Origin: an uncultured delta proteobacterium
Lineage (GTDB): Bacteria; Desulfobacterota; Binatia; DP-6
NCBI GenBank assembly: GCA_963815115.1
Contig: CAWFFN010000012.1
Span: forward strand, 480,001 to 544,000
Length of the DNA stretch: 64,000 nucleotides
Reading direction: 5' to 3'
Part shown: positions 1 through 64,000 of the stretch, piece by piece
How the letters are laid out: each line of letters opens with the position of its first letter
How positions within the stretch are numbered: the first letter of the stretch is position 1
Notes under the pieces: generated by a model
Told to the model about the DNA's origin: nothing
Seen by the model: only the letters and a program-made list of their open reading frames with translations
Databases searched by the model: none
Made by a program: the position numbers and the translations under genes

Positions 1-1262
1 TGTAGATGATGGCGGTGTTGCGCGTCAGGTCGGGTGCGACCGCCGAGGCCCACGTGCCCTGGCACTGCGCCGGCGCGGTCACGCCGTAGCGGCCCTGGCC
101 GTAGCTGTCGATGCAGTGCGGGCCGCTGGCGCGCGCCAGGTACTCGCGCACCTCGCGGACGGCGTCGTCCACCCACCAGATGTTGGAGAAGTACGCGCGC
201 TCCGTGCCGAAGGTGTTCTCGTTGAACGCGGACACCACGGGCGCGCACGAAGCGCCGCTGCAGTACTGCCCGAGCTGGAAGAGACCGCCGAGCGCCGGGA
301 CGCTCACGCTGCCGAAGAGGTAGTTCTCGATCGCGGGAGGAGAGCTGAGCGGCTGGTGCGGGACGCGAGGCGCGACCCAGGCGAAGAAGTGCTGCATGGT
401 GTACGTCGCCGGGTTGCTGCCGGGCACGCGCAGGAAGAGGCCCTCGAGGAATTCGAAGAGGTCCTCCATGTTGAAGATCTTGGTCGGCGTGTAGTCGGCG
501 GCCGCCTCCGATCCGCACTGCGGCGGGCCGCCGTTCACGCCGGGCGTGCAGTTGGTGCGGCCCAGGCGGCGCCCGCGCGCGAGCGCGTCGAAGCCGTGGT
601 CACCGACGGAGCCGGTGAACTTGCCGCCGAGGAAGGTGCAGTAGCCGCCGATGCTGTTGCCCTGGTTGAACGGGTCGGCCGGCGACGGAGCGCCGTCTCC
701 GAGCGCGCGCATCACCTTCGGGATGGTGGCGAAGCGGTCGCCGATGTGCGACGCCCCGCCGTAGTTGCGGGCGTAGCGGCCGGTGAGCAGCGTGTCGAGC
801 GAGGGGAAGCACCACGAGGCGGTGTTGTGGGCGATGGGGAAGACGGTGCCGTAGCCCGCGAGCACGTCGAGGTTGGGCGTCGACGGCGGCGGAATCGGGG
901 TACCGCTCTGGACGCTCCGGCACTCTCCCGCGGTGCCGAAGTGGCAGGAGCCCTGGTCGTCGGCGATGAAGAGGACGACGTTCGGTCGCGGCGCGATCGG
1001 CGCCGGTTCGCACGTCATGCCGTCAGCCCGAGCAGACGCCGTTCGCCGGGCAGGCGGCGCCGCCGGCGCAGGTTCCCTCGACGAGCGGACAGCAGGGACG
1101 CGTCCCCGGGCGGTGGTTCGGCGAGTAGAACACGGCCGGGGGCTCGCACTTGGAGACGCGCTTCGACCACTTGATCCTGGCGGCGCGTGCCGGCGGCGCG
1201 CCGACGAGGGAGATCATGGCGAGGAGAAGAGCGGCGCAGGCGCGAGGCACGGGGATCCGCAT
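1..1262 (-). CDS. Secreted Cys-rich sulfatase-like hydrolase, paralog of 2751..5033; runs off the left edge; one frameshift near 1027-1029
   Basis: Signal peptide MRIPVPRACAALLLAMISLVGAPPARA. Removing one base at the CCC (1027-1029) joins GVCS to ADGMTCEPAPIAPRPNVVLFIADDQG...TPNLDVLAGYG...NTASWCFPSLDTLLTGRY, a sulfatase N-terminus collinear with the downstream paralog. Confidence 0.8.
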
Positions 1263-1382
1263 GTGCCAGGGCCTGTACGCGAAGGCGGACATTCCGGTCA
1301 ACGAAAATCGGCCTCCGAGCACCCGCCATGCGAGAACGCATGACCCCGAGGCGCTCGCGATCGTCGCCGGCGGCGCGTGAGT

Positions 1383-2461
1383 TCAGAAGAAGCGACGGAA
1401 CGCGGAGGGCAGGCTCGCGGGCGGCGACGGAACGACGGCGGGCTCGACGCTGCTGAAGGTGTTCCAGAAGAGCAGCGGCCTGCCGCGCAGCGCGGGTGAC
1501 GCGCCGTGGTGCAGGAGCGCGGCGAGGCACTTGGCGGTGTAGGTGTGGTCGAGCGAGACGCCCTCGTGCTGCACGGCCATGCGGCCAGCCGCTTCGCCTT
1601 CGGGGGTGACGGCTCCGTAGCCCGCTCCGATGAAGCGACGCTCGATCTCGAGATCGTCGCGGGAGAGGACGATGCGGCGCGCGGCCGCGTCGAGCCTGGC
1701 GAGACACGCGCGCGCCAGCCGCAGCAGCCGTCCAGCAGTCGGCGGCATGATGTCCGTGACGAGCACTCCGACGACGCGGCTCGCGAGACCGCCGATCCGC
1801 AGCCCCGCCACCAGCCCCGCCACCGTCCCCCGCTTCCCAGCGCGACGAAGATCGCCGCGGGCTCGGGCAGGAGCCCGCCGCGCACCTGCTCGGCGAGCTC
1901 GAGGCCCGCGTTCACGTAGCCGAGCGCGCCGAGCGACGAGGTCCCGCCCGTCGGGATCAGCTCCAGCGGCTCCCCGCGCAGCCGGCCGCGAGCGAGGATG
2001 GCGAGCGCTCGGCGGGCGGCGTCGAGCACTCCGTTCGCGAGATGGAGCTCGGCGCCGCACCCGTGGAGGAGGAGCAGGCAGCGCTGGACGTGCGGCGTCA
2101 CCGGCTGGGGAACGAGGACGAGCGTCGTGTCGAGCCCAGCGGCTCGCGCGCACACCGCCGTCGCGAGTCCGTGATGGGTGCCGATCGCGCCGAAGGTGAG
2201 CACGCGCCGGCGGCCGCGTGCCCGTGCCGCCCCCAGCAGGAGCTCGAGCTTGCGCGGCTTGTTGCCGCCGTAGAGCGTGCCGCTGACGTCGTCCCGCTTG
2301 ATCCAGAGCGACGCGATGCCGCTGGCGTGCGCCAGCCGCTCCAGCGGCTCCACCGGCGTCGGCAGGGTCGTCAGCGGCACGCGGGGGAGATGCGCCGGAT
2401 CGGGTAGCCGGCGAGCCAGCGGTGCGAGCGTCGCCACCGAGTCGAGCGCGAGCGGCGGCAT
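1383..2461 (-). CDS. PLP-dependent D-cysteine desulfhydrase / ACC deaminase family enzyme; frameshift near 1827-1831
   Basis: Motifs LWIKRDD, GGNKPRKLE (PLP Lys), IPTGGTSSLGALGY, then in another frame GTVAGL...LDHTYTAK...LLFWNT. One missing G in a G-run restores GSGGT. Confidence 0.85.
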
Positions 2462-2750
2462 CCCTTCTCCTATCACGCGCTCTCCGCCGTTCCCGGCTGC
2501 GTTGCCGGAGGCCACGACGTTCGCCGACCGAGCCGTTCGCGCGACTCCATGTGAGATCGGATCCTGCGATGCGGCGGCAGCCTGCTACCTTCGTCCGAGG
2601 TCTCCGGCAGCGATGCAACCCGCGTGCTGTCCATTCATCGCAGCACGCGGAGTCGAAGTCGCTCGCGCGCGCCAGCGCGACGGTAAATCACGTCGCGAAG
2701 CCAGAAATCGCTTGACTCAGCAGCCGGAGGGAGACTACTCGTGCCCGGCG

Positions 2751-5033
2751 GTGCGTGGGCGGTCATTAGCTCTCTTGCTACTTGGGATCGGCGCGCTCGC
2801 AGCCGCGGGAACGGCGCGCGCTGGGGTGCTGTGGAAGGGCGGGCCCCCGGGCTGCGAGCCGCTATCCACGTTCTACTCGTCGTCGCACCAGCCCGGGAGG
2901 CCGCCGTGCTGCTCGACGCAGCCCGCCATCTGCCCGGGTGGGACGGCCTGCCCGGGGACCGGCCGCTGTCCCGGGACCGGGACGCCCTGCGTGGCCTCCC
3001 AGGCGCCGACGCGCCCCAACGTCATCCTGACCATCTCCGACGACCAGGGTTCGTGCCACTACGGCACCGCGGGAGAGTGCCGGAGCGTCCAGAGCGGTAC
3101 CCCGATTCCGCCTCCCGTGACGCCCAACCTCGACCTCCTGGCGGGCTACGGGACCGTGTTCCCGATCGCCCACAACACCGCCTCGTGGTGCTTCCCCTCG
3201 CTCAACAGCATGCTCACCGGGCGCTACCAGAAGAGCTTCGCGGGCATGCGCCGTGACCTGAGCGGAAACTTCCGCACCATCCCGGCAGTCCTGCGCGACC
3301 TCGAGGGTTTGCCCGGCACGGTGCGCGATCCCTTCGACGCCGACAACGTGATCGGCGGCTATTGCACGCTGCTCGCCGGCAAGTTCACCGGCGCCGCCGG
3401 CAAGACCGAGTTCAACGGCCAGGCGCGCACCGGTGAGCGCGCGCTCGGGAGAGAGCTGTGCAGCTCGGGGTCGCCCGGCCAGCCACCGCTCTGCGGCACC
3501 CAGAACCAGGTGAGCTACAGCCCCCTGACGACGCTCCACCTGAAGGACCTGTTCGAGTTCATGGACAGCGTCTTCTACCCGGTTCCGAACGCCGTAGGCG
3601 CCTTCACCCACGCCCCGTTCTTCATCTGGTACGCGCCCCGCATCCCGCACGCGCCGCTGCGCGCCCCCGCCCAGATCGAGAGCTACCTCTTCGGAACCGG
3701 TCTCGGCGGCATGCTCCAGCTGGGCGGGATGTGCAGGGGCGGGTCGTGCGCGCCGGCGGTCCAGTCCTTCAGCGAGTCGAACTTCGGGAACGAGCGCGAC
3801 TACTACGCCAACGTCTGGTGGGTGGACGATACCCTCCGCGAGATCCGGAAGTATCTCAGTCGCAAGAGTCAGCCGCACTGCATCCTGCGCAACGGTCAGA
3901 GTCGCTTCACGGCGACGACTCCGTCGCAGTGCACCGGGACCTGGGCGACCAGCCTCGCGCCCGAGCTCGATCGCAACACGGTCATCATCTACCTCTCCGA
4001 CAACGGCTGGTTCCTGCCTGACTCGAAGCACAACTTCTCCGAGAACGGCTACCGCACGCGCTTGCTGGTCTTCGACCCGCGCACGACGGGCGCGGTCCCG
4101 GGGTATCTGGCAACGGGACCCCAGCCGCCGCCCTACGAGAGCCCCGGGCTGGCACATTCGACCGACCTGCTGCCGACGATTCTCGGCTTCGCCCTCGGCA
4201 CGCCGGGTTCGCAGGCCTGCCCGGTGAGCAGCGACCGCACGGCGTGCGACGGGCGCGATCTCCGGCCGTTCCTGCGGCCGCTCGGCGCCGTCGCGTCCCC
4301 GCTGGCGGCCGACGCGCTCTCCCAGCCGCCGCTGCGCCACGCGCTGTGCGGGCATCATACCCAGCGTGGCACGGCGCCCACCCGCCAGCGGTACCTGCTC
4401 ACGCGCCCGGGAAGCGTCGGGCGCTGTGTCGACCGCTCGCTGCCCGCTTGCTCGAGCGCGGGCGGCTGCGCCGCGGGACAGACGTGCATCGGAGGCCACT
4501 GCGCCGCGACGAGGGACGTCCTGTGCGCGACCGCGTCGCAGTGCCCGCGGGGATCGGCCTGTCTGGGCGGGCGTTGCCGCGTCGGGCCGCCCTGCGTCGA
4601 CGATCAGACCTGCGCCTCGCTCTTCCCCGGACAGGGCACCGCCTGCCTGGAGCAGACGACGAAGTGGTGTCGCAACGCTCCCAATCAGGCGTGCGAGAGC
4701 GCGGCCGACTGTCCGACCTGCCCCGCCGGGGTGGGCGCGGTTGCGGCGCCGTGCAACCGCCTGTGCGAGGCGCGGCAGCTGAAGCTCTATCTCGGCACCA
4801 ACAGCAGCGCGGCCGAGCTCGTCGATCTGTTCGTCGATCCCGACGAGCGGGGACGCCGCGGCGACGGCGACGCCGGGCTGTTCACCGACATGTCGTCCCC
4901 GAGCGGTCCGTATCGCAACGATCTCGGCCGGCTGAGCTGCTGCGTCGACGCCTGGTGGCCGGAAGGCGCCCGCGGCGGCACGCGCTGCTCGTCGGCGTAC
5001 TCGTGCCCCGCCGACTTCACCTGCAATCAGTAG
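2751..5033 (+). CDS. Secreted Cys-rich sulfatase-like hydrolase
   Basis: Signal peptide, RPNVILTISDDQG, TPNLD, CFPSLNSMLTGRY, PRIPHAP, NTVIIYLSDNG, DLLPTIL, DGRDL and DPDE motifs; Cys-rich inserts and tail. GTG start chosen from the signal peptide. Confidence 0.85.
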   Translation: MRGRSLALLLLGIGALAAAGTARAGVLWKGGPPGCEPLSTFYSSSHQPGRPPCCSTQPAICPGGTACPGTGRCPGTGTPCVASQAPTRPNVILTISDDQGSCHYGTAGECRSVQSGTPIPPPVTPNLDLLAGYGTVFPIAHNTASWCFPSLNSMLTGRYQKSFAGMRRDLSGNFRTIPAVLRDLEGLPGTVRDPFDADNVIGGYCTLLAGKFTGAAGKTEFNGQARTGERALGRELCSSGSPGQPPLCGTQNQVSYSPLTTLHLKDLFEFMDSVFYPVPNAVGAFTHAPFFIWYAPRIPHAPLRAPAQIESYLFGTGLGGMLQLGGMCRGGSCAPAVQSFSESNFGNERDYYANVWWVDDTLREIRKYLSRKSQPHCILRNGQSRFTATTPSQCTGTWATSLAPELDRNTVIIYLSDNGWFLPDSKHNFSENGYRTRLLVFDPRTTGAVPGYLATGPQPPPYESPGLAHSTDLLPTILGFALGTPGSQACPVSSDRTACDGRDLRPFLRPLGAVASPLAADALSQPPLRHALCGHHTQRGTAPTRQRYLLTRPGSVGRCVDRSLPACSSAGGCAAGQTCIGGHCAATRDVLCATASQCPRGSACLGGRCRVGPPCVDDQTCASLFPGQGTACLEQTTKWCRNAPNQACESAADCPTCPAGVGAVAAPCNRLCEARQLKLYLGTNSSAAELVDLFVDPDERGRRGDGDAGLFTDMSSPSGPYRNDLGRLSCCVDAWWPEGARGGTRCSSAYSCPADFTCNQ

Positions 5034-5045
5034 GGCGCCACCGCG

Positions 5046-5423
5046 TCAGCCCAGCGCTCGCGCGGCGACGAATCCGAGCCAGACCGCGGCCAGTCCCACG
5101 ATCAGACTGACCAGCACGTAGACGGCCGCGAGGAGCAGACTCCCCTCCCGGATCAGGAGGAAGGTCTCGTACTCGAAGGTGGAGAACGTCGTGTACGCGC
5201 CGATGAGACCGGTGGCGACCGCGGGCCGGAGCACCTGAGGGAGGGGGAAGGTCTCCAGTGCGCCCATGAGGAAGCCGAGGAAAAGGCACCCGCTCAGGTT
5301 GACGATCAGCGTCCCGTAGGGGATCAGGACGCCCAGTCGGGCGGTGACCAGGGTCGCGATCAGCACCCGGGCGTTGGCGCCGAGGAAGCCGCCGATTCCG
5401 ACCCACAGCGTCTGCCTCAGCAT
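5046..5423 (-). CDS. crcB: Fluoride efflux channel FluC/CrcB
   Basis: 125 aa, four TM segments, motifs GGFLGANAR, PYGTLIVN and TGLIGAYTTFSTF. Confidence 0.93.
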   Translation of the reverse strand: MLRQTLWVGIGGFLGANARVLIATLVTARLGVLIPYGTLIVNLSGCLFLGFLMGALETFPLPQVLRPAVATGLIGAYTTFSTFEYETFLLIREGSLLLAAVYVLVSLIVGLAAVWLGFVAARALG

Positions 5424-5471
5424 CGCTCTCTCACGTTGCGCGGTCTTCCGACGGGGGGTAGCTTCCGGTAC

Positions 5472-5919
5472 GTGCCACGTCGCCCTGCGAGCCAGCCCGG
5501 CGATCAACCGCCTGCGCGGCCGCATCCACGCCGCCGGGCTGCGCAGCACGGGGCCGCGACTGGCCGTGCTGCGGCAGCTCGAGCATGCGCGCATCCCGGT
5601 GACCCATGCCGACATCGTCAACGACCTCGCACCACGGGGATTCGACCGCGCGACGATCTATCGCAATCTGATCGACCTGACCGAGGCCGGTCTCGCATCG
5701 CGCACGGATCTGGGCGACCACGTCTGGCGGTTCGAGCTCCGGCAGCAAGTCCGTGCCGGCGACGGCGAACATCCACACTTCATGTGCACCGATTGCGGCA
5801 CCGTCGCTTGCCTGCCCGGGGTGACCATCCGCATCCGCTCGTCGCGCGGCTCACCTCGCTCGGTGCGGCAGCGGCACGTGGACATCCAGCTGAAGGGTCG
5901 CTGCGACCGCTGCGCCTGA
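5472..5919 (+). CDS. Fur-family metal-dependent transcriptional regulator; start uncertain, possible frameshift near 5499
   Basis: GLRSTGPRLAVL, DRATIYRNL, HPHFMCTDCG and C-terminal GRCDRC. No good in-frame start; GTG at 5472 becomes in frame if one G near 5499 is removed. Confidence 0.85.
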
Positions 5920-6026
5920 GCGCTGCCCCATGGGCGTCCCGCGGCATCGGCCATCGCCTACGGGAAGTCCGCTACGCGTGCAAGGTGCGGCGGATCACCG
6001 GGGGCCCGGGGATAGATGAGGGACAG

Positions 6027-7510
6027 ATGAAGCTCGCCCACAAGCTCACCATCGCGCTCGTGCTCGGCATCACGCTGGTGATGGCGGGAAATGCCGTCTT
6101 TCAGGTCCGGCGTGAGGCCGAGCTGTTCGACGCCGACTCGTCGCACGATCAGCACACCGTCGGCCGCGTGCTACGCGCCTCCATCGAGGCGGTGTGGAGC
6201 GCCGACGGGGAGGCCGCGGCGCGCCGGCTCATCTCCGATGCCAACGAGAGCAACACCGATCTGACGCTGCGCTGGGTGTCGCTGTCGCCCGGTCAGGCAT
6301 CGGCCGACGCGCCCGAGGTCCCGATCGACCGACTGTCGGCGGTGGTGGCCGGACACGAGACCGTGGTCCGGGGCAGGCTGCCGTCGGGAGACGACCGCCG
6401 CATCACGTACATCCCCATCTCGGTGGACGGCAGGCAGCGCGGGGCGCTCGAGGTGTCGGAATCGCTCTCGCCGGAGCGTCACTTCATGCGCGCCACGGAG
6501 CTCCAGGTCGTCGCCACGACGGGTCTGATGATCGTCCTGTGCGCCGGGATCGCGCTCGGTCTCGGCTTCTGGTTCGTCGGCCGCCCGATGCAGGCGCTCT
6601 GTGACAAGGCGCGCCGCGTCGGTGGCGGGGATCTCTCGGGGCCGCTCGTGGTACGGCAGCGGGACGAGATCGGGGAGCTCGCGCGGGAGCTCAACTCGAT
6701 GTGCGCGCGGCTGGCCGAGACACTCGAGCAGCTCGCCGCGGCCAGCGAGGCGCGCATCGCGGCGCTGGAGCAGCTTCGGCACGCCGACCGTCTGAAGACC
6801 GTGGGACATCTCGCCTCGGGCGTGGCACACGAGCTCGGCACGCCGCTCAACGTCGTCTCGGGGCGCGCGAAGATGATCGCCCAGGGCCTGGTGAGCGGCG
6901 ACGACGTCGCGGAGAACGCCCGCATCATCTCCGAGCAGGCGGCGCGCATCGCTGCCATCATCCGCCAGCTGCTCGACTTCTCCCGCCGTCGCGGCCCACG
7001 CCTGGGTCCCGGAGACCTTCGGGCCATCGCGGTGCGCACGGTCGAGCTGCTGGCCACGCTCGCCCGCAAGCGCTCCGTGACCCTCCACGTCGAGGCGGCC
7101 GAGAACGCCGTGACGGCGCACATCGACGAGGCACAGGTCCAGCAGGTGCTGGCGAACCTCGTCGTCAACGGCCTGCAGGCCATGCCGCACGGCGGCCGCT
7201 TGCTGGTGCGTCTGGGCCACCAGCGCCTCACGCCGCCCCCGGACGTCGGCGGCCCGGCGGCCGACTACGTCGCCGTTACCGTCCAGGACGAGGGAACCGG
7301 CATCGGCGCCGACATCCTGCCGCGCATCTTCGAGCCGTTCTTCACCACCAAGGAGGTGGGTGAGGGCACCGGCCTCGGACTCTCGGTGGCCTACGGCATC
7401 GTCCGGGAGCACGGCGGCTGGATCGACGTGGAGAGCACTCCTGGGGAGGGAAGCCGCTTCACCATCTTCCTGCGCCCGGCCCCCGAGGAGACGCTGCGCG
7501 AGGCACACGG

Positions 7511-7514
<4 letters not shown>
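6027..7514 (+). CDS. Membrane sensor histidine kinase (HAMP-HisKA-HATPase)
   Basis: Two TM segments, HAMP (DEIGELARELN), H-box AHELGTPL, N-box NLVVNG, DEGTG, EPFFTTK, GTGLGL. Confidence 0.93.
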
Positions 7515-8875
<1,361 letters not shown>

Positions 8876-8894
8876 CGCGGCGCCACGGCACCCT

Positions 8895-8905
8895 GGCAAT
8901 TTGCC
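8895..8905. promoter_or_regulatory. Palindrome GGCAATTTGCC, candidate upstream activator site
   Basis: Perfect 5-bp inverted repeat about 80 bp upstream of a sigma54-type promoter, directly after the activator gene. Confidence 0.35.
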
Positions 8906-8981
8906 CCACGCGGTGCGTCGCAACGCCGCGTTCCGCAAGGCCCTTCGGCGGCCGGTCGGGTCCCGGCGACGGCCTCGGGTC

Positions 8982-8997
8982 CGGCACGAAGCCTGCA
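8982..8997 (+). promoter_or_regulatory. Putative sigma54 -24/-12 promoter
   Basis: CGGCACGAAGCCTGCA has GG-N10-GC spacing and is close to TGGCACG-N4-TTGC; it lies 40 bp before the ATG at 9037, which has an AGGAGG RBS. Confidence 0.6.
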
Positions 8998-9036
8998 TCG
9001 ATCGACGGCATTCAGCAGCAGGTCAGGAGGTCCCCG

Positions 9037-9489
9037 ATGAGCACTGCACTCGCCGTCGAGTCCGTGGGTGAGACGAATCAGTCTCAGGACGAGCCCGCGC
9101 TTGCATCGCAGCCTTGCGTGGTCCTGGCCGAGGACGACCGGGAGATGCGGATGCTGCTCGCTGCCGCGCTGCGAAAGGCGGGCTATGACGTGGTCGAGGC
9201 GCTCGACGGCGTCGATCTCCTCGACTGCATCGCCTGGGTGGTCGAGCGCCGTTCCGACTGGAGCGAGACCGTGCTGGTCTCCGACGTGCGCATGCCGGCG
9301 ATGGGCGGCCTCGAGGTCCTGGCGCGCCTGCGCAGCATGGGATGGCCGGGGCCGATCATTCTCATCACCGCGTTCGGCGACGAGGCCACCCACGACCTCG
9401 CCCGGCGGCTCGGCGCCAGCCGGGTGCTCGACAAGCCGTTCGACCTCGACGTGCTGTGCGATGCGATCCGGCAGGTGCACCCGTCATGA
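9037..9489 (+). CDS. Stand-alone receiver-domain response regulator
   Basis: VVLAEDD, SDVRMP, ITAFG and KPF motifs; AGGAGG RBS. Confidence 0.9.
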   Translation: MSTALAVESVGETNQSQDEPALASQPCVVLAEDDREMRMLLAAALRKAGYDVVEALDGVDLLDCIAWVVERRSDWSETVLVSDVRMPAMGGLEVLARLRSMGWPGPIILITAFGDEATHDLARRLGASRVLDKPFDLDVLCDAIRQVHPS

Positions 9490-9773
9490 CCGTGCTCAGG
9501 GTCCGGGCGCGCGTCGTGCGCGCGGGTCCGTCCGCCCCGGCGCTCGAGCGGGTGGGACCGCTCACGCCGTATCTGGCCGAGACGATCGTCGAGGACGCCC
9601 TCGCCGCCGGGCCGGGCAGCCGGCTCCGGGTCGAGCTGTCGCGGCCCGACGGTACCCACCTGCTGCGGACCCTGCGCCTCTCGCTCGACGCCCTCGCCGC
9701 CCGCGGCATCGCGGTCGACATCCGCGCCGGAGGGGGCGCGTGGACGACCGCGCCCGCCGAGAGCGCCGCCTAG
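9486..9773 (+). CDS. Small hypothetical protein (95 aa)
   Basis: ATGA overlap with the upstream regulator; typical codon usage; fills the gap to the next gene. Confidence 0.55.
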   Translation: MTVLRVRARVVRAGPSAPALERVGPLTPYLAETIVEDALAAGPGSRLRVELSRPDGTHLLRTLRLSLDALAARGIAVDIRAGGGAWTTAPAESAA

Positions 9774-9863
9774 CCAGCCGCCGATACCTGGCGCGGCTGG
9801 TACGCCGCCGGGGCCTCCGCTAGACTCGCGCGCCGCGCCTCGGGCGCACGGGAGCACGCACGG

Positions 9864-10436
9864 ATGGCCCACGACTTCGTCACGCTGGTGTCTGGCCTGC
9901 CGCGCTCGGGCACGTCCATGATGATGCGGATGCTCGAGGCCGGGGGAATGCCCGTGCTCGCCGACCACCTGCGGACGGCGGACGAGGACAACCCCGAAGG
10001 CTACTACGAGTTCGAGCGCGTCAAGAAGATCGAGCACGACACGGCGTGGCTCGACGAGGCGCGCGGCCGCGTGGTGAAGATGATCTCCGCGCTGCTCAAG
10101 CACCTGCCACCGCAGTACCCCTACAAGATCGTCTTCATGCGCCGGAAGCTGGAGGAGGTGCTTGCCTCACAGCGCGAGATGCTGATCCGCCGCGGCAAGC
10201 CGGCAGACCCGACCGGCGATGCCAGGATGGCGGAGTACTTCACCAGCCATCTCCGTCGCGTCGAGACCTGGCTGGCGGAGCAACCGAACGTGGACGTGCT
10301 CTACGTGAGCTACAACGAGCTGATGCAGGACCCCGAGATACACTGCGCCCGGGTGGCGCAGTTCCTCGGCCTGCCGCTCGACGCGCCGAGCATGGCGTCG
10401 GTCGCCTCCCGGTCGCTCTATCGGCAGCGGCGCTAG
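9864..10436 (+). CDS. Sulfotransferase-family P-loop protein
   Basis: 5'-PSB-like motif VSGLPRSGTSMMM, NPEGYYE, VFMRR..EEVLASQ, VSYNEL..DP. Confidence 0.85.
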   Translation: MAHDFVTLVSGLPRSGTSMMMRMLEAGGMPVLADHLRTADEDNPEGYYEFERVKKIEHDTAWLDEARGRVVKMISALLKHLPPQYPYKIVFMRRKLEEVLASQREMLIRRGKPADPTGDARMAEYFTSHLRRVETWLAEQPNVDVLYVSYNELMQDPEIHCARVAQFLGLPLDAPSMASVASRSLYRQRR

Positions 10437-10537
10437 CGCAGAGCGGTGGCCAGCGGCGTCGGACGGAGGTCGGCGCGACGCCGGAAGACGCGCCGCGCTC
10501 GGCCTGACCGCCGGCGGTTCCGGCAGCTCGCGCTTCT

Positions 10538-10566
10538 TTGCATCCGGAGCCACCTTCGCCTATAAG
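10538..10566 (+). promoter_or_regulatory. Sigma70-type promoter of hppA
   Basis: TTGCAT-17 bp-TATAAG, followed by AGGAGG and ATG at 10607. Confidence 0.6.
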
Positions 10567-10606
10567 CTCTCGCCTTTTACCAACCCCCGCAGGAGGCCCA
10601 CCCCTG

Positions 10607-13024
<2,418 letters not shown>

Positions 13025-13065
13025 GCGGGCGGCCGCGGGCGTGCCGGCGGGCACCCCGGCGCGGG

Positions 13066-14346
13066 TCAGGCGGACGTCTTCTGGGAGCGCGGCTGCTCGT
13101 CGGCCCGCTCGTCGCGTCGTGCCACGGTGACCAGCACGGACACCACGCGGCGGCGCTGGACCTTCTCGGCGCGGAACACGAGCTCCTCGTAGCGGACCTC
13201 CTGGCCCTCCCGGGGAATGGCGCCGAGCAGGCCGATCATGAGCCCGCCGACCGTGTCCCACTCCGCACTCGGGAGCTCCACGCCCAGGAGCTCTCCGAGA
13301 TCGTGCACGGTCATCGCGCCCGCGACACGGTAGACGCCGTCGGATACCGTGACGAGCTCGGGCTCGTCGGGATCGTACTCGTCCTCGATCTCGCCGACGA
13401 GCTCCTCGAGCACGTCCTCCAGGGTGATCAGCCCCGCGACCGACCCGTACTCGTCGGTCACCAGCGCGGCGTGAAACTTCTGCCGCTGCATCTCGCGCAG
13501 CAGCTCCGCCACCTTCTTCGAGTCGGGCACGAAGTGGGCGGGACGGATCACCTGCGCGAGCGGGATGTCCTGCTGGCCCTGATGCAGCGCGCGCAACAGA
13601 TCCTTTGCGTAGACGAAGCCCTCGCAGTGGTCGAGGTTCTCGCGGTAGACCGGAACACGCGAGAACCCGTGGCGCAGCATCACGTCCTCCACGTCGTGCA
13701 GCCGCCGGCCGATCTCGACCGCCACGATGTCGGGGCGAGGCACCATCACCTCGCGCGCGACCGTGTCGCCGAAGGCAAAGATGGAGTGGATCAGCTCGCG
13801 CTCGTGAGGCTCGATGCTCCCCTCCTCGTGCCCGACCTCCGCCATGGTGCGGATGTCCTCCTCGGAGACGAACGGACCCTGCTTGAGGCCCTTGCCGGGG
13901 AGGAGCACGTTGGCGAGCCCGATGAGCGCCCGCGTCGGCACGCTGAGCATGCGGCCGAGGAAGTAGACCAGGGGCGCGAGTGCGAGGGCGGCCCGGTCGC
14001 TGTGCAGGATGCCGAACGTCTTCGCCATCGCCTCCACCACCACGAAGTAGACGATGGTGAATCCGACCGAGATGAGGGTGATGCCGAGGCTGCCGAAGTA
14101 GTACGCGGAGATGATGGCGACCAGGATGGCGGAGCCGTTCTGCACGAACATGACGCCGAGATAGACCCCGTTCAGATAGCGCGCGGGCTCGCCCGCGAGG
14201 CGCTCGAGCAGCGCCGCGTTGCGCCCGCCCTCGGCCTTGAGCGCGAGTGCCCGGACGCGGGTCATGCGGCTGAGCGAGCTCTCGGCCATCGCCAGCACGG
14301 CGCCGAAGAGCACGAGCACGACGACGACCCAGACCAACGCCGTCAT
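13066..14346 (-). CDS. HlyC/CorC (CNNM-CBS-CorC) family Mg/Co transporter
   Basis: Hydrophobic DUF21-type N-terminus, REVMVPRPDI, FSRVPVY, VTDEYGSVAGLITLEDVLEELVGEIEDEYD, DTVGGL. Confidence 0.92.
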   Translation of the reverse strand: MTALVWVVVVLVLFGAVLAMAESSLSRMTRVRALALKAEGGRNAALLERLAGEPARYLNGVYLGVMFVQNGSAILVAIISAYYFGSLGITLISVGFTIVYFVVVEAMAKTFGILHSDRAALALAPLVYFLGRMLSVPTRALIGLANVLLPGKGLKQGPFVSEEDIRTMAEVGHEEGSIEPHERELIHSIFAFGDTVAREVMVPRPDIVAVEIGRRLHDVEDVMLRHGFSRVPVYRENLDHCEGFVYAKDLLRALHQGQQDIPLAQVIRPAHFVPDSKKVAELLREMQRQKFHAALVTDEYGSVAGLITLEDVLEELVGEIEDEYDPDEPELVTVSDGVYRVAGAMTVHDLGELLGVELPSAEWDTVGGLMIGLLGAIPREGQEVRYEELVFRAEKVQRRRVVSVLVTVARRDERADEQPRSQKTSA

Positions 14347-14594
14347 CGCGAGGCGCCGGGCTGGGTCGTGCGAGACGGCCCGTCTGCGGCGGTCATGGGT
14401 ATGCGGACCCGGTGGGGACGTCCGTCCCCGCAGCGTGGCGCGTTGCCATCCGTCGTCGGGCCCGAGTGTAGCACGATGGCGGCACAAGTCAGGAGCGCCG
14501 GTCGGCGCCGGCCGCGGCACCCCGCGGGCCGCGGAAACCGGCTCCGCGGGTCGTGCGGTTGACCGGGGCCGGACCGGACGGTAGACGCACGGGC

Positions 14595-15005
14595 GTGAAG
14601 CGCCTCGAGCTCAAGCAGGTGCGCGTCTGCTCCAAGTGCGGCCGCGGACGCGCGGAGCTCGAGAGCCCGGACGGCGATCGTCTGGAGGTGCCTCTCGACG
14701 CCGCGCGGGCGCACGAGCTCTCCGGGCGTCCGGACGACGTCCGCTCGCTGAGCGCCCTGGTGCTCGAGCAGCTCGCTGCCGGCGGTGCCCGGCCGCGGGA
14801 GGTGGTGCTGGACGTCGGCGCGGCCGGCCTGCGCGCGCTGCTGTCGTTCATCCGCGGCGAGGAGAGCGATCTCGTGGCGTGCACGGCACAGGAGGGGATC
14901 GGGCTCGCCGTGCGCGGCGCGCTGGCCCTCTACGCCACCGACGAGGCCCTCGCCCTCGACCGCGACAGCGCGGGCGACCGCGGACCCGACAGCACCGTCC
15001 ACTAG
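14595..15005 (+). CDS. Bifunctional-nuclease (DUF151)-like protein, divergent
   Basis: Size and C-terminal pattern (GIGLAVRGALALYATDEAL) resemble DUF151; recognised by eye only. Confidence 0.5.
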   Translation: MKRLELKQVRVCSKCGRGRAELESPDGDRLEVPLDAARAHELSGRPDDVRSLSALVLEQLAAGGARPREVVLDVGAAGLRALLSFIRGEESDLVACTAQEGIGLAVRGALALYATDEALALDRDSAGDRGPDSTVH

Positions 15006-15022
15006 CGCTCGCCGATCGACGG

Positions 15023-16243
15023 TCATCCCGCGTCCATGCGGTATGCACGCAGCGCCGGGATCGTCGCGGCCACGATCGCGAGCACGACCAGGCACCCGAC
15101 CCCGCCGCTCACCACCGCGAACGGCGCGCTGGTGAGCGCGGCGACGAAGCCGGACTCCGCTGCGCCGAGCTGATTCGAGGCGCCGATGAAGAGCAGGTTG
15201 ACCGCGCTCACCCGGCCCCGCAGCTCGTCGGGCGTGGAGAGCTGGATGGCCGTGCTGCGCATCACCACGCTCACCTGGTCGGCGGCGCCGACCAGCATGT
15301 AGGCGGCCACCGAGAGCGGGAACCAGCGAGACAGGCCGAAGGCGATCGTGGCCAGGCCGTAGACGGCGACGCCCGCCAGCAGCGCGCGCCCCGTTCGCCG
15401 GATCGGCCGCCGCAGGACGAGGACCGCCGACGTGACCAGCGCCCCGATCTCGAGCGACGAGGTGAGCAGGCCGTACCCGCGCGGGCCTACCTGCAGGATG
15501 TCCTGCGCGAAGATCGGGAGCAGGGCTGCGGCGCCCCCGAAGACCACGGCGAACATGTCGAGCACCATGCAGCCGAGGACGACGGGACGGCGGCGCACGA
15601 AGACGAGCCCTTCGCGCATCGCGCGCAGGGACGGCGCCGCCCGCGGGCCCTCGGAGCGTCCGGGCCGGACGAAGGCGAGGGTGACGAGCGCGCCGCACAC
15701 GAGCACCACGTAGGCCGCGTAGACCGTCGCGATCCCGGCGGCCGCGATGAGCAGCCCCGCGAGGGCGGGGCCGGTGGCGAAGGCAAGCGCCTGGTTGGTG
15801 GTCGCGATGGTGACGGCGCGCGGGAAGATCTCGCGCGGCACCAGGGTCGGCAGCAGCGCCGCGCGGGAGGGGTTCTCGAAGGCGGACGCCACCGCGACCA
15901 GGAGGATGATGCCGTAGAGCAGGCGCACGGTCACGTGGCCTCCCGCCGTCGCCCACCACAGCACGCCGGCGCTCGAGAGCGCCAGCGTCTGCGCCGTCAT
16001 CATGATCCGGCGGCGATCCCACACGTCGGCCAGCGTTCCGGCGACGAGGAGCAGGCCGAGCGCCGGAATGAACTGCACGGCGCCGATGAGACCGAGGTGG
16101 AAGGCGGAGCTGGTGAGCGCGAACACGTGCCAGGCAATGCCGGCACGCAGCATCGTCATCGCGACCGCCGAGCAGAACCGGCTCGAGAGGTAGGCGACGA
16201 GGTTGCGCGACAGGACGGGCGGCGCGCCTCCATGATCGGGCAT
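15023..16243 (-). CDS. MFS transporter (EntS/MFS_3-like)
   Basis: About 12 TM segments, GTLADVWDRRRIM motif A, TPDELRGRV. Confidence 0.9.
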   Translation of the reverse strand: MPDHGGAPPVLSRNLVAYLSSRFCSAVAMTMLRAGIAWHVFALTSSAFHLGLIGAVQFIPALGLLLVAGTLADVWDRRRIMMTAQTLALSSAGVLWWATAGGHVTVRLLYGIILLVAVASAFENPSRAALLPTLVPREIFPRAVTIATTNQALAFATGPALAGLLIAAAGIATVYAAYVVLVCGALVTLAFVRPGRSEGPRAAPSLRAMREGLVFVRRRPVVLGCMVLDMFAVVFGGAAALLPIFAQDILQVGPRGYGLLTSSLEIGALVTSAVLVLRRPIRRTGRALLAGVAVYGLATIAFGLSRWFPLSVAAYMLVGAADQVSVVMRSTAIQLSTPDELRGRVSAVNLLFIGASNQLGAAESGFVAALTSAPFAVVSGGVGCLVVLAIVAATIPALRAYRMDAG

Positions 16244-16382
16244 CGTCGGGCGCTCTTTGCCCGTGTCGTGACCCGAGTAAAGGGGGCGGCGCGGCCCGCA
16301 GTGGTTGCGGGCCGCGCACGATGCGCGTATGCGCACGGGCGATTTGACGCGAGAACGAACCCTCACGATCCGCCCCTGAGCC

Positions 16383-17441
16383 ATGTCATACGACGATGCG
16401 CTCGTGAGCCGCGTGCTCGCCGAGGCTCGCGCCGACGTCCAGGCCGAGCTCGAGCGCGTCTTCGCGCGGCGCCGGCGGACGGGCTACGGGCCGCTCTACG
16501 ACCTCCTCGCGGACTACCCGTTCCGCGAGGGCAAGGGGTTGCGGCCGGCGATCTGCTTCGCCGCCTGCCGTGCGGTGGGTGGGCTCACCGGGCAGGCGCT
16601 CCTCTCGGCCACGGCGCTCGAGCTCTTCCACAACGCCTTCCTGGTGCACGACGACGTCGAGGACGGCTCGCAGTTCCGGCGGGGCAAGGTGACGCTCTTC
16701 GAGGCGCACGGCGTCCCCGTGGCGGTGAACGTCGGCGACGCCACCAACGTCCTGGCGCTCGACCTGTTGCTGGGCAACACGACGGCCATCGGCGTGCGCA
16801 AGGCGCTTCTCGTCTTCCGCGAGGTGGAGCGCATGGCACGCGAGTCGGTCGAGGGCCAGGCGATCGAGCTGGGCTGGATCGCCGAGGGCCGCTTCGATCT
16901 CGGCGACCGCGACTACGTGCGCATGGCCTACAAGAAGACCTGCTGGTACACCGTCATCGCGCCGCTTCGCATCGGCGTCCTGTGCGGCAGCCCGCCCGGT
17001 CCGCTCGCTCCGCTTGACGAGGAGCTGACTCCCCTCCTAGACCTCGGATTCCTTGCGGGCATCGCGTTCCAGATCCACGATGACCTGCTCAACCTCGAGG
17101 CCGACGAGACGCTCTACGGCAAGGAGATCAGTGGCGACCTGTGGGAGGGCAAGCGAACCGTGATGCTGTTGCACTTCCTGCGCACGGCGAAGGGCGCCGC
17201 CCGCGCCCGGGCACTCGAGCTGCTGCGCACGCCACGGCAGCTCAAACCGGCGGGGGAGGTGAGCTGGCTGCACGCGGCGATGCGGGAGCAGGGATCGCTC
17301 GACCACGGGCGCAAGCTGGCGGTCGAGTACTCGGAGCGGGCGCTCGAGGCCGATGCCGGCGGCCCGTCGTTCTGGCGGGACACCGAGGATCGGCGCTTCC
17401 TGCGTGAGATGCTGCGGTACGTGATCGATCGCATCAAGTGA
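16383..17441 (+). CDS. Trans-isoprenyl diphosphate (polyprenyl) synthase
   Basis: GKGLRP, first Asp-rich motif LVHDDVED..RRG, NVGD, GQAIEL, KKT, second motif FQIHDDLLN, GDLWEGKRT. Confidence 0.93.
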   Translation: MSYDDALVSRVLAEARADVQAELERVFARRRRTGYGPLYDLLADYPFREGKGLRPAICFAACRAVGGLTGQALLSATALELFHNAFLVHDDVEDGSQFRRGKVTLFEAHGVPVAVNVGDATNVLALDLLLGNTTAIGVRKALLVFREVERMARESVEGQAIELGWIAEGRFDLGDRDYVRMAYKKTCWYTVIAPLRIGVLCGSPPGPLAPLDEELTPLLDLGFLAGIAFQIHDDLLNLEADETLYGKEISGDLWEGKRTVMLLHFLRTAKGAARARALELLRTPRQLKPAGEVSWLHAAMREQGSLDHGRKLAVEYSERALEADAGGPSFWRDTEDRRFLREMLRYVIDRIK

Positions 17442-18013
17442 GAGGACGGCGCATGCGCGTGGCCAGCGATCCCCCCGACGAGCAGCGCGGCCCCTTCACC
17501 GAGCTGCTCCGCCTGCAGAGCGAGTTCCAGGCCCGCCTGGCCGACGAGACCCTGCGCTATCTCCGCCGGCTGCAGGGGGCGTTCGCCCCGGCTGCGCCGG
17601 GAACGGTGGTCGTGCCGGACGGCGACGGCGAGCTGCGGGCGGCGGGAAGGCCGGGCGATCGGGTGGCGCTGCGGCTCGAGGCCGAGAATCGGCAGCGGGT
17701 CCACTGCCTGGTGACGCCGATGCTGACGCCGCTGGTCGAGCGCACCGGAACGACGTGGTTCCCGGCCGCGGACCCGGCTCCGACGTCCACGCTCCTCGCG
17801 CCGGGCGAGGTCGGCGCCGTGGCGGTCGATCTGGCGCTGCCCGCCGAGCTGCCGCCCGGCATCTACAAGGGTGCCCTCGTCCTGCAGGGATTCCGCGAGG
17901 GTGGCGTGCCGGTCACCGTGGAGGTCGAGGGCGAGCCGCCCGCGGCGCCAGCGCGCCGCCGTCGCGCGAGCCGCCAGCGGTCGCGGAAGGCGGTGCGGAG
18001 GCGGCGGCGATGA
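17438..18013 (+). CDS. Hypothetical protein: N-terminal amphipathic helix, Ig-like beta domain, Arg-rich tail
   Basis: GTGA/ATGA coupling on both sides; LAPGEVGAVAVDLALPAELPPGIYKGALVL is a beta-sandwich-type pattern. Confidence 0.8.
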   Translation: MRGRRMRVASDPPDEQRGPFTELLRLQSEFQARLADETLRYLRRLQGAFAPAAPGTVVVPDGDGELRAAGRPGDRVALRLEAENRQRVHCLVTPMLTPLVERTGTTWFPAADPAPTSTLLAPGEVGAVAVDLALPAELPPGIYKGALVLQGFREGGVPVTVEVEGEPPAAPARRRRASRQRSRKAVRRRRR

Positions 18014-18588
18014 GCCGTGCGCCGACGAGTGGACGGGTACGGCTGGTCGACGCGGCCGCAGGACCAGGCCGCACGACGGCCACTCTGCTGGCGTCGCTCG
18101 CGGCTCGCCTCGGAACGCTTCACTTCGTCTCGGGAACGGCCGCCGTCGGATCGATGGTCGCGGGCTTTGCTGCCCTCGGTCGCGAGGTCGGCCGCACTGT
18201 CGAGGGTGCACGACTTCGGCGGGCCCTCGAGGCGAGCCGCGCCGGGACCAACGGCGACGCGCTCTGGGGAACGCTCGCGATCGGCGACTGGTCGTCGGGT
18301 CTGCCGCCGAGTCCCATCCTCGATCACCTGCGCAACGACCTCGCGCTGCTGCTCGCCGACGACCTCGAGGACACCCTGGCGCTGCTCCCCATCCCGGGCG
18401 AGGCGGCCGGCGCCCAGGCCTCCGACGACGACCAGCCGGCCACCTTCGCCGACTGCGTGCTCGGCCTGTGGGCGTTCGCGCGCGAGATCGCGCGGTCGGT
18501 CGACGCCCTGGTGAGCGCGACGCTGCCGCCCCCGGACGCGGTGACGACCGCACCGGAGCCCGAGGGCACGGGCCCGTTGCTGCGCTGA
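18010..18588 (+). CDS. Hypothetical, predicted mostly helical protein
   Basis: ATGA overlap at 18010; GC3-rich codon usage; ends 13 bp before the next gene. Confidence 0.75.
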   Translation: MSRAPTSGRVRLVDAAAGPGRTTATLLASLAARLGTLHFVSGTAAVGSMVAGFAALGREVGRTVEGARLRRALEASRAGTNGDALWGTLAIGDWSSGLPPSPILDHLRNDLALLLADDLEDTLALLPIPGEAAGAQASDDDQPATFADCVLGLWAFAREIARSVDALVSATLPPPDAVTTAPEPEGTGPLLR

Positions 18589-18601
18589 CCCCGGCTCGCC
18601 C

Positions 18602-19603
18602 ATGATCCAGGCCGACGCGCTCCGACCGCCCTCGCCGCTCGACTCGAACGCCTCGGCCTACAAGGACTGGCTCCACCTGAACGTGCTGGACCACGCCTCC
18701 GGCACCGTCGGCCTGGTCAACGTCTCGCTGCACGGGGCGCCGGACGACACGCGCTCGCGCGCCATCGGGACGGCGCTCCTCCACGTGCCCGGCGTCGGGT
18801 GGGTCGGCAACGTCGAGGCGTGCGGGCAGTCCGAGGCGCGGGTGGGCGTCGGCAGCGTGGCGCTGGCGCAGGTGGCGCTGGCGCTCGACTATCCGGCCGG
18901 GCGGGCGCTCGCCTCGGCACGCTTCCCGGACGAGGCCCTCGCGCTCCGCATCGCGGCGAGCGCCCGGGCGCCGGCGATCGACCTCGAGCAGCGGCTGCCC
19001 CTCGGCCCCGGCTGGGTGTCGTGGTACATCGTGCCGCGACTGGCAGTGGAAGGCGAGGCCCTGGTCGGGCAGCGGCGAATCGACCTCGCAGGCGCCAGCG
19101 CCTATCACGATCACAACTGGGGACGCTGGCACTGGGGCGACGATCTCGGCTGGGAGTGGGCCGCGTTCCTCACGCCGGCGCCGGGCCCCGCCTTCGTGCT
19201 CTCGCGCGCCACCGATCGCGCGCACCGTCACGTGGGGAACCCGGTGCTCGTCGTGCAGGTCGGCAAACGCCGGCGGACGTTCGGCGGTCGCACCGTGGAG
19301 CTCGACTACGCGGGACGGCTCGGCGGCCGCATCCGCCGGCTGCCGGGCGCCCTCGCGGCGCTGCACCAGGATCGCGCGACCCCGTCCCTGCCCGTCCGTC
19401 TCACGGTGCGGGCGGACGACGGCCGGGACCGGGTCGAGATCGAGTTCACGGCACGCGCCGCCGCGCAGCTCATCGCCGGCGACCCCGCCGTCCGGGGCTA
19501 CGGCTTCATCCACGAGATCGTGGGCGCCTTCGCGGCCTGCGGCCGGATCGGCGATCACGACCTCGCCGGCAGTGGCCTCGCGGTGCTCGAGCATGTCGAC
19601 TGA
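18602..19603 (+). CDS. CrtC/AttH/tocopherol-cyclase-like beta-barrel enzyme (hydratase or cyclase)
   Basis: N-terminal YKDWLHLN and central AYHDHNWGRW..WEW resemble motifs of the carotenoid 1,2-hydratase / tocopherol cyclase superfamily; beta-rich. Confidence 0.65.
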   Translation: MIQADALRPPSPLDSNASAYKDWLHLNVLDHASGTVGLVNVSLHGAPDDTRSRAIGTALLHVPGVGWVGNVEACGQSEARVGVGSVALAQVALALDYPAGRALASARFPDEALALRIAASARAPAIDLEQRLPLGPGWVSWYIVPRLAVEGEALVGQRRIDLAGASAYHDHNWGRWHWGDDLGWEWAAFLTPAPGPAFVLSRATDRAHRHVGNPVLVVQVGKRRRTFGGRTVELDYAGRLGGRIRRLPGALAALHQDRATPSLPVRLTVRADDGRDRVEIEFTARAAAQLIAGDPAVRGYGFIHEIVGAFAACGRIGDHDLAGSGLAVLEHVD

Positions 19604-20162
19604 TCCAGCCCTGCCGGCCGGGCCGCGGTCGCTCGGAGGGTACGTCGCCGCGCTGATCGACGAGCTCGGTAGAGGGGACCGCGAGGCACTGGAGCGCATG
19701 CGAGGCATCGTCGGCCGCCGGCGCGCGCGCATCGCACTCGACGGCGAGGTCGTCGACGTGGCGTTCGGGCACGATGGGATCGCCGTCGTGCCGGCGACGG
19801 GCGGAGCCGTCGACGGGGAAGGCGCAACCGATCGCCCGACCGTGCTCGGCCTCCTCGACGGTCACCTCGAGGTGACGGATGCGATCCTCGACGGCAGGCT
19901 CCACGTCCGCGGCACCACCGACGCCGTGGTCCGCATCTTCACCGCGATCGAGATACTGCTCGACGCCTCACCCCGCCTGCCGGCGCTCCAGCGGCTGTCG
20001 TCACACTTCCGTGCGAGCCTCCCCCGCCTGCCCCGCGCCGAGCCGATCGCCGGAGCGCCGGTGCGGCGCGCCGCCTGGTTCCCGGAGGAGCGGGCGGCGA
20101 GCGAGGACGCGGTGCTCGCGCGTCACGGCTTGCTGCCCGAGCCCGGCGACGGGGCGGCGTAG
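19593..20162 (+). CDS. SCP2 sterol/lipid-binding domain protein
   Basis: TVLGLLDGHLEVTDAILDGRLHVRG matches the SCP2 C-terminal pattern; overlaps the upstream gene by 11 bp. Confidence 0.7.
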   Translation: MSTDPALPAGPRSLGGYVAALIDELGRGDREALERMRGIVGRRRARIALDGEVVDVAFGHDGIAVVPATGGAVDGEGATDRPTVLGLLDGHLEVTDAILDGRLHVRGTTDAVVRIFTAIEILLDASPRLPALQRLSSHFRASLPRLPRAEPIAGAPVRRAAWFPEERAASEDAVLARHGLLPEPGDGAA

Positions 20163-20163
20163 G

Positions 20164-20192
20164 TTGACGCTGTCCATGGCCGGTGCGATGAT
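20164..20192 (+). promoter_or_regulatory. Possible internal sigma70 promoter before the second half of the operon
   Basis: TTGACG-17 bp-GATGAT with an extended TG, in the only sizeable gap (59 bp) of the operon; GGAGG RBS before 20222. Confidence 0.45.
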
Positions 20193-20221
20193 CTCGTGCA
20201 CCTGACCGGCCGGAGGAAGTC

Positions 20222-20671
20222 ATGGGCGTCCCATCGACACTCCACATCGACATCTCCCACCTGCCCAACGTGGCGGTCACCGGCATCGGGCCCATCGGAT
20301 CCGTCGGACCGGTGACCGTCGCCGGAATCCCGGACCACTTCCACATCAGCATCGACAAGCTGCCGGACACGATCCCGAAGATCCAGCTCGGGATCGATCC
20401 CCTCGAAGTGAAGCCGCTGTCGATCGCGCTGTCGGTGAAGGAGATGCCCTCGATCCGGGGCCATCTCCCGGCGGACTTCACCGTCGGGCTGTCGCTGCTC
20501 GGCCTCGAGCTGCTGTGCGTGCGCCTGTGCGGCGAGGCCCAGATCATCACCGAGCCCTACCAGCCGAATCCATGCGAGCGCTGTGGCGAGACGTTGCGAC
20601 CCGTGCCGCTCCCTCCTCCGGTGGCAACGGTGCCGGGGGGTGACGCGGGCACGAGGCGCGGCCGGAGCTGA
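20222..20671 (+). CDS. Hypothetical beta-rich protein with C-terminal Cys motifs
   Basis: GGAGG RBS; Ile/Val/Pro/Gly-rich internal repeat; CVRLCGE and NPCERCG. Confidence 0.8.
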   Translation: MGVPSTLHIDISHLPNVAVTGIGPIGSVGPVTVAGIPDHFHISIDKLPDTIPKIQLGIDPLEVKPLSIALSVKEMPSIRGHLPADFTVGLSLLGLELLCVRLCGEAQIITEPYQPNPCERCGETLRPVPLPPPVATVPGGDAGTRRGRS

Positions 20672-20674
20672 GCA

Positions 20675-21406
20675 GTGGCTGCGGTTTCGGACCGCTCGTC
20701 TGCCGTCCGCCTCCGGGGACACCCCGGCGGCCTGGCAGGACATCTCGTCTGGCCCGAGGTCGGACCGCAGCTGGTCACGGTGCAGCTGGCCCTCGGCGAG
20801 CCCAAGGAGACGCCGGTGGTCGCACACGTCCTGCCCGTCGGCGGCAAGGGACTGTGCAGCCTGGAGATCACCCTCCCCACCTGGACACCGCCGGGCAGCT
20901 ACCAGGGCACGGTGCGCGTCGGCGACGAGGAGCGTCGCATCGTGGTCGACGTCGAGCCGCGAGCGCGGCTGCAGGTCGCGCCGCGCCTGCTCTCCCTGCG
21001 AGGGCGCCCGAAGGACAGGGTGCAGGCGGAGGTGCAGCTCTCGAATGTCGGCAACGTGGCGACGGAGGTGCGAGGCGCCTACCTCTTCGCGCTCTACGAC
21101 CCGTCGACGCTCGAGCGTGCCACCGCGCGCGCGTTCGTGTCCGGGGGAACGACGAGTCTCGAGTTCGGCGACGAGATGGTCGCAGGGCTCCGGGAGGGAT
21201 TCGCCGGCATGGTGCGGCTCAAGGTGGATGCGGGCGCAGGGCCGCTCGAGCCGGGGGACGGCCGATCGCTCCAGGTCACCCTGCATCTTCCGGAGGGGCT
21301 GCGATCGGGGCAGACGTACGAGGGGACCTGGCGGATCGACAGCCTGGGCTACAACATCGAGGTGGAGGCCGCAGACGGCACGGCTCCCGAGGAGACGCCG
21401 AGATGA
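20675..21406 (+). CDS. Hypothetical protein with two Ig-like beta-sandwich modules
   Basis: LPTWTPPGSYQGTVRV and LEPGDGRSLQVTLHLPEGLRSGQTYEGTWRI; LSNVGN; no signal peptide. Confidence 0.8.
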   Translation: MAAVSDRSSAVRLRGHPGGLAGHLVWPEVGPQLVTVQLALGEPKETPVVAHVLPVGGKGLCSLEITLPTWTPPGSYQGTVRVGDEERRIVVDVEPRARLQVAPRLLSLRGRPKDRVQAEVQLSNVGNVATEVRGAYLFALYDPSTLERATARAFVSGGTTSLEFGDEMVAGLREGFAGMVRLKVDAGAGPLEPGDGRSLQVTLHLPEGLRSGQTYEGTWRIDSLGYNIEVEAADGTAPEETPR

Positions 21407-22045
21407 ACGGATCGCAGAGCGACAACCCGCTGGCGGGCATCTCCCAGCTGTTCACCGATCTGATCGACCAAGGCGTGCGCATGGGGTCCGACATCCTCGA
21501 CTCGCTGGGCAGCGGGCCTCTCGGCCAGCTCGCCGGGTCGATGCAGAAGATGCAGATGCCGTCCCCGCCGAAGCGCTGCGGCTGCGACATCCCGCCCCCG
21601 TGCTGGATGCCGAAGCCGCTCGGCGATCTCACCAGCCACGTCTGCCCCGGTGGAGCGGCCACCCTCCGGTTTCTGGTGACGAACTGCGGGCTCACGCCGC
21701 GTGTCGTGCACGTGCAGGCGACCGGCGCCTCGGCTGGCAAGGTGACGATCACGCCGGCCACGGCGACCATCGAGCCGTTCGAGCAGGTCGCCTTCGTGGC
21801 CTCGCTGGCGGTGCCCGCGGACGCGAGCGAGTGCCAGGCGGAGCACGTGCTCCTGTGGGTCCGGGGCTGTCACCTCCACTACCTCCGCTGGGCGGTCGAC
21901 GTCCGCTCGCGGGGCGGCCACGCGTGCCACGAGATCTGCGTCCAGGACTGCCCGGGATCTGGTGCATCACTGGTACGATCACTTCTACTGTCCGCGCCCG
22001 TGTCCGCACGAGCAGCAGCAGACGCCCGGGCGGACCCATGGCTGA
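21403..22045 (+). CDS. Cys/His-rich hypothetical protein (about 213 aa after correcting a frameshift at 21954-21956)
   Basis: ATGA overlap at the start. Removing one G gives ...CHEICVQDCPDLVHHWYDHFYCPRPCPHEQQQTPGRTHG*, with a stop overlapping the next ATG (ATGGCTGA). Confidence 0.75.
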
Positions 22046-22625
22046 TCCGGTCGGGCTCGACCAGGCCATGCGCCGGGCCCTCGAGGCCAACGCGCGCTAC
22101 TACGAGGCGCTCGGGCAGGTGACGGCCGACTACCTGAAGAGCCTTCTCGGCGTGCTCGGTGAGCTGCGCCTGCCGGCGCGCTTCGACGTGCAGGGGGCGT
22201 CGCCCGCGGCGCCTGCAGCGCCGCCGGCTCCGGCGCCCGCGATGGTGCTGGAGGCTGCCACCGGGGACGACGCGGCCGGTGCGTTCATGGTCCAGAACCG
22301 CCTGACGCAGAAGGTCGCGGCCCCGGTGGTGGCGTCGGCGTTTCTCGATCCGTCGGGGAACGAGGCGCGGCCCATACTCGCCTTCGATCCCGACGTCGTC
22401 GCGCTCGACCCTGGCGAGCAGATCCTGGTGCGCGTCACGGCCCGTGTCGACGACCGCCTCGAGCCGGGCGTCGCCTATCGCGGCGAGGTGACCATCCCCG
22501 GGCTCTCGGGCGATCGCATCCAGCTCGTGGTCCGCCGCCGTGCCGCCGCCAACGGCGGCGACGGCGCCGCGCCGCCCAGGCGGCGGCGCAAGGGGCACGG
22601 GCGCCGCGCCACGCGCGCGCGCTGA
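22038..22625 (+). CDS. Hypothetical protein, probable paralog of 17438..18013
   Basis: N-terminal helix, Ala/Pro linker, LDPGEQILVRV...LEPGVAYRGEVTIPG, Arg-rich tail; TGATG coupling to the next gene. Confidence 0.8.
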   Translation: MADPVGLDQAMRRALEANARYYEALGQVTADYLKSLLGVLGELRLPARFDVQGASPAAPAAPPAPAPAMVLEAATGDDAAGAFMVQNRLTQKVAAPVVASAFLDPSGNEARPILAFDPDVVALDPGEQILVRVTARVDDRLEPGVAYRGEVTIPGLSGDRIQLVVRRRAAANGGDGAAPPRRRRKGHGRRATRAR

Positions 22626-23470
22626 TGGCGCACGCCCCGCCGGGCGACCCGTCCGCGGGCGTCCTCGTCGGCGCCATGTGGTCGTATGCCGCGACCGTGC
22701 TGCAGCCGGCCCAGGCGCTGAAGCGCGCGGGGCTGCTGCCGGGGCTCGGGCGCCAGGGCGATCTTCCCCAGCCGAGCGATCGCCCCGGCCTCGGCCCGCG
22801 CTTCGCTCCCCGACATCCCACGCCCGTGCTGCTCGGCCGCGCCACCGAGCACGACCACCTCGTCGACGAGTTCGACCGCATGGCCGAGGTGTACGAGGCC
22901 TACGTGCAGCCCTTCTCCGGCCCGATCTTCGACGAGGCAATCGTCGAGATGCGCGCCTTCCTGCGCCCCGACTCGCGCGTGCTCGACGCCGGGTGCGGTG
23001 CGGGCCGCGAGCTCAGGCGGGTGGCGCGTCTCGTGCCCGCCGGCGAGGTGGTCGGGATCGATCTCGCGGCCGGAATGGTGCGCGCCGCCCACGGCGCCGC
23101 GCGGGCGTCGGGGCTCGACCACTGCGCCTTCTTCCAGGCCGACGTGGGCGAGTTGCCGGCGGAGTTCACCGGCGCCTTCGACCTGGTCTACAGCTCGCTC
23201 GCGCATCATCACTATCCCGACCCGCCTGCCGCAGCGGCCAGCGTGCTGCGCGTGCTGCGCCCGGGCGGCATCTCCTGCGTCGTCGATCCCGGCCCGGAGT
23301 GGTACACGCGGCTGAGCGCACCCATCGCCCGCTGGGCCGATCCGGGCTGGATTGGCTTCCACACCCCCGAGGCCTTCCAGGCGCTCTTCCGCGACGCGGG
23401 CTTCGCGCGCGCGGGATGGATCGATCTGCTGCCCGGCTTCGGGCTTGCGGTGGGGCAGAAGAGCTTCTGA
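22625..23470 (+). CDS. Class I SAM-dependent methyltransferase
   Basis: VLDAGCGAG, VVGIDL, FQADVGELP, FDLV, RVLRPGG. Confidence 0.92.
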   Translation: MAHAPPGDPSAGVLVGAMWSYAATVLQPAQALKRAGLLPGLGRQGDLPQPSDRPGLGPRFAPRHPTPVLLGRATEHDHLVDEFDRMAEVYEAYVQPFSGPIFDEAIVEMRAFLRPDSRVLDAGCGAGRELRRVARLVPAGEVVGIDLAAGMVRAAHGAARASGLDHCAFFQADVGELPAEFTGAFDLVYSSLAHHHYPDPPAAAASVLRVLRPGGISCVVDPGPEWYTRLSAPIARWADPGWIGFHTPEAFQALFRDAGFARAGWIDLLPGFGLAVGQKSF

Positions 23471-23488
23471 ACGTCCCGGGCGGGCTGC

Positions 23489-24637
23489 TCACGCCAGCCG
23501 GGGCTTCAGGCGCCACCGGATCAGCGCCAGCAGGCCGGCGAAGATGGCGAGGAGCGCGATGCAGGGCACGACGACGTCTGCGAAGCCCGCTCCCCGGGTC
23601 ACCAGCCGGCGAAGCGCGATCTGGTACCAGCGCAGCGGGAGCACGTCGCCGAGGAGGCGCAGCGGCGGCGGCATCAGCTCGTAGGGCAGCATGACGCCCG
23701 AGAGCACGAACGACGGCAGGATGAAGAACACGGTGATGAAGACGGCCTGTGCCGAGGTGCGTGCCAGCGCGGACACCAGGACCCCGATGGCGAGCGAGGC
23801 CAGCATGAAGGGCAGCGTGACGACGAGGAGCCCGAGCCAGCTTCCCTGCGGCCAGAGGCCGAACCCGAGCCCGCAGGCCAGCGTGGTGAAGGCGAGCAGC
23901 GCGTAGCCCACCCCCACCAGGGGCAGCAGCTTGCCGAGCACGATCTCGAGGGTCGTGATGGGAAGCGAGAGCGTCTGCTCGAATGTGCCGCTCTCGCGCT
24001 CGCCCACGATGCCGAGCGAGGACGAGCTCAGGCACAGGTTGGTGAGCAGCATGCCTAGGAGCCCGGCGAGGAAGAAGTTGCGATCCAGAAGGGTCGGGTT
24101 GAACCAGAAGCGCTGCCGCACGTCGATCGGCCCGGCCGCCCTCGCCATCGGGACGATGCCTTCGCGCCGAGGCGGCGCGTCCCCGAGGGAGAAGCCCGTC
24201 GCGACCTGGCTCACGATGCCGGCGACGCGGGCGGCCGTGATCGGGTCGGTTCCATCGAGCAGCAGCTGCACCTGCGGCCTGCCACGCTCGATGTCGCGCG
24301 CGAAGTCCCGCGGGATGACCAGCACCGCCACCGTCGAACCCCGCTGGAGCCTCGCCCGTGCCTCGGTGTAGCTCAGCAGGCGCTCCGGCTGCCGGAAGTA
24401 GCCGGTCGTCTGCATGTCCTCGATCAGACGGCGTGATGCCGCGCTCTCGGTACGGTCGATGATCGCCCAGGGTACGTTGGCGGGCTTGAAGGAGATGCCC
24501 AGCCCGTAGAGCAGGAGGAGCACGATCGGCTGGAACATCACCGAGAGGATGAAGCCCATGTCGTGGCGCAGCACCAGGGTCTGGCGATAGGCCACCGCGA
24601 GCATGTTGGAGACCGCCTGAGTCAGCCGCCCGCTCAT
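23489..24637 (-). CDS. ABC-2 type exporter permease (YbhR/YbhS-like)
   Basis: N-terminal TM, periplasmic domain, ERESGTFEQ, LGKLLP, six TM segments. Confidence 0.92.
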   Translation of the reverse strand: MSGRLTQAVSNMLAVAYRQTLVLRHDMGFILSVMFQPIVLLLLYGLGISFKPANVPWAIIDRTESAASRRLIEDMQTTGYFRQPERLLSYTEARARLQRGSTVAVLVIPRDFARDIERGRPQVQLLLDGTDPITAARVAGIVSQVATGFSLGDAPPRREGIVPMARAAGPIDVRQRFWFNPTLLDRNFFLAGLLGMLLTNLCLSSSSLGIVGERESGTFEQTLSLPITTLEIVLGKLLPLVGVGYALLAFTTLACGLGFGLWPQGSWLGLLVVTLPFMLASLAIGVLVSALARTSAQAVFITVFFILPSFVLSGVMLPYELMPPPLRLLGDVLPLRWYQIALRRLVTRGAGFADVVVPCIALLAIFAGLLALIRWRLKPRLA

Positions 24638-25740
24638 TCGCGTGCCTCCAGCGTGCGCAGCGCCAGCACCACCAGCACGGCGGCGAAGAGGCCGAGGATC
24701 AGCAGCTCGGGGAGGAGCGCGAGCGGCCCTTCACCGCGCAGGTAGATGCCGCGGCTGACGCGGATGTAGTGGGTGGCGGGAAACGCGAGGGCGAGCCAGC
24801 GCAGGACGGTGGGCATGTTGCCGATCGGGAACGAGAACCCGCTCAGCTGGACCAGCGGGACGCTGAACAGCACCGTGCGTTGCACGGCCTCGGCGGGAGT
24901 GGTGGAGGTGGCGGAGAAGATGAGACCGAGCGACAGCGAGACGAGCAGGTAGAAGTTCGACACCAGGATGAAGAAGAGGGCACTGCCAGCCGGCCACACG
25001 CCGAACGCGAAGCCGGCGACCAGCATCATCAGCACCACGTCGAGCGCGAAGATCGCCCCCAGCGGCATGAGCTTGCCGAGGAGGATCTCGAGCGCCGTGG
25101 CGGGCGTCACCTGGAGCTGGTCGAAGGTGCCGGCTTGTCGCTCGTTGACGATGGTCACCGCGGTGATGAGCGTGGTGAGGAACGAGAGCACGAAGCCGAA
25201 GACGCCGGCCACCATGTACGGCGTGCCGTCGAGCCGCGGGTTGAAGAGAACGGCGCTGACCACCGAGACGCCCCCCGCCGCGGTCGGCTCGCGCACCAGC
25301 CGCGCGCCGCTCGCGCCGACGAGGCCGCCGAGGGCACCCTCCGCGTTGCCCGCCAGCAGGGCCTCCGCGCCGTCGTAGAGGAGCTGGACCTCCGGCGGTT
25401 CCCGCCGCTGGCGCAGGGTGCGCGAGAAGTCGGGCGGGATGACCAGCGCCGCGCTCACCGTCCCGCCGCGCAGGCCGCGGTCGATCGCGTCGCGGGACGC
25501 GATGGACACGGGCACGAACCACTTGCTGGCGGCGATGTCCGCGACCAGCCGCCGGCTCTCCGGCGAGCCGTCGGCGTCGAGAACCGCCAGGCGCAACCCG
25601 TGCACCTCGGTCGAGAGCGAGAAGCTGAACGCCAGCAGGGCGACGAGCGGCACCGTGATCAGGATCGTCACGGTGAAGGTGTCGCGGAAGGTGGCGCGCA
25701 CCTCGCGGCGGATGAGCGTGAGGAGGCGGCGCGCGCTCAT
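24634..25740 (-). CDS. ABC-2 type exporter permease (YbhR/YbhS-like)
   Basis: ERQAGTFDQL, LGKLMP, SGFSFPI; ATGA coupling. Confidence 0.92.
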   Translation of the reverse strand: MSARRLLTLIRREVRATFRDTFTVTILITVPLVALLAFSFSLSTEVHGLRLAVLDADGSPESRRLVADIAASKWFVPVSIASRDAIDRGLRGGTVSAALVIPPDFSRTLRQRREPPEVQLLYDGAEALLAGNAEGALGGLVGASGARLVREPTAAGGVSVVSAVLFNPRLDGTPYMVAGVFGFVLSFLTTLITAVTIVNERQAGTFDQLQVTPATALEILLGKLMPLGAIFALDVVLMMLVAGFAFGVWPAGSALFFILVSNFYLLVSLSLGLIFSATSTTPAEAVQRTVLFSVPLVQLSGFSFPIGNMPTVLRWLALAFPATHYIRVSRGIYLRGEGPLALLPELLILGLFAAVLVVLALRTLEARE

Positions 25741-26668
25741 GCCGGCCGCTCCACGGTCGCGAGCACTCGGCGGAAGACCTCCGTCATCGGGGTCTCCTTG
25801 ATGCGCACGGTGGCGCCCGGAACGGTCCGGGCGATCCCGCCGAGTCGATCGAGCGCGGGGCGGTCAAGCACCCGAAGGGCGAGGGTCACGCCCTCGGGCG
25901 TCTCCGTGACGGCCGCGCCGAGCTCCCCCAGCCGTTCGAGCACCTGCGCGCGAGCTGCCGGCGCGGCCGTGACGTCGATCCGGAAGGCGTCGGACAGACG
26001 GCCCCGCAGGTCGGCCGGCGATGCATCGGCCACGAGTCGTCCGGCGTCGATGAGCGAGACCCAGTCGCAGTAGTCGACCTCCTCGAGGAAGTGGGTGGTG
26101 ACGAAGACGGTGACGCCGGCGGCGGCCTCGTCCTGGATCGCCTCCCAGAAGCGCCCGCGGTTGCGCACGTCGACGCCCGCAGTCGGCTCGTCCAGGAAGA
26201 GGACGCGCGGAGAGTGCAGCATGCTGAGCGCCAGCCCGGCGCGCTGGCGGATCGCGGCCGGCAGGTTCTCGGGACGCTCGTCCTCGGCATCGGCGAGAGC
26301 GAAGCGCTCGCGCAGTTCGCCCCAGCGGCGCTCGAGCGGCTCGCCTTCGAGCCCGAACAGGCCAGCATAGAACTCGACGTTCTCGCGCAGCGAGAGCCCC
26401 TGATACAGGCTCACCTTCTGTCCCATGTAGCCGATGCGGTCGCGCACCCGCCGGGGCCGCTTGATGACGTCGATGCCGTCGACCTCGATCGAGCCGGCGG
26501 TGGGGCGCAGCAGGCCGATCAGCATGCGGATGGTCGTGCTCTTGCCCGAGCCATTGCCGCCCAGGAAGGCGAAGATGCTGCCCGGCTCGACCGCGATGCT
26601 CAGGTCGTCGACGGCGGTGAAATCGCCGAAGCGCTTGGTGAGCCCGGCGGTCCGGATGATCGGATCGC

Positions 26669-26672
<4 letters not shown>
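25737..26672 (-). CDS. ABC transporter ATP-binding protein
   Basis: Walker A GGNGSGKST, Walker B LFLDEPT, H-loop TTH; signature degenerate (LPAA). Confidence 0.93.
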
Positions 26673-27585
<913 letters not shown>

Positions 27586-27589
<4 letters not shown>

Positions 27590-28605
27590 GCGCCGCTCCG
27601 CTCGTCCACCAGGTACACGTTGCCCTCCGTGCCGGGCTGGAAGCGCTCCACGCCCTCGAGGATGCGAACCTTGGCCCGGTACACCTGCCCGAGCCGGTCG
27701 CTGCGCGTCTCGATCTTCTCCGGCGTGAAGTTGGCCGTGTCGGCCACGAAGCTCACCTCGCCGGGCACGCGGCGGCCGGGCTCGCTGTCGAGCTCGATCT
27801 GCACCTTCCGGCCGACGCGGAAGCGGTCGATGTCGGCCACCGGCACGTACACCTGGACGTACTTGTCGGTGGGATCGAGCACCGAGACGATGGAGGTGCC
27901 GGGCTGTGCCAGCTCGCCGGCCCAGATCAGCTGCGTCTGCACGACGGTGGGGACGTCCGGCGACCGGATGGTGAACTTGGTCAGCATCGCCTCGAGCTCG
28001 GTGAGCTGCGCCGCGGTCATGTCGCGCTGCTGCTGCAGGACGTCGCGCTGCTGTCGTGCCAGGCTGATGGTGCGCTCCTCGGCGTCGGCCCGGCCGAGGA
28101 GCTCGCGCGTGCGCTGGAGGGCGCTGCGCGCCTGATCGCGCGCGGCGCGCATGTCGTCGAGCTGCTGGGCGGTGCTCGCGCCCGTACGGACGAGATCCTG
28201 CTCGCGGGCGAAGGTCCGCTCCGCGCGCTCGGCCGTCGCCGCGGCCTCCCGCACCTCCGCCTCGCGGGCGCTGCGGTCGCGCTTCCAGGTGGCGCCGGTG
28301 AGCGTGATCTGCTCCTCCTGCCTCCGGATCTGGGCGTCGATCGAGGCCACCTCGGCGCGCTTAGCCGCCACGCGCGCAGCCACCTCCCGATCGTCGAGCC
28401 TGGCCACGATCGTGCCCGCCGGCACGGTGTCGCCCTCCCGGTACGGGACCTCGAGCACGCGGCCAGTGACCTCGCTGCGGATCACGCGCTCCTCGCCCTC
28501 GACGAAGCCGGTGTAGTGCACCGGGCCGTGATCGGTGCGGAACCACCAGACCGCCGCTCCGACGGCGGCGAGTACGGCGAGGATGATCGGTATCCGCTTG
28601 GACAT
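27586..28605 (-). CDS. HlyD-family periplasmic adaptor (YbhG-like)
   Basis: N-terminal anchor, lipoyl half-motifs, coiled-coil hairpin, FTPEKIET. Confidence 0.92.
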
Positions 28606-28609
28606 TGCG

Positions 28610-30067
28610 CTACCTCGTAACGGTCGCGAGGGCTTCCAGCGGAAGGCCCATCAGCTCCTGCAGCTCGGCGCGTCGCGTGTGAGCCTGATAGAGGGCGGTG
28701 GCGAGGGTGGCGCGCTGCCGGGTCAGCAGGAGCTGGGCATCGAGGACGTCCTCGCTGGTGGCGCGGCCGGCGTCGAACTGCTGCTGGCGGATACGCAGGT
28801 TCTCCTCGGCCTGGCCGACGGCTCCGCGGGCGGTGTCGAGCGCCGAGAGACGCTCGGCGGCCGCGCGCTGCGTCTCGCGGATCGCGCTCTCCAGCTCGCG
28901 CAGCTCGCGCTCGATGGCGAGGCGGTTGCGATCGGCCTGGATGCGCGCCTCGGCGAGCTGCGCCTCGCGCCGGCCATCGGTGCCGAGGTCCCACGAGAAG
29001 CCGACGAAGGCGGAGCCCAGGCCTTGCGGCTGCAGGATCTTCTCGCTGGTCCAGTCGGCGGCTCCGCCAGCCTCGAAGCGGGGAAGGCGGCTGCGGGCGA
29101 GGGCCGCGGCCGTGTCCTCGAGCCGTTGCTGCTCCTCCAGCAGGGAGAGGAGGACGGGGTTGTTGGCGAAGGCATCGCGTAGCGCGTCCTCGACGGCGGG
29201 AAGCTGGGGACGCTCGCCGACGTCCACCACCGTCGTCGGCGCGTCCACCGGCCGGCCGGTGGCCTCGTTGAGGGCCCAGCGGGCCCGGTCGATGTCGAGC
29301 TCGCGCTGCCGCAGCTCCTGCTCGGCGTCCTGCAGCTTCACCTGCACGACCAGCAGCTCGTTCTTCGTGAGACGGCCGCTGTCGTAGCGCTGCTGGGCGT
29401 TGGCCAGCTGGGTCCTGTCGGTTGCGATGTCCTGCTGCACGACGCCGCGCAGCCGCTGGGCCTCGAGGACGTCGAAGTAGGCGCGGATGACGGCGACCTT
29501 CTGCTCGAGGCTGGTCGCCCAGGCCCGCGCCCGCTCGCCCCGGTACCCGGCCTGCGCCGCCGTGAGCGTCTTCCAGACCTGTCCGGTCACGTCGAGGGGG
29601 ACGGTGGCGGTGCCGTTGACGCGGCCCGACTGCTGCTCGCGGATGACGAAGCTCGGGTTGGTGACCCCGGGAAAGGTGCCCGCCGGCAGCGCCACCGCGT
29701 TGCGCAGCTCCGACGTGTACCAGGTGTAGCGGCCCGACCCCGTCGTCGCCGGCAGCAGCTTGCCGCGGGTATCGCGCACGCGTGCGGCGGCGGCGTCGAC
29801 GCCGTGCTCGGACTCGGCGATGCGCCGATTGCCCGTGGTCGCGAGCGCGAGGGCGTCGGTGAGCGACAGCGGTGTGGTCACGTCCTCGGGCGTCGCCGGG
29901 GGCGCCTCGGGATCGAGCGCCACCGCCGCCGCGGTGGCGCGGCGGGCGAGCTCCTGGTTGCGGCGCTCGGGACTCCACCCGCCGTTGCCCTCGGGACGGG
30001 TCAGGACGTGTGCCGCCCCGCAGGCGCTTGCCAGGACCAGCAGCACGAGCCACGCCTCAGCGCGCAT
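28610..30067 (-). CDS. TolC-family outer membrane efflux lipoprotein
   Basis: Lipobox LASAC; two OEP repeats (AYFDVL, DVLDAQ). Confidence 0.9.
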   Translation of the reverse strand: MRAEAWLVLLVLASACGAAHVLTRPEGNGGWSPERRNQELARRATAAAVALDPEAPPATPEDVTTPLSLTDALALATTGNRRIAESEHGVDAAAARVRDTRGKLLPATTGSGRYTWYTSELRNAVALPAGTFPGVTNPSFVIREQQSGRVNGTATVPLDVTGQVWKTLTAAQAGYRGERARAWATSLEQKVAVIRAYFDVLEAQRLRGVVQQDIATDRTQLANAQQRYDSGRLTKNELLVVQVKLQDAEQELRQRELDIDRARWALNEATGRPVDAPTTVVDVGERPQLPAVEDALRDAFANNPVLLSLLEEQQRLEDTAAALARSRLPRFEAGGAADWTSEKILQPQGLGSAFVGFSWDLGTDGRREAQLAEARIQADRNRLAIERELRELESAIRETQRAAAERLSALDTARGAVGQAEENLRIRQQQFDAGRATSEDVLDAQLLLTRQRATLATALYQAHTRRAELQELMGLPLEALATVTR

Positions 30068-30731
30068 GCCGCTTTCCCTTGGGGCGACGTTCGACGGCCG
30101 CGAGACCGCCGAGGCTGAATTGCGTGACGTGCTCGGCCAGGGCGGCCGTCAGCTCCCGGGTGTAGCCATGCGCGCGCAGGACGCGCAGTACTGCCGGCAT
30201 CGCGAAGCGGTAGAACAGCGCCTGGCCCACGATGCTCATCGCGGAGTACGCGGCCGCCTGGCGCGGGATCCCCGGAGCGAGCCGGGACACCATGGCCTCC
30301 AGCTCGTTCATCGTCGGTCGGATGAACTCCCGGACGATGACGGGCATCGCTTCGCTCGGGTCGGCCATCTCGCGTTGCATCAGGAGGGCGTACGCCCCCT
30401 GGGACGGACCGACGAGACGGTCGAACATCACCTCGATCCGCGTGTGCAGCGCCGCGCGCAGCTGCGGGGGCCGCAGGCGGGCGAGCTCGGCTGGAGGCGG
30501 CGAGGCTCCCCGCTCGCGGAGCTCGGCCTGCAGCTGCTTGAAGTGCGCGCGCAGCACCTCGAGGTAGAGCGCGCGCTTCGAGCCGAAGTGGTAGTTGCCG
30601 GCGGCGAGGTTGACGCCGGCGCGCTGCGCGATCTCGCGCACGGTGGTGCCGTGAAATCCCTGCGCCGCGAAGAGCTCGCTCGCGGCGTCGAGCACCCGCT
30701 GCCGGGTCTGATCGGGGGTGCGGCCGCGCAC
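30057..30731 (-). CDS. TetR-family regulator (CecR/YbiH-like)
   Basis: HTH GFHGTTVREIAQRAGVNLAAGNYHFGSKRALY; heads the efflux operon; GTG start at 30731. Confidence 0.9.
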   Translation of the reverse strand: MRGRTPDQTRQRVLDAASELFAAQGFHGTTVREIAQRAGVNLAAGNYHFGSKRALYLEVLRAHFKQLQAELRERGASPPPAELARLRPPQLRAALHTRIEVMFDRLVGPSQGAYALLMQREMADPSEAMPVIVREFIRPTMNELEAMVSRLAPGIPRQAAAYSAMSIVGQALFYRFAMPAVLRVLRAHGYTRELTAALAEHVTQFSLGGLAAVERRPKGKRHAR

Positions 30732-30767
30732 GAACGAATGTTTCAAACAAACGTTCGAGAGAGTCAA
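30731..30767 (-). promoter_or_regulatory. Promoter with overlapping TetR operator
   Basis: Minus strand TTGACT-18 bp-AAACAT. Imperfect 27-bp palindrome CGAACGAATGTTTCAAACAAACGTTCG (30731-30757) with 11 of 13 arm positions matching. Confidence 0.65.
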
Positions 30768-30891
30768 GCCGTCGTCGGGTCCAGCATCCGCTGCGGTCAC
30801 TGTGACTAGGCACGTGCCTCTGGTAAGAGACGCGCTCGACGTGGACCTCACACCGCCGCGACGTCGTGCGCACGAGCGGCCAGGCGCGCAC

Positions 30892-31290
30892 ATGAGCGTC
30901 CCTCGGCACGGTCGGAAGCCGCCCGCCCGCCGGAGTGCCGAGCCCCGTCCTTTCTTCCGTCTCGTCTACCGGATCGTCTGCGGGGTGCCGAAGGGCAAGG
31001 TCGTCACCTACGGCCAGGTCGCGAGTCTCGCCGGCCGCCCGCGCGCCGCCCGGGCGGTCGGGATGACGCTGGGCGCGCTGCGGGGTGCCCTGGCAGGCAC
31101 GGTCCCCTGGCATCGCGTCATCGGAGCCGGCGGTCGCTGCACCCACGTCGACAGGCTCTCGGCCGCCGCGCAGCGCGATCTCCTCGAGCGCGAGGGAGTG
31201 CGCTTCGATCGGCACGGCAGGGTCGACCTCCGGCGTGCGCGCTGGAACCCGCGCCGGCGGCCGGTGCCGCGCCCCGGCCGGCGTTCATGA
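30892..31290 (+). CDS. Alkyltransferase-like protein (ATL/YbaZ, MGMT family)
   Basis: VPKGKVVTYGQVA, ARAVG, PWHRV (Trp in place of the catalytic Cys), QRDLLEREGV. Confidence 0.9.
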   Translation: MSVPRHGRKPPARRSAEPRPFFRLVYRIVCGVPKGKVVTYGQVASLAGRPRAARAVGMTLGALRGALAGTVPWHRVIGAGGRCTHVDRLSAAAQRDLLEREGVRFDRHGRVDLRRARWNPRRRPVPRPGRRS

Positions 31291-31327
31291 CGCCGGCCGG
31301 AGGGTTTCATCTAGCGGGCCACGATCG

Positions 31328-34159
31328 TCATGGCGCGCAGCCCGGCACGCACTTCATGACGTAGGTATCCTTGTCGGTCGGGGGCTTCGTAGGCTTGAGC
31401 GCCTTCGCAGATGCGGTCACCTTGAATACCCCGGCGCTCTTCTTGCCCTTCTTGCTGACCTTCACGGGAAGGCTGACGTCCTTGAACGCGCCGCACTGCG
31501 CGCCCGTGAGCTGCCCCGGCATGCTCAGCGTGAAGGTCGCGGGGTGCGATTGGAACTTGAGCGTCGCGAGCTCGCTCGGCGGCGTGCAACCAGGAACGGT
31601 CGCACTGTTGATGCAGAGCCGGACCTTCAAGGCGCACACGTTGTTGCATGTGCCGTCCATGTCGCAGGTGGGGTCGCCGTCTGCGCACTCCAGGGTCTTC
31701 GGGTTCTTGAGCGAATGCGTACCCTCGAGGTCCTCAACCACATAGCAGTCGCTCTTCTTGTTCTCGCCGCCAGGAATCACGATGCTGCACGACGCCAGGT
31801 CTGCCACCGTCGTGTGCTGGCATCCCGACCTGGGGTCACAGCTGTCCACGGTGCAGGGATCGCCGTCGTCGCAGTCGAGTGGCGTGCCGGCGGTGCAGAC
31901 GCCAGCGCGACATGTCTCGACACCGTTGCAGATGTTGCCGTCATTGCACGATGCATCCGTGCACTGCGGCGGAGTCGGCGTCGTGGTGGAGGTAGTCGGA
32001 GTGACGGTTGTCGTCGTGGCCGCGGCGGTGGTCGTTGTGAGCGGGCCCTCGGTCGTGGTGGTCGTGGTGCCCGGAAGTGTGGTCGTCGTCGTGGTGGTCA
32101 AGACTGTGGTGACGTCCGTTGCCGTGTTGTTCGCGGTATCGACATCGCCGCCGCCGGAAATGGTCGCCGTGTTGGCTACCGACGCGGGCGCGTTGGCTGC
32201 AACATTCACCGTGATCGTCACCGGCTCGTAACTCGCGCCGGGCGCCAGAGGGTCGCTGCGATTGCAATTGACCATTGCGCCGCTGACGCCGCAGGTCCAG
32301 CCAGCACCAGTGGCCGCCGTCGGCGTGAGGCCCGGTGGAACATCGTCGGTCAGGGTGACGACCCCAATGGTCGAGGGGGTGCCGCTGTTCGTCACCGTGA
32401 CGGTGAACTGCGCTCCGATCTGTCCCTGCGTGAAATTGCCCACGTGACTCTTGGAGATCGTCAGGTCCGGCGCGGGAATGGCGGGCGGCTCGAATCCCGT
32501 CGCGTAGGCGGCCAGCGGGGTGGTCGGTGCCGACTGGTCCGCGACGGCGTAGAACAGGTCGTCGAAGAAGAAGCCCTGGGCGGCCGTGTCGGCGAATGCG
32601 CCAAAGGCACTCGGGGCTGCGCCCGAGCGGAAGTACAGGCGGTTGCTCAGGACATACAGGGAGCCAAGAAAGTCGCGGAAGCCCTCGAAGGTGCCGAAGG
32701 TCATGCCGCCGAGGGGATTGGCGAGTGGGACTCCATCCAGGGCGTATCCGACGGTGTCGTTCGCCGGCCCGTCGGTGAAGGTGGCGACGATGTCGAGGCG
32801 GTGGTAGACGCCGCGTGAGATTCCCGTGGCGATGATTTGGGTGGGACGGAAGCTGCCGGTCGCTCCGTCAGGCTCACTTGCCCGAAGCTGCAGACCGCCG
32901 TCAGCGCCGTCGGCTCGGTTCGTCACCGCCAGGAAGTTGTTGCGGTCATCGCCGGCGGCGCTCCCGAGATCGATCTCCATGTTGGAGCCATCGGCTGACG
33001 CACTCGCGGAGCGGAACCACAGCGTCGCGGTGAACTGATCGGCGCCGGCCCCGGATGACGGCTGGCCGGCGGACACCGGAAGGCCCGGACTGAACACCCA
33101 CCCGGCGAAGTTCCCGTTGTAATTGCCCAACGACGTGTTGTTCGAGATCCGCCAGGCTCCCGTCCCGGTGCGTTGGTTGAGACCGGTCAGGTCAACGGCC
33201 TGGTCGACGCTCGCGGCGATCGGGATCGTTCCGCCGGACCAGCCTTCCTGGCCCTGGATCGAACCGGCGGAGTAGCCCGGCTCGAACCCCGTCGCGTAGG
33301 CGGCCAGCCGGAGGGCCGGTGCCGACTGGTCCGCGACGGCGTAGAACAGGTCGTCGAAGAAGAAGCCCTGGGCGGCCGTGTCGGCGAATGCGCCAAAGGC
33401 ACTCGGGGCTGCGCCCGAGCGGAAGTACAGGCGGTTGCTCAGGACATACGGGGAGCCAAGAAAGTCGCGGAAGCCCTCGAAGGTGCCGAAGGTCATGCCG
33501 CCGAGGGGATTGGCGAGTGGGACTCCATCCAGGGCGTATCCGACGGTATCGTTCGCCGGCCCGTCGGTGAAGGTGGCAACGATGTCGAGGCGGTGGTAGA
33601 CGCCGCGTGAGATTCCCGTGGCGATGATTTGGGTGGGACGGAAGTTACCGGTCGCTCCGTCGGGCTCACTTGCCCGAAGCTGCAGACCGCCGTCAGCGTC
33701 GGCCCGGTTCGTCACCGCCAGGAAGTTGTTGCGGTCATCGCCGGCAACGCTCCCGAGATCGATCTCCATGTTGGAGCCATCGGCTGCCGCACTCGCGGAG
33801 CGGAACCACAGCGTCGCGGTGAACTGATCGGCGACGGCCCCGGATGACGGCTGGCCAGCGGACACCGGGAGGCCCGGGCCGAACACCCACCCGGCGAAGT
33901 TCCCGTTGTAGTTGCCCAACGAAGTGTTGTTCGAGATCCGCCAGGCTCCCGTCCCGGTGCGTTGGTTGACACCGGATTGGTCGACGACCTGGTCGATGCT
34001 CGGGGAGACCGGGAGCGTTCCGCCGGACCAGCCATCCTGGCCCTCGATCGAACGGGCGGACATGGACATGGCCTCGATGACGGTTCCGATCGTAGCCGGG
34101 AGCAGACCGGCGATCAGGACGATCGCCACCAGAAGGCGGACTTGACGGCGTTGAGTCAT
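31328..34159 (-). CDS. Large secreted multidomain protein: two duplicated ~260-aa beta domains, DUF11-like Ig domain, Thr linker, Cys-rich repeats, Cys-rich C-terminal domain
   Basis: Signal-like MTQRRQVRLLVAIVLIAGLLPA; APDLTISKSH...FTVTVTNSG; poly-Thr; CNDGNICNGVETC and CDDGDPCTVDSCDP. Confidence 0.85.
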   Translation of the reverse strand: MTQRRQVRLLVAIVLIAGLLPATIGTVIEAMSMSARSIEGQDGWSGGTLPVSPSIDQVVDQSGVNQRTGTGAWRISNNTSLGNYNGNFAGWVFGPGLPVSAGQPSSGAVADQFTATLWFRSASAAADGSNMEIDLGSVAGDDRNNFLAVTNRADADGGLQLRASEPDGATGNFRPTQIIATGISRGVYHRLDIVATFTDGPANDTVGYALDGVPLANPLGGMTFGTFEGFRDFLGSPYVLSNRLYFRSGAAPSAFGAFADTAAQGFFFDDLFYAVADQSAPALRLAAYATGFEPGYSAGSIQGQEGWSGGTIPIAASVDQAVDLTGLNQRTGTGAWRISNNTSLGNYNGNFAGWVFSPGLPVSAGQPSSGAGADQFTATLWFRSASASADGSNMEIDLGSAAGDDRNNFLAVTNRADGADGGLQLRASEPDGATGSFRPTQIIATGISRGVYHRLDIVATFTDGPANDTVGYALDGVPLANPLGGMTFGTFEGFRDFLGSLYVLSNRLYFRSGAAPSAFGAFADTAAQGFFFDDLFYAVADQSAPTTPLAAYATGFEPPAIPAPDLTISKSHVGNFTQGQIGAQFTVTVTNSGTPSTIGVVTLTDDVPPGLTPTAATGAGWTCGVSGAMVNCNRSDPLAPGASYEPVTITVNVAANAPASVANTATISGGGDVDTANNTATDVTTVLTTTTTTTLPGTTTTTTEGPLTTTTAAATTTTVTPTTSTTTPTPPQCTDASCNDGNICNGVETCRAGVCTAGTPLDCDDGDPCTVDSCDPRSGCQHTTVADLASCSIVIPGGENKKSDCYVVEDLEGTHSLKNPKTLECADGDPTCDMDGTCNNVCALKVRLCINSATVPGCTPPSELATLKFQSHPATFTLSMPGQLTGAQCGAFKDVSLPVKVSKKGKKSAGVFKVTASAKALKPTKPPTDKDTYVMKCVPGCAP
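32486..34051. repeat. Intragenic tandem duplication, period 789-792 bp (copies about 32486-33262 and 33278-34051)
   Basis: Long identical nucleotide runs; shadow ORFs at 32527 and 33319 and at 32586 and 33378 are nearly identical; one-codon indel (ADADGG versus ADGADGG). Confidence 0.95.
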
Positions 34160-34545
34160 CGCGCTCCCTCCAGCTCGACGTTCGCCGTTGCCCCGATCGT
34201 GACGATGTCGAGGTTGGGGGTCAGCGGCAGCGGCGGCGGCGGCGCCTGAATCGTGGTGGTCGCCGCGTCCGCGCCAACCAGCTTGAGCTCCGTATCGATC
34301 GTGACCTGCTCGGTATAGGTCCCCGCAGCGACGTTGACTGTGTCGCCGGAACACATGGCCCCAGCGTCTGCGTCCACGGCATGCTGTATCGTCAAGCAGG
34401 GGCTGCTTGAGGTGCGACAATCGTTCGATCCGTCAGTGCCCGTCGCTGCGTCGACGAAGCGTGGCTCGCATTGGGCGTACGCCGAGGCCGCCACGAGCAT
34501 CAGAAGACCCGGAAGCACTGCCAGCCGACGTGGGAAAGAAGACAT
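34156..34545 (-). CDS. Short secreted protein resembling only the N-terminal cap of a beta-helix (pectin-lyase-like) protein; probably truncated
   Basis: Signal peptide ending AYA; FVDAATGTD...PCLTIQHAVD...GDTVNVAAGTYTEQVTI...LKLVG; stops after about 129 aa. Confidence 0.7.
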   Translation of the reverse strand: MSSFPRRLAVLPGLLMLVAASAYAQCEPRFVDAATGTDGSNDCRTSSSPCLTIQHAVDADAGAMCSGDTVNVAAGTYTEQVTIDTELKLVGADAATTTIQAPPPPLPLTPNLDIVTIGATANVELEGAR

Positions 34546-34822
34546 CGAGGATCCCTCCCGGGCGGCTGCCCAGACCGCCCTAGCTCCGAGCCAGTCACCT
34601 CGGGCCTCGCACCGTGCCGGTCGATTGTCAATCCCCCTCCTTGGATGATTCATTCCCAAGACTGCTGACGATCTACCTGGCAGAAATCAGCCAAACCGCA
34701 GCCGCATGTCATCGATGAAGGGCTAGTCGAAGGTTCGTGCGCCGCTTCCCTCCTCGAGGACCGGCGGTCGAACGATCGCTTGAGTTGACGCGGTAGCGCG
34801 CGCCGCGTCACAACCCGGTCAC

Positions 34823-36529
34823 ATGGCGACGACGCTGTACGTCGGTGGTCGTATACGACCCTGCGACGGCACGACCGAGTCGGCCGAAGCGCTGGTCGAG
34901 CGCGACGGTCGCATCGTCGGCGTCGGCGCGCGGCACGACATGGAGCGGATCGCCGGCGCGAACGCCGAGCGGATCGACGTCCGCGGTGCGACCATCCTGC
35001 CCGGGCTCGTCGACACGCACCCGCATGTTCTCCACTTCGGCGTCTTCTCGTATCCCCTGGTCGACCTGGCGGACGCCCGATCGCACGACGACATCGTCGA
35101 GCGCGTGCGGGCACGCGCCGCGACCACACCGCCGGGGGAGTGGATCATGGCCACGCCCGTCGGCGAGCCGCACTACTTCGTGCGCCGCTCCTGGAAGGAC
35201 CTCGCCGAGGGCAGCCTGCCCGATCGCGGCGTCCTCGATCGCGCCACCACCGACCACCCCGTCTTCGTCCAGGCGTGGGCGCCCGTGCTCCCGAACGTCT
35301 GTGCGCTGAACTCGCGCGGCCTCGAGCGGCTGCGCATCGGACGGGAGACGGCCGATCGGGTCGAGCACGTCTGGATCGAGAAGGATGCGGCGGGCGAGCC
35401 AACCGGCATCCTGCGCGGCTCGGTCAACAACTACTACACCAACGATCCGTACATGAACGCCCTGCTCCGCGAGGTGCCGCTCCTGCAGCCGGAAGCCGTG
35501 CTCCCTGCGACGCGGCAGGCGATGGCGGCCTACAACCGGCTCGGCGTGACGACGGTGTACGAGGGGCACGCCATGGGCAACGCCGAGATCGGCGCGTATC
35601 GCGCACTGCGCGCCGACGGGGAGCTGACCCTGCGGGTGCTGACGACCCTGGAAGCCGAGTCGTACGGGCTGCCGTGGACGCAGCCGCTCTCCATGGCCGA
35701 GTTCCGCGAGAACCTGGAGGCCGCGCTGGCGATGACGGACACCGTCGACGACCTCCTGCGCCACCGGGGCGTCACGTTGTCGCGCGGCGGCCCCTGCTGG
35801 CCGGGGTTCCTGCGCATGTACGAAGCGTATCGCGGGCCCTACGGCGAGCCGACGACCGGCGTCACCTTCGTCGGGGAGGACAAGGAGCAAGCCGCGCTCG
35901 ACTTCTGCGCCGAGCGCGGCCTGCGCCTCAACTTCATCGGCGCCGGCTACCGCGACCACGACGAGTTCCTCGACCGTGCGGAGGGCGTCGCGCGCCGCAT
36001 GCCCGGCGCCAGCCGCGGCTGGATACTGCAGCACGTCTTCTTCCTCACCGAGCGCGCGGCGCGGCGCTACGCCTCCCTCGGCTTCGACGTCACGACCAGC
36101 CTCTCGTTCACCTGGGGCAAGGGCGACATGTTCGTCGAGCGCATCGGCGAGCACGTGCTGCCCGACCTGATCCCGCTGCGACGCATGCTCGACGCGGGCC
36201 TGGTGGTCGCGTGCGGAAGCGACTGGGGCCCGAAGAACGTCTTCGAGCACCTCGCCCTCGCCGAGACACATCGTTTCTGCGGCAGCGGGCGGCGGAACGA
36301 CGGTCCCGCGCAGCGCGTGACTCGCGAGGAAGCGCTCCGCATGTGGACGACCGACGCCGCGCGCGTGCTCGGCTGGGACGGTGTGGGGACGCTCCGATCA
36401 GGGAGCCACGCCGACCTGATCGTCGTCGATCGCGACCCGCTCACCTGCCCGTCGGAGCAGCTCGCGGACGCGCGGGTGCTCCGCACGGTGCTGGGCGGGC
36501 GCGCGGTCTGGGACTCGGGCGCGCTCTGA
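34823..36529 (+). CDS. Amidohydrolase_3 (YtcJ-like) metal-dependent hydrolase
   Basis: PGLVDTHPH, GEPTGIL, GSDWGP, G.L..G..ADLIVVDRDP. Confidence 0.9.
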   Translation: MATTLYVGGRIRPCDGTTESAEALVERDGRIVGVGARHDMERIAGANAERIDVRGATILPGLVDTHPHVLHFGVFSYPLVDLADARSHDDIVERVRARAATTPPGEWIMATPVGEPHYFVRRSWKDLAEGSLPDRGVLDRATTDHPVFVQAWAPVLPNVCALNSRGLERLRIGRETADRVEHVWIEKDAAGEPTGILRGSVNNYYTNDPYMNALLREVPLLQPEAVLPATRQAMAAYNRLGVTTVYEGHAMGNAEIGAYRALRADGELTLRVLTTLEAESYGLPWTQPLSMAEFRENLEAALAMTDTVDDLLRHRGVTLSRGGPCWPGFLRMYEAYRGPYGEPTTGVTFVGEDKEQAALDFCAERGLRLNFIGAGYRDHDEFLDRAEGVARRMPGASRGWILQHVFFLTERAARRYASLGFDVTTSLSFTWGKGDMFVERIGEHVLPDLIPLRRMLDAGLVVACGSDWGPKNVFEHLALAETHRFCGSGRRNDGPAQRVTREEALRMWTTDAARVLGWDGVGTLRSGSHADLIVVDRDPLTCPSEQLADARVLRTVLGGRAVWDSGAL

Positions 36530-36547
36530 CGAGGCCGGCGGAAGCGC

Positions 36548-37463
36548 TCAGGCGGCCGCCCGCGTGACGCCCGGCGGCGGCGACGATCCCGGGAACAGCT
36601 CGGGATGCACGAGGGGCGCGAGCAGCTCGAGGCTGTCGACCAGGCGCGGGCCCGGCCGGCTGAAGTACGCCGAGCCGTCGACCACCCAGACCTCGCGGCT
36701 CTGCACGGCGGGCAGCTCCGGAAACCCGGAATATCGCCGGAGGATGGGCAGATCGCGCAGCGTGCGTGCGACGTCGAAGCCGCAGCACGCGATCACCAGC
36801 ACCTCGGGTGCGGCGGCGCGTACCGCCTCCCACTCGATCTCGGCGGCGTCCTCGCCGCCGCGGCCGACGGGGTCGATGCCCCCCGCGATCGTGCACCAGC
36901 TCGGGTCCCCAGTGGCCGCTGCGAAACGGCGGCGCGATCCACTCCAGCAGCACGCAGCGCCGCCGCGGGGCCGGCCCGCAGCGGGCCCGCACGCGCTCGA
37001 CGCGGGCCTGCAGCTCTGCGACCAGGGTCGCCGCGCGCTCCGGCACCCCGAGCGCAGTCCCCACCCGCCGGACGTCCTCGAACACGTCGGCGAGCGTCTG
37101 CGGCTCGAGGTTCACGACTGCGGGAGGCCCCGGCAGGGTGGCGGCGAACGCCGTGACGCTGTCGTAGCCGACGGCGCACACGTCGCACAGCCGCTGCGTG
37201 ATGATGACCTCCGGGGCCAGGCGGCGCATCAGCTCCTCGTCCATGGTGTAGAGGGTGCCGGTCCGCGCCAGCTCGGTCTTCACCCAGCGGTCGATGTCCG
37301 CGCTGTCGAGCGCGTTGCCGTGGATGGCGCAGCGAGTGACGCGGGGCTTCCGGTTCACCTCGACCGGATGGTCGCACTCGTGGCTGACGCCGACCAGATC
37401 ATCGAGCATTCCGAGCGCTGCGACGATCTCGGTCGCGGCCGGCAGAAGCGAGACGATCCGCAC
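36548..37463 (-). CDS. Cobalamin/Fe-siderophore-type periplasmic-binding family protein (BtuF-like); frameshift near 36893
   Basis: RIVSLLPAATEI, GVSHECDHP, LCDVCAV, LEWIAPP..SGHW, then in another frame CCGFD...DGSAYFSRPGPRLVD. Confidence 0.85.
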
Positions 37464-37549
37464 GAGGCCGTCGTAGCAGGGCAGCACGCCGCAGCCAATG
37501 CCGAGCTTTCGCCGTCGCGACGCCTGCGCGATCGCGATAAGGAGGGGCG

Positions 37550-40500
37550 ATGGCCGCTGGACCGCGCGTGCTGGTCACCGCCGATGCGGCCAGCCGCCTC
37601 GCCGCCGCCGCGGCCTGGCTCGACGCGCTCGGACCGGACTCCGAGGCGCTCGTCATCGCGGCGAGCTGGGAGGCCTGCGACGACCTGGTGCGGGGCACGC
37701 TCGGGGCGTCCGGCGCGCGTTTCGGGGTCGTGCGCACCACGCTGGGGCGGCTCGCCACGCAGCTGGCGGCGCCCAGGCTGGCCGCTGACGGCAGGGCCCC
37801 GGTCACGGACCTCGGCCTCCTCGCCGTCGCGGCCAGGGCGGTGCACCGGCTCAATGCCGAGTCGGCCCTCGGCTACTTCGGTCCCGTCGCCGACCGGCCC
37901 GGCTTCACGCCCGCGCTCGCGCGCACGCTCGAGGAGCTGGCGATGAACCGGGTCACTGCGGAGAGGCTCCGCAGGCTGTCGCACGGCGGACCCGACCTGG
38001 CGCAGCTCGCCGAGGCGGTTGCTGCGGAGCTGGCGCGTGACGGCCTCGCCGATCGGGCCACGGTCTTTGCCGCGGCCGTCACCGCGGTGAACGAGGCGCG
38101 CGCGCCGCACCCGGTCGGCCTGCCGGTCGTTCTCCTCGACGTCCCGCTCGCGTGCGAGGCCGAGGAGGCGCTGGTCGCCGCGCTGGCGCACCGCGTTCCG
38201 GTCGTTCTCGCGACTGCCGCGGAGGGGGACGAGACCAGCATCTCGCGACTCCGGCGCGCCCTCGGCTGCGCCCCCGAGCGGCGGGCCGGCGGCGGAAGCG
38301 GATCGCTCGGCGCACTCCAGCGTCATCTCTTCGCCACCGACACGCCGATGGTGGAGCCTCTGGACGACGGGGTCCGGCTCACGGCGTGGCCCGGCGAGGC
38401 ACGCGAGTGCGTCGAGATCGCCCGCCAGATCCAGGAGGAGGCGGCACACGGCACGCCCTTCGATCGCCTGGCGGTGTTGCTGCGCGCGCCGGGCGACTAC
38501 ATCGCGCATCTCGAGGAGGCCTTCGGGCGTGCCGCCATCCCCTTCTTTCTCGCTCGCGCCGCGAAGCGGCCCCATCCGGCCGGCCGGGCACTGCTGGCGC
38601 TGCTCGCCTGTGCGGCCGAAGGATTGTCTGCGCGCCGGTTCGCCGAGTACCTGTCGCTGGCGCAGGTCCCCGATCCTGATGCACCCCTCGATCCGGAGTC
38701 GTCGTGGACTCCGCCGGAGAACGACGTGGTCCCGCCGCCCGAGGAAGCCGAGGGGCCCGAGCTGGAGGAGCTGGTCGCGGATCCGGAAGCGGCGCCGGTC
38801 GTGGCGGGCGCCCTGCGGACGCCGGCGCGCTGGGAGCGGCTGCTCGTGGAGGCCGCCGTCATCGGAGGGCGGGAGCGCTGGGCGCGACGCCTTGCCGGTC
38901 TCGGGGCGGATCTCGGGCGCCGGAGGGCAGAGGTGGGCGACGAGGACGAGGCGCGCGCCAAGCGTCTCGACCAGGACATGCTGACCCTCGGTCACCTGCG
39001 TGCCTTCGCCCTCCCGCTGATCGACCGCCTCGCCGGCCTTCCCCAGTCCGGAAACTGGAGCGAGTGGCTGGAGCACTTGCGCGCGCTCGCCACCGCGGCG
39101 CTCCGCGAATCCCAGCCCGTCCTGCGCGCGCTGGCGGAGCTCGAGCCCATGGCGCCCGTCGGCCCCGTCGAGCTGGACGAGGTGCAGATCGTTCTCGGTC
39201 CCCGCCTCCGTGATCTGACCGAGCCGCCGCCGCGTCGGCGCTACGGTCGCGTGTTCATCGGCACGACGCGAGCGGCACGCGGCATGGCGTTCGACGTCGT
39301 CTTCGTTCCCGGCCTGGCCGAGAACGTCTTCCCCGGGAAGATACTGGAGGACCCGCTGCTGCTCGACGAGCAGCGGCGGGCGCTCGCATCACCGGCCCTG
39401 CTGATCGAGCCCGGACGCGCCGAAGCCGAGCGGCTCGAGCTCCGGCTGGCTGTGGGTGCGGCGCGCCGCCGGGTGTGGCTGTCGTACCCTCGTGTCGACG
39501 TCGAGAAAGCGCGTCCGCGCGTGCCCTCCTTCTATGCCCTCGAGGTGTTGAAGGCAGCCGAGGGCCGGCTGCCCGGACTCGACGCGCTCACACGCGGAGC
39601 CGAGCAGGCGGCAGGCGCCAGGCTCGGCTGGCCCGCGCCGGCAGATCCGCGCATCGCCATCGACGAGGCCGAGTACGATCTCGCGCTCCTGGCCCCGCTC
39701 CTGGAGGCCGACCCGGAGACGACCGCCGGCACCGCGTTCTACCTCCTCGGGGCGAACCCTCACCTGGCCCGCGCCCTTCGCGCACGAGGACGGCGCTGGC
39801 TGCGGAGCTGGAAGGCGGCCGATGGTCTCGTCGATCCCGACGAGCTCGCGCGCGCCGCGCTTGCGCGTCATCAGATGACCGAGCGAGCCTACTCGCCGAC
39901 GGCGCTCCAGCTCTTCGCAGCCTGCCCGTACCGCTTCTTCCTCCAGGCGATCCAGAGGCTGGCGCCGCGCGAGGAGCCCGAGGCCATCGACGTGCTCGAT
40001 CCGCTGACTCGCGGTGCGCTCTTCCACGACGTGCAGTTCGGGGTGCTGGGCAGGCTGCGCGACGCCGGGCTGCTGCCGGTGCGTCCCGCCGGCCTCGAGC
40101 AAGCGTTCGAGGTGCTCGACGCGGTGCTCGACGCCGAGGAGACACGGGCAAGCGAGCAGCTCGCGCCGGCCATCCCGCGAGTCTGGAAGAACGAGATCGA
40201 CGGCCTGCGCGCCGATCTGCGCGAGTGGCTGCGGCGTTCGGCATCGGACGAGAGCGGCTGGGTCCCGGAGCGCTTCGAGCTCTCGTTCGGGCTGCCTCCT
40301 GGCGACCGCGAGCACCGCGACCCGTCGAGCGTGAGCGACGCCGTGCCGGTGAGCGGGCCGCTGGTGCTGCGCGGATCCATCGACCTGGTGGAGCGACGGG
40401 CGGACGGTTCCCTGCGGGTCACCGACCACAAGACCGGGAAGGTGCGCGCCAAAGAAGGGGTGATCGTGGGCGGTGGACAGGTCCTCCAGCCCTTGCTGTA

Positions 40501-40807
40501 CGCGCTCGCCTGCCATCGCATCCTCGGTGAGCCGGTGGTCGCCGGGCGGCTCTACTACTGCACGGCCACGGGCGACTACGCCGAGCGTTCCGTGCCGCTC
40601 GATGCTGCGGCCCGCAAGGCCATCGAGGCGGTCGTCTGGACGGTGGACGACGCGCTGCACCAGGGCTTCCTGCCCGCGATGCCGGAGAGCGGAGGCTGCG
40701 AGTACTGCGACTACCGCCGGGTGTGCGGACCGTACGAGGAGATCCGCACGCAGCGGAAGGCCCGAACCAGGGTGGAGGCGCTGTTGAAGTTACGCGAAAT
40801 GCCATAG
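37550..40807 (+). CDS. addB: AddB-like recombination subunit: inactive helicase plus PD-(D/E)XK nuclease with Fe-S cysteines
   Basis: SPTALQLFAACPYRFF, RGSIDLVE, TDHKTG, QPLLY, CEYCDYRRVC. Confidence 0.8.
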   Translation: MAAGPRVLVTADAASRLAAAAAWLDALGPDSEALVIAASWEACDDLVRGTLGASGARFGVVRTTLGRLATQLAAPRLAADGRAPVTDLGLLAVAARAVHRLNAESALGYFGPVADRPGFTPALARTLEELAMNRVTAERLRRLSHGGPDLAQLAEAVAAELARDGLADRATVFAAAVTAVNEARAPHPVGLPVVLLDVPLACEAEEALVAALAHRVPVVLATAAEGDETSISRLRRALGCAPERRAGGGSGSLGALQRHLFATDTPMVEPLDDGVRLTAWPGEARECVEIARQIQEEAAHGTPFDRLAVLLRAPGDYIAHLEEAFGRAAIPFFLARAAKRPHPAGRALLALLACAAEGLSARRFAEYLSLAQVPDPDAPLDPESSWTPPENDVVPPPEEAEGPELEELVADPEAAPVVAGALRTPARWERLLVEAAVIGGRERWARRLAGLGADLGRRRAEVGDEDEARAKRLDQDMLTLGHLRAFALPLIDRLAGLPQSGNWSEWLEHLRALATAALRESQPVLRALAELEPMAPVGPVELDEVQIVLGPRLRDLTEPPPRRRYGRVFIGTTRAARGMAFDVVFVPGLAENVFPGKILEDPLLLDEQRRALASPALLIEPGRAEAERLELRLAVGAARRRVWLSYPRVDVEKARPRVPSFYALEVLKAAEGRLPGLDALTRGAEQAAGARLGWPAPADPRIAIDEAEYDLALLAPLLEADPETTAGTAFYLLGANPHLARALRARGRRWLRSWKAADGLVDPDELARAALARHQMTERAYSPTALQLFAACPYRFFLQAIQRLAPREEPEAIDVLDPLTRGALFHDVQFGVLGRLRDAGLLPVRPAGLEQAFEVLDAVLDAEETRASEQLAPAIPRVWKNEIDGLRADLREWLRRSASDESGWVPERFELSFGLPPGDREHRDPSSVSDAVPVSGPLVLRGSIDLVERRADGSLRVTDHKTGKVRAKEGVIVGGGQVLQPLLYALACHRILGEPVVAGRLYYCTATGDYAERSVPLDAAARKAIEAVVWTVDDALHQGFLPAMPESGGCEYCDYRRVCGPYEEIRTQRKARTRVEALLKLREMP

Positions 40808-40862
40808 ATGCCGCCGCACTGCGGACCGTAACCCTCGACGAACAGCGCTGTTGGACCTGGGC

Positions 40863-41153
40863 ATGAAGAAGACGATCCTGGCGACTGCGATCCTGGCACT
40901 GGTTGCCCTGGCCGCTCCTCGGCCCGCTGCTGCCGAGGTGTCCTTCTTCTTCGGACTCCCGGGCGTCTCGGTATACGGTGGGCCCCCGGTCGTCTACGCG
41001 CCGCCCGCGTACGCACCGCCGATCTACGCACCGCCGGTCTACTATGGTTACGGCCGCCCCTACTATGCCCCGGCGTACTACGGCCGCTACTACAGGGGCT
41101 GGGGACCGGGACGTGGATGGCACCGCGGCTGGTACAAGCACGGCTGGCACTGA
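40863..41153 (+). CDS. Small secreted Pro/Tyr/Gly-rich protein
   Basis: Signal peptide; YAPP repeated three times; G/W/H-rich tail. Confidence 0.8.
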   Translation: MKKTILATAILALVALAAPRPAAAEVSFFFGLPGVSVYGGPPVVYAPPAYAPPIYAPPVYYGYGRPYYAPAYYGRYYRGWGPGRGWHRGWYKHGWH

Positions 41154-41326
41154 GGTAGGGGAGTACCTCGCCAGCCAACCGCTCGGCCGTCCGCGGGGGC
41201 CGGGCACCAGGCTGGACAGCGAGGCCGGATCGCTCTAGCGTCCGGCCCGTGCCGCGTCGGAGCCGGAGTGGTTGGGCGCGCATGCTATGCGCGCTGTCGG
41301 CGCTCGGCCTTCTCGGAGGAACCGCG

Positions 41327-41791
41327 ATGGGCTTCGAGCTGAAGAGCGCCGCATTCGCGGCGGGCGGAGACATCCCGAAGAAGCACACCTGTGACGGACC
41401 GGATGTTTCGCCAGCGCTCGAGTGGACGACACCGCCAGCCGGCACGAAGGCGCTGGCTCTCGTGTGCGAGGATCCCGACGCGCCCGCCGGGCTCTGGGTA
41501 CACTGGGTGGTGTGGGGCATCCCGCCGGCGACGACGGCCTTGCCCGAGGGGATGAAGCGAGACGGCACGCTTTCCGACGGGAGCCGTCAGGGGCGGAACG
41601 ACTTCGGAAAGCTCGGCCACAACGGGCCGTGCCCGCCGCCCGGAAAGGCGCACCGCTACTACTTCAAGCTCTACGCGCTCGACGGCGTCCCGCAGCTCGA
41701 CCCCGGTGCGACGCGCGCGCAGCTGCTCGACGCGATGCGCGGCCACATCATCGGCGAGGCCGAGCTGATGGGCCGCTACGGCCGTTCCTGA
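41327..41791 (+). CDS. YbhB/YbcL (PEBP, Raf kinase inhibitor-like) protein
   Basis: DPDAP..WVHWV, GPCPP, HRYYFKLYALD; GGAGGA RBS. An upstream start at 41249 or 41282 is possible. Confidence 0.92.
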   Translation: MGFELKSAAFAAGGDIPKKHTCDGPDVSPALEWTTPPAGTKALALVCEDPDAPAGLWVHWVVWGIPPATTALPEGMKRDGTLSDGSRQGRNDFGKLGHNGPCPPPGKAHRYYFKLYALDGVPQLDPGATRAQLLDAMRGHIIGEAELMGRYGRS

Positions 41792-41800
41792 CGCCCGCAC

Positions 41801-44800
41801 ATGGGCGTCCAGCTGGCCGACCAGGCGAATCGCGACCGTATCCGCTACGACCTGACGACCACTCTCGTGGTCGAGGCGGCAGCCGGAACCGGGAAGACCA
41901 CGGCGCTGGTGAACCGCATGGTCGAGGCGCTGGCGAGCGGGAGAGCGCGTCTCGACGAGATGGTCGCGGTCACGTTCACCGAGGCGGCGGCCGGAGAGCT
42001 GAAGCTCCGGCTGCGCGCCGCGATCGAGCACGACCGCCACGACGACAAGCGGTCGGTCGAGGAGCGCGGGCGGCTGAGCAGCGCGCTGCCCCAGCTCGAG
42101 GTCGCCCGGATCGGCACCATCCACGCGTTCTGTGCCGAGCTGCTCCGCGAGCGGCCGGTGGAGGCGCGGGTCGACCCCCAGTTCCAGGTCGCGCCCGAGG
42201 ACGTCGCGCGGCGCCTGTTCGCGCGCGTCTTCGATCGCTGGTTCGAGCGCCAGCTCGCAGACCCCGGGCCTGGCGTGCGACGAGCACTGCGCCAGCAGGT
42301 GCGCGGGCGGCGATCGGAAGACGGGCCCCGGGCGCGCCTTCGCCGCGCCGGCTGGGAGCTGGTGCAATGGCGCGATTTCCCGGCGCGATGGCGCCGGGAC
42401 CCGTTCGACCGCGACGCGGCCATCGACGCGCTGATGGAGACGCTCGCGGGGATCGGTCCGGCGCCGGCGATGGCCGACTACATCGACTACAGCGACCGCT
42501 CCGTACACGACATCGATCGTTTTCTCGCCGACGTCGCTCGCCGCGAGCAGCTCGCGGGCCGGGATCACGACGGCCTCGAGGCGGAGCTCCGCGACCTGGC
42601 CCGGGAACGGCACTGGCGATGGACGGGCTCCAGGTACGACCGCGATCCCGACCGTGCGGCACGGCGTGCGCGCCGCGCAGCCGCCAAGCAGCAGCTCGAC
42701 GACTTCGTGCGGCGCTCGGGGGCCGACCTGGCTCCTCTCCTGCGCGACGATCTGTGGCCGCTGGTGGACGACTACGAGCGTCTGAAGGCCCGGGCCGGCT
42801 GCCTCGATTTCGTCGATCTGCTGTTGCGCGCACGTGACCTGGTGCGCGACGACGCGGGCGTGCGCCAGGGCCTGCAGGCGCGCTGGACGCACATCTTCAT
42901 CGACGAGTTCCAGGACACCGATCCGCTGCAGGCGGAGCTGCTCCTGCTTCTCGCGGCCGCCGATCCCGCCGAGCGCGACTGGCGGTGCGTGCGTCCCGTG
43001 TCCGGGAAGCTCTTCCTGGTGGGCGACCCCAAGCAGTCGATCTATCGGTTCCGGCGCGCCGACGTCGCGCTGTACGAGGGCGTGAAGCGCCAGCTGGCCG
43101 GCGGCGGCGCCGCGGTCGTGCATCTGACGGCGAGCTTCCGCTCGGTGCCGGCCATCCAGGAGGCGGTGAACGCCGCGTTCGCTCCCGCCATGGCGGCCAG
43201 CACGTCGGGCACGCAGGCGGCCTACGTGCCCCTCGCGCCGTTCCGGGAGGCGCTGCCCGACCAGCCCGCGGTGATCGCGCTGCCCGTGCCGCAGCCCTTC
43301 GCGCCCTATGGCCGGATCACCGACTACCAGATCGAGCGCTCGCTGCCTGACGCCGTCGCCGGCTTCGTGGAGTGGCTGGTCACCAGCAGTGGATGGCGGG
43401 TGACCGAGTACGGCCGCGCGGACACGCGGGTCGCGCTCGAGAGCCGCCACGTGTGTCTGCTCTTCCGCCGGATGCGGTCGTGGAACCAGGACGTCACCAG
43501 GCGGTACGTGCGTGCCCTCGAGGCCCGCAATTTGCGGCACGTGCTGATCGGCGGCAGCTCGTTCCACGCTCGCGAGGAGGTGGAGGCCCTGCGCAACGCG
43601 CTCCTCGCCATCGAGCGGCCCGAGGACGAGCTGTCGCTGTTCGCGACGCTGCGCGGCCCGTTCCTCGCCTTCGACGACGGAACGCTGCTGGCCTGGCGCG
43701 AGCGCTATCGCTCCCTGCATCCGTTTCGTGCCCTTCCCGAGGAGCCTCCGCCACAGCTTGCGCCGGTCGCCGATGCGCTCGCCGTGCTCCGCGACCTGCA
43801 CCGAAACCGCAATCACCGGCCCTTCGCGGACACCATCGCGCGATTCCTCGCCACGGCGCGCGCGCACGCGGGCCTCGCCATCTGGCCGACGGGCGAGCAG
43901 GCACTCGCCAACGTCGGTCGCCTGCTCGATCTCGCGCGCCGCGCCGAGCGTCAGGGCATCACGTCGTTCCGGGGGTTCGTCGAGCAGCTCGAGGCGGATG
44001 CCGACCGCGCCGAGGAGGGTGAAGCGCCGATCCTCGAGGACGGCACCGACGGCGTACGCATCATGACCGTCCATCGCGCGAAGGGGCTCGAGTTCCCGGT
44101 GGTGATCCTGGCCGATCCCACCGCCAACATCGCGCGCGCCGAGGCCGACCGTCACGTCGATCCCGACCGCCGGCTGTGCGCGCAGCGGCTGGTCGGCTCG
44201 GCGCCGCCGGAGCTGCTCGAGCACGAAGCGGAGCAGGTGGCCCGTGACGAGGAGGAGGGCGTGCGCACGCTCTACGTCGCGGCGACCCGGGCGCGTGACC
44301 TGCTGGTCGTGCCGGTGATGGCCGATGGACCCATCGAGGGCTGGGTCGCACCGCTCGCGCGCGCCGTCACTCCGCCGCGCGAGCGCGCACGCGCGCCCGT
44401 GTCGATCCGGCCGCCAGGTTGTCCCGAGCTGCGCGGCGAATGCGTCGCCGGGGTTCCGGCGGGCGCACGCCGCGACCCCAATCCGGTGCGCCCGGGCCTC
44501 CATCGCCCCGAGCTGGGCGCGCACGAGGTCGTCTGGTGGAGCCCGGACGAGCTGCGCCTGCAGGTCGACGAGGACGTCGGCCTGCGGCAGCTGAAGCTCC
44601 TCGCCGCCGACGAGCGCGGCGAGCGCTCGGAAACGGGCGTCCGGGCCCATGCCGCATGGCAGGAGGAGCGGGAGCGGGTGCGGGTGATCGCCGCGGAGCC
44701 GATGGTGCGCGTCGCCACGGCGACCGAGCACGCCGCGGCCTCGACCGGCGATGTCGACGTGCCGATCGAGGATGCGATGCTGCCCGGCATGCGCCCGCAC

Positions 44801-45229
44801 GGGCGCCGCTTCGGCATCCTGGTGCACGGCGTGCTGGCCGAGGTCGATCTGGGCGCCGATCGAGGCGCCGTGGGGGCGGTCACGGCGCTCGTGGGACGGC
44901 TGCTCGGGGCGACATCGGACGAGGTCGTGGCCGCCACCGACGCGGTGGTGCACGCGCTCGCCCATCCCCTGCTCCGGCGCGCCGCCGCCGCGACGTCATG
45001 CCGGCGCGAGGCGGCCGTGCTCTTGAGGCTCGCCGACGGCACGCTCGTCGAGGGAGTCGCGGACGCCGCCTTCCTCGAGGCCGACGGCTCCTGGACGGTG
45101 ATCGACTTCAAGACGGATCGTGAGCTCGGAGCGCGCCTGGCCGACTACCGGCGTCAGGTTGCGCTCTATGCCGAGGCCGTCGCGCGTGCGACCGGCCTGC
45201 CGGCCCGTGCGGTGCTCCTGCGCGTCTGA
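41801..45229 (+). CDS. addA: AddA-like UvrD helicase-nuclease
   Basis: AAAGTGKT, VTFTEAAA, IGTIHAFC, DEFQDT, VGDPKQSIYRFR, TVHRAKGLEF, YVAATRA; C-terminal EGVAD..IDFKT..QVALY. Confidence 0.88.
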   Translation: MGVQLADQANRDRIRYDLTTTLVVEAAAGTGKTTALVNRMVEALASGRARLDEMVAVTFTEAAAGELKLRLRAAIEHDRHDDKRSVEERGRLSSALPQLEVARIGTIHAFCAELLRERPVEARVDPQFQVAPEDVARRLFARVFDRWFERQLADPGPGVRRALRQQVRGRRSEDGPRARLRRAGWELVQWRDFPARWRRDPFDRDAAIDALMETLAGIGPAPAMADYIDYSDRSVHDIDRFLADVARREQLAGRDHDGLEAELRDLARERHWRWTGSRYDRDPDRAARRARRAAAKQQLDDFVRRSGADLAPLLRDDLWPLVDDYERLKARAGCLDFVDLLLRARDLVRDDAGVRQGLQARWTHIFIDEFQDTDPLQAELLLLLAAADPAERDWRCVRPVSGKLFLVGDPKQSIYRFRRADVALYEGVKRQLAGGGAAVVHLTASFRSVPAIQEAVNAAFAPAMAASTSGTQAAYVPLAPFREALPDQPAVIALPVPQPFAPYGRITDYQIERSLPDAVAGFVEWLVTSSGWRVTEYGRADTRVALESRHVCLLFRRMRSWNQDVTRRYVRALEARNLRHVLIGGSSFHAREEVEALRNALLAIERPEDELSLFATLRGPFLAFDDGTLLAWRERYRSLHPFRALPEEPPPQLAPVADALAVLRDLHRNRNHRPFADTIARFLATARAHAGLAIWPTGEQALANVGRLLDLARRAERQGITSFRGFVEQLEADADRAEEGEAPILEDGTDGVRIMTVHRAKGLEFPVVILADPTANIARAEADRHVDPDRRLCAQRLVGSAPPELLEHEAEQVARDEEEGVRTLYVAATRARDLLVVPVMADGPIEGWVAPLARAVTPPRERARAPVSIRPPGCPELRGECVAGVPAGARRDPNPVRPGLHRPELGAHEVVWWSPDELRLQVDEDVGLRQLKLLAADERGERSETGVRAHAAWQEERERVRVIAAEPMVRVATATEHAAASTGDVDVPIEDAMLPGMRPHGRRFGILVHGVLAEVDLGADRGAVGAVTALVGRLLGATSDEVVAATDAVVHALAHPLLRRAAAATSCRREAAVLLRLADGTLVEGVADAAFLEADGSWTVIDFKTDRELGARLADYRRQVALYAEAVARATGLPARAVLLRV

Positions 45230-45292
45230 GCGCTCGGTTCCTTGACCCAGCCGCGAGCGCCTGGCAGCAGGACCGACGAGGGAGGACTCGTC

Positions 45293-45895
45293 ATGCTGAA
45301 GCTGTACGGAGTGCCCGGCTCGCGCGCGATGCGCTCGCTCTGGATGCTGGAGGAGCTCGGAGTCCCCTACGAGAACGTGAAGGTGGACTTCATCACCGGC
45401 ACGAAAACGCCGGAGTTCAAGAAGATCAACCCGAACGCACACATCCCCGCGCTGCAGGACGGCGACCTGGTGCTGTGGGAGTCACTCGCCATCAACCTCT
45501 ACCTCGCCCGCAAGCACGACAAGGGCCTGTGGCCGAAGACCGTCGAGGACGAGGGACGTGCATACCAGTGGAGCATCTGGGCGATGACCGAGCTCGAGGA
45601 GCCGGTGCTGACGGCGCTGCTCAACCGGGTCTTCTTTCCTGCCGAGCAGCGCGACGCGAAGAAGGCCGACGACGCGGCCGCACGTTTCACCAAGCCGCTG
45701 GGTGTCCTCGACGCCGCGCTGCACGGTCGGGACTACCTTCTCGGCTCGCAGTTCACGGTGGCGGACCTGAATGTCGCGAGCGTCATGGGGTGGGCACCGA
45801 TGGCCAAGCTCGACCTCTCTGCCGCGTCCAACGCGGCAGCGTGGCTCGCACGGTGCAGCAGCCGTCCGGCCCTCGCCCGAGCGCAGGGTCGCTGA
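45293..45895 (+). CDS. Glutathione S-transferase
   Basis: SRAMRSLWMLEELG, INPNAHIPAL, ESLAINLYL, FTVADL; GGAGG RBS. Confidence 0.93.
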   Translation: MLKLYGVPGSRAMRSLWMLEELGVPYENVKVDFITGTKTPEFKKINPNAHIPALQDGDLVLWESLAINLYLARKHDKGLWPKTVEDEGRAYQWSIWAMTELEEPVLTALLNRVFFPAEQRDAKKADDAAARFTKPLGVLDAALHGRDYLLGSQFTVADLNVASVMGWAPMAKLDLSAASNAAAWLARCSSRPALARAQGR

Positions 45896-45970
45896 CCGGT
45901 AGGCCTGGGTCCGGGGGGCGACTTGCCAGGAAGCCCCTCCTCGGCGAAGCTCGCCGGAGCGGAGGGTCCG

Positions 45971-46255
45971 ATGGCGAAGGCAATCTGGAACGGTGCCGTG
46001 CTCGCGGAGAGCCCGCGCACCGAGGTGGTCGAGGGCAACCACTACTTTCCTCCGGACGCGGTGCGACGGGAGCATCTGCGCGACAGCGCGACGCACACGA
46101 CGTGTCCCTGGAAGGGAGTGGCCAGCTACTACGACGTGGTGGTCGACGGGCAGACGAATCGGGACGCGGCCTGGTACTATCCGGCCCCGAAGGAAGCGGC
46201 GAGCCAGATCAAGGACCACGTCGCGTTCTGGCACGGCGTACGCGTCGAGCCGTAA
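45971..46255 (+). CDS. DUF427 domain protein
   Basis: VEGNHYFPP, CPWKGVASYY, AAWYYP. Confidence 0.9.
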   Translation: MAKAIWNGAVLAESPRTEVVEGNHYFPPDAVRREHLRDSATHTTCPWKGVASYYDVVVDGQTNRDAAWYYPAPKEAASQIKDHVAFWHGVRVEP

Positions 46256-46273
46256 CGGAGGGAGACACCGGCC

Positions 46274-46783
46274 ATGGGCTTGCTGGACAGCTTGTTCGGA
46301 GGCGGGACGGGCGGCGTGGGCGTGGGCGATCAGGCGCCCGACTTCTCGCTGCCCGATCGTACGGGGAAGACGGTGCGGCTGAGCGAGTTCCACGGCCGCA
46401 AGGCGGTCGTTCTCTACTTCTATCCCAAGGACGACACGCCGGGCTGCACGAAAGAATCATGCGCGTTTCGCGACAGTTACGAGGCTTTCCAGGAAGCAGG
46501 GGCGGAGGTCATCGGTGTCAGCTCGGACACCGCCGAGTCGCACGGGCGCTTCGCGGCCAAGCATCGCCTGCCTTTCACCCTGCTGTCGGATCGGGGTGGG
46601 GAAGTCCGCCGGCGCTATGGCGTTCCGGCGACGCTCGGGTTGCTGGCCGGCCGGGTGACTTACGTCATCGACCGCGAGGGGACGGTACGCCACGTCTTCA
46701 ACTCGCAGTTCCAGCCCTCCCAGCACATCGCCGAGGCGCTGGAGGCGTTGCGCCGCCTCGAACGCCCCGCCGCCGCGCAGTAG
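46274..46783 (+). CDS. bcp: Peroxiredoxin, BCP/PrxQ type
   Basis: [27 protein letters not shown]. Confidence 0.92.
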
Positions 46784-46811
46784 CCTCGAGGCCCGACGGC
46801 GCGACCGCCGG

Positions 46812-47216
46812 TCAGCCCACCGCCGCGCGGCGCGGGAGCTCGAGAGGCTCGTCGAGAGAGGCGACCTGCGGTCGCGGAAGCCGAGGGATGCGCTCGTTCC
46901 GACGATCGCGCAGGGTCTGCCTGACGGCAGTGGGCTCCAGGCCGAGCATCTCGCAGATTCGCAGGAACGAGAACGTCCAGCTCCGGTCGTTGCTGCGCAG
47001 CCAGCGTTCCGTCTCTCGCAGGATCTGCCGAGCCTTTGATGCCTGCGGTGGAGGTTTCGAATAGATGGCCACGGCATCTTCGAGGATCGCGGCCATCAGG
47101 CGCTGCTCCCCACCCCAGTCCCTCTCCCGACGCGAGAAGAACTGGACTGGCAGGACCGTGTGTGGTTCGAGCCGGTGGCCGAAGCGGTCCTCCGTCTGGC
47201 CTGAGAGTCCCTGCAT
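46812..47216 (-). CDS. Conserved-looking hypothetical helical protein
   Basis: GGGGAGG RBS; LPVQFF..GEQRLMAAILEDAV..W..SND..WTFSF..ICEMLGLEP. Confidence 0.7.
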   Translation of the reverse strand: MQGLSGQTEDRFGHRLEPHTVLPVQFFSRRERDWGGEQRLMAAILEDAVAIYSKPPPQASKARQILRETERWLRSNDRSWTFSFLRICEMLGLEPTAVRQTLRDRRNERIPRLPRPQVASLDEPLELPRRAAVG

Positions 47217-47420
47217 ACGTACCTCCCCTGCGCGTGCCTGCAGCCCCCATGCCAGCCGGTGACTGACCAGAAGCGACATCCGGCGAGGACTTTTCCGACC
47301 GGTTCCCGGACCGTTCGGCACCCGATTCTACAACCGGGAGCTCCCTCGCTCATCCCACTCCCTATCTGACAATCAAGGCTCCCCGGAACCTCGCGCAGCC
47401 GGGAGCGTCGGCGCGCACCG

Positions 47421-47597
47421 TCAGGGAAGCGATCGCGGACCGCCCAGCCCCCGGCTGAGAAGCCCGATGGCAAGGACGACGACGCCCAGCACCGCCAGGA
47501 TCCAGCCGATGTGTGCCGACATCCCGGCGACGCCGCCGAACCCGAGGAGTGCGGCGACGAGCGCGATGATGAAGAATGTGATGGCCCAGCTCAGCAT
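47421..47597 (-). CDS. DUF1328 (YtjA-like) small membrane protein, 58 aa; absent from the ORF track
   Basis: MLSWAITFFIIALVAALLGFGGVAGMSAHIGWILAVLGVVVLAIGLL; GGGAG RBS. Confidence 0.9.
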   Translation of the reverse strand: MLSWAITFFIIALVAALLGFGGVAGMSAHIGWILAVLGVVVLAIGLLSRGLGGPRSLP

Positions 47598-47644
47598 GTT
47601 CGTTTTCTCCCCGGTTGGTGGATTGCGACCTTTGGGCAGGATCG

Positions 47645-47660
47645 AGCAACGCGCGTGCCA
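47645..47660 (-). promoter_or_regulatory. Sigma54 -24/-12 promoter
   Basis: Minus strand TGGCACGCGCGTTGCT is an exact match to TGGCACG-N4-TTGC(A/T), 47 bp upstream of the DUF1328 gene. Confidence 0.8.
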
Positions 47661-47685
47661 CGGACGCGACGTGTGGCCGCGCGCG

Positions 47686-49953
47686 CTAGACGGCGGGAGA
47701 CAGGCCGAGGAGCGTACCCAGGCGGGCGATCAGCAACCCAGGCTCGAAGGGCTTCGCGATGAAGTCGTCGAACCCGAGATGCATGCAACGATCGCGGCTC
47801 TCGGGATCCGCGAAGCCAGTCATTGCCACCGCGGTCAGACGGCTGCCAGGCCGCGCCCGCACGATGCTGATGAGTTCGTAGCCGTCCGCGTGCGGCATGC
47901 CGATGTCGCTGACGAGCACCTGAGGACGCACCGAGTCGAGCAGCGGGAGGGCATCTGCCACCGAGCCCGCGGTGGTCACCCGCGCGCCGGCCTGCCCCAG
48001 CCGGAGCGCGACCGCCTCTCGCCAGTCGGCGTCGTCCTCCACCAGGAGGACCGAGACACCACGCAGATCGACCGCCGGCTCGTGGCCGGATGGTGGCGCA
48101 GTGCGCGGAACCTCCAGGCCGTCCCCTAGCGGGATGCGAATCGTGAAGGTTGCGCCCCTGCCGGGCCCTTTGCTGTCGGCCGCGACCGAACCCCGGTGGG
48201 CCTCGACGAGATGCCGCACGATGGCGAGGCCGAGCCCGAGGCCTCCGTGCTGGCGCGTCCGTGGATTCCGGGACTGCTGGAAGCGATCGAAGATCGCCGT
48301 CCGTAGCTCCGGGGGGAAGCCCTCCCCCGTGTCGGCCACCGTCAGCCGGGCCTCGCCATCCGTTGGCTCGAGCAGCACCCTGACGTGGCCGCCGGACGGC
48401 GTGAACTTGATCGCGTTGTCGACCAGGTTGCGAACCACCTGCTCGAGGCGGGCCTCGTCGCCGAGCACGACCAGGGGCCGGCCGGAGAGCTGGACGTCGA
48501 GGGTGACGCCCTTGGCGTCGGCGGCGGGCCGCAGCGCCTCGAGCGTTTCGCGAAGCTCGGCGGCGAGATCGACCGGAGCGACCTCGAGAGCGAGCTTCCC
48601 GGAGACGATGCGCGAGACGTCGAGGAGGTCGTTGATGAGCTGGGTCTGTGTACGGACGCTGCGCTCGAGGACGCCGATCGCCCGTGCGCGTGTCGGTGCG
48701 TCGTCGCCCCGGCGCTGCAGGATACCGACCCACGCGAGCATCGCCGAGAGCGGCGAGCGCAGCTCGTGCGACAGGGTGGCGAGGAAAGCGTCCTTGGCCT
48801 CGTTGGCCCGCGCCGCCTCGGCGCGCGCCTCCTCGAGCCCTTTCGACGTGCGCTCGGCCGCGAGGCGTGCGGCGTCGGCCCACGCGACCCGCCGTCTGTT
48901 CGCCTCGATCGCCTCGCGCTCGGTCACGTCGCGGAACACCAGCACGACCCCCATCAGCTCGCCGCCCGCGTCCCGGATCGGTGCGCCGCTGTCGTCGATC
49001 GGGACCTCGCGACCGTCCCGGGCGAGCAGCACCGTGTGGTTGGCCAGGCCGACCACGACGCCCTCGCGCAGCACGCGCGCGGCCGGGCTCTCGACCGTAC
49101 GTCGGGTCTCCGCGTTGACGATCCGGAAGACCTCCGGAAGCTCCCGTCCCTGCGCATCCTGCCCGCGCCAGCCGGTCAGCGCCTCGGCGATCGGATTCAT
49201 GAACACGATCAGTCCCCGCGGATCGGTGGCGATGACGGCATCGCCGATGCTCCGCAGCGTCACGCGGAGGCGCTGCTCGCTGGTGCGGCGCCGGAACTCG
49301 GCCGCGCGCGCGCGGCGCAGCAGAACGGCGAGCACGGATGCGGCGACCGCCATCAGGAGCAGGGCGGTGAGGCTTTCGAGCAGGATCAGGCGGGTGGCTC
49401 GCGCCGCCAGGTCGTCGCGACGGTCGATCCGCTCGCGCAGCAGACCACGCTCCTCGCCGGCGGCCTCGTTGAGAGATTTGCGGATCTGGTCCATCACGTC
49501 CTTCCCCATGCCCCCCCGGATGGTGGCAAGAGCCCCGGCGGCATCGCCCGACTGGCGCTGCGTCACCACCAGCCGCATCTCCTCGAGCTTGGCGGCGAGG
49601 AGCGGAGCCAGGGCATCGAGACGCGCCTGCTGCGACGGGTTGTCGGCGGTCGATCGACGCAGGTCGTCGACGGCACGCGGCAGATCGGCGGTCCCCCGCT
49701 CGTAGGGCTGCAGGTAGGCCGAATCGCCGGTGAGGACATAGCCACGCTGTCCGCTCTCGGCCTCGGTGACTCGTTGCAGCACGGTGGCGATCTGCTCGAG
49801 AACCCGGACCGTGTGACGAGCCAGATCGCCAGCCTCGAACGTCCGACGCTGCTCCCGGAGAGACGCCAGCCCGATGGCGAGCAGCAACGCAACGGCTGCC
49901 CCGAGGGCGGCAGCGACTCTGGGATCGAGCCCCCAGCGGCTCTCGGATTTCAC
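47686..49953 (-). CDS. Hybrid sensor kinase (CHASE3-PAS-HisKA-HATPase-REC)
   Basis: AESGQRGYVLTGD..YLQPY, SIGDAVIATD, SHELRSPL, NAIKFT, GGLGLGL, SDIGMP. Confidence 0.94.
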   Translation of the reverse strand: MKSESRWGLDPRVAAALGAAVALLLAIGLASLREQRRTFEAGDLARHTVRVLEQIATVLQRVTEAESGQRGYVLTGDSAYLQPYERGTADLPRAVDDLRRSTADNPSQQARLDALAPLLAAKLEEMRLVVTQRQSGDAAGALATIRGGMGKDVMDQIRKSLNEAAGEERGLLRERIDRRDDLAARATRLILLESLTALLLMAVAASVLAVLLRRARAAEFRRRTSEQRLRVTLRSIGDAVIATDPRGLIVFMNPIAEALTGWRGQDAQGRELPEVFRIVNAETRRTVESPAARVLREGVVVGLANHTVLLARDGREVPIDDSGAPIRDAGGELMGVVLVFRDVTEREAIEANRRRVAWADAARLAAERTSKGLEEARAEAARANEAKDAFLATLSHELRSPLSAMLAWVGILQRRGDDAPTRARAIGVLERSVRTQTQLINDLLDVSRIVSGKLALEVAPVDLAAELRETLEALRPAADAKGVTLDVQLSGRPLVVLGDEARLEQVVRNLVDNAIKFTPSGGHVRVLLEPTDGEARLTVADTGEGFPPELRTAIFDRFQQSRNPRTRQHGGLGLGLAIVRHLVEAHRGSVAADSKGPGRGATFTIRIPLGDGLEVPRTAPPSGHEPAVDLRGVSVLLVEDDADWREAVALRLGQAGARVTTAGSVADALPLLDSVRPQVLVSDIGMPHADGYELISIVRARPGSRLTAVAMTGFADPESRDRCMHLGFDDFIAKPFEPGLLIARLGTLLGLSPAV

Positions 49954-50182
49954 GGGCGCCTGTGCGGGAGGTGGATGGGAAGTGCGATGGCGGCGACCGT
50001 GCCTCGCTGCCGGACGGGTGTCAACCTCCGAAGCGCGGTTTTGCTACCAGCCCTGGCAGTGCCATATGCGAGACGCTACACTCGCTGGAAACAGGCCGTC
50101 GGGTGAGGCAGCAGGGGGTGGGGTGAGCGCAGGCCGCATGAAGCGCGGTGATCCGGGGTCGCGAGGCGTCGAGGACCGTCGC

Positions 50183-51142
50183 ATGATGCGTTGGCTGCGA
50201 ACCGGGATCGTGCTGCTCGCGGTCTGCTCGCTCTTTGCCTGCGCCGCCCGCCCCCGGCCGCGCCCGCGGGCGCGGGTCGCGGCGCCCTCACGGTCCCTTC
50301 CCCCGAGCGGCGCGTTCGAGCCTGGCGATCGTGGCTGGGAGTACCTGAAGGCGAGGCTCGTCGCGGACGGCGTGCCCCGCGACCGGGTCGAGCGCGCCTT
50401 CGGCGATCCACGCATGAGGCCGTTCGACGGCCTTCCCATCTCCCCCTCGCGCAGCGGCGAGTCCCACTTCATGTACCGCAACTTTCTTCGCGAGGAAGGA
50501 ACGCAGCTCGCGCGGGAGTGCCGCACCGAGCACGCGGTGGCCTTCGAGAGCGCCGAGCGCCGCTTCGGCGTCCCGGCCAGCGTGTGCGCCGCGATCATCT
50601 CGGTCGAGACCCACTGCGGACGCAACACGGGCCGCAGCGTGATCCTCTACCGGCTCGCGCGGCTCGCCATGGCCAACGAACCCCAGAACCTCGAGCGCAG
50701 CCTGCGGAGTTGTGACGGTGACCCGGGCGACGAGCAGCGGGTACGGGCGCGGGCGCGCTACCTCGAGGACACGTTCTACCCGGAGGTCCGGGCGACGTTC
50801 GAGATCGCGCGACGCATGGACATCGATCCGCTCTCCATCAAGGGCTCGGGCTCGGGTGCCTTCGGCTATCCGCAGTTCTTGCCCACCAGCTACCTGCGGC
50901 ACGGCGTCGACGGGAATGGTGACGGGCGCGTGAGCCTCTACGATCCGGCGGACGCCGCCGCTTCGTGTGCCAACTACCTGGTCGGTCACGGCTGGCATCG
51001 CGGGATCACCTTCCAGGAGCAGCGCTCGGTGATCTGGACCTACAACCACTCCGATGCCTACATCGACACGGTGCTGACGCTCGCTCGTCGCATCGAGGAA
51101 CCGGACGCCGCCTCGCTCGACTCACCCGATACCGCGCGCTGA
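50183..51142 (+). CDS. Lytic murein transglycosylase, MltB family lipoprotein
   Basis: Lipobox LFAC; ISVETHCG, GAFGYPQFLPTSY, DGNGDG, YNHSDAY. Confidence 0.9.
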   Translation: MMRWLRTGIVLLAVCSLFACAARPRPRPRARVAAPSRSLPPSGAFEPGDRGWEYLKARLVADGVPRDRVERAFGDPRMRPFDGLPISPSRSGESHFMYRNFLREEGTQLARECRTEHAVAFESAERRFGVPASVCAAIISVETHCGRNTGRSVILYRLARLAMANEPQNLERSLRSCDGDPGDEQRVRARARYLEDTFYPEVRATFEIARRMDIDPLSIKGSGSGAFGYPQFLPTSYLRHGVDGNGDGRVSLYDPADAAASCANYLVGHGWHRGITFQEQRSVIWTYNHSDAYIDTVLTLARRIEEPDAASLDSPDTAR

Positions 51143-51220
51143 TCGCCGGGGATCTCCCCGGCGAAGATTCGAAGGGCCCGCGCGTGCCGCCCGCAGCTCC
51201 CGGTGTGCTACGTAGAAGAG

Positions 51221-53524
51221 GTGCCGCGCGGCCTCACCGCCTGCCTGCTCTCGATCGCTCTCGCCACGCCCGCCGCGGCGCGCTGCCCCGACTACTCGAA
51301 GCTCAAGAACGCCTACTTCGGCGACCTGCATTCCCACACCTCGTACTCGCTCGACGCCTTCAACTTCGGCACCCGGGCCGACCCTGCCCAGGCGTACGCG
51401 TTCGCCACGGGCGCTGCGGTGGACCTGACCCAGGGCTACGACGCGCGCGCCGGCGAGGTTCCTGGCCCGTTCGGGGTCACGATCAACTTCAGCGGGGGAC
51501 GGCTCGACTTCGGCGCCGTCACCGACCACAGCGAGTGGCTCGCGACCGACTACGGCTGCACGGTCGACGCCTCGAGCCCGTCCTGGGGGTCGCCCTACTG
51601 CGCGACGCTCCGCGCCCTCGAGGTGCCCGCGACCGGCCAGGAGCCCTGCCTCGGCTTCGCCGACCACCGTGGTAGCGGCTGCATGGCCGAGCAGACGACG
51701 GCCTGGGGGGCGGAGAGGCGGGCGACCGAGGCGGCCAACGACCCGTGCCGGTTCACGTCCTTCCACGCCTACGAGTGGACGTTCGGCCAGGGAGTGTTCA
51801 GGCGGCTCCTTCCAGCCACCCTGCACAAGAACGTCATCTTCAGGAACGCCAACGTGCCGTCCGTGCCGCTGGACTCGGTCAACTATCCGACCAGCCCGGC
51901 GCTCTGGGCAGCCCTCGCCGAGCAGTGCAACGACCGCAATGGCTGCGAGGCGCTCACCATACCGCACAACATGAACCAGAGCGCGGGGCTCGCCTTCGAC
52001 GTCAACGGATACACGGCGACCGATTTGAACCACATGATGAAGTTCCAGCGGCTGGCCGAGATCCACCAGCAGAAGGGGAACAGCGAGTGCAGCACCGATG
52101 CGCTCGACGGCGGTGCCGCCGTGGCATGCGACTTCGAGATGGCTCCGCTCCTCGACCCGGCCGACGCCCGCGGATTTGCGCGATCCGGGCTCGAGGAGGG
52201 CATCGCAAGCTTCGCCGCGCGGGGCTACGACCCCCAGCAATTCGGCTTCGTCGGCAGCACCGACACCCACGACGCCACCATGGGCAACGTCGGTTCGCGC
52301 ACCTGGCCGGGCAGTCTGGGCGCGATCGACAACACGCCGGTGCGGCGACTCCAGTGGAGTCCGCTCACGGTCAACCCGGGCGGCATGACCGGCATCTGGG
52401 CCGAGGAGAACACGCGCGACGCCCTGTGGGCGGCGCTCGAGCGTCGCGAGACCTTCGCGACCAGCGGCCCGAAGATCCGGGTCCGCTTCTACGAGTACAC
52501 CGGACCGGAGAACCCCTGTGCCGATCCGCGCTTCCCGCTGCGGATCGTGAAGCGCGGTGGGGTGCCGATGGGCGGCACGATGGCGTACCGTGGCAGGGCG
52601 CCGAGCTTCGTCGTCTACGCGTTGCAGGACGAGACGCCGCTCGAGTCGGTGGACCTCGTGAAGGCCAGCGTGGCGCACGGACACGCCGAGGAGAGGGTGT
52701 TCCCGCTTCCCTTGGGTGACGCGCCCTACTGCGTGACCTGGGCCGATCCCGCCTTCGGTCCGGCCGAGCCCGCCTTCTACTACGCGCGTGTGAAGGAGCG
52801 GCCCACCTGGCGCTGGTCGCACTACGACTGCGAGCGCCTGCGAGCGAGCGACCCGGACGGCTGGCGGAGGGTCGCGCCGGGCTGTGCCTCGGACGACCCG
52901 TCGAAGGGCGGGCTCGACTCGATGGTGCAGCAGCGAGCCTGGACGTCGTCGATCTGGTACCTCCCCGGTGGTCCGGTGACCGTGCAGGCGACGGCGCTCA
53001 CGCTGCGTGACGACACGGCGGCAGGGCAGCCGTCGAAGCGGCACTTCGTCTTCAGGTCGCGAACCCGCCGCGACGCCAGCGACCACCGGATCGCGGTCCC
53101 GAGGCCCGGCAGCATCGGAGATCCGACCGTGAGCGGCATCGGGGGCGGCGGCACGCTCACCGTGTTCAATCCCGAGAGCGGCGAGACCTTCACCGCCGCC
53201 CTCCCGGCCGCCGGATGGAAGCTCCGCGGGAGGGGGCGCTACGTCTTCGACGATCCGGGCGGTGCGGTCCGCAAGGTCGTCGTCTCCCGCGATCGCCTGT
53301 CGGTGACGGGCGGCGGCAGCGCCTTCGGATACAGTCTCGACGAGCCACGGCAGGGCGCCCTCGCCCTGCGGCTGCAGCTCGGCACTGCTCAGCCATGGTG
53401 CAGCGAGGCGCCGCCGACGACCGCCCGGAACGACTCGGTCGACCGGTTCATGGGCCGGCCCCGGACTCCGCCACCGGATCAATGTCCCGTCGTCGACCCG
53501 GTGCCGTCGGCGAGCCGCCGCTAG
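51221..53524 (+). CDS. Secreted DUF3604 (PHP-like) protein with an extra C-terminal beta domain
   Basis: YFGDLHSHTSYSLDA, AVTDHSE, AYEWT, IPHNMN, STDTH, ETFATSG, QQRAWTSSIWY. Confidence 0.88.
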   Translation: MPRGLTACLLSIALATPAAARCPDYSKLKNAYFGDLHSHTSYSLDAFNFGTRADPAQAYAFATGAAVDLTQGYDARAGEVPGPFGVTINFSGGRLDFGAVTDHSEWLATDYGCTVDASSPSWGSPYCATLRALEVPATGQEPCLGFADHRGSGCMAEQTTAWGAERRATEAANDPCRFTSFHAYEWTFGQGVFRRLLPATLHKNVIFRNANVPSVPLDSVNYPTSPALWAALAEQCNDRNGCEALTIPHNMNQSAGLAFDVNGYTATDLNHMMKFQRLAEIHQQKGNSECSTDALDGGAAVACDFEMAPLLDPADARGFARSGLEEGIASFAARGYDPQQFGFVGSTDTHDATMGNVGSRTWPGSLGAIDNTPVRRLQWSPLTVNPGGMTGIWAEENTRDALWAALERRETFATSGPKIRVRFYEYTGPENPCADPRFPLRIVKRGGVPMGGTMAYRGRAPSFVVYALQDETPLESVDLVKASVAHGHAEERVFPLPLGDAPYCVTWADPAFGPAEPAFYYARVKERPTWRWSHYDCERLRASDPDGWRRVAPGCASDDPSKGGLDSMVQQRAWTSSIWYLPGGPVTVQATALTLRDDTAAGQPSKRHFVFRSRTRRDASDHRIAVPRPGSIGDPTVSGIGGGGTLTVFNPESGETFTAALPAAGWKLRGRGRYVFDDPGGAVRKVVVSRDRLSVTGGGSAFGYSLDEPRQGALALRLQLGTAQPWCSEAPPTTARNDSVDRFMGRPRTPPPDQCPVVDPVPSASRR

Positions 53525-53660
53525 AGGTCATTCACGACATGGCGGCACGCGACCCTGCAAAACCTACACTCTGCATGTCCCGCGGAGCGACCGCACAAGC
53601 CACGCGGCCCACTCGCCGGGCCCACTTCTTGCACACCTGCAGTATCGGGAGGAACGAAGG

Positions 53661-54275
53661 ATGACCGCAGCGCGTGCGACCTATCAGCCCAGGAAGTTCG
53701 GCCTGAGCGGCCTGAAGGGGATCTCGGACAAGACGCTCGAGATGCACTTCAAGCTCTACGAGGGCTACGTGCAGCAGACCAACGTCCTCAACGAGCAGAT
53801 CGCGGAGATCCTGAAGGACGGCAAGATCGACCAGGACGAGATGCCGGCCTACTCGGAGATCACGCGGCGCCTCGGCTTCGAGTACAACGGCATGGTCCTG
53901 CACGAGTACTACTTCGAGAACCTCAAGCGGGGAGCGGATCCCGAGCCCGACACGATCTCGGACTTCCGGCGCGTGTGCGCCGAGAGCTTCGGAAGCTGGG
54001 AGACGTGGAAGACGGACTTCGTCGGCGTCGGCAAGATGCGAGGCGTCGGCTGGGCCATCTGCTACCAGGATCCGCACACCGGGCGGGTGTCGAATCACTG
54101 GATCACGCTGCACGAGGTCGGCAACGTGAGCGGCTTCCACCCGCTCCTCGTGATGGACGTCTGGGAGCACGCCTTCCTGCTCGACTACCCCCCGGCGCAG
54201 CGCCCGAAGTACATCGAGGCGTTCCTCGCGAACGTCGACTGGGAGGCGGTGGAGCAGCGACTCACCGCCGCCTGA
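53661..54275 (+). CDS. sod: Fe/Mn superoxide dismutase
   Basis: EMHFKLYEGY, LHEYYF, GVGWA, DVWEHAF. Confidence 0.92.
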   Translation: MTAARATYQPRKFGLSGLKGISDKTLEMHFKLYEGYVQQTNVLNEQIAEILKDGKIDQDEMPAYSEITRRLGFEYNGMVLHEYYFENLKRGADPEPDTISDFRRVCAESFGSWETWKTDFVGVGKMRGVGWAICYQDPHTGRVSNHWITLHEVGNVSGFHPLLVMDVWEHAFLLDYPPAQRPKYIEAFLANVDWEAVEQRLTAA

Positions 54276-54279
54276 GACG

Positions 54280-55917
54280 TCACGAGCCCCGAGCGCGCAA
54301 TCCGCGGTAGCGCTGGATGAGGGCGCGCGTCGATCCGTCGTGATGCGACAGGTCGGGCGCGCCGCTCGCCTGCAGCTCGGGAATGATGCGCTTCGCGAGC
54401 ACCTTGCCCAGCTCGACGCCCCACTGATCGAAGGAGTCGATGCCCCAGACCGTCCCCTGCGTGAAGACGCTGTGCTCGTAGAGCGCGACCAGCGTTCCCA
54501 GGATCGCCGGCGTGAGGGTCTCGGCGAGAATGACGCTCGAGGGCCGGTTGCCGTCGAACACGCGGTGCGGGACCAGCCAGTCGGGCGTGCCCTCGGCGCG
54601 CACCTCCTCCGCGGTCTTCCCGAAGGCGAGCGCCTCGGCCTGCGCGAACACGTTGGAGACCAGCAGGTCGTGATGGGTTCCGAGCGGATTCAGCGACCGG
54701 CAGAAGCCGATGAAGTCGCACGGGATGAGCTTCGTCCCCTGATGGATCAGCTGGTAGAACGAGTGCTGCCCGTTCGTGCCCGGCTCGCCCCAGAAGATCG
54801 GCCCGGTCTCGCACCCGACCGGCGTGCCGTCGAGCCGCACGTGCTTGCCGTTCGACTCCATGGTGAGCTGCTGGAGATACGCCGGGAAGCGTTTCAGGTA
54901 CTGGTCGTAGGGTAGGACGGCGACGGTCTGCGACCCGAAGAAGTTGTTGTACCAGACGGCGAGCAGCCCCATCAGCACGGGGAGGTTGCGATCGAAGGGC
55001 GCCGTGCGGAAGTGCTCGTCCATGGCGTGGAAGCCGGCCAGCATCTCGCGGAAGTGCTCGGGCCCGACGGCGAGCATGGTGGAGAGCCCGATGGCCGAGT
55101 CCATGGAGTAGCGGCCGCCGACCCAGTCCCAGAAGCCGAACATGTTCGCGGTGTCGATGCCGAACTTCGTCACCTCCTCGGCGTTCGTCGACACGGCGAC
55201 GAAGTGCTTCGCCACCGCCCGCTCGTCGCGCAGGGCCGCCAGGCTCCATTCGCGCGCGCTCCGCGCGTTGGTCATCGTCTCGAGCGTGGTGAAGGTCTTG
55301 GAGGAGACGACGAACAGCGTCTCCGCCGGATCGAGGTCGCGCGTCGCCTCGGCGAAGTCGGTGCCGTCCACGTTGGAGACGAAGCGAAAGGTCGTCTCCC
55401 GGGCGGAGTAGTGACGCAGGGCCTCGTAGGCCATGACCGGGCCGAGGTCCGATCCGCCGATGCCGATGTTGATCACGTTGCGGATGCGCTTGCCGGTGTG
55501 CCCGGTCCACGCGCCTCCGCGAACGCGGGTGGCGAAGTCCGTCATCCGATCGAGCACGGCGTGGACCTCGGGCACCACGTCCTTGCCGTCGACCTCGATC
55601 CGCTCGCCCCGGGGCGCCCGCAGGGCCACGTGCAGGACGGCGCGCTCCTCGGTGACGTTGATCTTCTCGCCGCGGAACATGGCGTCGATCCGGGCTCTCA
55701 GCTCCGACTCCTCGGCGAGACGGACGAGCAACCGGACGGTCTCTTCGCTCACCCGGTGCTTCGAGTAGTCGAGATAGAGCCCGCACGCCTCGACCGCGAA
55801 GCGTTCCCCGCGGCGCGCATCGTCGGCGAAGAGCTTTCGCAGGTGCACGTCACGGAGGGCAGCGTGGTGCGCTTCGAGCGCCTTCCAGGCCGGGCGCTCG
55901 GTGACAGGAGTGGCCAT
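54280..55917 (-). CDS. pgi: Glucose-6-phosphate isomerase
   Basis: [38 protein letters not shown]. Confidence 0.97.
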
Positions 55918-55938
55918 CGGGACCTCCGCCGCCGTGCC

Positions 55939-57024
55939 TCAGCCGGCCTTCTTGAGCGCTTCGCCCTTCGTCGCGATCACGCCGAGGAGCTCCTTCCACG
56001 ACTTGACGAACGCCTCGGCGCCCTCCTTCTGGAGCTGCGCGGCGAGCGCCTCGTGGTCGATGCCGGCCGCGGCGAACCGCTCGAGCACCTGCTCGGCATC
56101 ACCGCCGTCGCGCGCGAGGATGTGCTTCACCTCACCGTGCTCCGCGAAGGCGCGCAGGGTCTCCTCGGGCATGGTGTTCACGGTGTGGGGCGCGGCGAGG
56201 GTCTCGACGTAGAGGACGTCGGAGGCCTCGGGATCCTTCGTCCCCGTGCTCGCCCAGAGCAGCCGCTGGGGGCGGGCGCCGGCGTTCGCCAGGCGCTCCC
56301 AGCGCGGCGAGTCGAGGAGCTCGCGGTACGAACGATAGGTACGGCGGGCGATCGCGATGCCCAACTGGTCGCGCAGCTCGGGCGGCGTCTTGCCCATCAC
56401 CGCCTTGTCCCAGCGGCTGATGAAGACCGAGGCGACCGAGCCCACGTCGAGCGGAAGGCCGGCGTCGAGGCGGCGTTCGAGGCCGCGGATGTAGGCCTCG
56501 GCGGCGGGGACGTAGTGCTCGCGCGAGAACAGCAGGGTCACGTTGATCGGGACGCCGGCGAAGATCGCCTCCTCGATGGCGGGCAGCCCTTCGGGTGTAC
56601 CGGGGATCTTGATGAACAGGTTCGGCTTGCCGGCCTGACCGTGGAGCGTCTTGGCGGCGGTGATGGTGCTCGCGGTGTCGTACGCGAGCAGGGGAGAGAC
56701 CTCGAGCGACACCCAGCCGTCGACGCCGTCGGTGCGCTCGTGAACCGGCCGGAAGAGATCCGCGGCCTGCGACAGATCCTGCAGCGCGAGCTCGAAGAAC
56801 AGGCTCTCGCCCGATTTGCCCGCGCTCATCATCTGCCGGAGGGCGTCGTCGTAGTCGGCGCTGCCCTTGATCGCCTGATCGAAGATGGTGGGATTCGAGG
56901 TGAGCCCCGTCACCGAGAGCTCGTCGCGGTAGTGGCGGAGCGTCCCGCTGGTGAGGAGCTTGCGCGTGATGTTGTCGAGCCACAGGCTCTGACCGAGCTC
57001 GTGCAGTCGCTGCGTCGGTTTCAT
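55939..57024 (-). CDS. tal: Transaldolase
   Basis: WLDN, TSNPTIF, SLEVSP, FIKIP, NVTLLFS, SVFISR, LWASTG. Confidence 0.96.
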   Translation of the reverse strand: MKPTQRLHELGQSLWLDNITRKLLTSGTLRHYRDELSVTGLTSNPTIFDQAIKGSADYDDALRQMMSAGKSGESLFFELALQDLSQAADLFRPVHERTDGVDGWVSLEVSPLLAYDTASTITAAKTLHGQAGKPNLFIKIPGTPEGLPAIEEAIFAGVPINVTLLFSREHYVPAAEAYIRGLERRLDAGLPLDVGSVASVFISRWDKAVMGKTPPELRDQLGIAIARRTYRSYRELLDSPRWERLANAGARPQRLLWASTGTKDPEASDVLYVETLAAPHTVNTMPEETLRAFAEHGEVKHILARDGGDAEQVLERFAAAGIDHEALAAQLQKEGAEAFVKSWKELLGVIATKGEALKKAG

Positions 57025-57037
57025 GGTTCCTCCCTGA

Positions 57038-58417
57038 TCACACCGCGGTCGGCGACGGGTCGTCCCAGCGGCCGATGCCCGCGATGAGGTGTTCGGCTTC
57101 GGGCGGTCCCCACGTGCCGGGCGCGTACTCCCGGACCGGGGTGACCTTGCCCAGGATCGGGTCCACGATGCGCCACGACTCCTCGACCGCGTCCTCGCGG
57201 GAGAAGAGGGTGGCGTCACCGCGCGCGGCGTCGCCCAGCAGCCGCTCGTACGGCTCCATGTCGTCCGCCGTCTGCTTGTGGTTGGCGATCAGCTCGACGT
57301 ACTCGGTGCGATCGCTCCGGCCCGGCGCCTTGACGCGCGTGCCGAGCCCGATGACCACCTCGGGGCTGAGCCGGAAGCGGTAGTGATTGCCGTGGTCGGG
57401 ATCGACGTCGAAGAAGGCCGGTGGCCCCTTCAGCTCGACCATGACCTCGGTGGCCGTCACCGGGAGCGACTTCCCCGCCCGGACGAAGACCGGGATACCG
57501 CCCCAGCGCCAGTTCTCGATGTTGAAGCGCACCGCCGCGAAGGTCTCGACCTCGGAGTCCTTGGCCACCCCCGGTTCGTCACGATAGCCGCGGAACTGTC
57601 CCCGCACGATGTCCTCGGGACGAAGCGTGCGCACCGATTTGAGGAGCTTCGCTCGCTCGTCGCGGATGCACTCGGTGGTCAGGGCGGCGGGCGGCTCGCA
57701 GGTGAGGAGCGCGACGACCTGGAGCAGGTGGTTCTGGATCACGTCACGGATGGCGCCCGCCTCCTCGTAGAACTTCCCGCGTCCGGCGACGCCGAAGTTC
57801 TCGGCCATGGTGACCTCGATGTTCTGTACGTAGCGCCGGTTCCAGATCGGCTCGAGGAAGGAGTTCGCGAAGCGGAAGGTGACGATGTTGTTGACGGCTT
57901 CCTTGCCGAGGTAGTGATCGATGCGAAAGATCGCGCTCTCGGGGAAGCCGGAATGCAGGACCCGGTTGAGGTCCTGCGCGGACGCGAGGTCGTGCCCGAA
58001 CGGCTTCTCGATGACCACGCGCGCCCCCTGGCCGCTGCCCGACTTGGAGAGCTGCTCGACCACGGTCTCGAACATGCTCGGGGGAATGGCCAGGTAGTGC
58101 AAGGGATGCTTGGCGTCGCCCAGCGCCTGGCGCAGCGTCGTGAAGGTGGAGGGGTCGCCGTAGTCCCCGTCGATGTAGCGCAGGAGCCCGGTGAGCTTGC
58201 GGAAGGCGTCCGCATCGACGCCGCCGCCGAACTTCTCGAGGCTGTCGCGCGCGCGCGCCTTCAGCTTCTCCAGGTCCCACCCGGCCTTGGCCACGCCGAT
58301 GACCGGCATGTCCAGCGTACCGCGCCGGATCATCGCCTGCAGCGCCGGGAAGATCTTCTTGTGGGCCAGGTCGCCGGTGGCGCCGAAGAAGACGAGCGCG
58401 TCGGAGTCGTCCGCCAT
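57038..58417 (-). CDS. zwf: Glucose-6-phosphate dehydrogenase
   Basis: GATGDLA, EKPFG, RIDHYLGKE, RDVIQNH. Confidence 0.97.
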   Translation of the reverse strand: MADDSDALVFFGATGDLAHKKIFPALQAMIRRGTLDMPVIGVAKAGWDLEKLKARARDSLEKFGGGVDADAFRKLTGLLRYIDGDYGDPSTFTTLRQALGDAKHPLHYLAIPPSMFETVVEQLSKSGSGQGARVVIEKPFGHDLASAQDLNRVLHSGFPESAIFRIDHYLGKEAVNNIVTFRFANSFLEPIWNRRYVQNIEVTMAENFGVAGRGKFYEEAGAIRDVIQNHLLQVVALLTCEPPAALTTECIRDERAKLLKSVRTLRPEDIVRGQFRGYRDEPGVAKDSEVETFAAVRFNIENWRWGGIPVFVRAGKSLPVTATEVMVELKGPPAFFDVDPDHGNHYRFRLSPEVVIGLGTRVKAPGRSDRTEYVELIANHKQTADDMEPYERLLGDAARGDATLFSREDAVEESWRIVDPILGKVTPVREYAPGTWGPPEAEHLIAGIGRWDDPSPTAV

Positions 58418-58421
58418 CGGT

Positions 58422-59435
58422 CTAGCCCGCCTTCTTCTCGAGGTGACCGCCGAACCCCAGCCGCATCGCCGACTGGATCTTCTCCGCGAAGTCGGCTTCG
58501 CCGCGCGAAGCGAAGCGGCCGTAGAGCGCCGCGCTCAGCACCGGCGCGGGCACCGACTCGTCGATCGCCGCCATGATGGTCCAGCGGCCCTCGCCGGAGT
58601 CGGAGACGCGGCCCGAGAACTCCGCGAGGTGCGGGCTCTTCGCCAGCGCGCCGGCCGACAGGTCGAGGAGCCACGAGGCGATCACGCTCCCGCGCCGCCA
58701 CACCTCGGCGATCTCGGCCAGGTCGAGATCATACTGGTAGTGCTCGGGGTTGCGCAGCGGGGTGGTCTCGGCGTCGACGTCGCGGCGCTGCTTCCCGGCG
58801 TTGGCTTGATGCAGGATGTTCAGACCCTCGGCATATGCCGCCATGAGCCCGTACTCGATTCCATTGTGCACCATCTTGACGAAGTGCCCAGCCCCCGACG
58901 GCCCGCAGTGCAGGTAGCCCTGGTCGGCGGTTCCCTTGCTCGTCCGGCCGGGCGTGGCGGGCGCCGCGTCCTTGCCGGGCGCGAGCGCCGCCAGGATGGG
59001 GTCGAGACGCTTCACTGCCGCCGGGTCGCCGCCGATCATCTGGCAGTAGCCGCGCTCCAGGCCCCACACGCCGCCGCTCGTCCCCACGTCGACGTAGTGG
59101 AGCCCCTTCGGGGCCAGCTCCTTCGCGCGCCGGATGTCGTCGTGGTAGTAGGAGTTGCCGCCGTCGACGACGCAGTCGTCACGCTCGAGCAGCGGCACGA
59201 GCTGCGCCAGCGTCTGGTCGACGATCGCCGCCGGGACCATCAGCCAGACGGCGCGCGGCTTGTCGAGCTTGCCGACGAGGTCCTCGAGCGACGTCGCGCC
59301 GACCGCTCCCTCCTTCACGAGGGCCTGGATGGCCTCGGGATGCACGTCGTAGACGACGCACTTGTGCCCGGCGCGCATCACGCGCAGGACCATGTTCGCG
59401 CCCATTCGCCCCAGTCCGATCATGCCGAGCTGCAT
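58422..59435 (-). CDS. gnd: 6-phosphogluconate dehydrogenase (decarboxylating, short type)
   Basis: [43 protein letters not shown]. Confidence 0.96.
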
Positions 59436-59461
59436 CGACGAATCTCCTTCTCGACTCCGGC

Positions 59462-59860
59462 TCACCACCAGTAGGGACCCCAGAGTCCCCAGTCCATGGC
59501 GGCGTCCGCGTTCATCTGCGCGGTCACCATCTGCTCCTGCGCGACCTTCTGCTGCACTTGGAGCTGGCGGAAGCGCTGGTAGGCCCCCTCGTCGCCGACG
59601 TAGAGGCACTGGCACCCCTTCGGGTCCGCGAAAACGTACAGCAACTTGCCGTCGGAGGCCCGGGTGTGCGGCACGAGCTTGAGCGGGGTCAGCGTCTGCA
59701 AGTGCGCCACCCTGCTGGCGGTGTCGGCCGGCTTCATCTGGAAGCCCGCGGCGGCCAGGAGATTCTCCTTTTGCTTCGCCTGCTCCTCCCTCATGGCGGC
59801 GCAGCCGCCGAACGCGACGATCAGGGCGATGGCCACGACGTACCTCGTCATCTCCCGCAT
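59462..59860 (-). CDS. Hypothetical lipoprotein
   Basis: Lipobox-like AFGGC; LLAAAGF; [12 protein letters not shown]; Trp-rich end. Confidence 0.8.
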
Positions 59861-60036
59861 GCAGGAACCCTCCAGTGGTGAGATGCTCAGCCAGCGCGAG
59901 CGATAGCCCGTGGCGACGCTCGTGACAAGGTCGGGGTCCACCAGCGAGATGGGGCCGCCGGCCGCGCCCCGGGCCGCCCCTTGCTACCATCGGACGCCTT
60001 GTGCGCGCCCGGCGAGCGCCGTAACTGGAGGCTGGA

Positions 60037-61203
60037 ATGCGCGTTGCCCTGCTCGCGGCGTGGCTCGCGATGGCTCGACTGGTCTCCGCCGCCTGTCTCG
60101 ACGACTGCCTGCGGCTCTACGGCGGCGCGGGCGAGGACTACGCCGCATGCGTGGAGGATTGCGGCGTGTGCGGCAACGGCGACGTGGAGGGTGACGAGGA
60201 GTGCGACGACGGCAACGTGGCGGGCGGCGACTGCTGCGATGCGACCTGTCGCCTCGAGCCCGCGGGAAGCCCGTGCGACGATGACGACGACGACCTCTGC
60301 ACCGGCGGCACGTGTGACGGCGACGGCGAGTGCGATTCCGGCGAGGAGCCGGCCACCGGCTGCCACGAGCCCGTCCGTGCGGGACGAGCGTCGCTGGTGA
60401 TGCGCGACCTCGACGACGACTCGAAGGACCTGCTCGACTGGAAGTGGCGGGGCGGCACCGGCACGGCCGACTTCGGCGATCCGTTCGCCACGACGACCTA
60501 CGCGCTCTGCCTGTACGACGACACCGGTCTGCTGGCGAGCGTGACGGTACCCGGGGGCGACGCGTGCCACGGCCACCCGTGCTGGACGGAGAAGCCGGAT
60601 GACTTCCACTTCCGCGACCGCGCGCGCGCGCCGGACGGAGCCGCGCAGGTGACCCTGCGGCAGTCCAGGCGCGCCGGCCGGGCGAGGATCCGCTTCGAGG
60701 CGGAGGGCGAGAATCTCGAGCTGCCCGATCTGAGCGCGCTCGAGTCGCCCCTGACGGTGCAGCTCCGACGCAGCGACAGCCCGGTGTGCTGGAGCGCGCA
60801 GTATACCTTCCCGCCGCGGAATCCGGCGGACACGACGCACTTCAAGGATCGTTCCGATCCCGGCGCGCGGACCACGTCCACCAGCACCAGCACGACCACC
60901 ACCACCAGCGCTGCGGGCGCCGGATCATCGACCACCTCGAGCACGCTCCCGGGGGCCACCGTCGAGGTCACCGTGCTCGACGCCTTCTCGTCGCCGGTCG
61001 AGGACGCCGAGGTCACGCTGACCTACGCGGACCAGAGCTCGCTGTCCGACCTCACCGATGCGGCCGGCGTCACGCGGTTCACCGGCCAGCCGATCGGCGT
61101 CCCGGCAACGGTGTCGGTCGAGGACGACGACGGCCGGGAAGGGGATGTGACCTCGCCTGGCTTCCAGGCCGGGACCAACCAGGTCACGGTGACCGTGCGC
61201 TAG
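60037..61203 (+). CDS. Secreted acidic Cys-rich protein (DUF4215-like repeat, beta domain, Thr linker, Ig-like tail)
   Basis: Signal peptide; [24 protein letters not shown]; Thr/Ser linker; [18 protein letters not shown]. Confidence 0.85.
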
Positions 61204-61208
61204 CCCGC

Positions 61209-62651
61209 TCAGGGGGCCGGGTGGGGCGCGCCCGGGTCGCCGGCGAGGTGCTCGAGGGACTTCTGCTCGGCGTCCTCGGCGAGGACGGCCGCGGTCAGCC
61301 CGGCGACGATCATCATCGCCGCCGCGACGTTGGTGCCAGTGAACAGCGCGGGCCGGCTTCCGCTCTCGACGATCGCTCCGAAGATCACCGGAGCGGCGAT
61401 GCTCGCACCGGCGGCGACCGAGAAGAAGAGCGCGATGGCGATGCCCCGGATCTCGACGGGGAAGAGCTCGCTCACGGTCAGGTACGCCGAGCTGGCGGCG
61501 GACGATGCGACGAAGAACACCGCGCACCAGGCGAGCGTCTGGGTCGTCGCCGTGAGCCACCCGTTGACGAACGCCCAGCCGGTGAGCGTCAGCAGGACGC
61601 CGGAGAGGACGTAGGTGGTCGAGATCATCACGCGGCGCCCCACCGTGTCGAAGAGCCGGCCCAGGAGCGCAGGGCCGAGGAAGTTCCCGATGGCGAACGG
61701 GATCAGGTAGAGCCCGATCCGATCGGGGGGCACGCCGTAGAATCGGTGGAGCACCAGGCCGTAGCTGAAGAAGATCGCGTTGTAGAAGAACGCCTGGGCC
61801 ACCATGAGGACCAGCCCGAGCGCGGCCCGGCGGCGATGGCGCGAGAGGACCATGTGCGCGACGTAGCGGAAGCCGACCGCGCCGCTGACGCGGACCCGCA
61901 CCGGGGGCGGCTCGGGCTCCGGCGTCTCCGGACCTCGCACGACCTCCTCGATCTGCGTGGCCAGGGCGTCGGCCTCCGCGACCCGGCCGTGCATCACGAG
62001 CCAGCGCGGGCTCTCCGTGACGTCCCGGCGGACGCGCAGGATCGCCAGGCCGAGGATGGCGCCGAGCCCGAAGATGAGTCGCCAGCCGATGGCATGCGGC
62101 AGCAGCGCTTCGTTCAGTAGCACCACGGTGAGCGCGGCGCCCATCGCGACGCCGAGCCAGTAGCTGCCGTTCACCACCAGGTCCACGTGGCCGCGCACGC
62201 GGGCGGGCACCAACTCGTCGATGGCGGAGTTGATGGCGGCGTACTCCCCGCCGATGCCGGCGCCGGCGAAGAAGCGACAGACGGCGAAGAAGAGAAGGTC
62301 GGGTGAGGCGCCGGTCAGGGCCGTCGCGACCAGGTAGAGTCCGATCGTGACCAGGAAGAGGCGCTTGCGCCCGTAGCGGTCGGTGAGGTGACCGAAGATC
62401 AGCGCGCCCGCGACCTCGCCGGCCAGGTAGCAGCCGTTCGCGATCCCCACCTGACCCTCGGTGAGCCCGAGGGTGTCCGGCTTGGTCAGCACGGGTCCGG
62501 CGGCGCTGATCAGCGTCGCCTCGAGCCCGTCGAGCGTCCAGGTGATGCCGAGCGCCAGGATGACCCGCCGATGCCACGCCGACCACGGCAGGCGGTCGAG
62601 GCGTGGCGGAACCGTGGTGCTGACGATGGTGCCGACGGGCAGTTCTTCCAT
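61209..62651 (-). CDS. MFS sugar/organic-acid transporter
   Basis: LDRLPW, DRYGRKR, GIGGEY, ESPRWL, SELFPVEIRG. Confidence 0.92.
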   Translation of the reverse strand: MEELPVGTIVSTTVPPRLDRLPWSAWHRRVILALGITWTLDGLEATLISAAGPVLTKPDTLGLTEGQVGIANGCYLAGEVAGALIFGHLTDRYGRKRLFLVTIGLYLVATALTGASPDLLFFAVCRFFAGAGIGGEYAAINSAIDELVPARVRGHVDLVVNGSYWLGVAMGAALTVVLLNEALLPHAIGWRLIFGLGAILGLAILRVRRDVTESPRWLVMHGRVAEADALATQIEEVVRGPETPEPEPPPVRVRVSGAVGFRYVAHMVLSRHRRRAALGLVLMVAQAFFYNAIFFSYGLVLHRFYGVPPDRIGLYLIPFAIGNFLGPALLGRLFDTVGRRVMISTTYVLSGVLLTLTGWAFVNGWLTATTQTLAWCAVFFVASSAASSAYLTVSELFPVEIRGIAIALFFSVAAGASIAAPVIFGAIVESGSRPALFTGTNVAAAMMIVAGLTAAVLAEDAEQKSLEHLAGDPGAPHPAP

Positions 62652-62874
62652 CCGGGCTCGGCAGCCTTAGCCGAAGACGGGCGGGACTACCACGCGCAGA
62701 GTCACGCATCCGGCGTCGGGAGCCGTGCGCGCCGATCCAGAACAACCTGCAGTGCTGCGCGCCGTCGTCGCGGTGATGCGGGAACCGTATCTGCTGCGCC
62801 TCGGCGATTCCGGGCTCGCTGCGGAGCTGCGTCCCGGGCTTCCTGTGCATCCACTGATGGGGTCAGGGAAGCCG

Positions 62875-63166
62875 TCAGCTTCCGAGCAGGTGGACCAGCT
62901 TCCGCCGCCGTACCTTGCGCGCGGCCCGGGCGTCGGCGGTCAACCAGACGCCGTCACCCATCGCCGCCGCGGCGAGGTAGATGGCGTCATATCCGGTGAC
63001 CCCCCAGTCGCAGGCGAAGCGGCCGCTGTAGCGAGCACGTCGTGACCGTTCCCGATGCGGACCAGGCCGAGAGATCGATCAGCGCCAGCGCCACGCTCAC
63101 CTGATCGCCTGTGGCTCCCGGCAGGCGGGCGAGCACGAGGGATACGGACGCGTCGAGGACGATCAC
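62875..63166 (-). pseudogene. Disrupted PIN-domain (VapC) toxin
   Basis: GTGA-coupled start VIVLDASV. The C-terminal VTGYDAIYLAAA..WLTAD lies in another frame; at least two frameshifts and an apparent internal deletion. Confidence 0.75.
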
Positions 63167-63435
63167 GCGCGACCGGTGCGTAGATCACGGAGCAGATCGA
63201 GCGTGGTCCGCCTCTTCGGCGCCGTGAACTCAGCGGCCTTGATCCGAGCGACGATGGCAAGGCGGCGCTCGTCGGTGTCGCGCTCCGCAAAGCGCTCCCG
63301 GTAGTCGTGCAGGGAGATCAGGACAGCCGCGGGCTGCCGGCCGCGCTGGACCAGGATCGGCGCACCGCCACGTTCCAGTCGCCGTAGCACCCGACCGAGC
63401 GACTGGCGCAGCTCGAGGGCGTTCACGGACTTCAT
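63163..63435 (-). CDS. Phd/YefM-family antitoxin
   Basis: MKSVNALELRQSLGRVL..PILVQRGRQPAAVLIS; 90 aa; coupled to the PIN gene. Confidence 0.88.
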   Translation of the reverse strand: MKSVNALELRQSLGRVLRRLERGGAPILVQRGRQPAAVLISLHDYRERFAERDTDERRLAIVARIKAAEFTAPKRRTTLDLLRDLRTGRA

Positions 63436-63479
63436 AAGCCTGACATAGGGCTTGCACACAGCCGGGTGTCAACGTGCTG

Positions 63480-64000
63480 TCAGCCAGGCGGCGGCCCCGG
63501 AAACTGCGGCAGGTCATCGTCGATGTCGAACCACGACGCCTTCGAGTCGACGAAGATGTGTCGTTCGGGCCGGACGCCGGGATCGTCGTCGAGCGCGCCC
63601 ATCGGGACGACCGCGATGTTCCGCTCGCGATCGAAGCGCGGCAGCTTCGAGCCGCAGCGACGGCAGAAGACGCTCGAGAAGAACCGAGCCTCCGGGACCT
63701 TGTACGACTCGAGCAGCTCCTCGCCGGCGGTGATGCGCACGCCGTCGAAGCTGGTGAAGAGGTTCGACCCGTGGGCGGCGCCGCGCGCCTTGCGGCAGCG
63801 CTGGCAGTGACAGTTCTGGACGCGCAGCGGCTCGCCCTCGATGACGAAGGTGACCCCGCCGCAGAGGCAGCTCCCGCGCGGCTTGCCGGTGGCGCCGGCG
63901 CGGGGAGGGATGTCGGGCAGCACTGCGGTGTCGACGCCCGGGGGGTAGGCCTCCCAGGTCGGCAGCCCCGGCGGGATGTCGTACCAGGGCGCCTTCGAGC
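63480..64000 (-). CDS. GFA/CENP-V family protein with tandem domains; 5' end outside the window
   Basis: GSCLCGGV, CHCQRCRK, FCRRCGS, HIFVDSKASWF. The upstream in-frame SKAPWYDIPPGLP is the end of a preceding GFA domain. Confidence 0.88.
   Translation of the reverse strand, partial: SKAPWYDIPPGLPTWEAYPPGVDTAVLPDIPPRAGATGKPRGSCLCGGVTFVIEGEPLRVQNCHCQRCRKARGAAHGSNLFTSFDGVRITAGEELLESYKVPEARFFSSVFCRRCGSKLPRFDRERNIAVVPMGALDDDPGVRPERHIFVDSKASWFDIDDDLPQFPGPPPG

Follow-up and report, generated by a model that had tools for sequence, protein, structure and literature searches.

A ten-gene cluster joining isoprenoid enzymes to conserved Ig-like proteins looks like an undescribed system of soil bacteria

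The ten co-oriented genes at positions 16383-23470 of the DNA stretch analysed here (64,000 nucleotides; the window) look like an undescribed cellular system, one that is found in soil bacteria belonging to several phyla and whose tie to isoprenoid enzymes is well supported. Its role is a guess, and the reading we tentatively prefer is that of a cytoplasmic protein assembly holding or organising a dedicated C20 isoprenoid lipid pathway. A characterised pathway to which the cluster might belong, an objection foreseen in an earlier note on this DNA, was found neither in the family libraries (Pfam, NCBIfam, PADLOC) nor in the literature, where no description of this gene cluster turned up.

All ten open reading frames lie on the forward strand and are coding, since GC3 is 0.86-0.93 against a GC2 of 0.44-0.60 in each of them, which confirms the ten real, co-oriented genes that the earlier note had read from the letters. 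They are under purifying selection, with dN/dS of 0.11-0.40 against the locus L003. The junctions (Table 1) also give exactly one gap above 15 bp, as had been claimed. Two gene boundaries had to be revised. G8 had been read as 21403-22122, but a 1-nt insertion sits in the CCCGGG run at 21951-21956, and the conserved C-terminus (D-L-V-H-H-W-Y-D-H-F-Y-C-P-R-P-C) lies in the next frame, which ends with a TGA at 22043-22045 and overlaps the G9 ATG; the start of G9 moves from 22119 to 22038. The start of G5 was placed by the N-termini of its homologs, the longest frame beginning at the upstream GTG.

Table 1. Features of the cluster, with positions in the window and the junction of each gene with the next.
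Feature	Position	Strand	Description	Junction with next gene
G1	16383..17441	+	trans-polyprenyl diphosphate synthase, GGPP-synthase-like, 352 aa	overlap 4 nt
G2	17438..18013	+	N-terminal helix, Ig-like beta-sandwich, Arg-rich tail; paralog of G9, G7, G8	overlap 4 nt
G3	18010..18588	+	192 aa, no family; C-terminal G-x-L-L-R conserved, preceded by variable linker	gap 13 nt
G4	18602..19603	+	predicted AttH/CrtC-fold protein, 333 aa; candidate isoprene-double-bond hydratase	overlap 11 nt with G5 start ATG 19593; 32 nt with GTG 19572
G5	19593..20162	+	weak SCP2-like lipid-carrier candidate; C-terminal L-L-x-R-x-x-L-L-P conserved	gap 59 nt
Promoter-like site	20164..20192	+	TTGACG-17-GATGAT, TG upstream; 1 found versus 0.1 expected; consensus match only	
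G6	20222..20671	+	small and highly conserved, 149 aa; hydrophobic beta-hairpin, motif of 3-4 Cys, Pro-rich tail that varies	gap 3 nt
G7	20675..21406	+	243 aa; two beta-sandwich-like halves with T-P-P-G-x-Y-x-G motifs	overlap 4 nt
G8	21403..22045	+	helix, Cys-rich C-x-C-x-I-P-P-P-C-W, Ig-like domain, Cys/His-rich tail; 1-nt insertion 21951-21956	overlap 8 nt, once frameshift corrected
G9	22038..22625	+	N-terminal helix, Ig-like beta-sandwich, Arg-rich tail, 195 aa; paralog of G2	overlap 1 nt
G10	22625..23470	+	class I SAM methyltransferase; conserved N-terminal extension of ~85 aa	

The genes fall into two five-gene modules, G1-G5 and G6-G10. We followed them through the best 80 of 400 metagenome loci, a census biased by its ranking on likeness to the window's G6 and by many related soil samples. 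Wherever a locus had room, G6 was followed by G7 (62/62), G8 (46/46) and G9 (37/37); the gene after G9 was G10 in 20 of 30 such loci and PPS2 or HEL in five. All ten families stood together in 15 of the 80 loci and in L003, so the unknown proteins do accompany a prenyl synthase and a CrtC-like gene elsewhere, as the earlier note had asked to be checked. Because the same genes come together again in other phyla, the arrangement is far beyond chance. The module is rare per genome (~3/401 in each of the two phyla sampled) but is found in several phyla. Both module orders were seen, in 5 and 10 loci. The point at which they are permuted is the G5/G6 junction, which in the window holds the only sizeable gap and, within it, the promoter-like site; G6 also has the strongest Shine-Dalgarno sequence of the operon, GGAGGAAGTC ahead of its ATG. 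The ten genes would form a single, horizontally spread system.

G6-G9 form a constant core. Variants A and B add different sets of enzymes to it, and type C lacks them. Variant B joins the core to a different polyprenyl synthase and to a geranylgeranyl reductase that passes TIGR02032 (200.5 bits, cutoff 158.8). Precursor-supply genes are found at the cluster as well, IspH adjoining it directly in 11/38 loci and Dxs lying immediately before G1 in one (L044). These neighbours and variant B strengthen the terpenoid link proposed earlier. IspH is not beside the cluster in the window, which fits a host genome in which we found no IspH and three HMG-CoA reductases. It is worth noting that in type C, a single lineage, the contig that carries G6-G9 shows no isoprenoid gene, which counts against the preferred explanation.

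Among the enzymes, G1 is the prenyl diphosphate synthase it had been taken for (Pfam polyprenyl_synt PF00348, E 3e-45, 154.8 bits, cutoff 27). It carries the Asp-rich motifs DDVED and DDLLN, is the most conserved of the ten families (mean pairwise identity 0.75) and has a dN/dS of 0.11 against L003. Its best solved relative is geranylgeranyl diphosphate synthetase 1wmw (E 4.3e-56); since G1 stays below the NCBIfam GGPP-synthase equivalog cutoffs, a C20 product is a guess from that relative. G10 is likewise the expected class I SAM methyltransferase (Methyltransf_25, E 1.1e-21; Ubie_methyltran, E 5.8e-11), its best solved relatives being generic small-molecule methyltransferases (3bus, 6uv6, MitM). 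The CrtC/cyclase-like reading of G4 survives as a fold rather than as a family: G4 has no Pfam match, and none of 16 family members matches Pfam CrtC or AttH even at E up to 10, but its AF2 model (pLDDT 86.9, pTM 0.88) indicates an AttH/CrtC-type fold, with Foldseek matches to AttH (2ich, E 1.2e-11, TM 0.65, 17% sequence identity) and kievitone hydratase (7a0q, E 1.5e-9). As the Diels-Alderases CghA, Fsa2 and Phm7 and a 25-phosphosteroid lyase score nearly as high, hydration is no more than a candidate reaction for G4; among its protein-atlas neighbours are clusters in which 11-21% of members carry Tocopherol_cycl. In the G4 family, 15/15 members share the motif Y-x-D-H-N-W-G-R-W-x-W-G. For G5, called an SCP2 lipid carrier, the likeness stands at a level below threshold (E 0.036, 14.9 bits, cutoff 21.3), as it does in 10/16 family members (best E 0.0019). 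As noted earlier from the letters, phytoene/squalene synthase, desaturase, UbiA and terpene cyclase are absent; none of the ten proteins matches these families in Pfam.

The six proteins called unknown (G2, G3, G6-G9) indeed match no family in Pfam, NCBIfam (above threshold) or PADLOC, and their sole PDB sequence match is the Ig domain of G8, whose profile finds a HYDIN Ig/ASH-type repeat (E 2.7e-5). Profile comparison makes G2, G7, G8 and G9 paralogous Ig-like proteins: hhalign probabilities for G2 are 97.5% with G9, 94.9% with G7 and 80.6% with G8, and weak Pfam matches occur among family members (Ig_VWA7 in 18/34 for G8, fn3_5 in 14/31 for G9). G2 is always located in the G1-G5 module in other loci. 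A word search found only 15 G7 proteins in 5.8 billion. For G3, which has no profile match in the PDB, a set of 1.84 billion proteins contained only 88 representatives; its invariant residues include R108, N109, D110 and D118. Relatives of G6 number at least 590; none of them has a name, and none of the 120 listed carries a Pfam domain. The mean pairwise identity of G6 across phyla is 0.60, and R101, C103, G104, E105, Q107, C118 and C121 are invariant. The AF2 model of the monomer is poor (pLDDT 61), confident for strands 79-109 only, and neither Foldseek nor VIA-align found a structural neighbour. Three Cys are invariant in G6, and G8 has about nine near-invariant Cys and three His; for these residues a metal or redox function is equally possible as a structural one. 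A hydropathy scan gave no transmembrane-like segment, the G6 hairpin (1.69) being the one exception.

The absence of enzyme families from these proteins, the four Ig-like paralogs, the lack of transmembrane segments and the high conservation of G6 are the indirect signs from which we infer a possible structural role (coat, shell or filament). In the assembly that we tentatively favour, G1 would make a short diphosphate, probably C20 (geranylgeranyl), G4 would hydrate an isoprene double bond, yielding a tertiary alcohol, and G10, from the other module, would methylate the product, with G5 as a possible carrier of the hydrophobic chain. Hydration followed by O-methylation is also the order of the CrtC and CrtF steps in carotenoid synthesis. 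It counts against this scheme that no enzyme of the cluster has a known activity by which the diphosphate could be taken off or passed on. The soluble proteins of the constant part, G6 and the three paralogs G7-G9, would come together as a cytoplasmic particle, coat or scaffold that holds the isoprenoid lipid and its synthesising enzymes; the fourth paralog, G2, encoded among the enzymes, may serve for docking, as may the C-terminal peptides conserved in G3 and G5.

The same genes could instead form an ordinary biosynthetic cluster whose product is a small modified diterpenoid, perhaps one that is released, an unlikely reading that we nevertheless take seriously. G6-G9 would then be no structure but accessory or catalytic proteins, such as subunits with metal or redox activity or a terpene-modifying complex of a new kind. 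The Cys and His of G8 and the invariant Cys of G6 suit metal binding, some of the unknown proteins may supply the chemistry of the missing canonical terpene cyclase or phosphatase, and extra IspH or Dxs copies, such as those flanking the cluster, are typical of high-flux terpenoid clusters. However, four Ig-like paralogs and a small hairpin protein are unlike any known terpenoid enzyme, the core stays fixed while the enzyme sets vary or disappear, and no exporter was found conserved beside the cluster. In the way that ComQ, a polyprenyl-synthase homolog, prenylates ComX, the prenyl diphosphate might also be transferred onto a Cys or Trp that is conserved in G6 or G8, the modified proteins being the end product. 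Both variants always pair a polyprenyl-synthase-family gene with proteins bearing invariant C-W and Cys motifs, and the cluster encodes no other acceptor-forming enzyme; we still consider this improbable, as the G1 proteins of the window and of L003 share 90% identity and G1 is most like true chain-elongating GGPP synthases, no protein matches a protein prenyltransferase family in Pfam, and the hydratase, SCP2-like carrier, reductase and precursor-supply genes suggest a bulk free lipid, not a protein tag.

Two further readings concern G6 itself. That it is a distant GvpA-like shell protein, lining a gas-vesicle-like compartment with a hydrophobic surface, is very improbable: G6 is small and very conserved, its hairpin S-L-L-G-L-E-L-L resembles the S-L-V-G-I-E-L-L of GvpA, and its Foldseek rows include the shell entries 8gbs and 7r1c, yet every statistical test failed (E ~8 for those rows, hhalign probability 3% over 14 columns, PF00741 matched by 0/59 members, nothing at Z >= 2 in VIA-align) and the cluster has no other gvp gene. 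Hardly credible is the idea that G6 is the precursor of a ribosomal peptide, tailored by enzymes encoded nearby, whose leader would be the conserved 120-aa part and whose core would be the hypervariable tail. Leaders are usually much shorter and less conserved than that part, no modifiable residue is conserved in the Pro-rich, low-complexity tail, and neither a protease nor an exporter nor a RiPP tailoring family was found.

Several known systems resemble the cluster in part. In the soluble metabolon of quinone biosynthesis an SCP2 carrier (UbiJ/UbiT) works with UbiE, and a tocopherol-type route is also comparable; here a polyprenyl synthase, an SCP2-like protein and a UbiE-like methyltransferase are likewise combined, but a UbiA-type prenyltransferase, an aromatic head-group enzyme and a hydroxylase are absent, and G10 falls far short of all UbiE/MenG cutoffs. 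Phasins of PHA granules and lipid-droplet proteins are, similarly, small soluble proteins encoded beside enzymes for a water-insoluble product, and amphipathic N-terminal helices are found in G2, G8, G9 and the HEL protein of variant B. However, no phasin family was matched, no PHA synthase occurs among 116 flanking ORFs, and we know of no phasins with Ig-like domains or a Cys-rich protein. G4 shares its predicted fold with the AttH-like hydratases, namely the carotenoid 1,2-hydratase CrtC, kievitone hydratase and the archaeal hydroxy-GDGT synthase Hgs, although the carotenoid backbone genes are absent here. Members of the AttH family are reported to convert isoprene double bonds into tertiary alcohols by hydration (10.1101/2025.10.20.683597), and the Tyr, Asp, His and Trp invariant in the single G4 motif are the residue types reported as essential in CrtC (PMC4717167).

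A further comparison is with the family 2B encapsulins, reported as terpenoid nanocompartments (2-methylisoborneol and geosmin systems, and a type with polyprenyl-transferase cargo; 10.1101/2024.04.23.590730, 10.64898/2026.07.21.739788, PMC8346489). None of the ten proteins matches an encapsulin or HK97-type family, and where an encapsulin has one capsid protein, the cluster has four different small proteins whose assembly is proposed. Nevertheless, for G1 as well as for the synthase of variant B, the best NCBIfam match is the encapsulin cargo polyprenyl transferase model (153 and 89 bits, both far below the cutoff of 450), and family 2B encapsulins and this cluster have in common a genetic link between enzymes for terpenoids or prenyl chains and dedicated proteins of a non-enzymatic kind.

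The four proteins G6 to G9 form a constant module that is repeatedly joined to genes of isoprenoid supply (IspH, Dxs), elongation (two kinds of polyprenyl synthase) and modification (an AttH-fold protein, a methyltransferase and a geranylgeranyl reductase). In the window, this module lies in a cluster of ten co-oriented genes, G1 to G10, which an earlier note had claimed and which the open reading frames and their coding signal confirm. The window has about 72% G+C, and since G+C at third codon positions of the ten frames (0.86-0.93) is far above that at second positions (0.44-0.60), all ten are considered coding. The gene count of the earlier note stands, but two of its boundaries had to be revised, namely the start of G9 and, owing to a one-base insertion, the reading frame of G8. 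Neighboring genes overlap by a short stretch, in several cases 4 nt, or are separated by a small gap; the sole exception is the G5/G6 junction, with 59 nt between the genes. On its upstream side the cluster meets a divergent MFS gene and on its downstream side convergent ABC-2 genes; as these transporter genes are kept only in the close relative L003, we ruled them out as members of the system. No Rfam family matched within 15000-24500. PADLOC found no defence system, with nine of the ten proteins matching none of its models and the methyltransferase domain of G10 alone matching one (mad2).

Conservation of the module was examined in two collections. When one genome per species was searched with the G7 alignment, five loci emerged, in MAGs whose record titles read delta proteobacterium, Actinomycetes, Bifidobacteriaceae, Balneolaceae and Blastocatellia. 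L003 carries all ten genes at 60-90% identity, with dN/dS values of 0.11-0.40 relative to the window, and the other loci carry G6-G7-G8-G9. Scanning metagenomes with the G6 alignment confirmed 400 stretches, of which the best 80, those most like the window's G6, were kept; many of them come from related soil samples, so the counts best describe this branch of the family. Wherever the contig has room, G6 is followed by G7 (62/62), then by G8 (46/46) and then by G9 (37/37). The gene after G9 is G10 in 20 of 30 loci, a variant-B gene (the small helical basic protein HEL or the variant-B polyprenyl synthase) in five, and another gene in the remaining five. All ten families are present in 15 of the 80 loci, with the enzyme module G1-G5 preceding G6-G10 in five and following it in ten, and the break point of this permutation is exactly the window's 59-nt gap.

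The six proteins without annotation (G2, G3 and G6-G9) are kept together and in order in soil bacteria labelled Acidobacteriota, Actinomycetes, "delta proteobacterium", Balneolaceae and Fidelibacterota. Within individual phyla the system is rare: of 401 genomes each, three matched the G6 profile in the window's phylum, including the window's own and one marginal match, and three in the phylum holding L007, a variant-B locus; the G7 protein was found in 2 of 401 genomes. Being rare per genome yet present across several phyla, the system appears to have spread horizontally. In one locus, L051, short matches to G9, G8, G4 and G1 recur in inverted orientation beside the full cluster, together with a geranylgeranyl-reductase-like gene; this second set could be a further copy of the system or a decayed one.

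The isoprenoid partners differ between arrangements. Beside the ten-family layout (type A), variant B joins G6-G9 to HEL, a different polyprenyl synthase and a geranylgeranyl reductase, the last of which exceeds the TIGR02032 cutoff of 158.8 bits with 200.5 bits. A third arrangement, type C, has no isoprenoid gene nearby and adjoins PKS-like genes. Type C is one clade nested within type A, and its PKS association therefore counts as a single observation. In five type C loci (L056, L037, L031, L024 and L035) the PKS-like genes lie upstream of G6 and diverge from G6-G9, and L028 also belongs to this group; neighbors include a ketosynthase, a protein of about 1160 residues combining AT, DH and phosphopantetheinyl transferase, an alkaline-phosphatase-like phosphodiesterase and an alpha/beta hydrolase. 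Ketosynthase genes adjoin L057 and L091 as well. Among the flanking frames of 38 loci (118 called, 101 scanned, the remaining 17 scanned earlier or already assigned), IspH is the immediate neighbor of the cluster in 11 loci, and in one Dxs immediately precedes G1. No PHA synthase turned up among these 101 frames or among 15 others scanned. The window's genome, with an estimated completeness of 100%, has no IspH (PF02401) and three HMG-CoA reductases on contigs C8 and C9, which indicates a mevalonate-pathway host that needs no IspH copy. Such redundancy of the reductase is unusual.

The enzyme families of the cluster fit this isoprenoid setting to different degrees. G1 matches the trans-polyprenyl diphosphate synthase family PF00348 with 154.8 bits (cutoff 27; E 3e-45) and has the Asp-rich motifs DDVED and DDLLN, the second motif being D-D-x-x-N in the solved geranylgeranyl diphosphate synthase 1wmw. 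This enzyme is also its nearest solved relative (E 4e-56), and solely from it do we infer a C20 product; G1 scores under all NCBIfam cutoffs for GGPP-synthase equivalogs (NF041003, 133.2 of 500 bits; NF045685, 81.5 of 460; NF045549, 92.9 of 475). G10 is a class I SAM methyltransferase (PF13649, 77.8 bits, cutoff 27; PF08241, 72.2 bits, cutoff 21.2) with a conserved N-terminal extension of about 85 residues and generic solved relatives. G5 is SCP2-like: its PF02036 score of 14.9 bits is under the gathering cutoff of 21.3, weak matches to the same family occur in 10 of 16 homologs (best E 0.0019), and its C-terminus reads L-L-x-R-x-x-L-L-P.

G4 resembles CrtC and AttH in fold but differs from them in sequence family. 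Its confident AlphaFold model (pLDDT 86.9) aligns in Foldseek with AttH 2ich over 334 columns (E 1.2e-11, TM 0.65-0.67) and with kievitone hydratase 7a0q (E 1.5e-9), with further matches to fungal Diels-Alderases and a phosphosteroid lyase, and the double beta-barrel of the AttH fold is thus predicted for it. In contrast, none of the 16 family members matches the Pfam CrtC/AttH models at E values up to 10, and the family's only Pfam matches are weak ones to DUF2804 (three members) and DUF7064 (one). A protein-atlas neighbor is a cluster named carotenoid 1,2-hydratase family. The motif Y-x-D-H-N-W-G-R-W-x-W-G is invariant throughout the family and includes Y168, D170, H171 and W173, candidate counterparts of the catalytic residues of CrtC; according to the accessible part of PMC4717167, the essential residue types in CrtC are Tyr, Asp, His and Trp. 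[quoted passage not shown] Judging from family and fold, G1 would make a C20 diphosphate, G4 would hydrate an isoprene double bond, G10 would methylate, and the SCP2-like G5 would handle the chain.

Annotation offers little for the other proteins. G2 and three core proteins are paralogs, as hhalign relates G2 to G9, G7 and G8 with probabilities of 97.5, 94.9 and 80.6%, respectively, and they may share an Ig-like (ASH/PapD-like) beta-sandwich domain. The G8 profile matches the Ig-like HYDIN repeats (E 2.7e-5), all Ig-like Pfam matches being under cutoff (Ig_VWA7 in 18 of 34 G8 members, fn3_5 in 14 of 31 G9 members), and an N-terminal helix is common to G2, G8 and G9. Long Arg/Lys-rich C-terminal tails are frequent in G2, G9 and HEL and absent from many homologs; binding of a polyanion partner or of acidic lipid are possibilities for them. 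G3 belongs to a closed family with 88 representatives in 1.84 billion proteins and ends, beyond a variable linker, in a conserved G-x-L-L-R. A DDxxD-type motif considered in G3 was dropped, as D118 is the one invariant residue of its pair. Apparent G2-G3 and G3-G4 fusions among the 88 relatives proved to be mosaics of in-frame and out-of-frame sequence, that is, frameshifted gene calls, and the Rosetta-stone argument was therefore abandoned. A search of 5.8 billion sequences gave at least 590 relatives of G6, every one of them unnamed; the family has a mean identity of 0.60, none of the 120 relatives listed has a Pfam domain, and all 30 protein-atlas neighbors of G6 are unnamed clusters. The profiles of G3, G5, G6, G7 and G9 gave nothing significant against PDB sequences. 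By hydropathy, the cluster encodes no convincing transmembrane helix, a beta-hairpin of G6 being its sole segment with membrane-like values. A G6 homolog at L095 (E 1.5e-53) appears to contain two in-frame TAA codons and may represent a pseudogene, an assembly error or recoding.

The earlier note had read the cluster as a pathway to an unusual terpenoid, packaged with cytoplasmic structural proteins such as a lipid-body coat, shell or filament. This reading is supported in part: the link to an isoprenoid pathway holds, and the structural role is conjecture. Given that the core proteins belong to no enzyme family and have no membrane anchor, that they are paralogous and conserved, and that G6 has a strong ribosome-binding site, it is quite possible, if short of probable, that G6 assembles with the Ig-like paralogs into a particle, coat or scaffold. 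G2 and the C-terminal peptides that G3 and G5 carry may, with the same caution, be docking elements. More tentatively, and with considerable doubt, we propose that G6 with G7-G9 (and G2) is a novel bacterial cytoplasmic compartment or coat for a neutral isoprenoid lipid, to which enzymes would be docked by short C-terminal peptides. Such a coat, if real, would be a new organelle-like inclusion that soil bacteria of several phyla have acquired by horizontal transfer.

G8 has near-invariant Cys and His clusters and G6 an invariant region R-L-C-G-E ... C-E-x-C; under the main rival reading, which we regard as rather unlikely, the core proteins would be catalytic or metal-binding partners in a new terpenoid chemistry. 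Protein prenylation is improbable. A GvpA-like shell is more improbable still: none of 59 G6 members matches PF00741 (GvpA/J/M), hhalign gives a probability of 3%, Foldseek an E value of about 8, and VIA-align no match at Z of 2 or above. That G6 is a peptide precursor is hardly credible. The window's genome itself has a single PF00741 (GvpJ-like) gene on another contig (locus L009, E 1.9e-16), with a response-regulator-like frame in its neighborhood and no second match found in that genome.

The revised frame of G8 deserves separate comment. All G8 homologs have a conserved Cys/His-rich C-terminal tail, which in the window is shifted to the next frame by one extra base. G8 is intact at this site in L003, L002 and short-read contigs, and the insertion is probably a long-read artefact. 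The same extra G occurs in L004, an unrelated Actinomycetes MAG locus; the shared insertion could be either a systematic long-read error at the motif or a genuine recurrent change. Logan contigs from two soil runs cover the operon piecewise, and among the pieces listed none spans the insertion.

Coordinates of features in the window and at homologous loci
Feature	Location	Strand	Remark
Ten-gene cluster G1-G10	16383-23470	+	
Arg/Lys-rich tail of G2	17960-18013		
Sigma-70-like site	20164-20192		in G5/G6 gap; 1 observed, 0.1 expected
One-base insertion in G8	21951-21956		CCCGGG run; region 21946-21964
Start of G9	22038		revised
Stop of shifted G8 tail	22045		overlaps G9 start
Arg/Lys-rich tail of G9	22570-22625		
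Extra G in G8 of L004	about 11040-11062		same site as in window
Geranylgeranyl reductase, variant B	L007:13053-14585		outside window
HEL with Arg/Lys-rich tail	L007:14659-15012		
HEL with Arg/Lys-rich tail	L004:14056-14427		
Inverted second set	L051:1528-4579	-	
G6 homolog with two TAA codons	L095 (G682:C181:41057-44458)		
GvpJ-like gene	G000:C5:1330029-1330145	-	window's genome

Six of the ten proteins come from families without any annotation. If the core is catalytic, they hide a new isoprenoid chemistry; if it is a lipid-holding assembly, it would extend the known types of bacterial inclusion and provide a compact scaffold for the engineered storage of hydrophobic products. Either way, the cluster predicts that widespread soil bacteria make a C20 isoprenoid lipid, hydroxylated or methylated and as yet undescribed, and this could bear on lipid-biomarker work. 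Nothing described in the libraries and papers searched corresponds to the system, and a full-text search of the literature, with supplementary files outside its scope, found no description of the cluster. Only isolated features link the system to phasin-like coats, to gas vesicles or to the SCP2-containing quinone metabolon, and in each case a test of membership gave a negative result. Searches of Pfam and NCBIfam gave no encapsulin match for any of the ten proteins, and by sequence an HK97-type shell protein appears to be absent. The nearest analogue in logic is nevertheless the family 2B encapsulin systems, which, as far as the accessible part of the source describes them, enclose the synthesis of 2-methylisoborneol or geosmin; a lipid-holding core would add a new mode of terpenoid confinement beside them.
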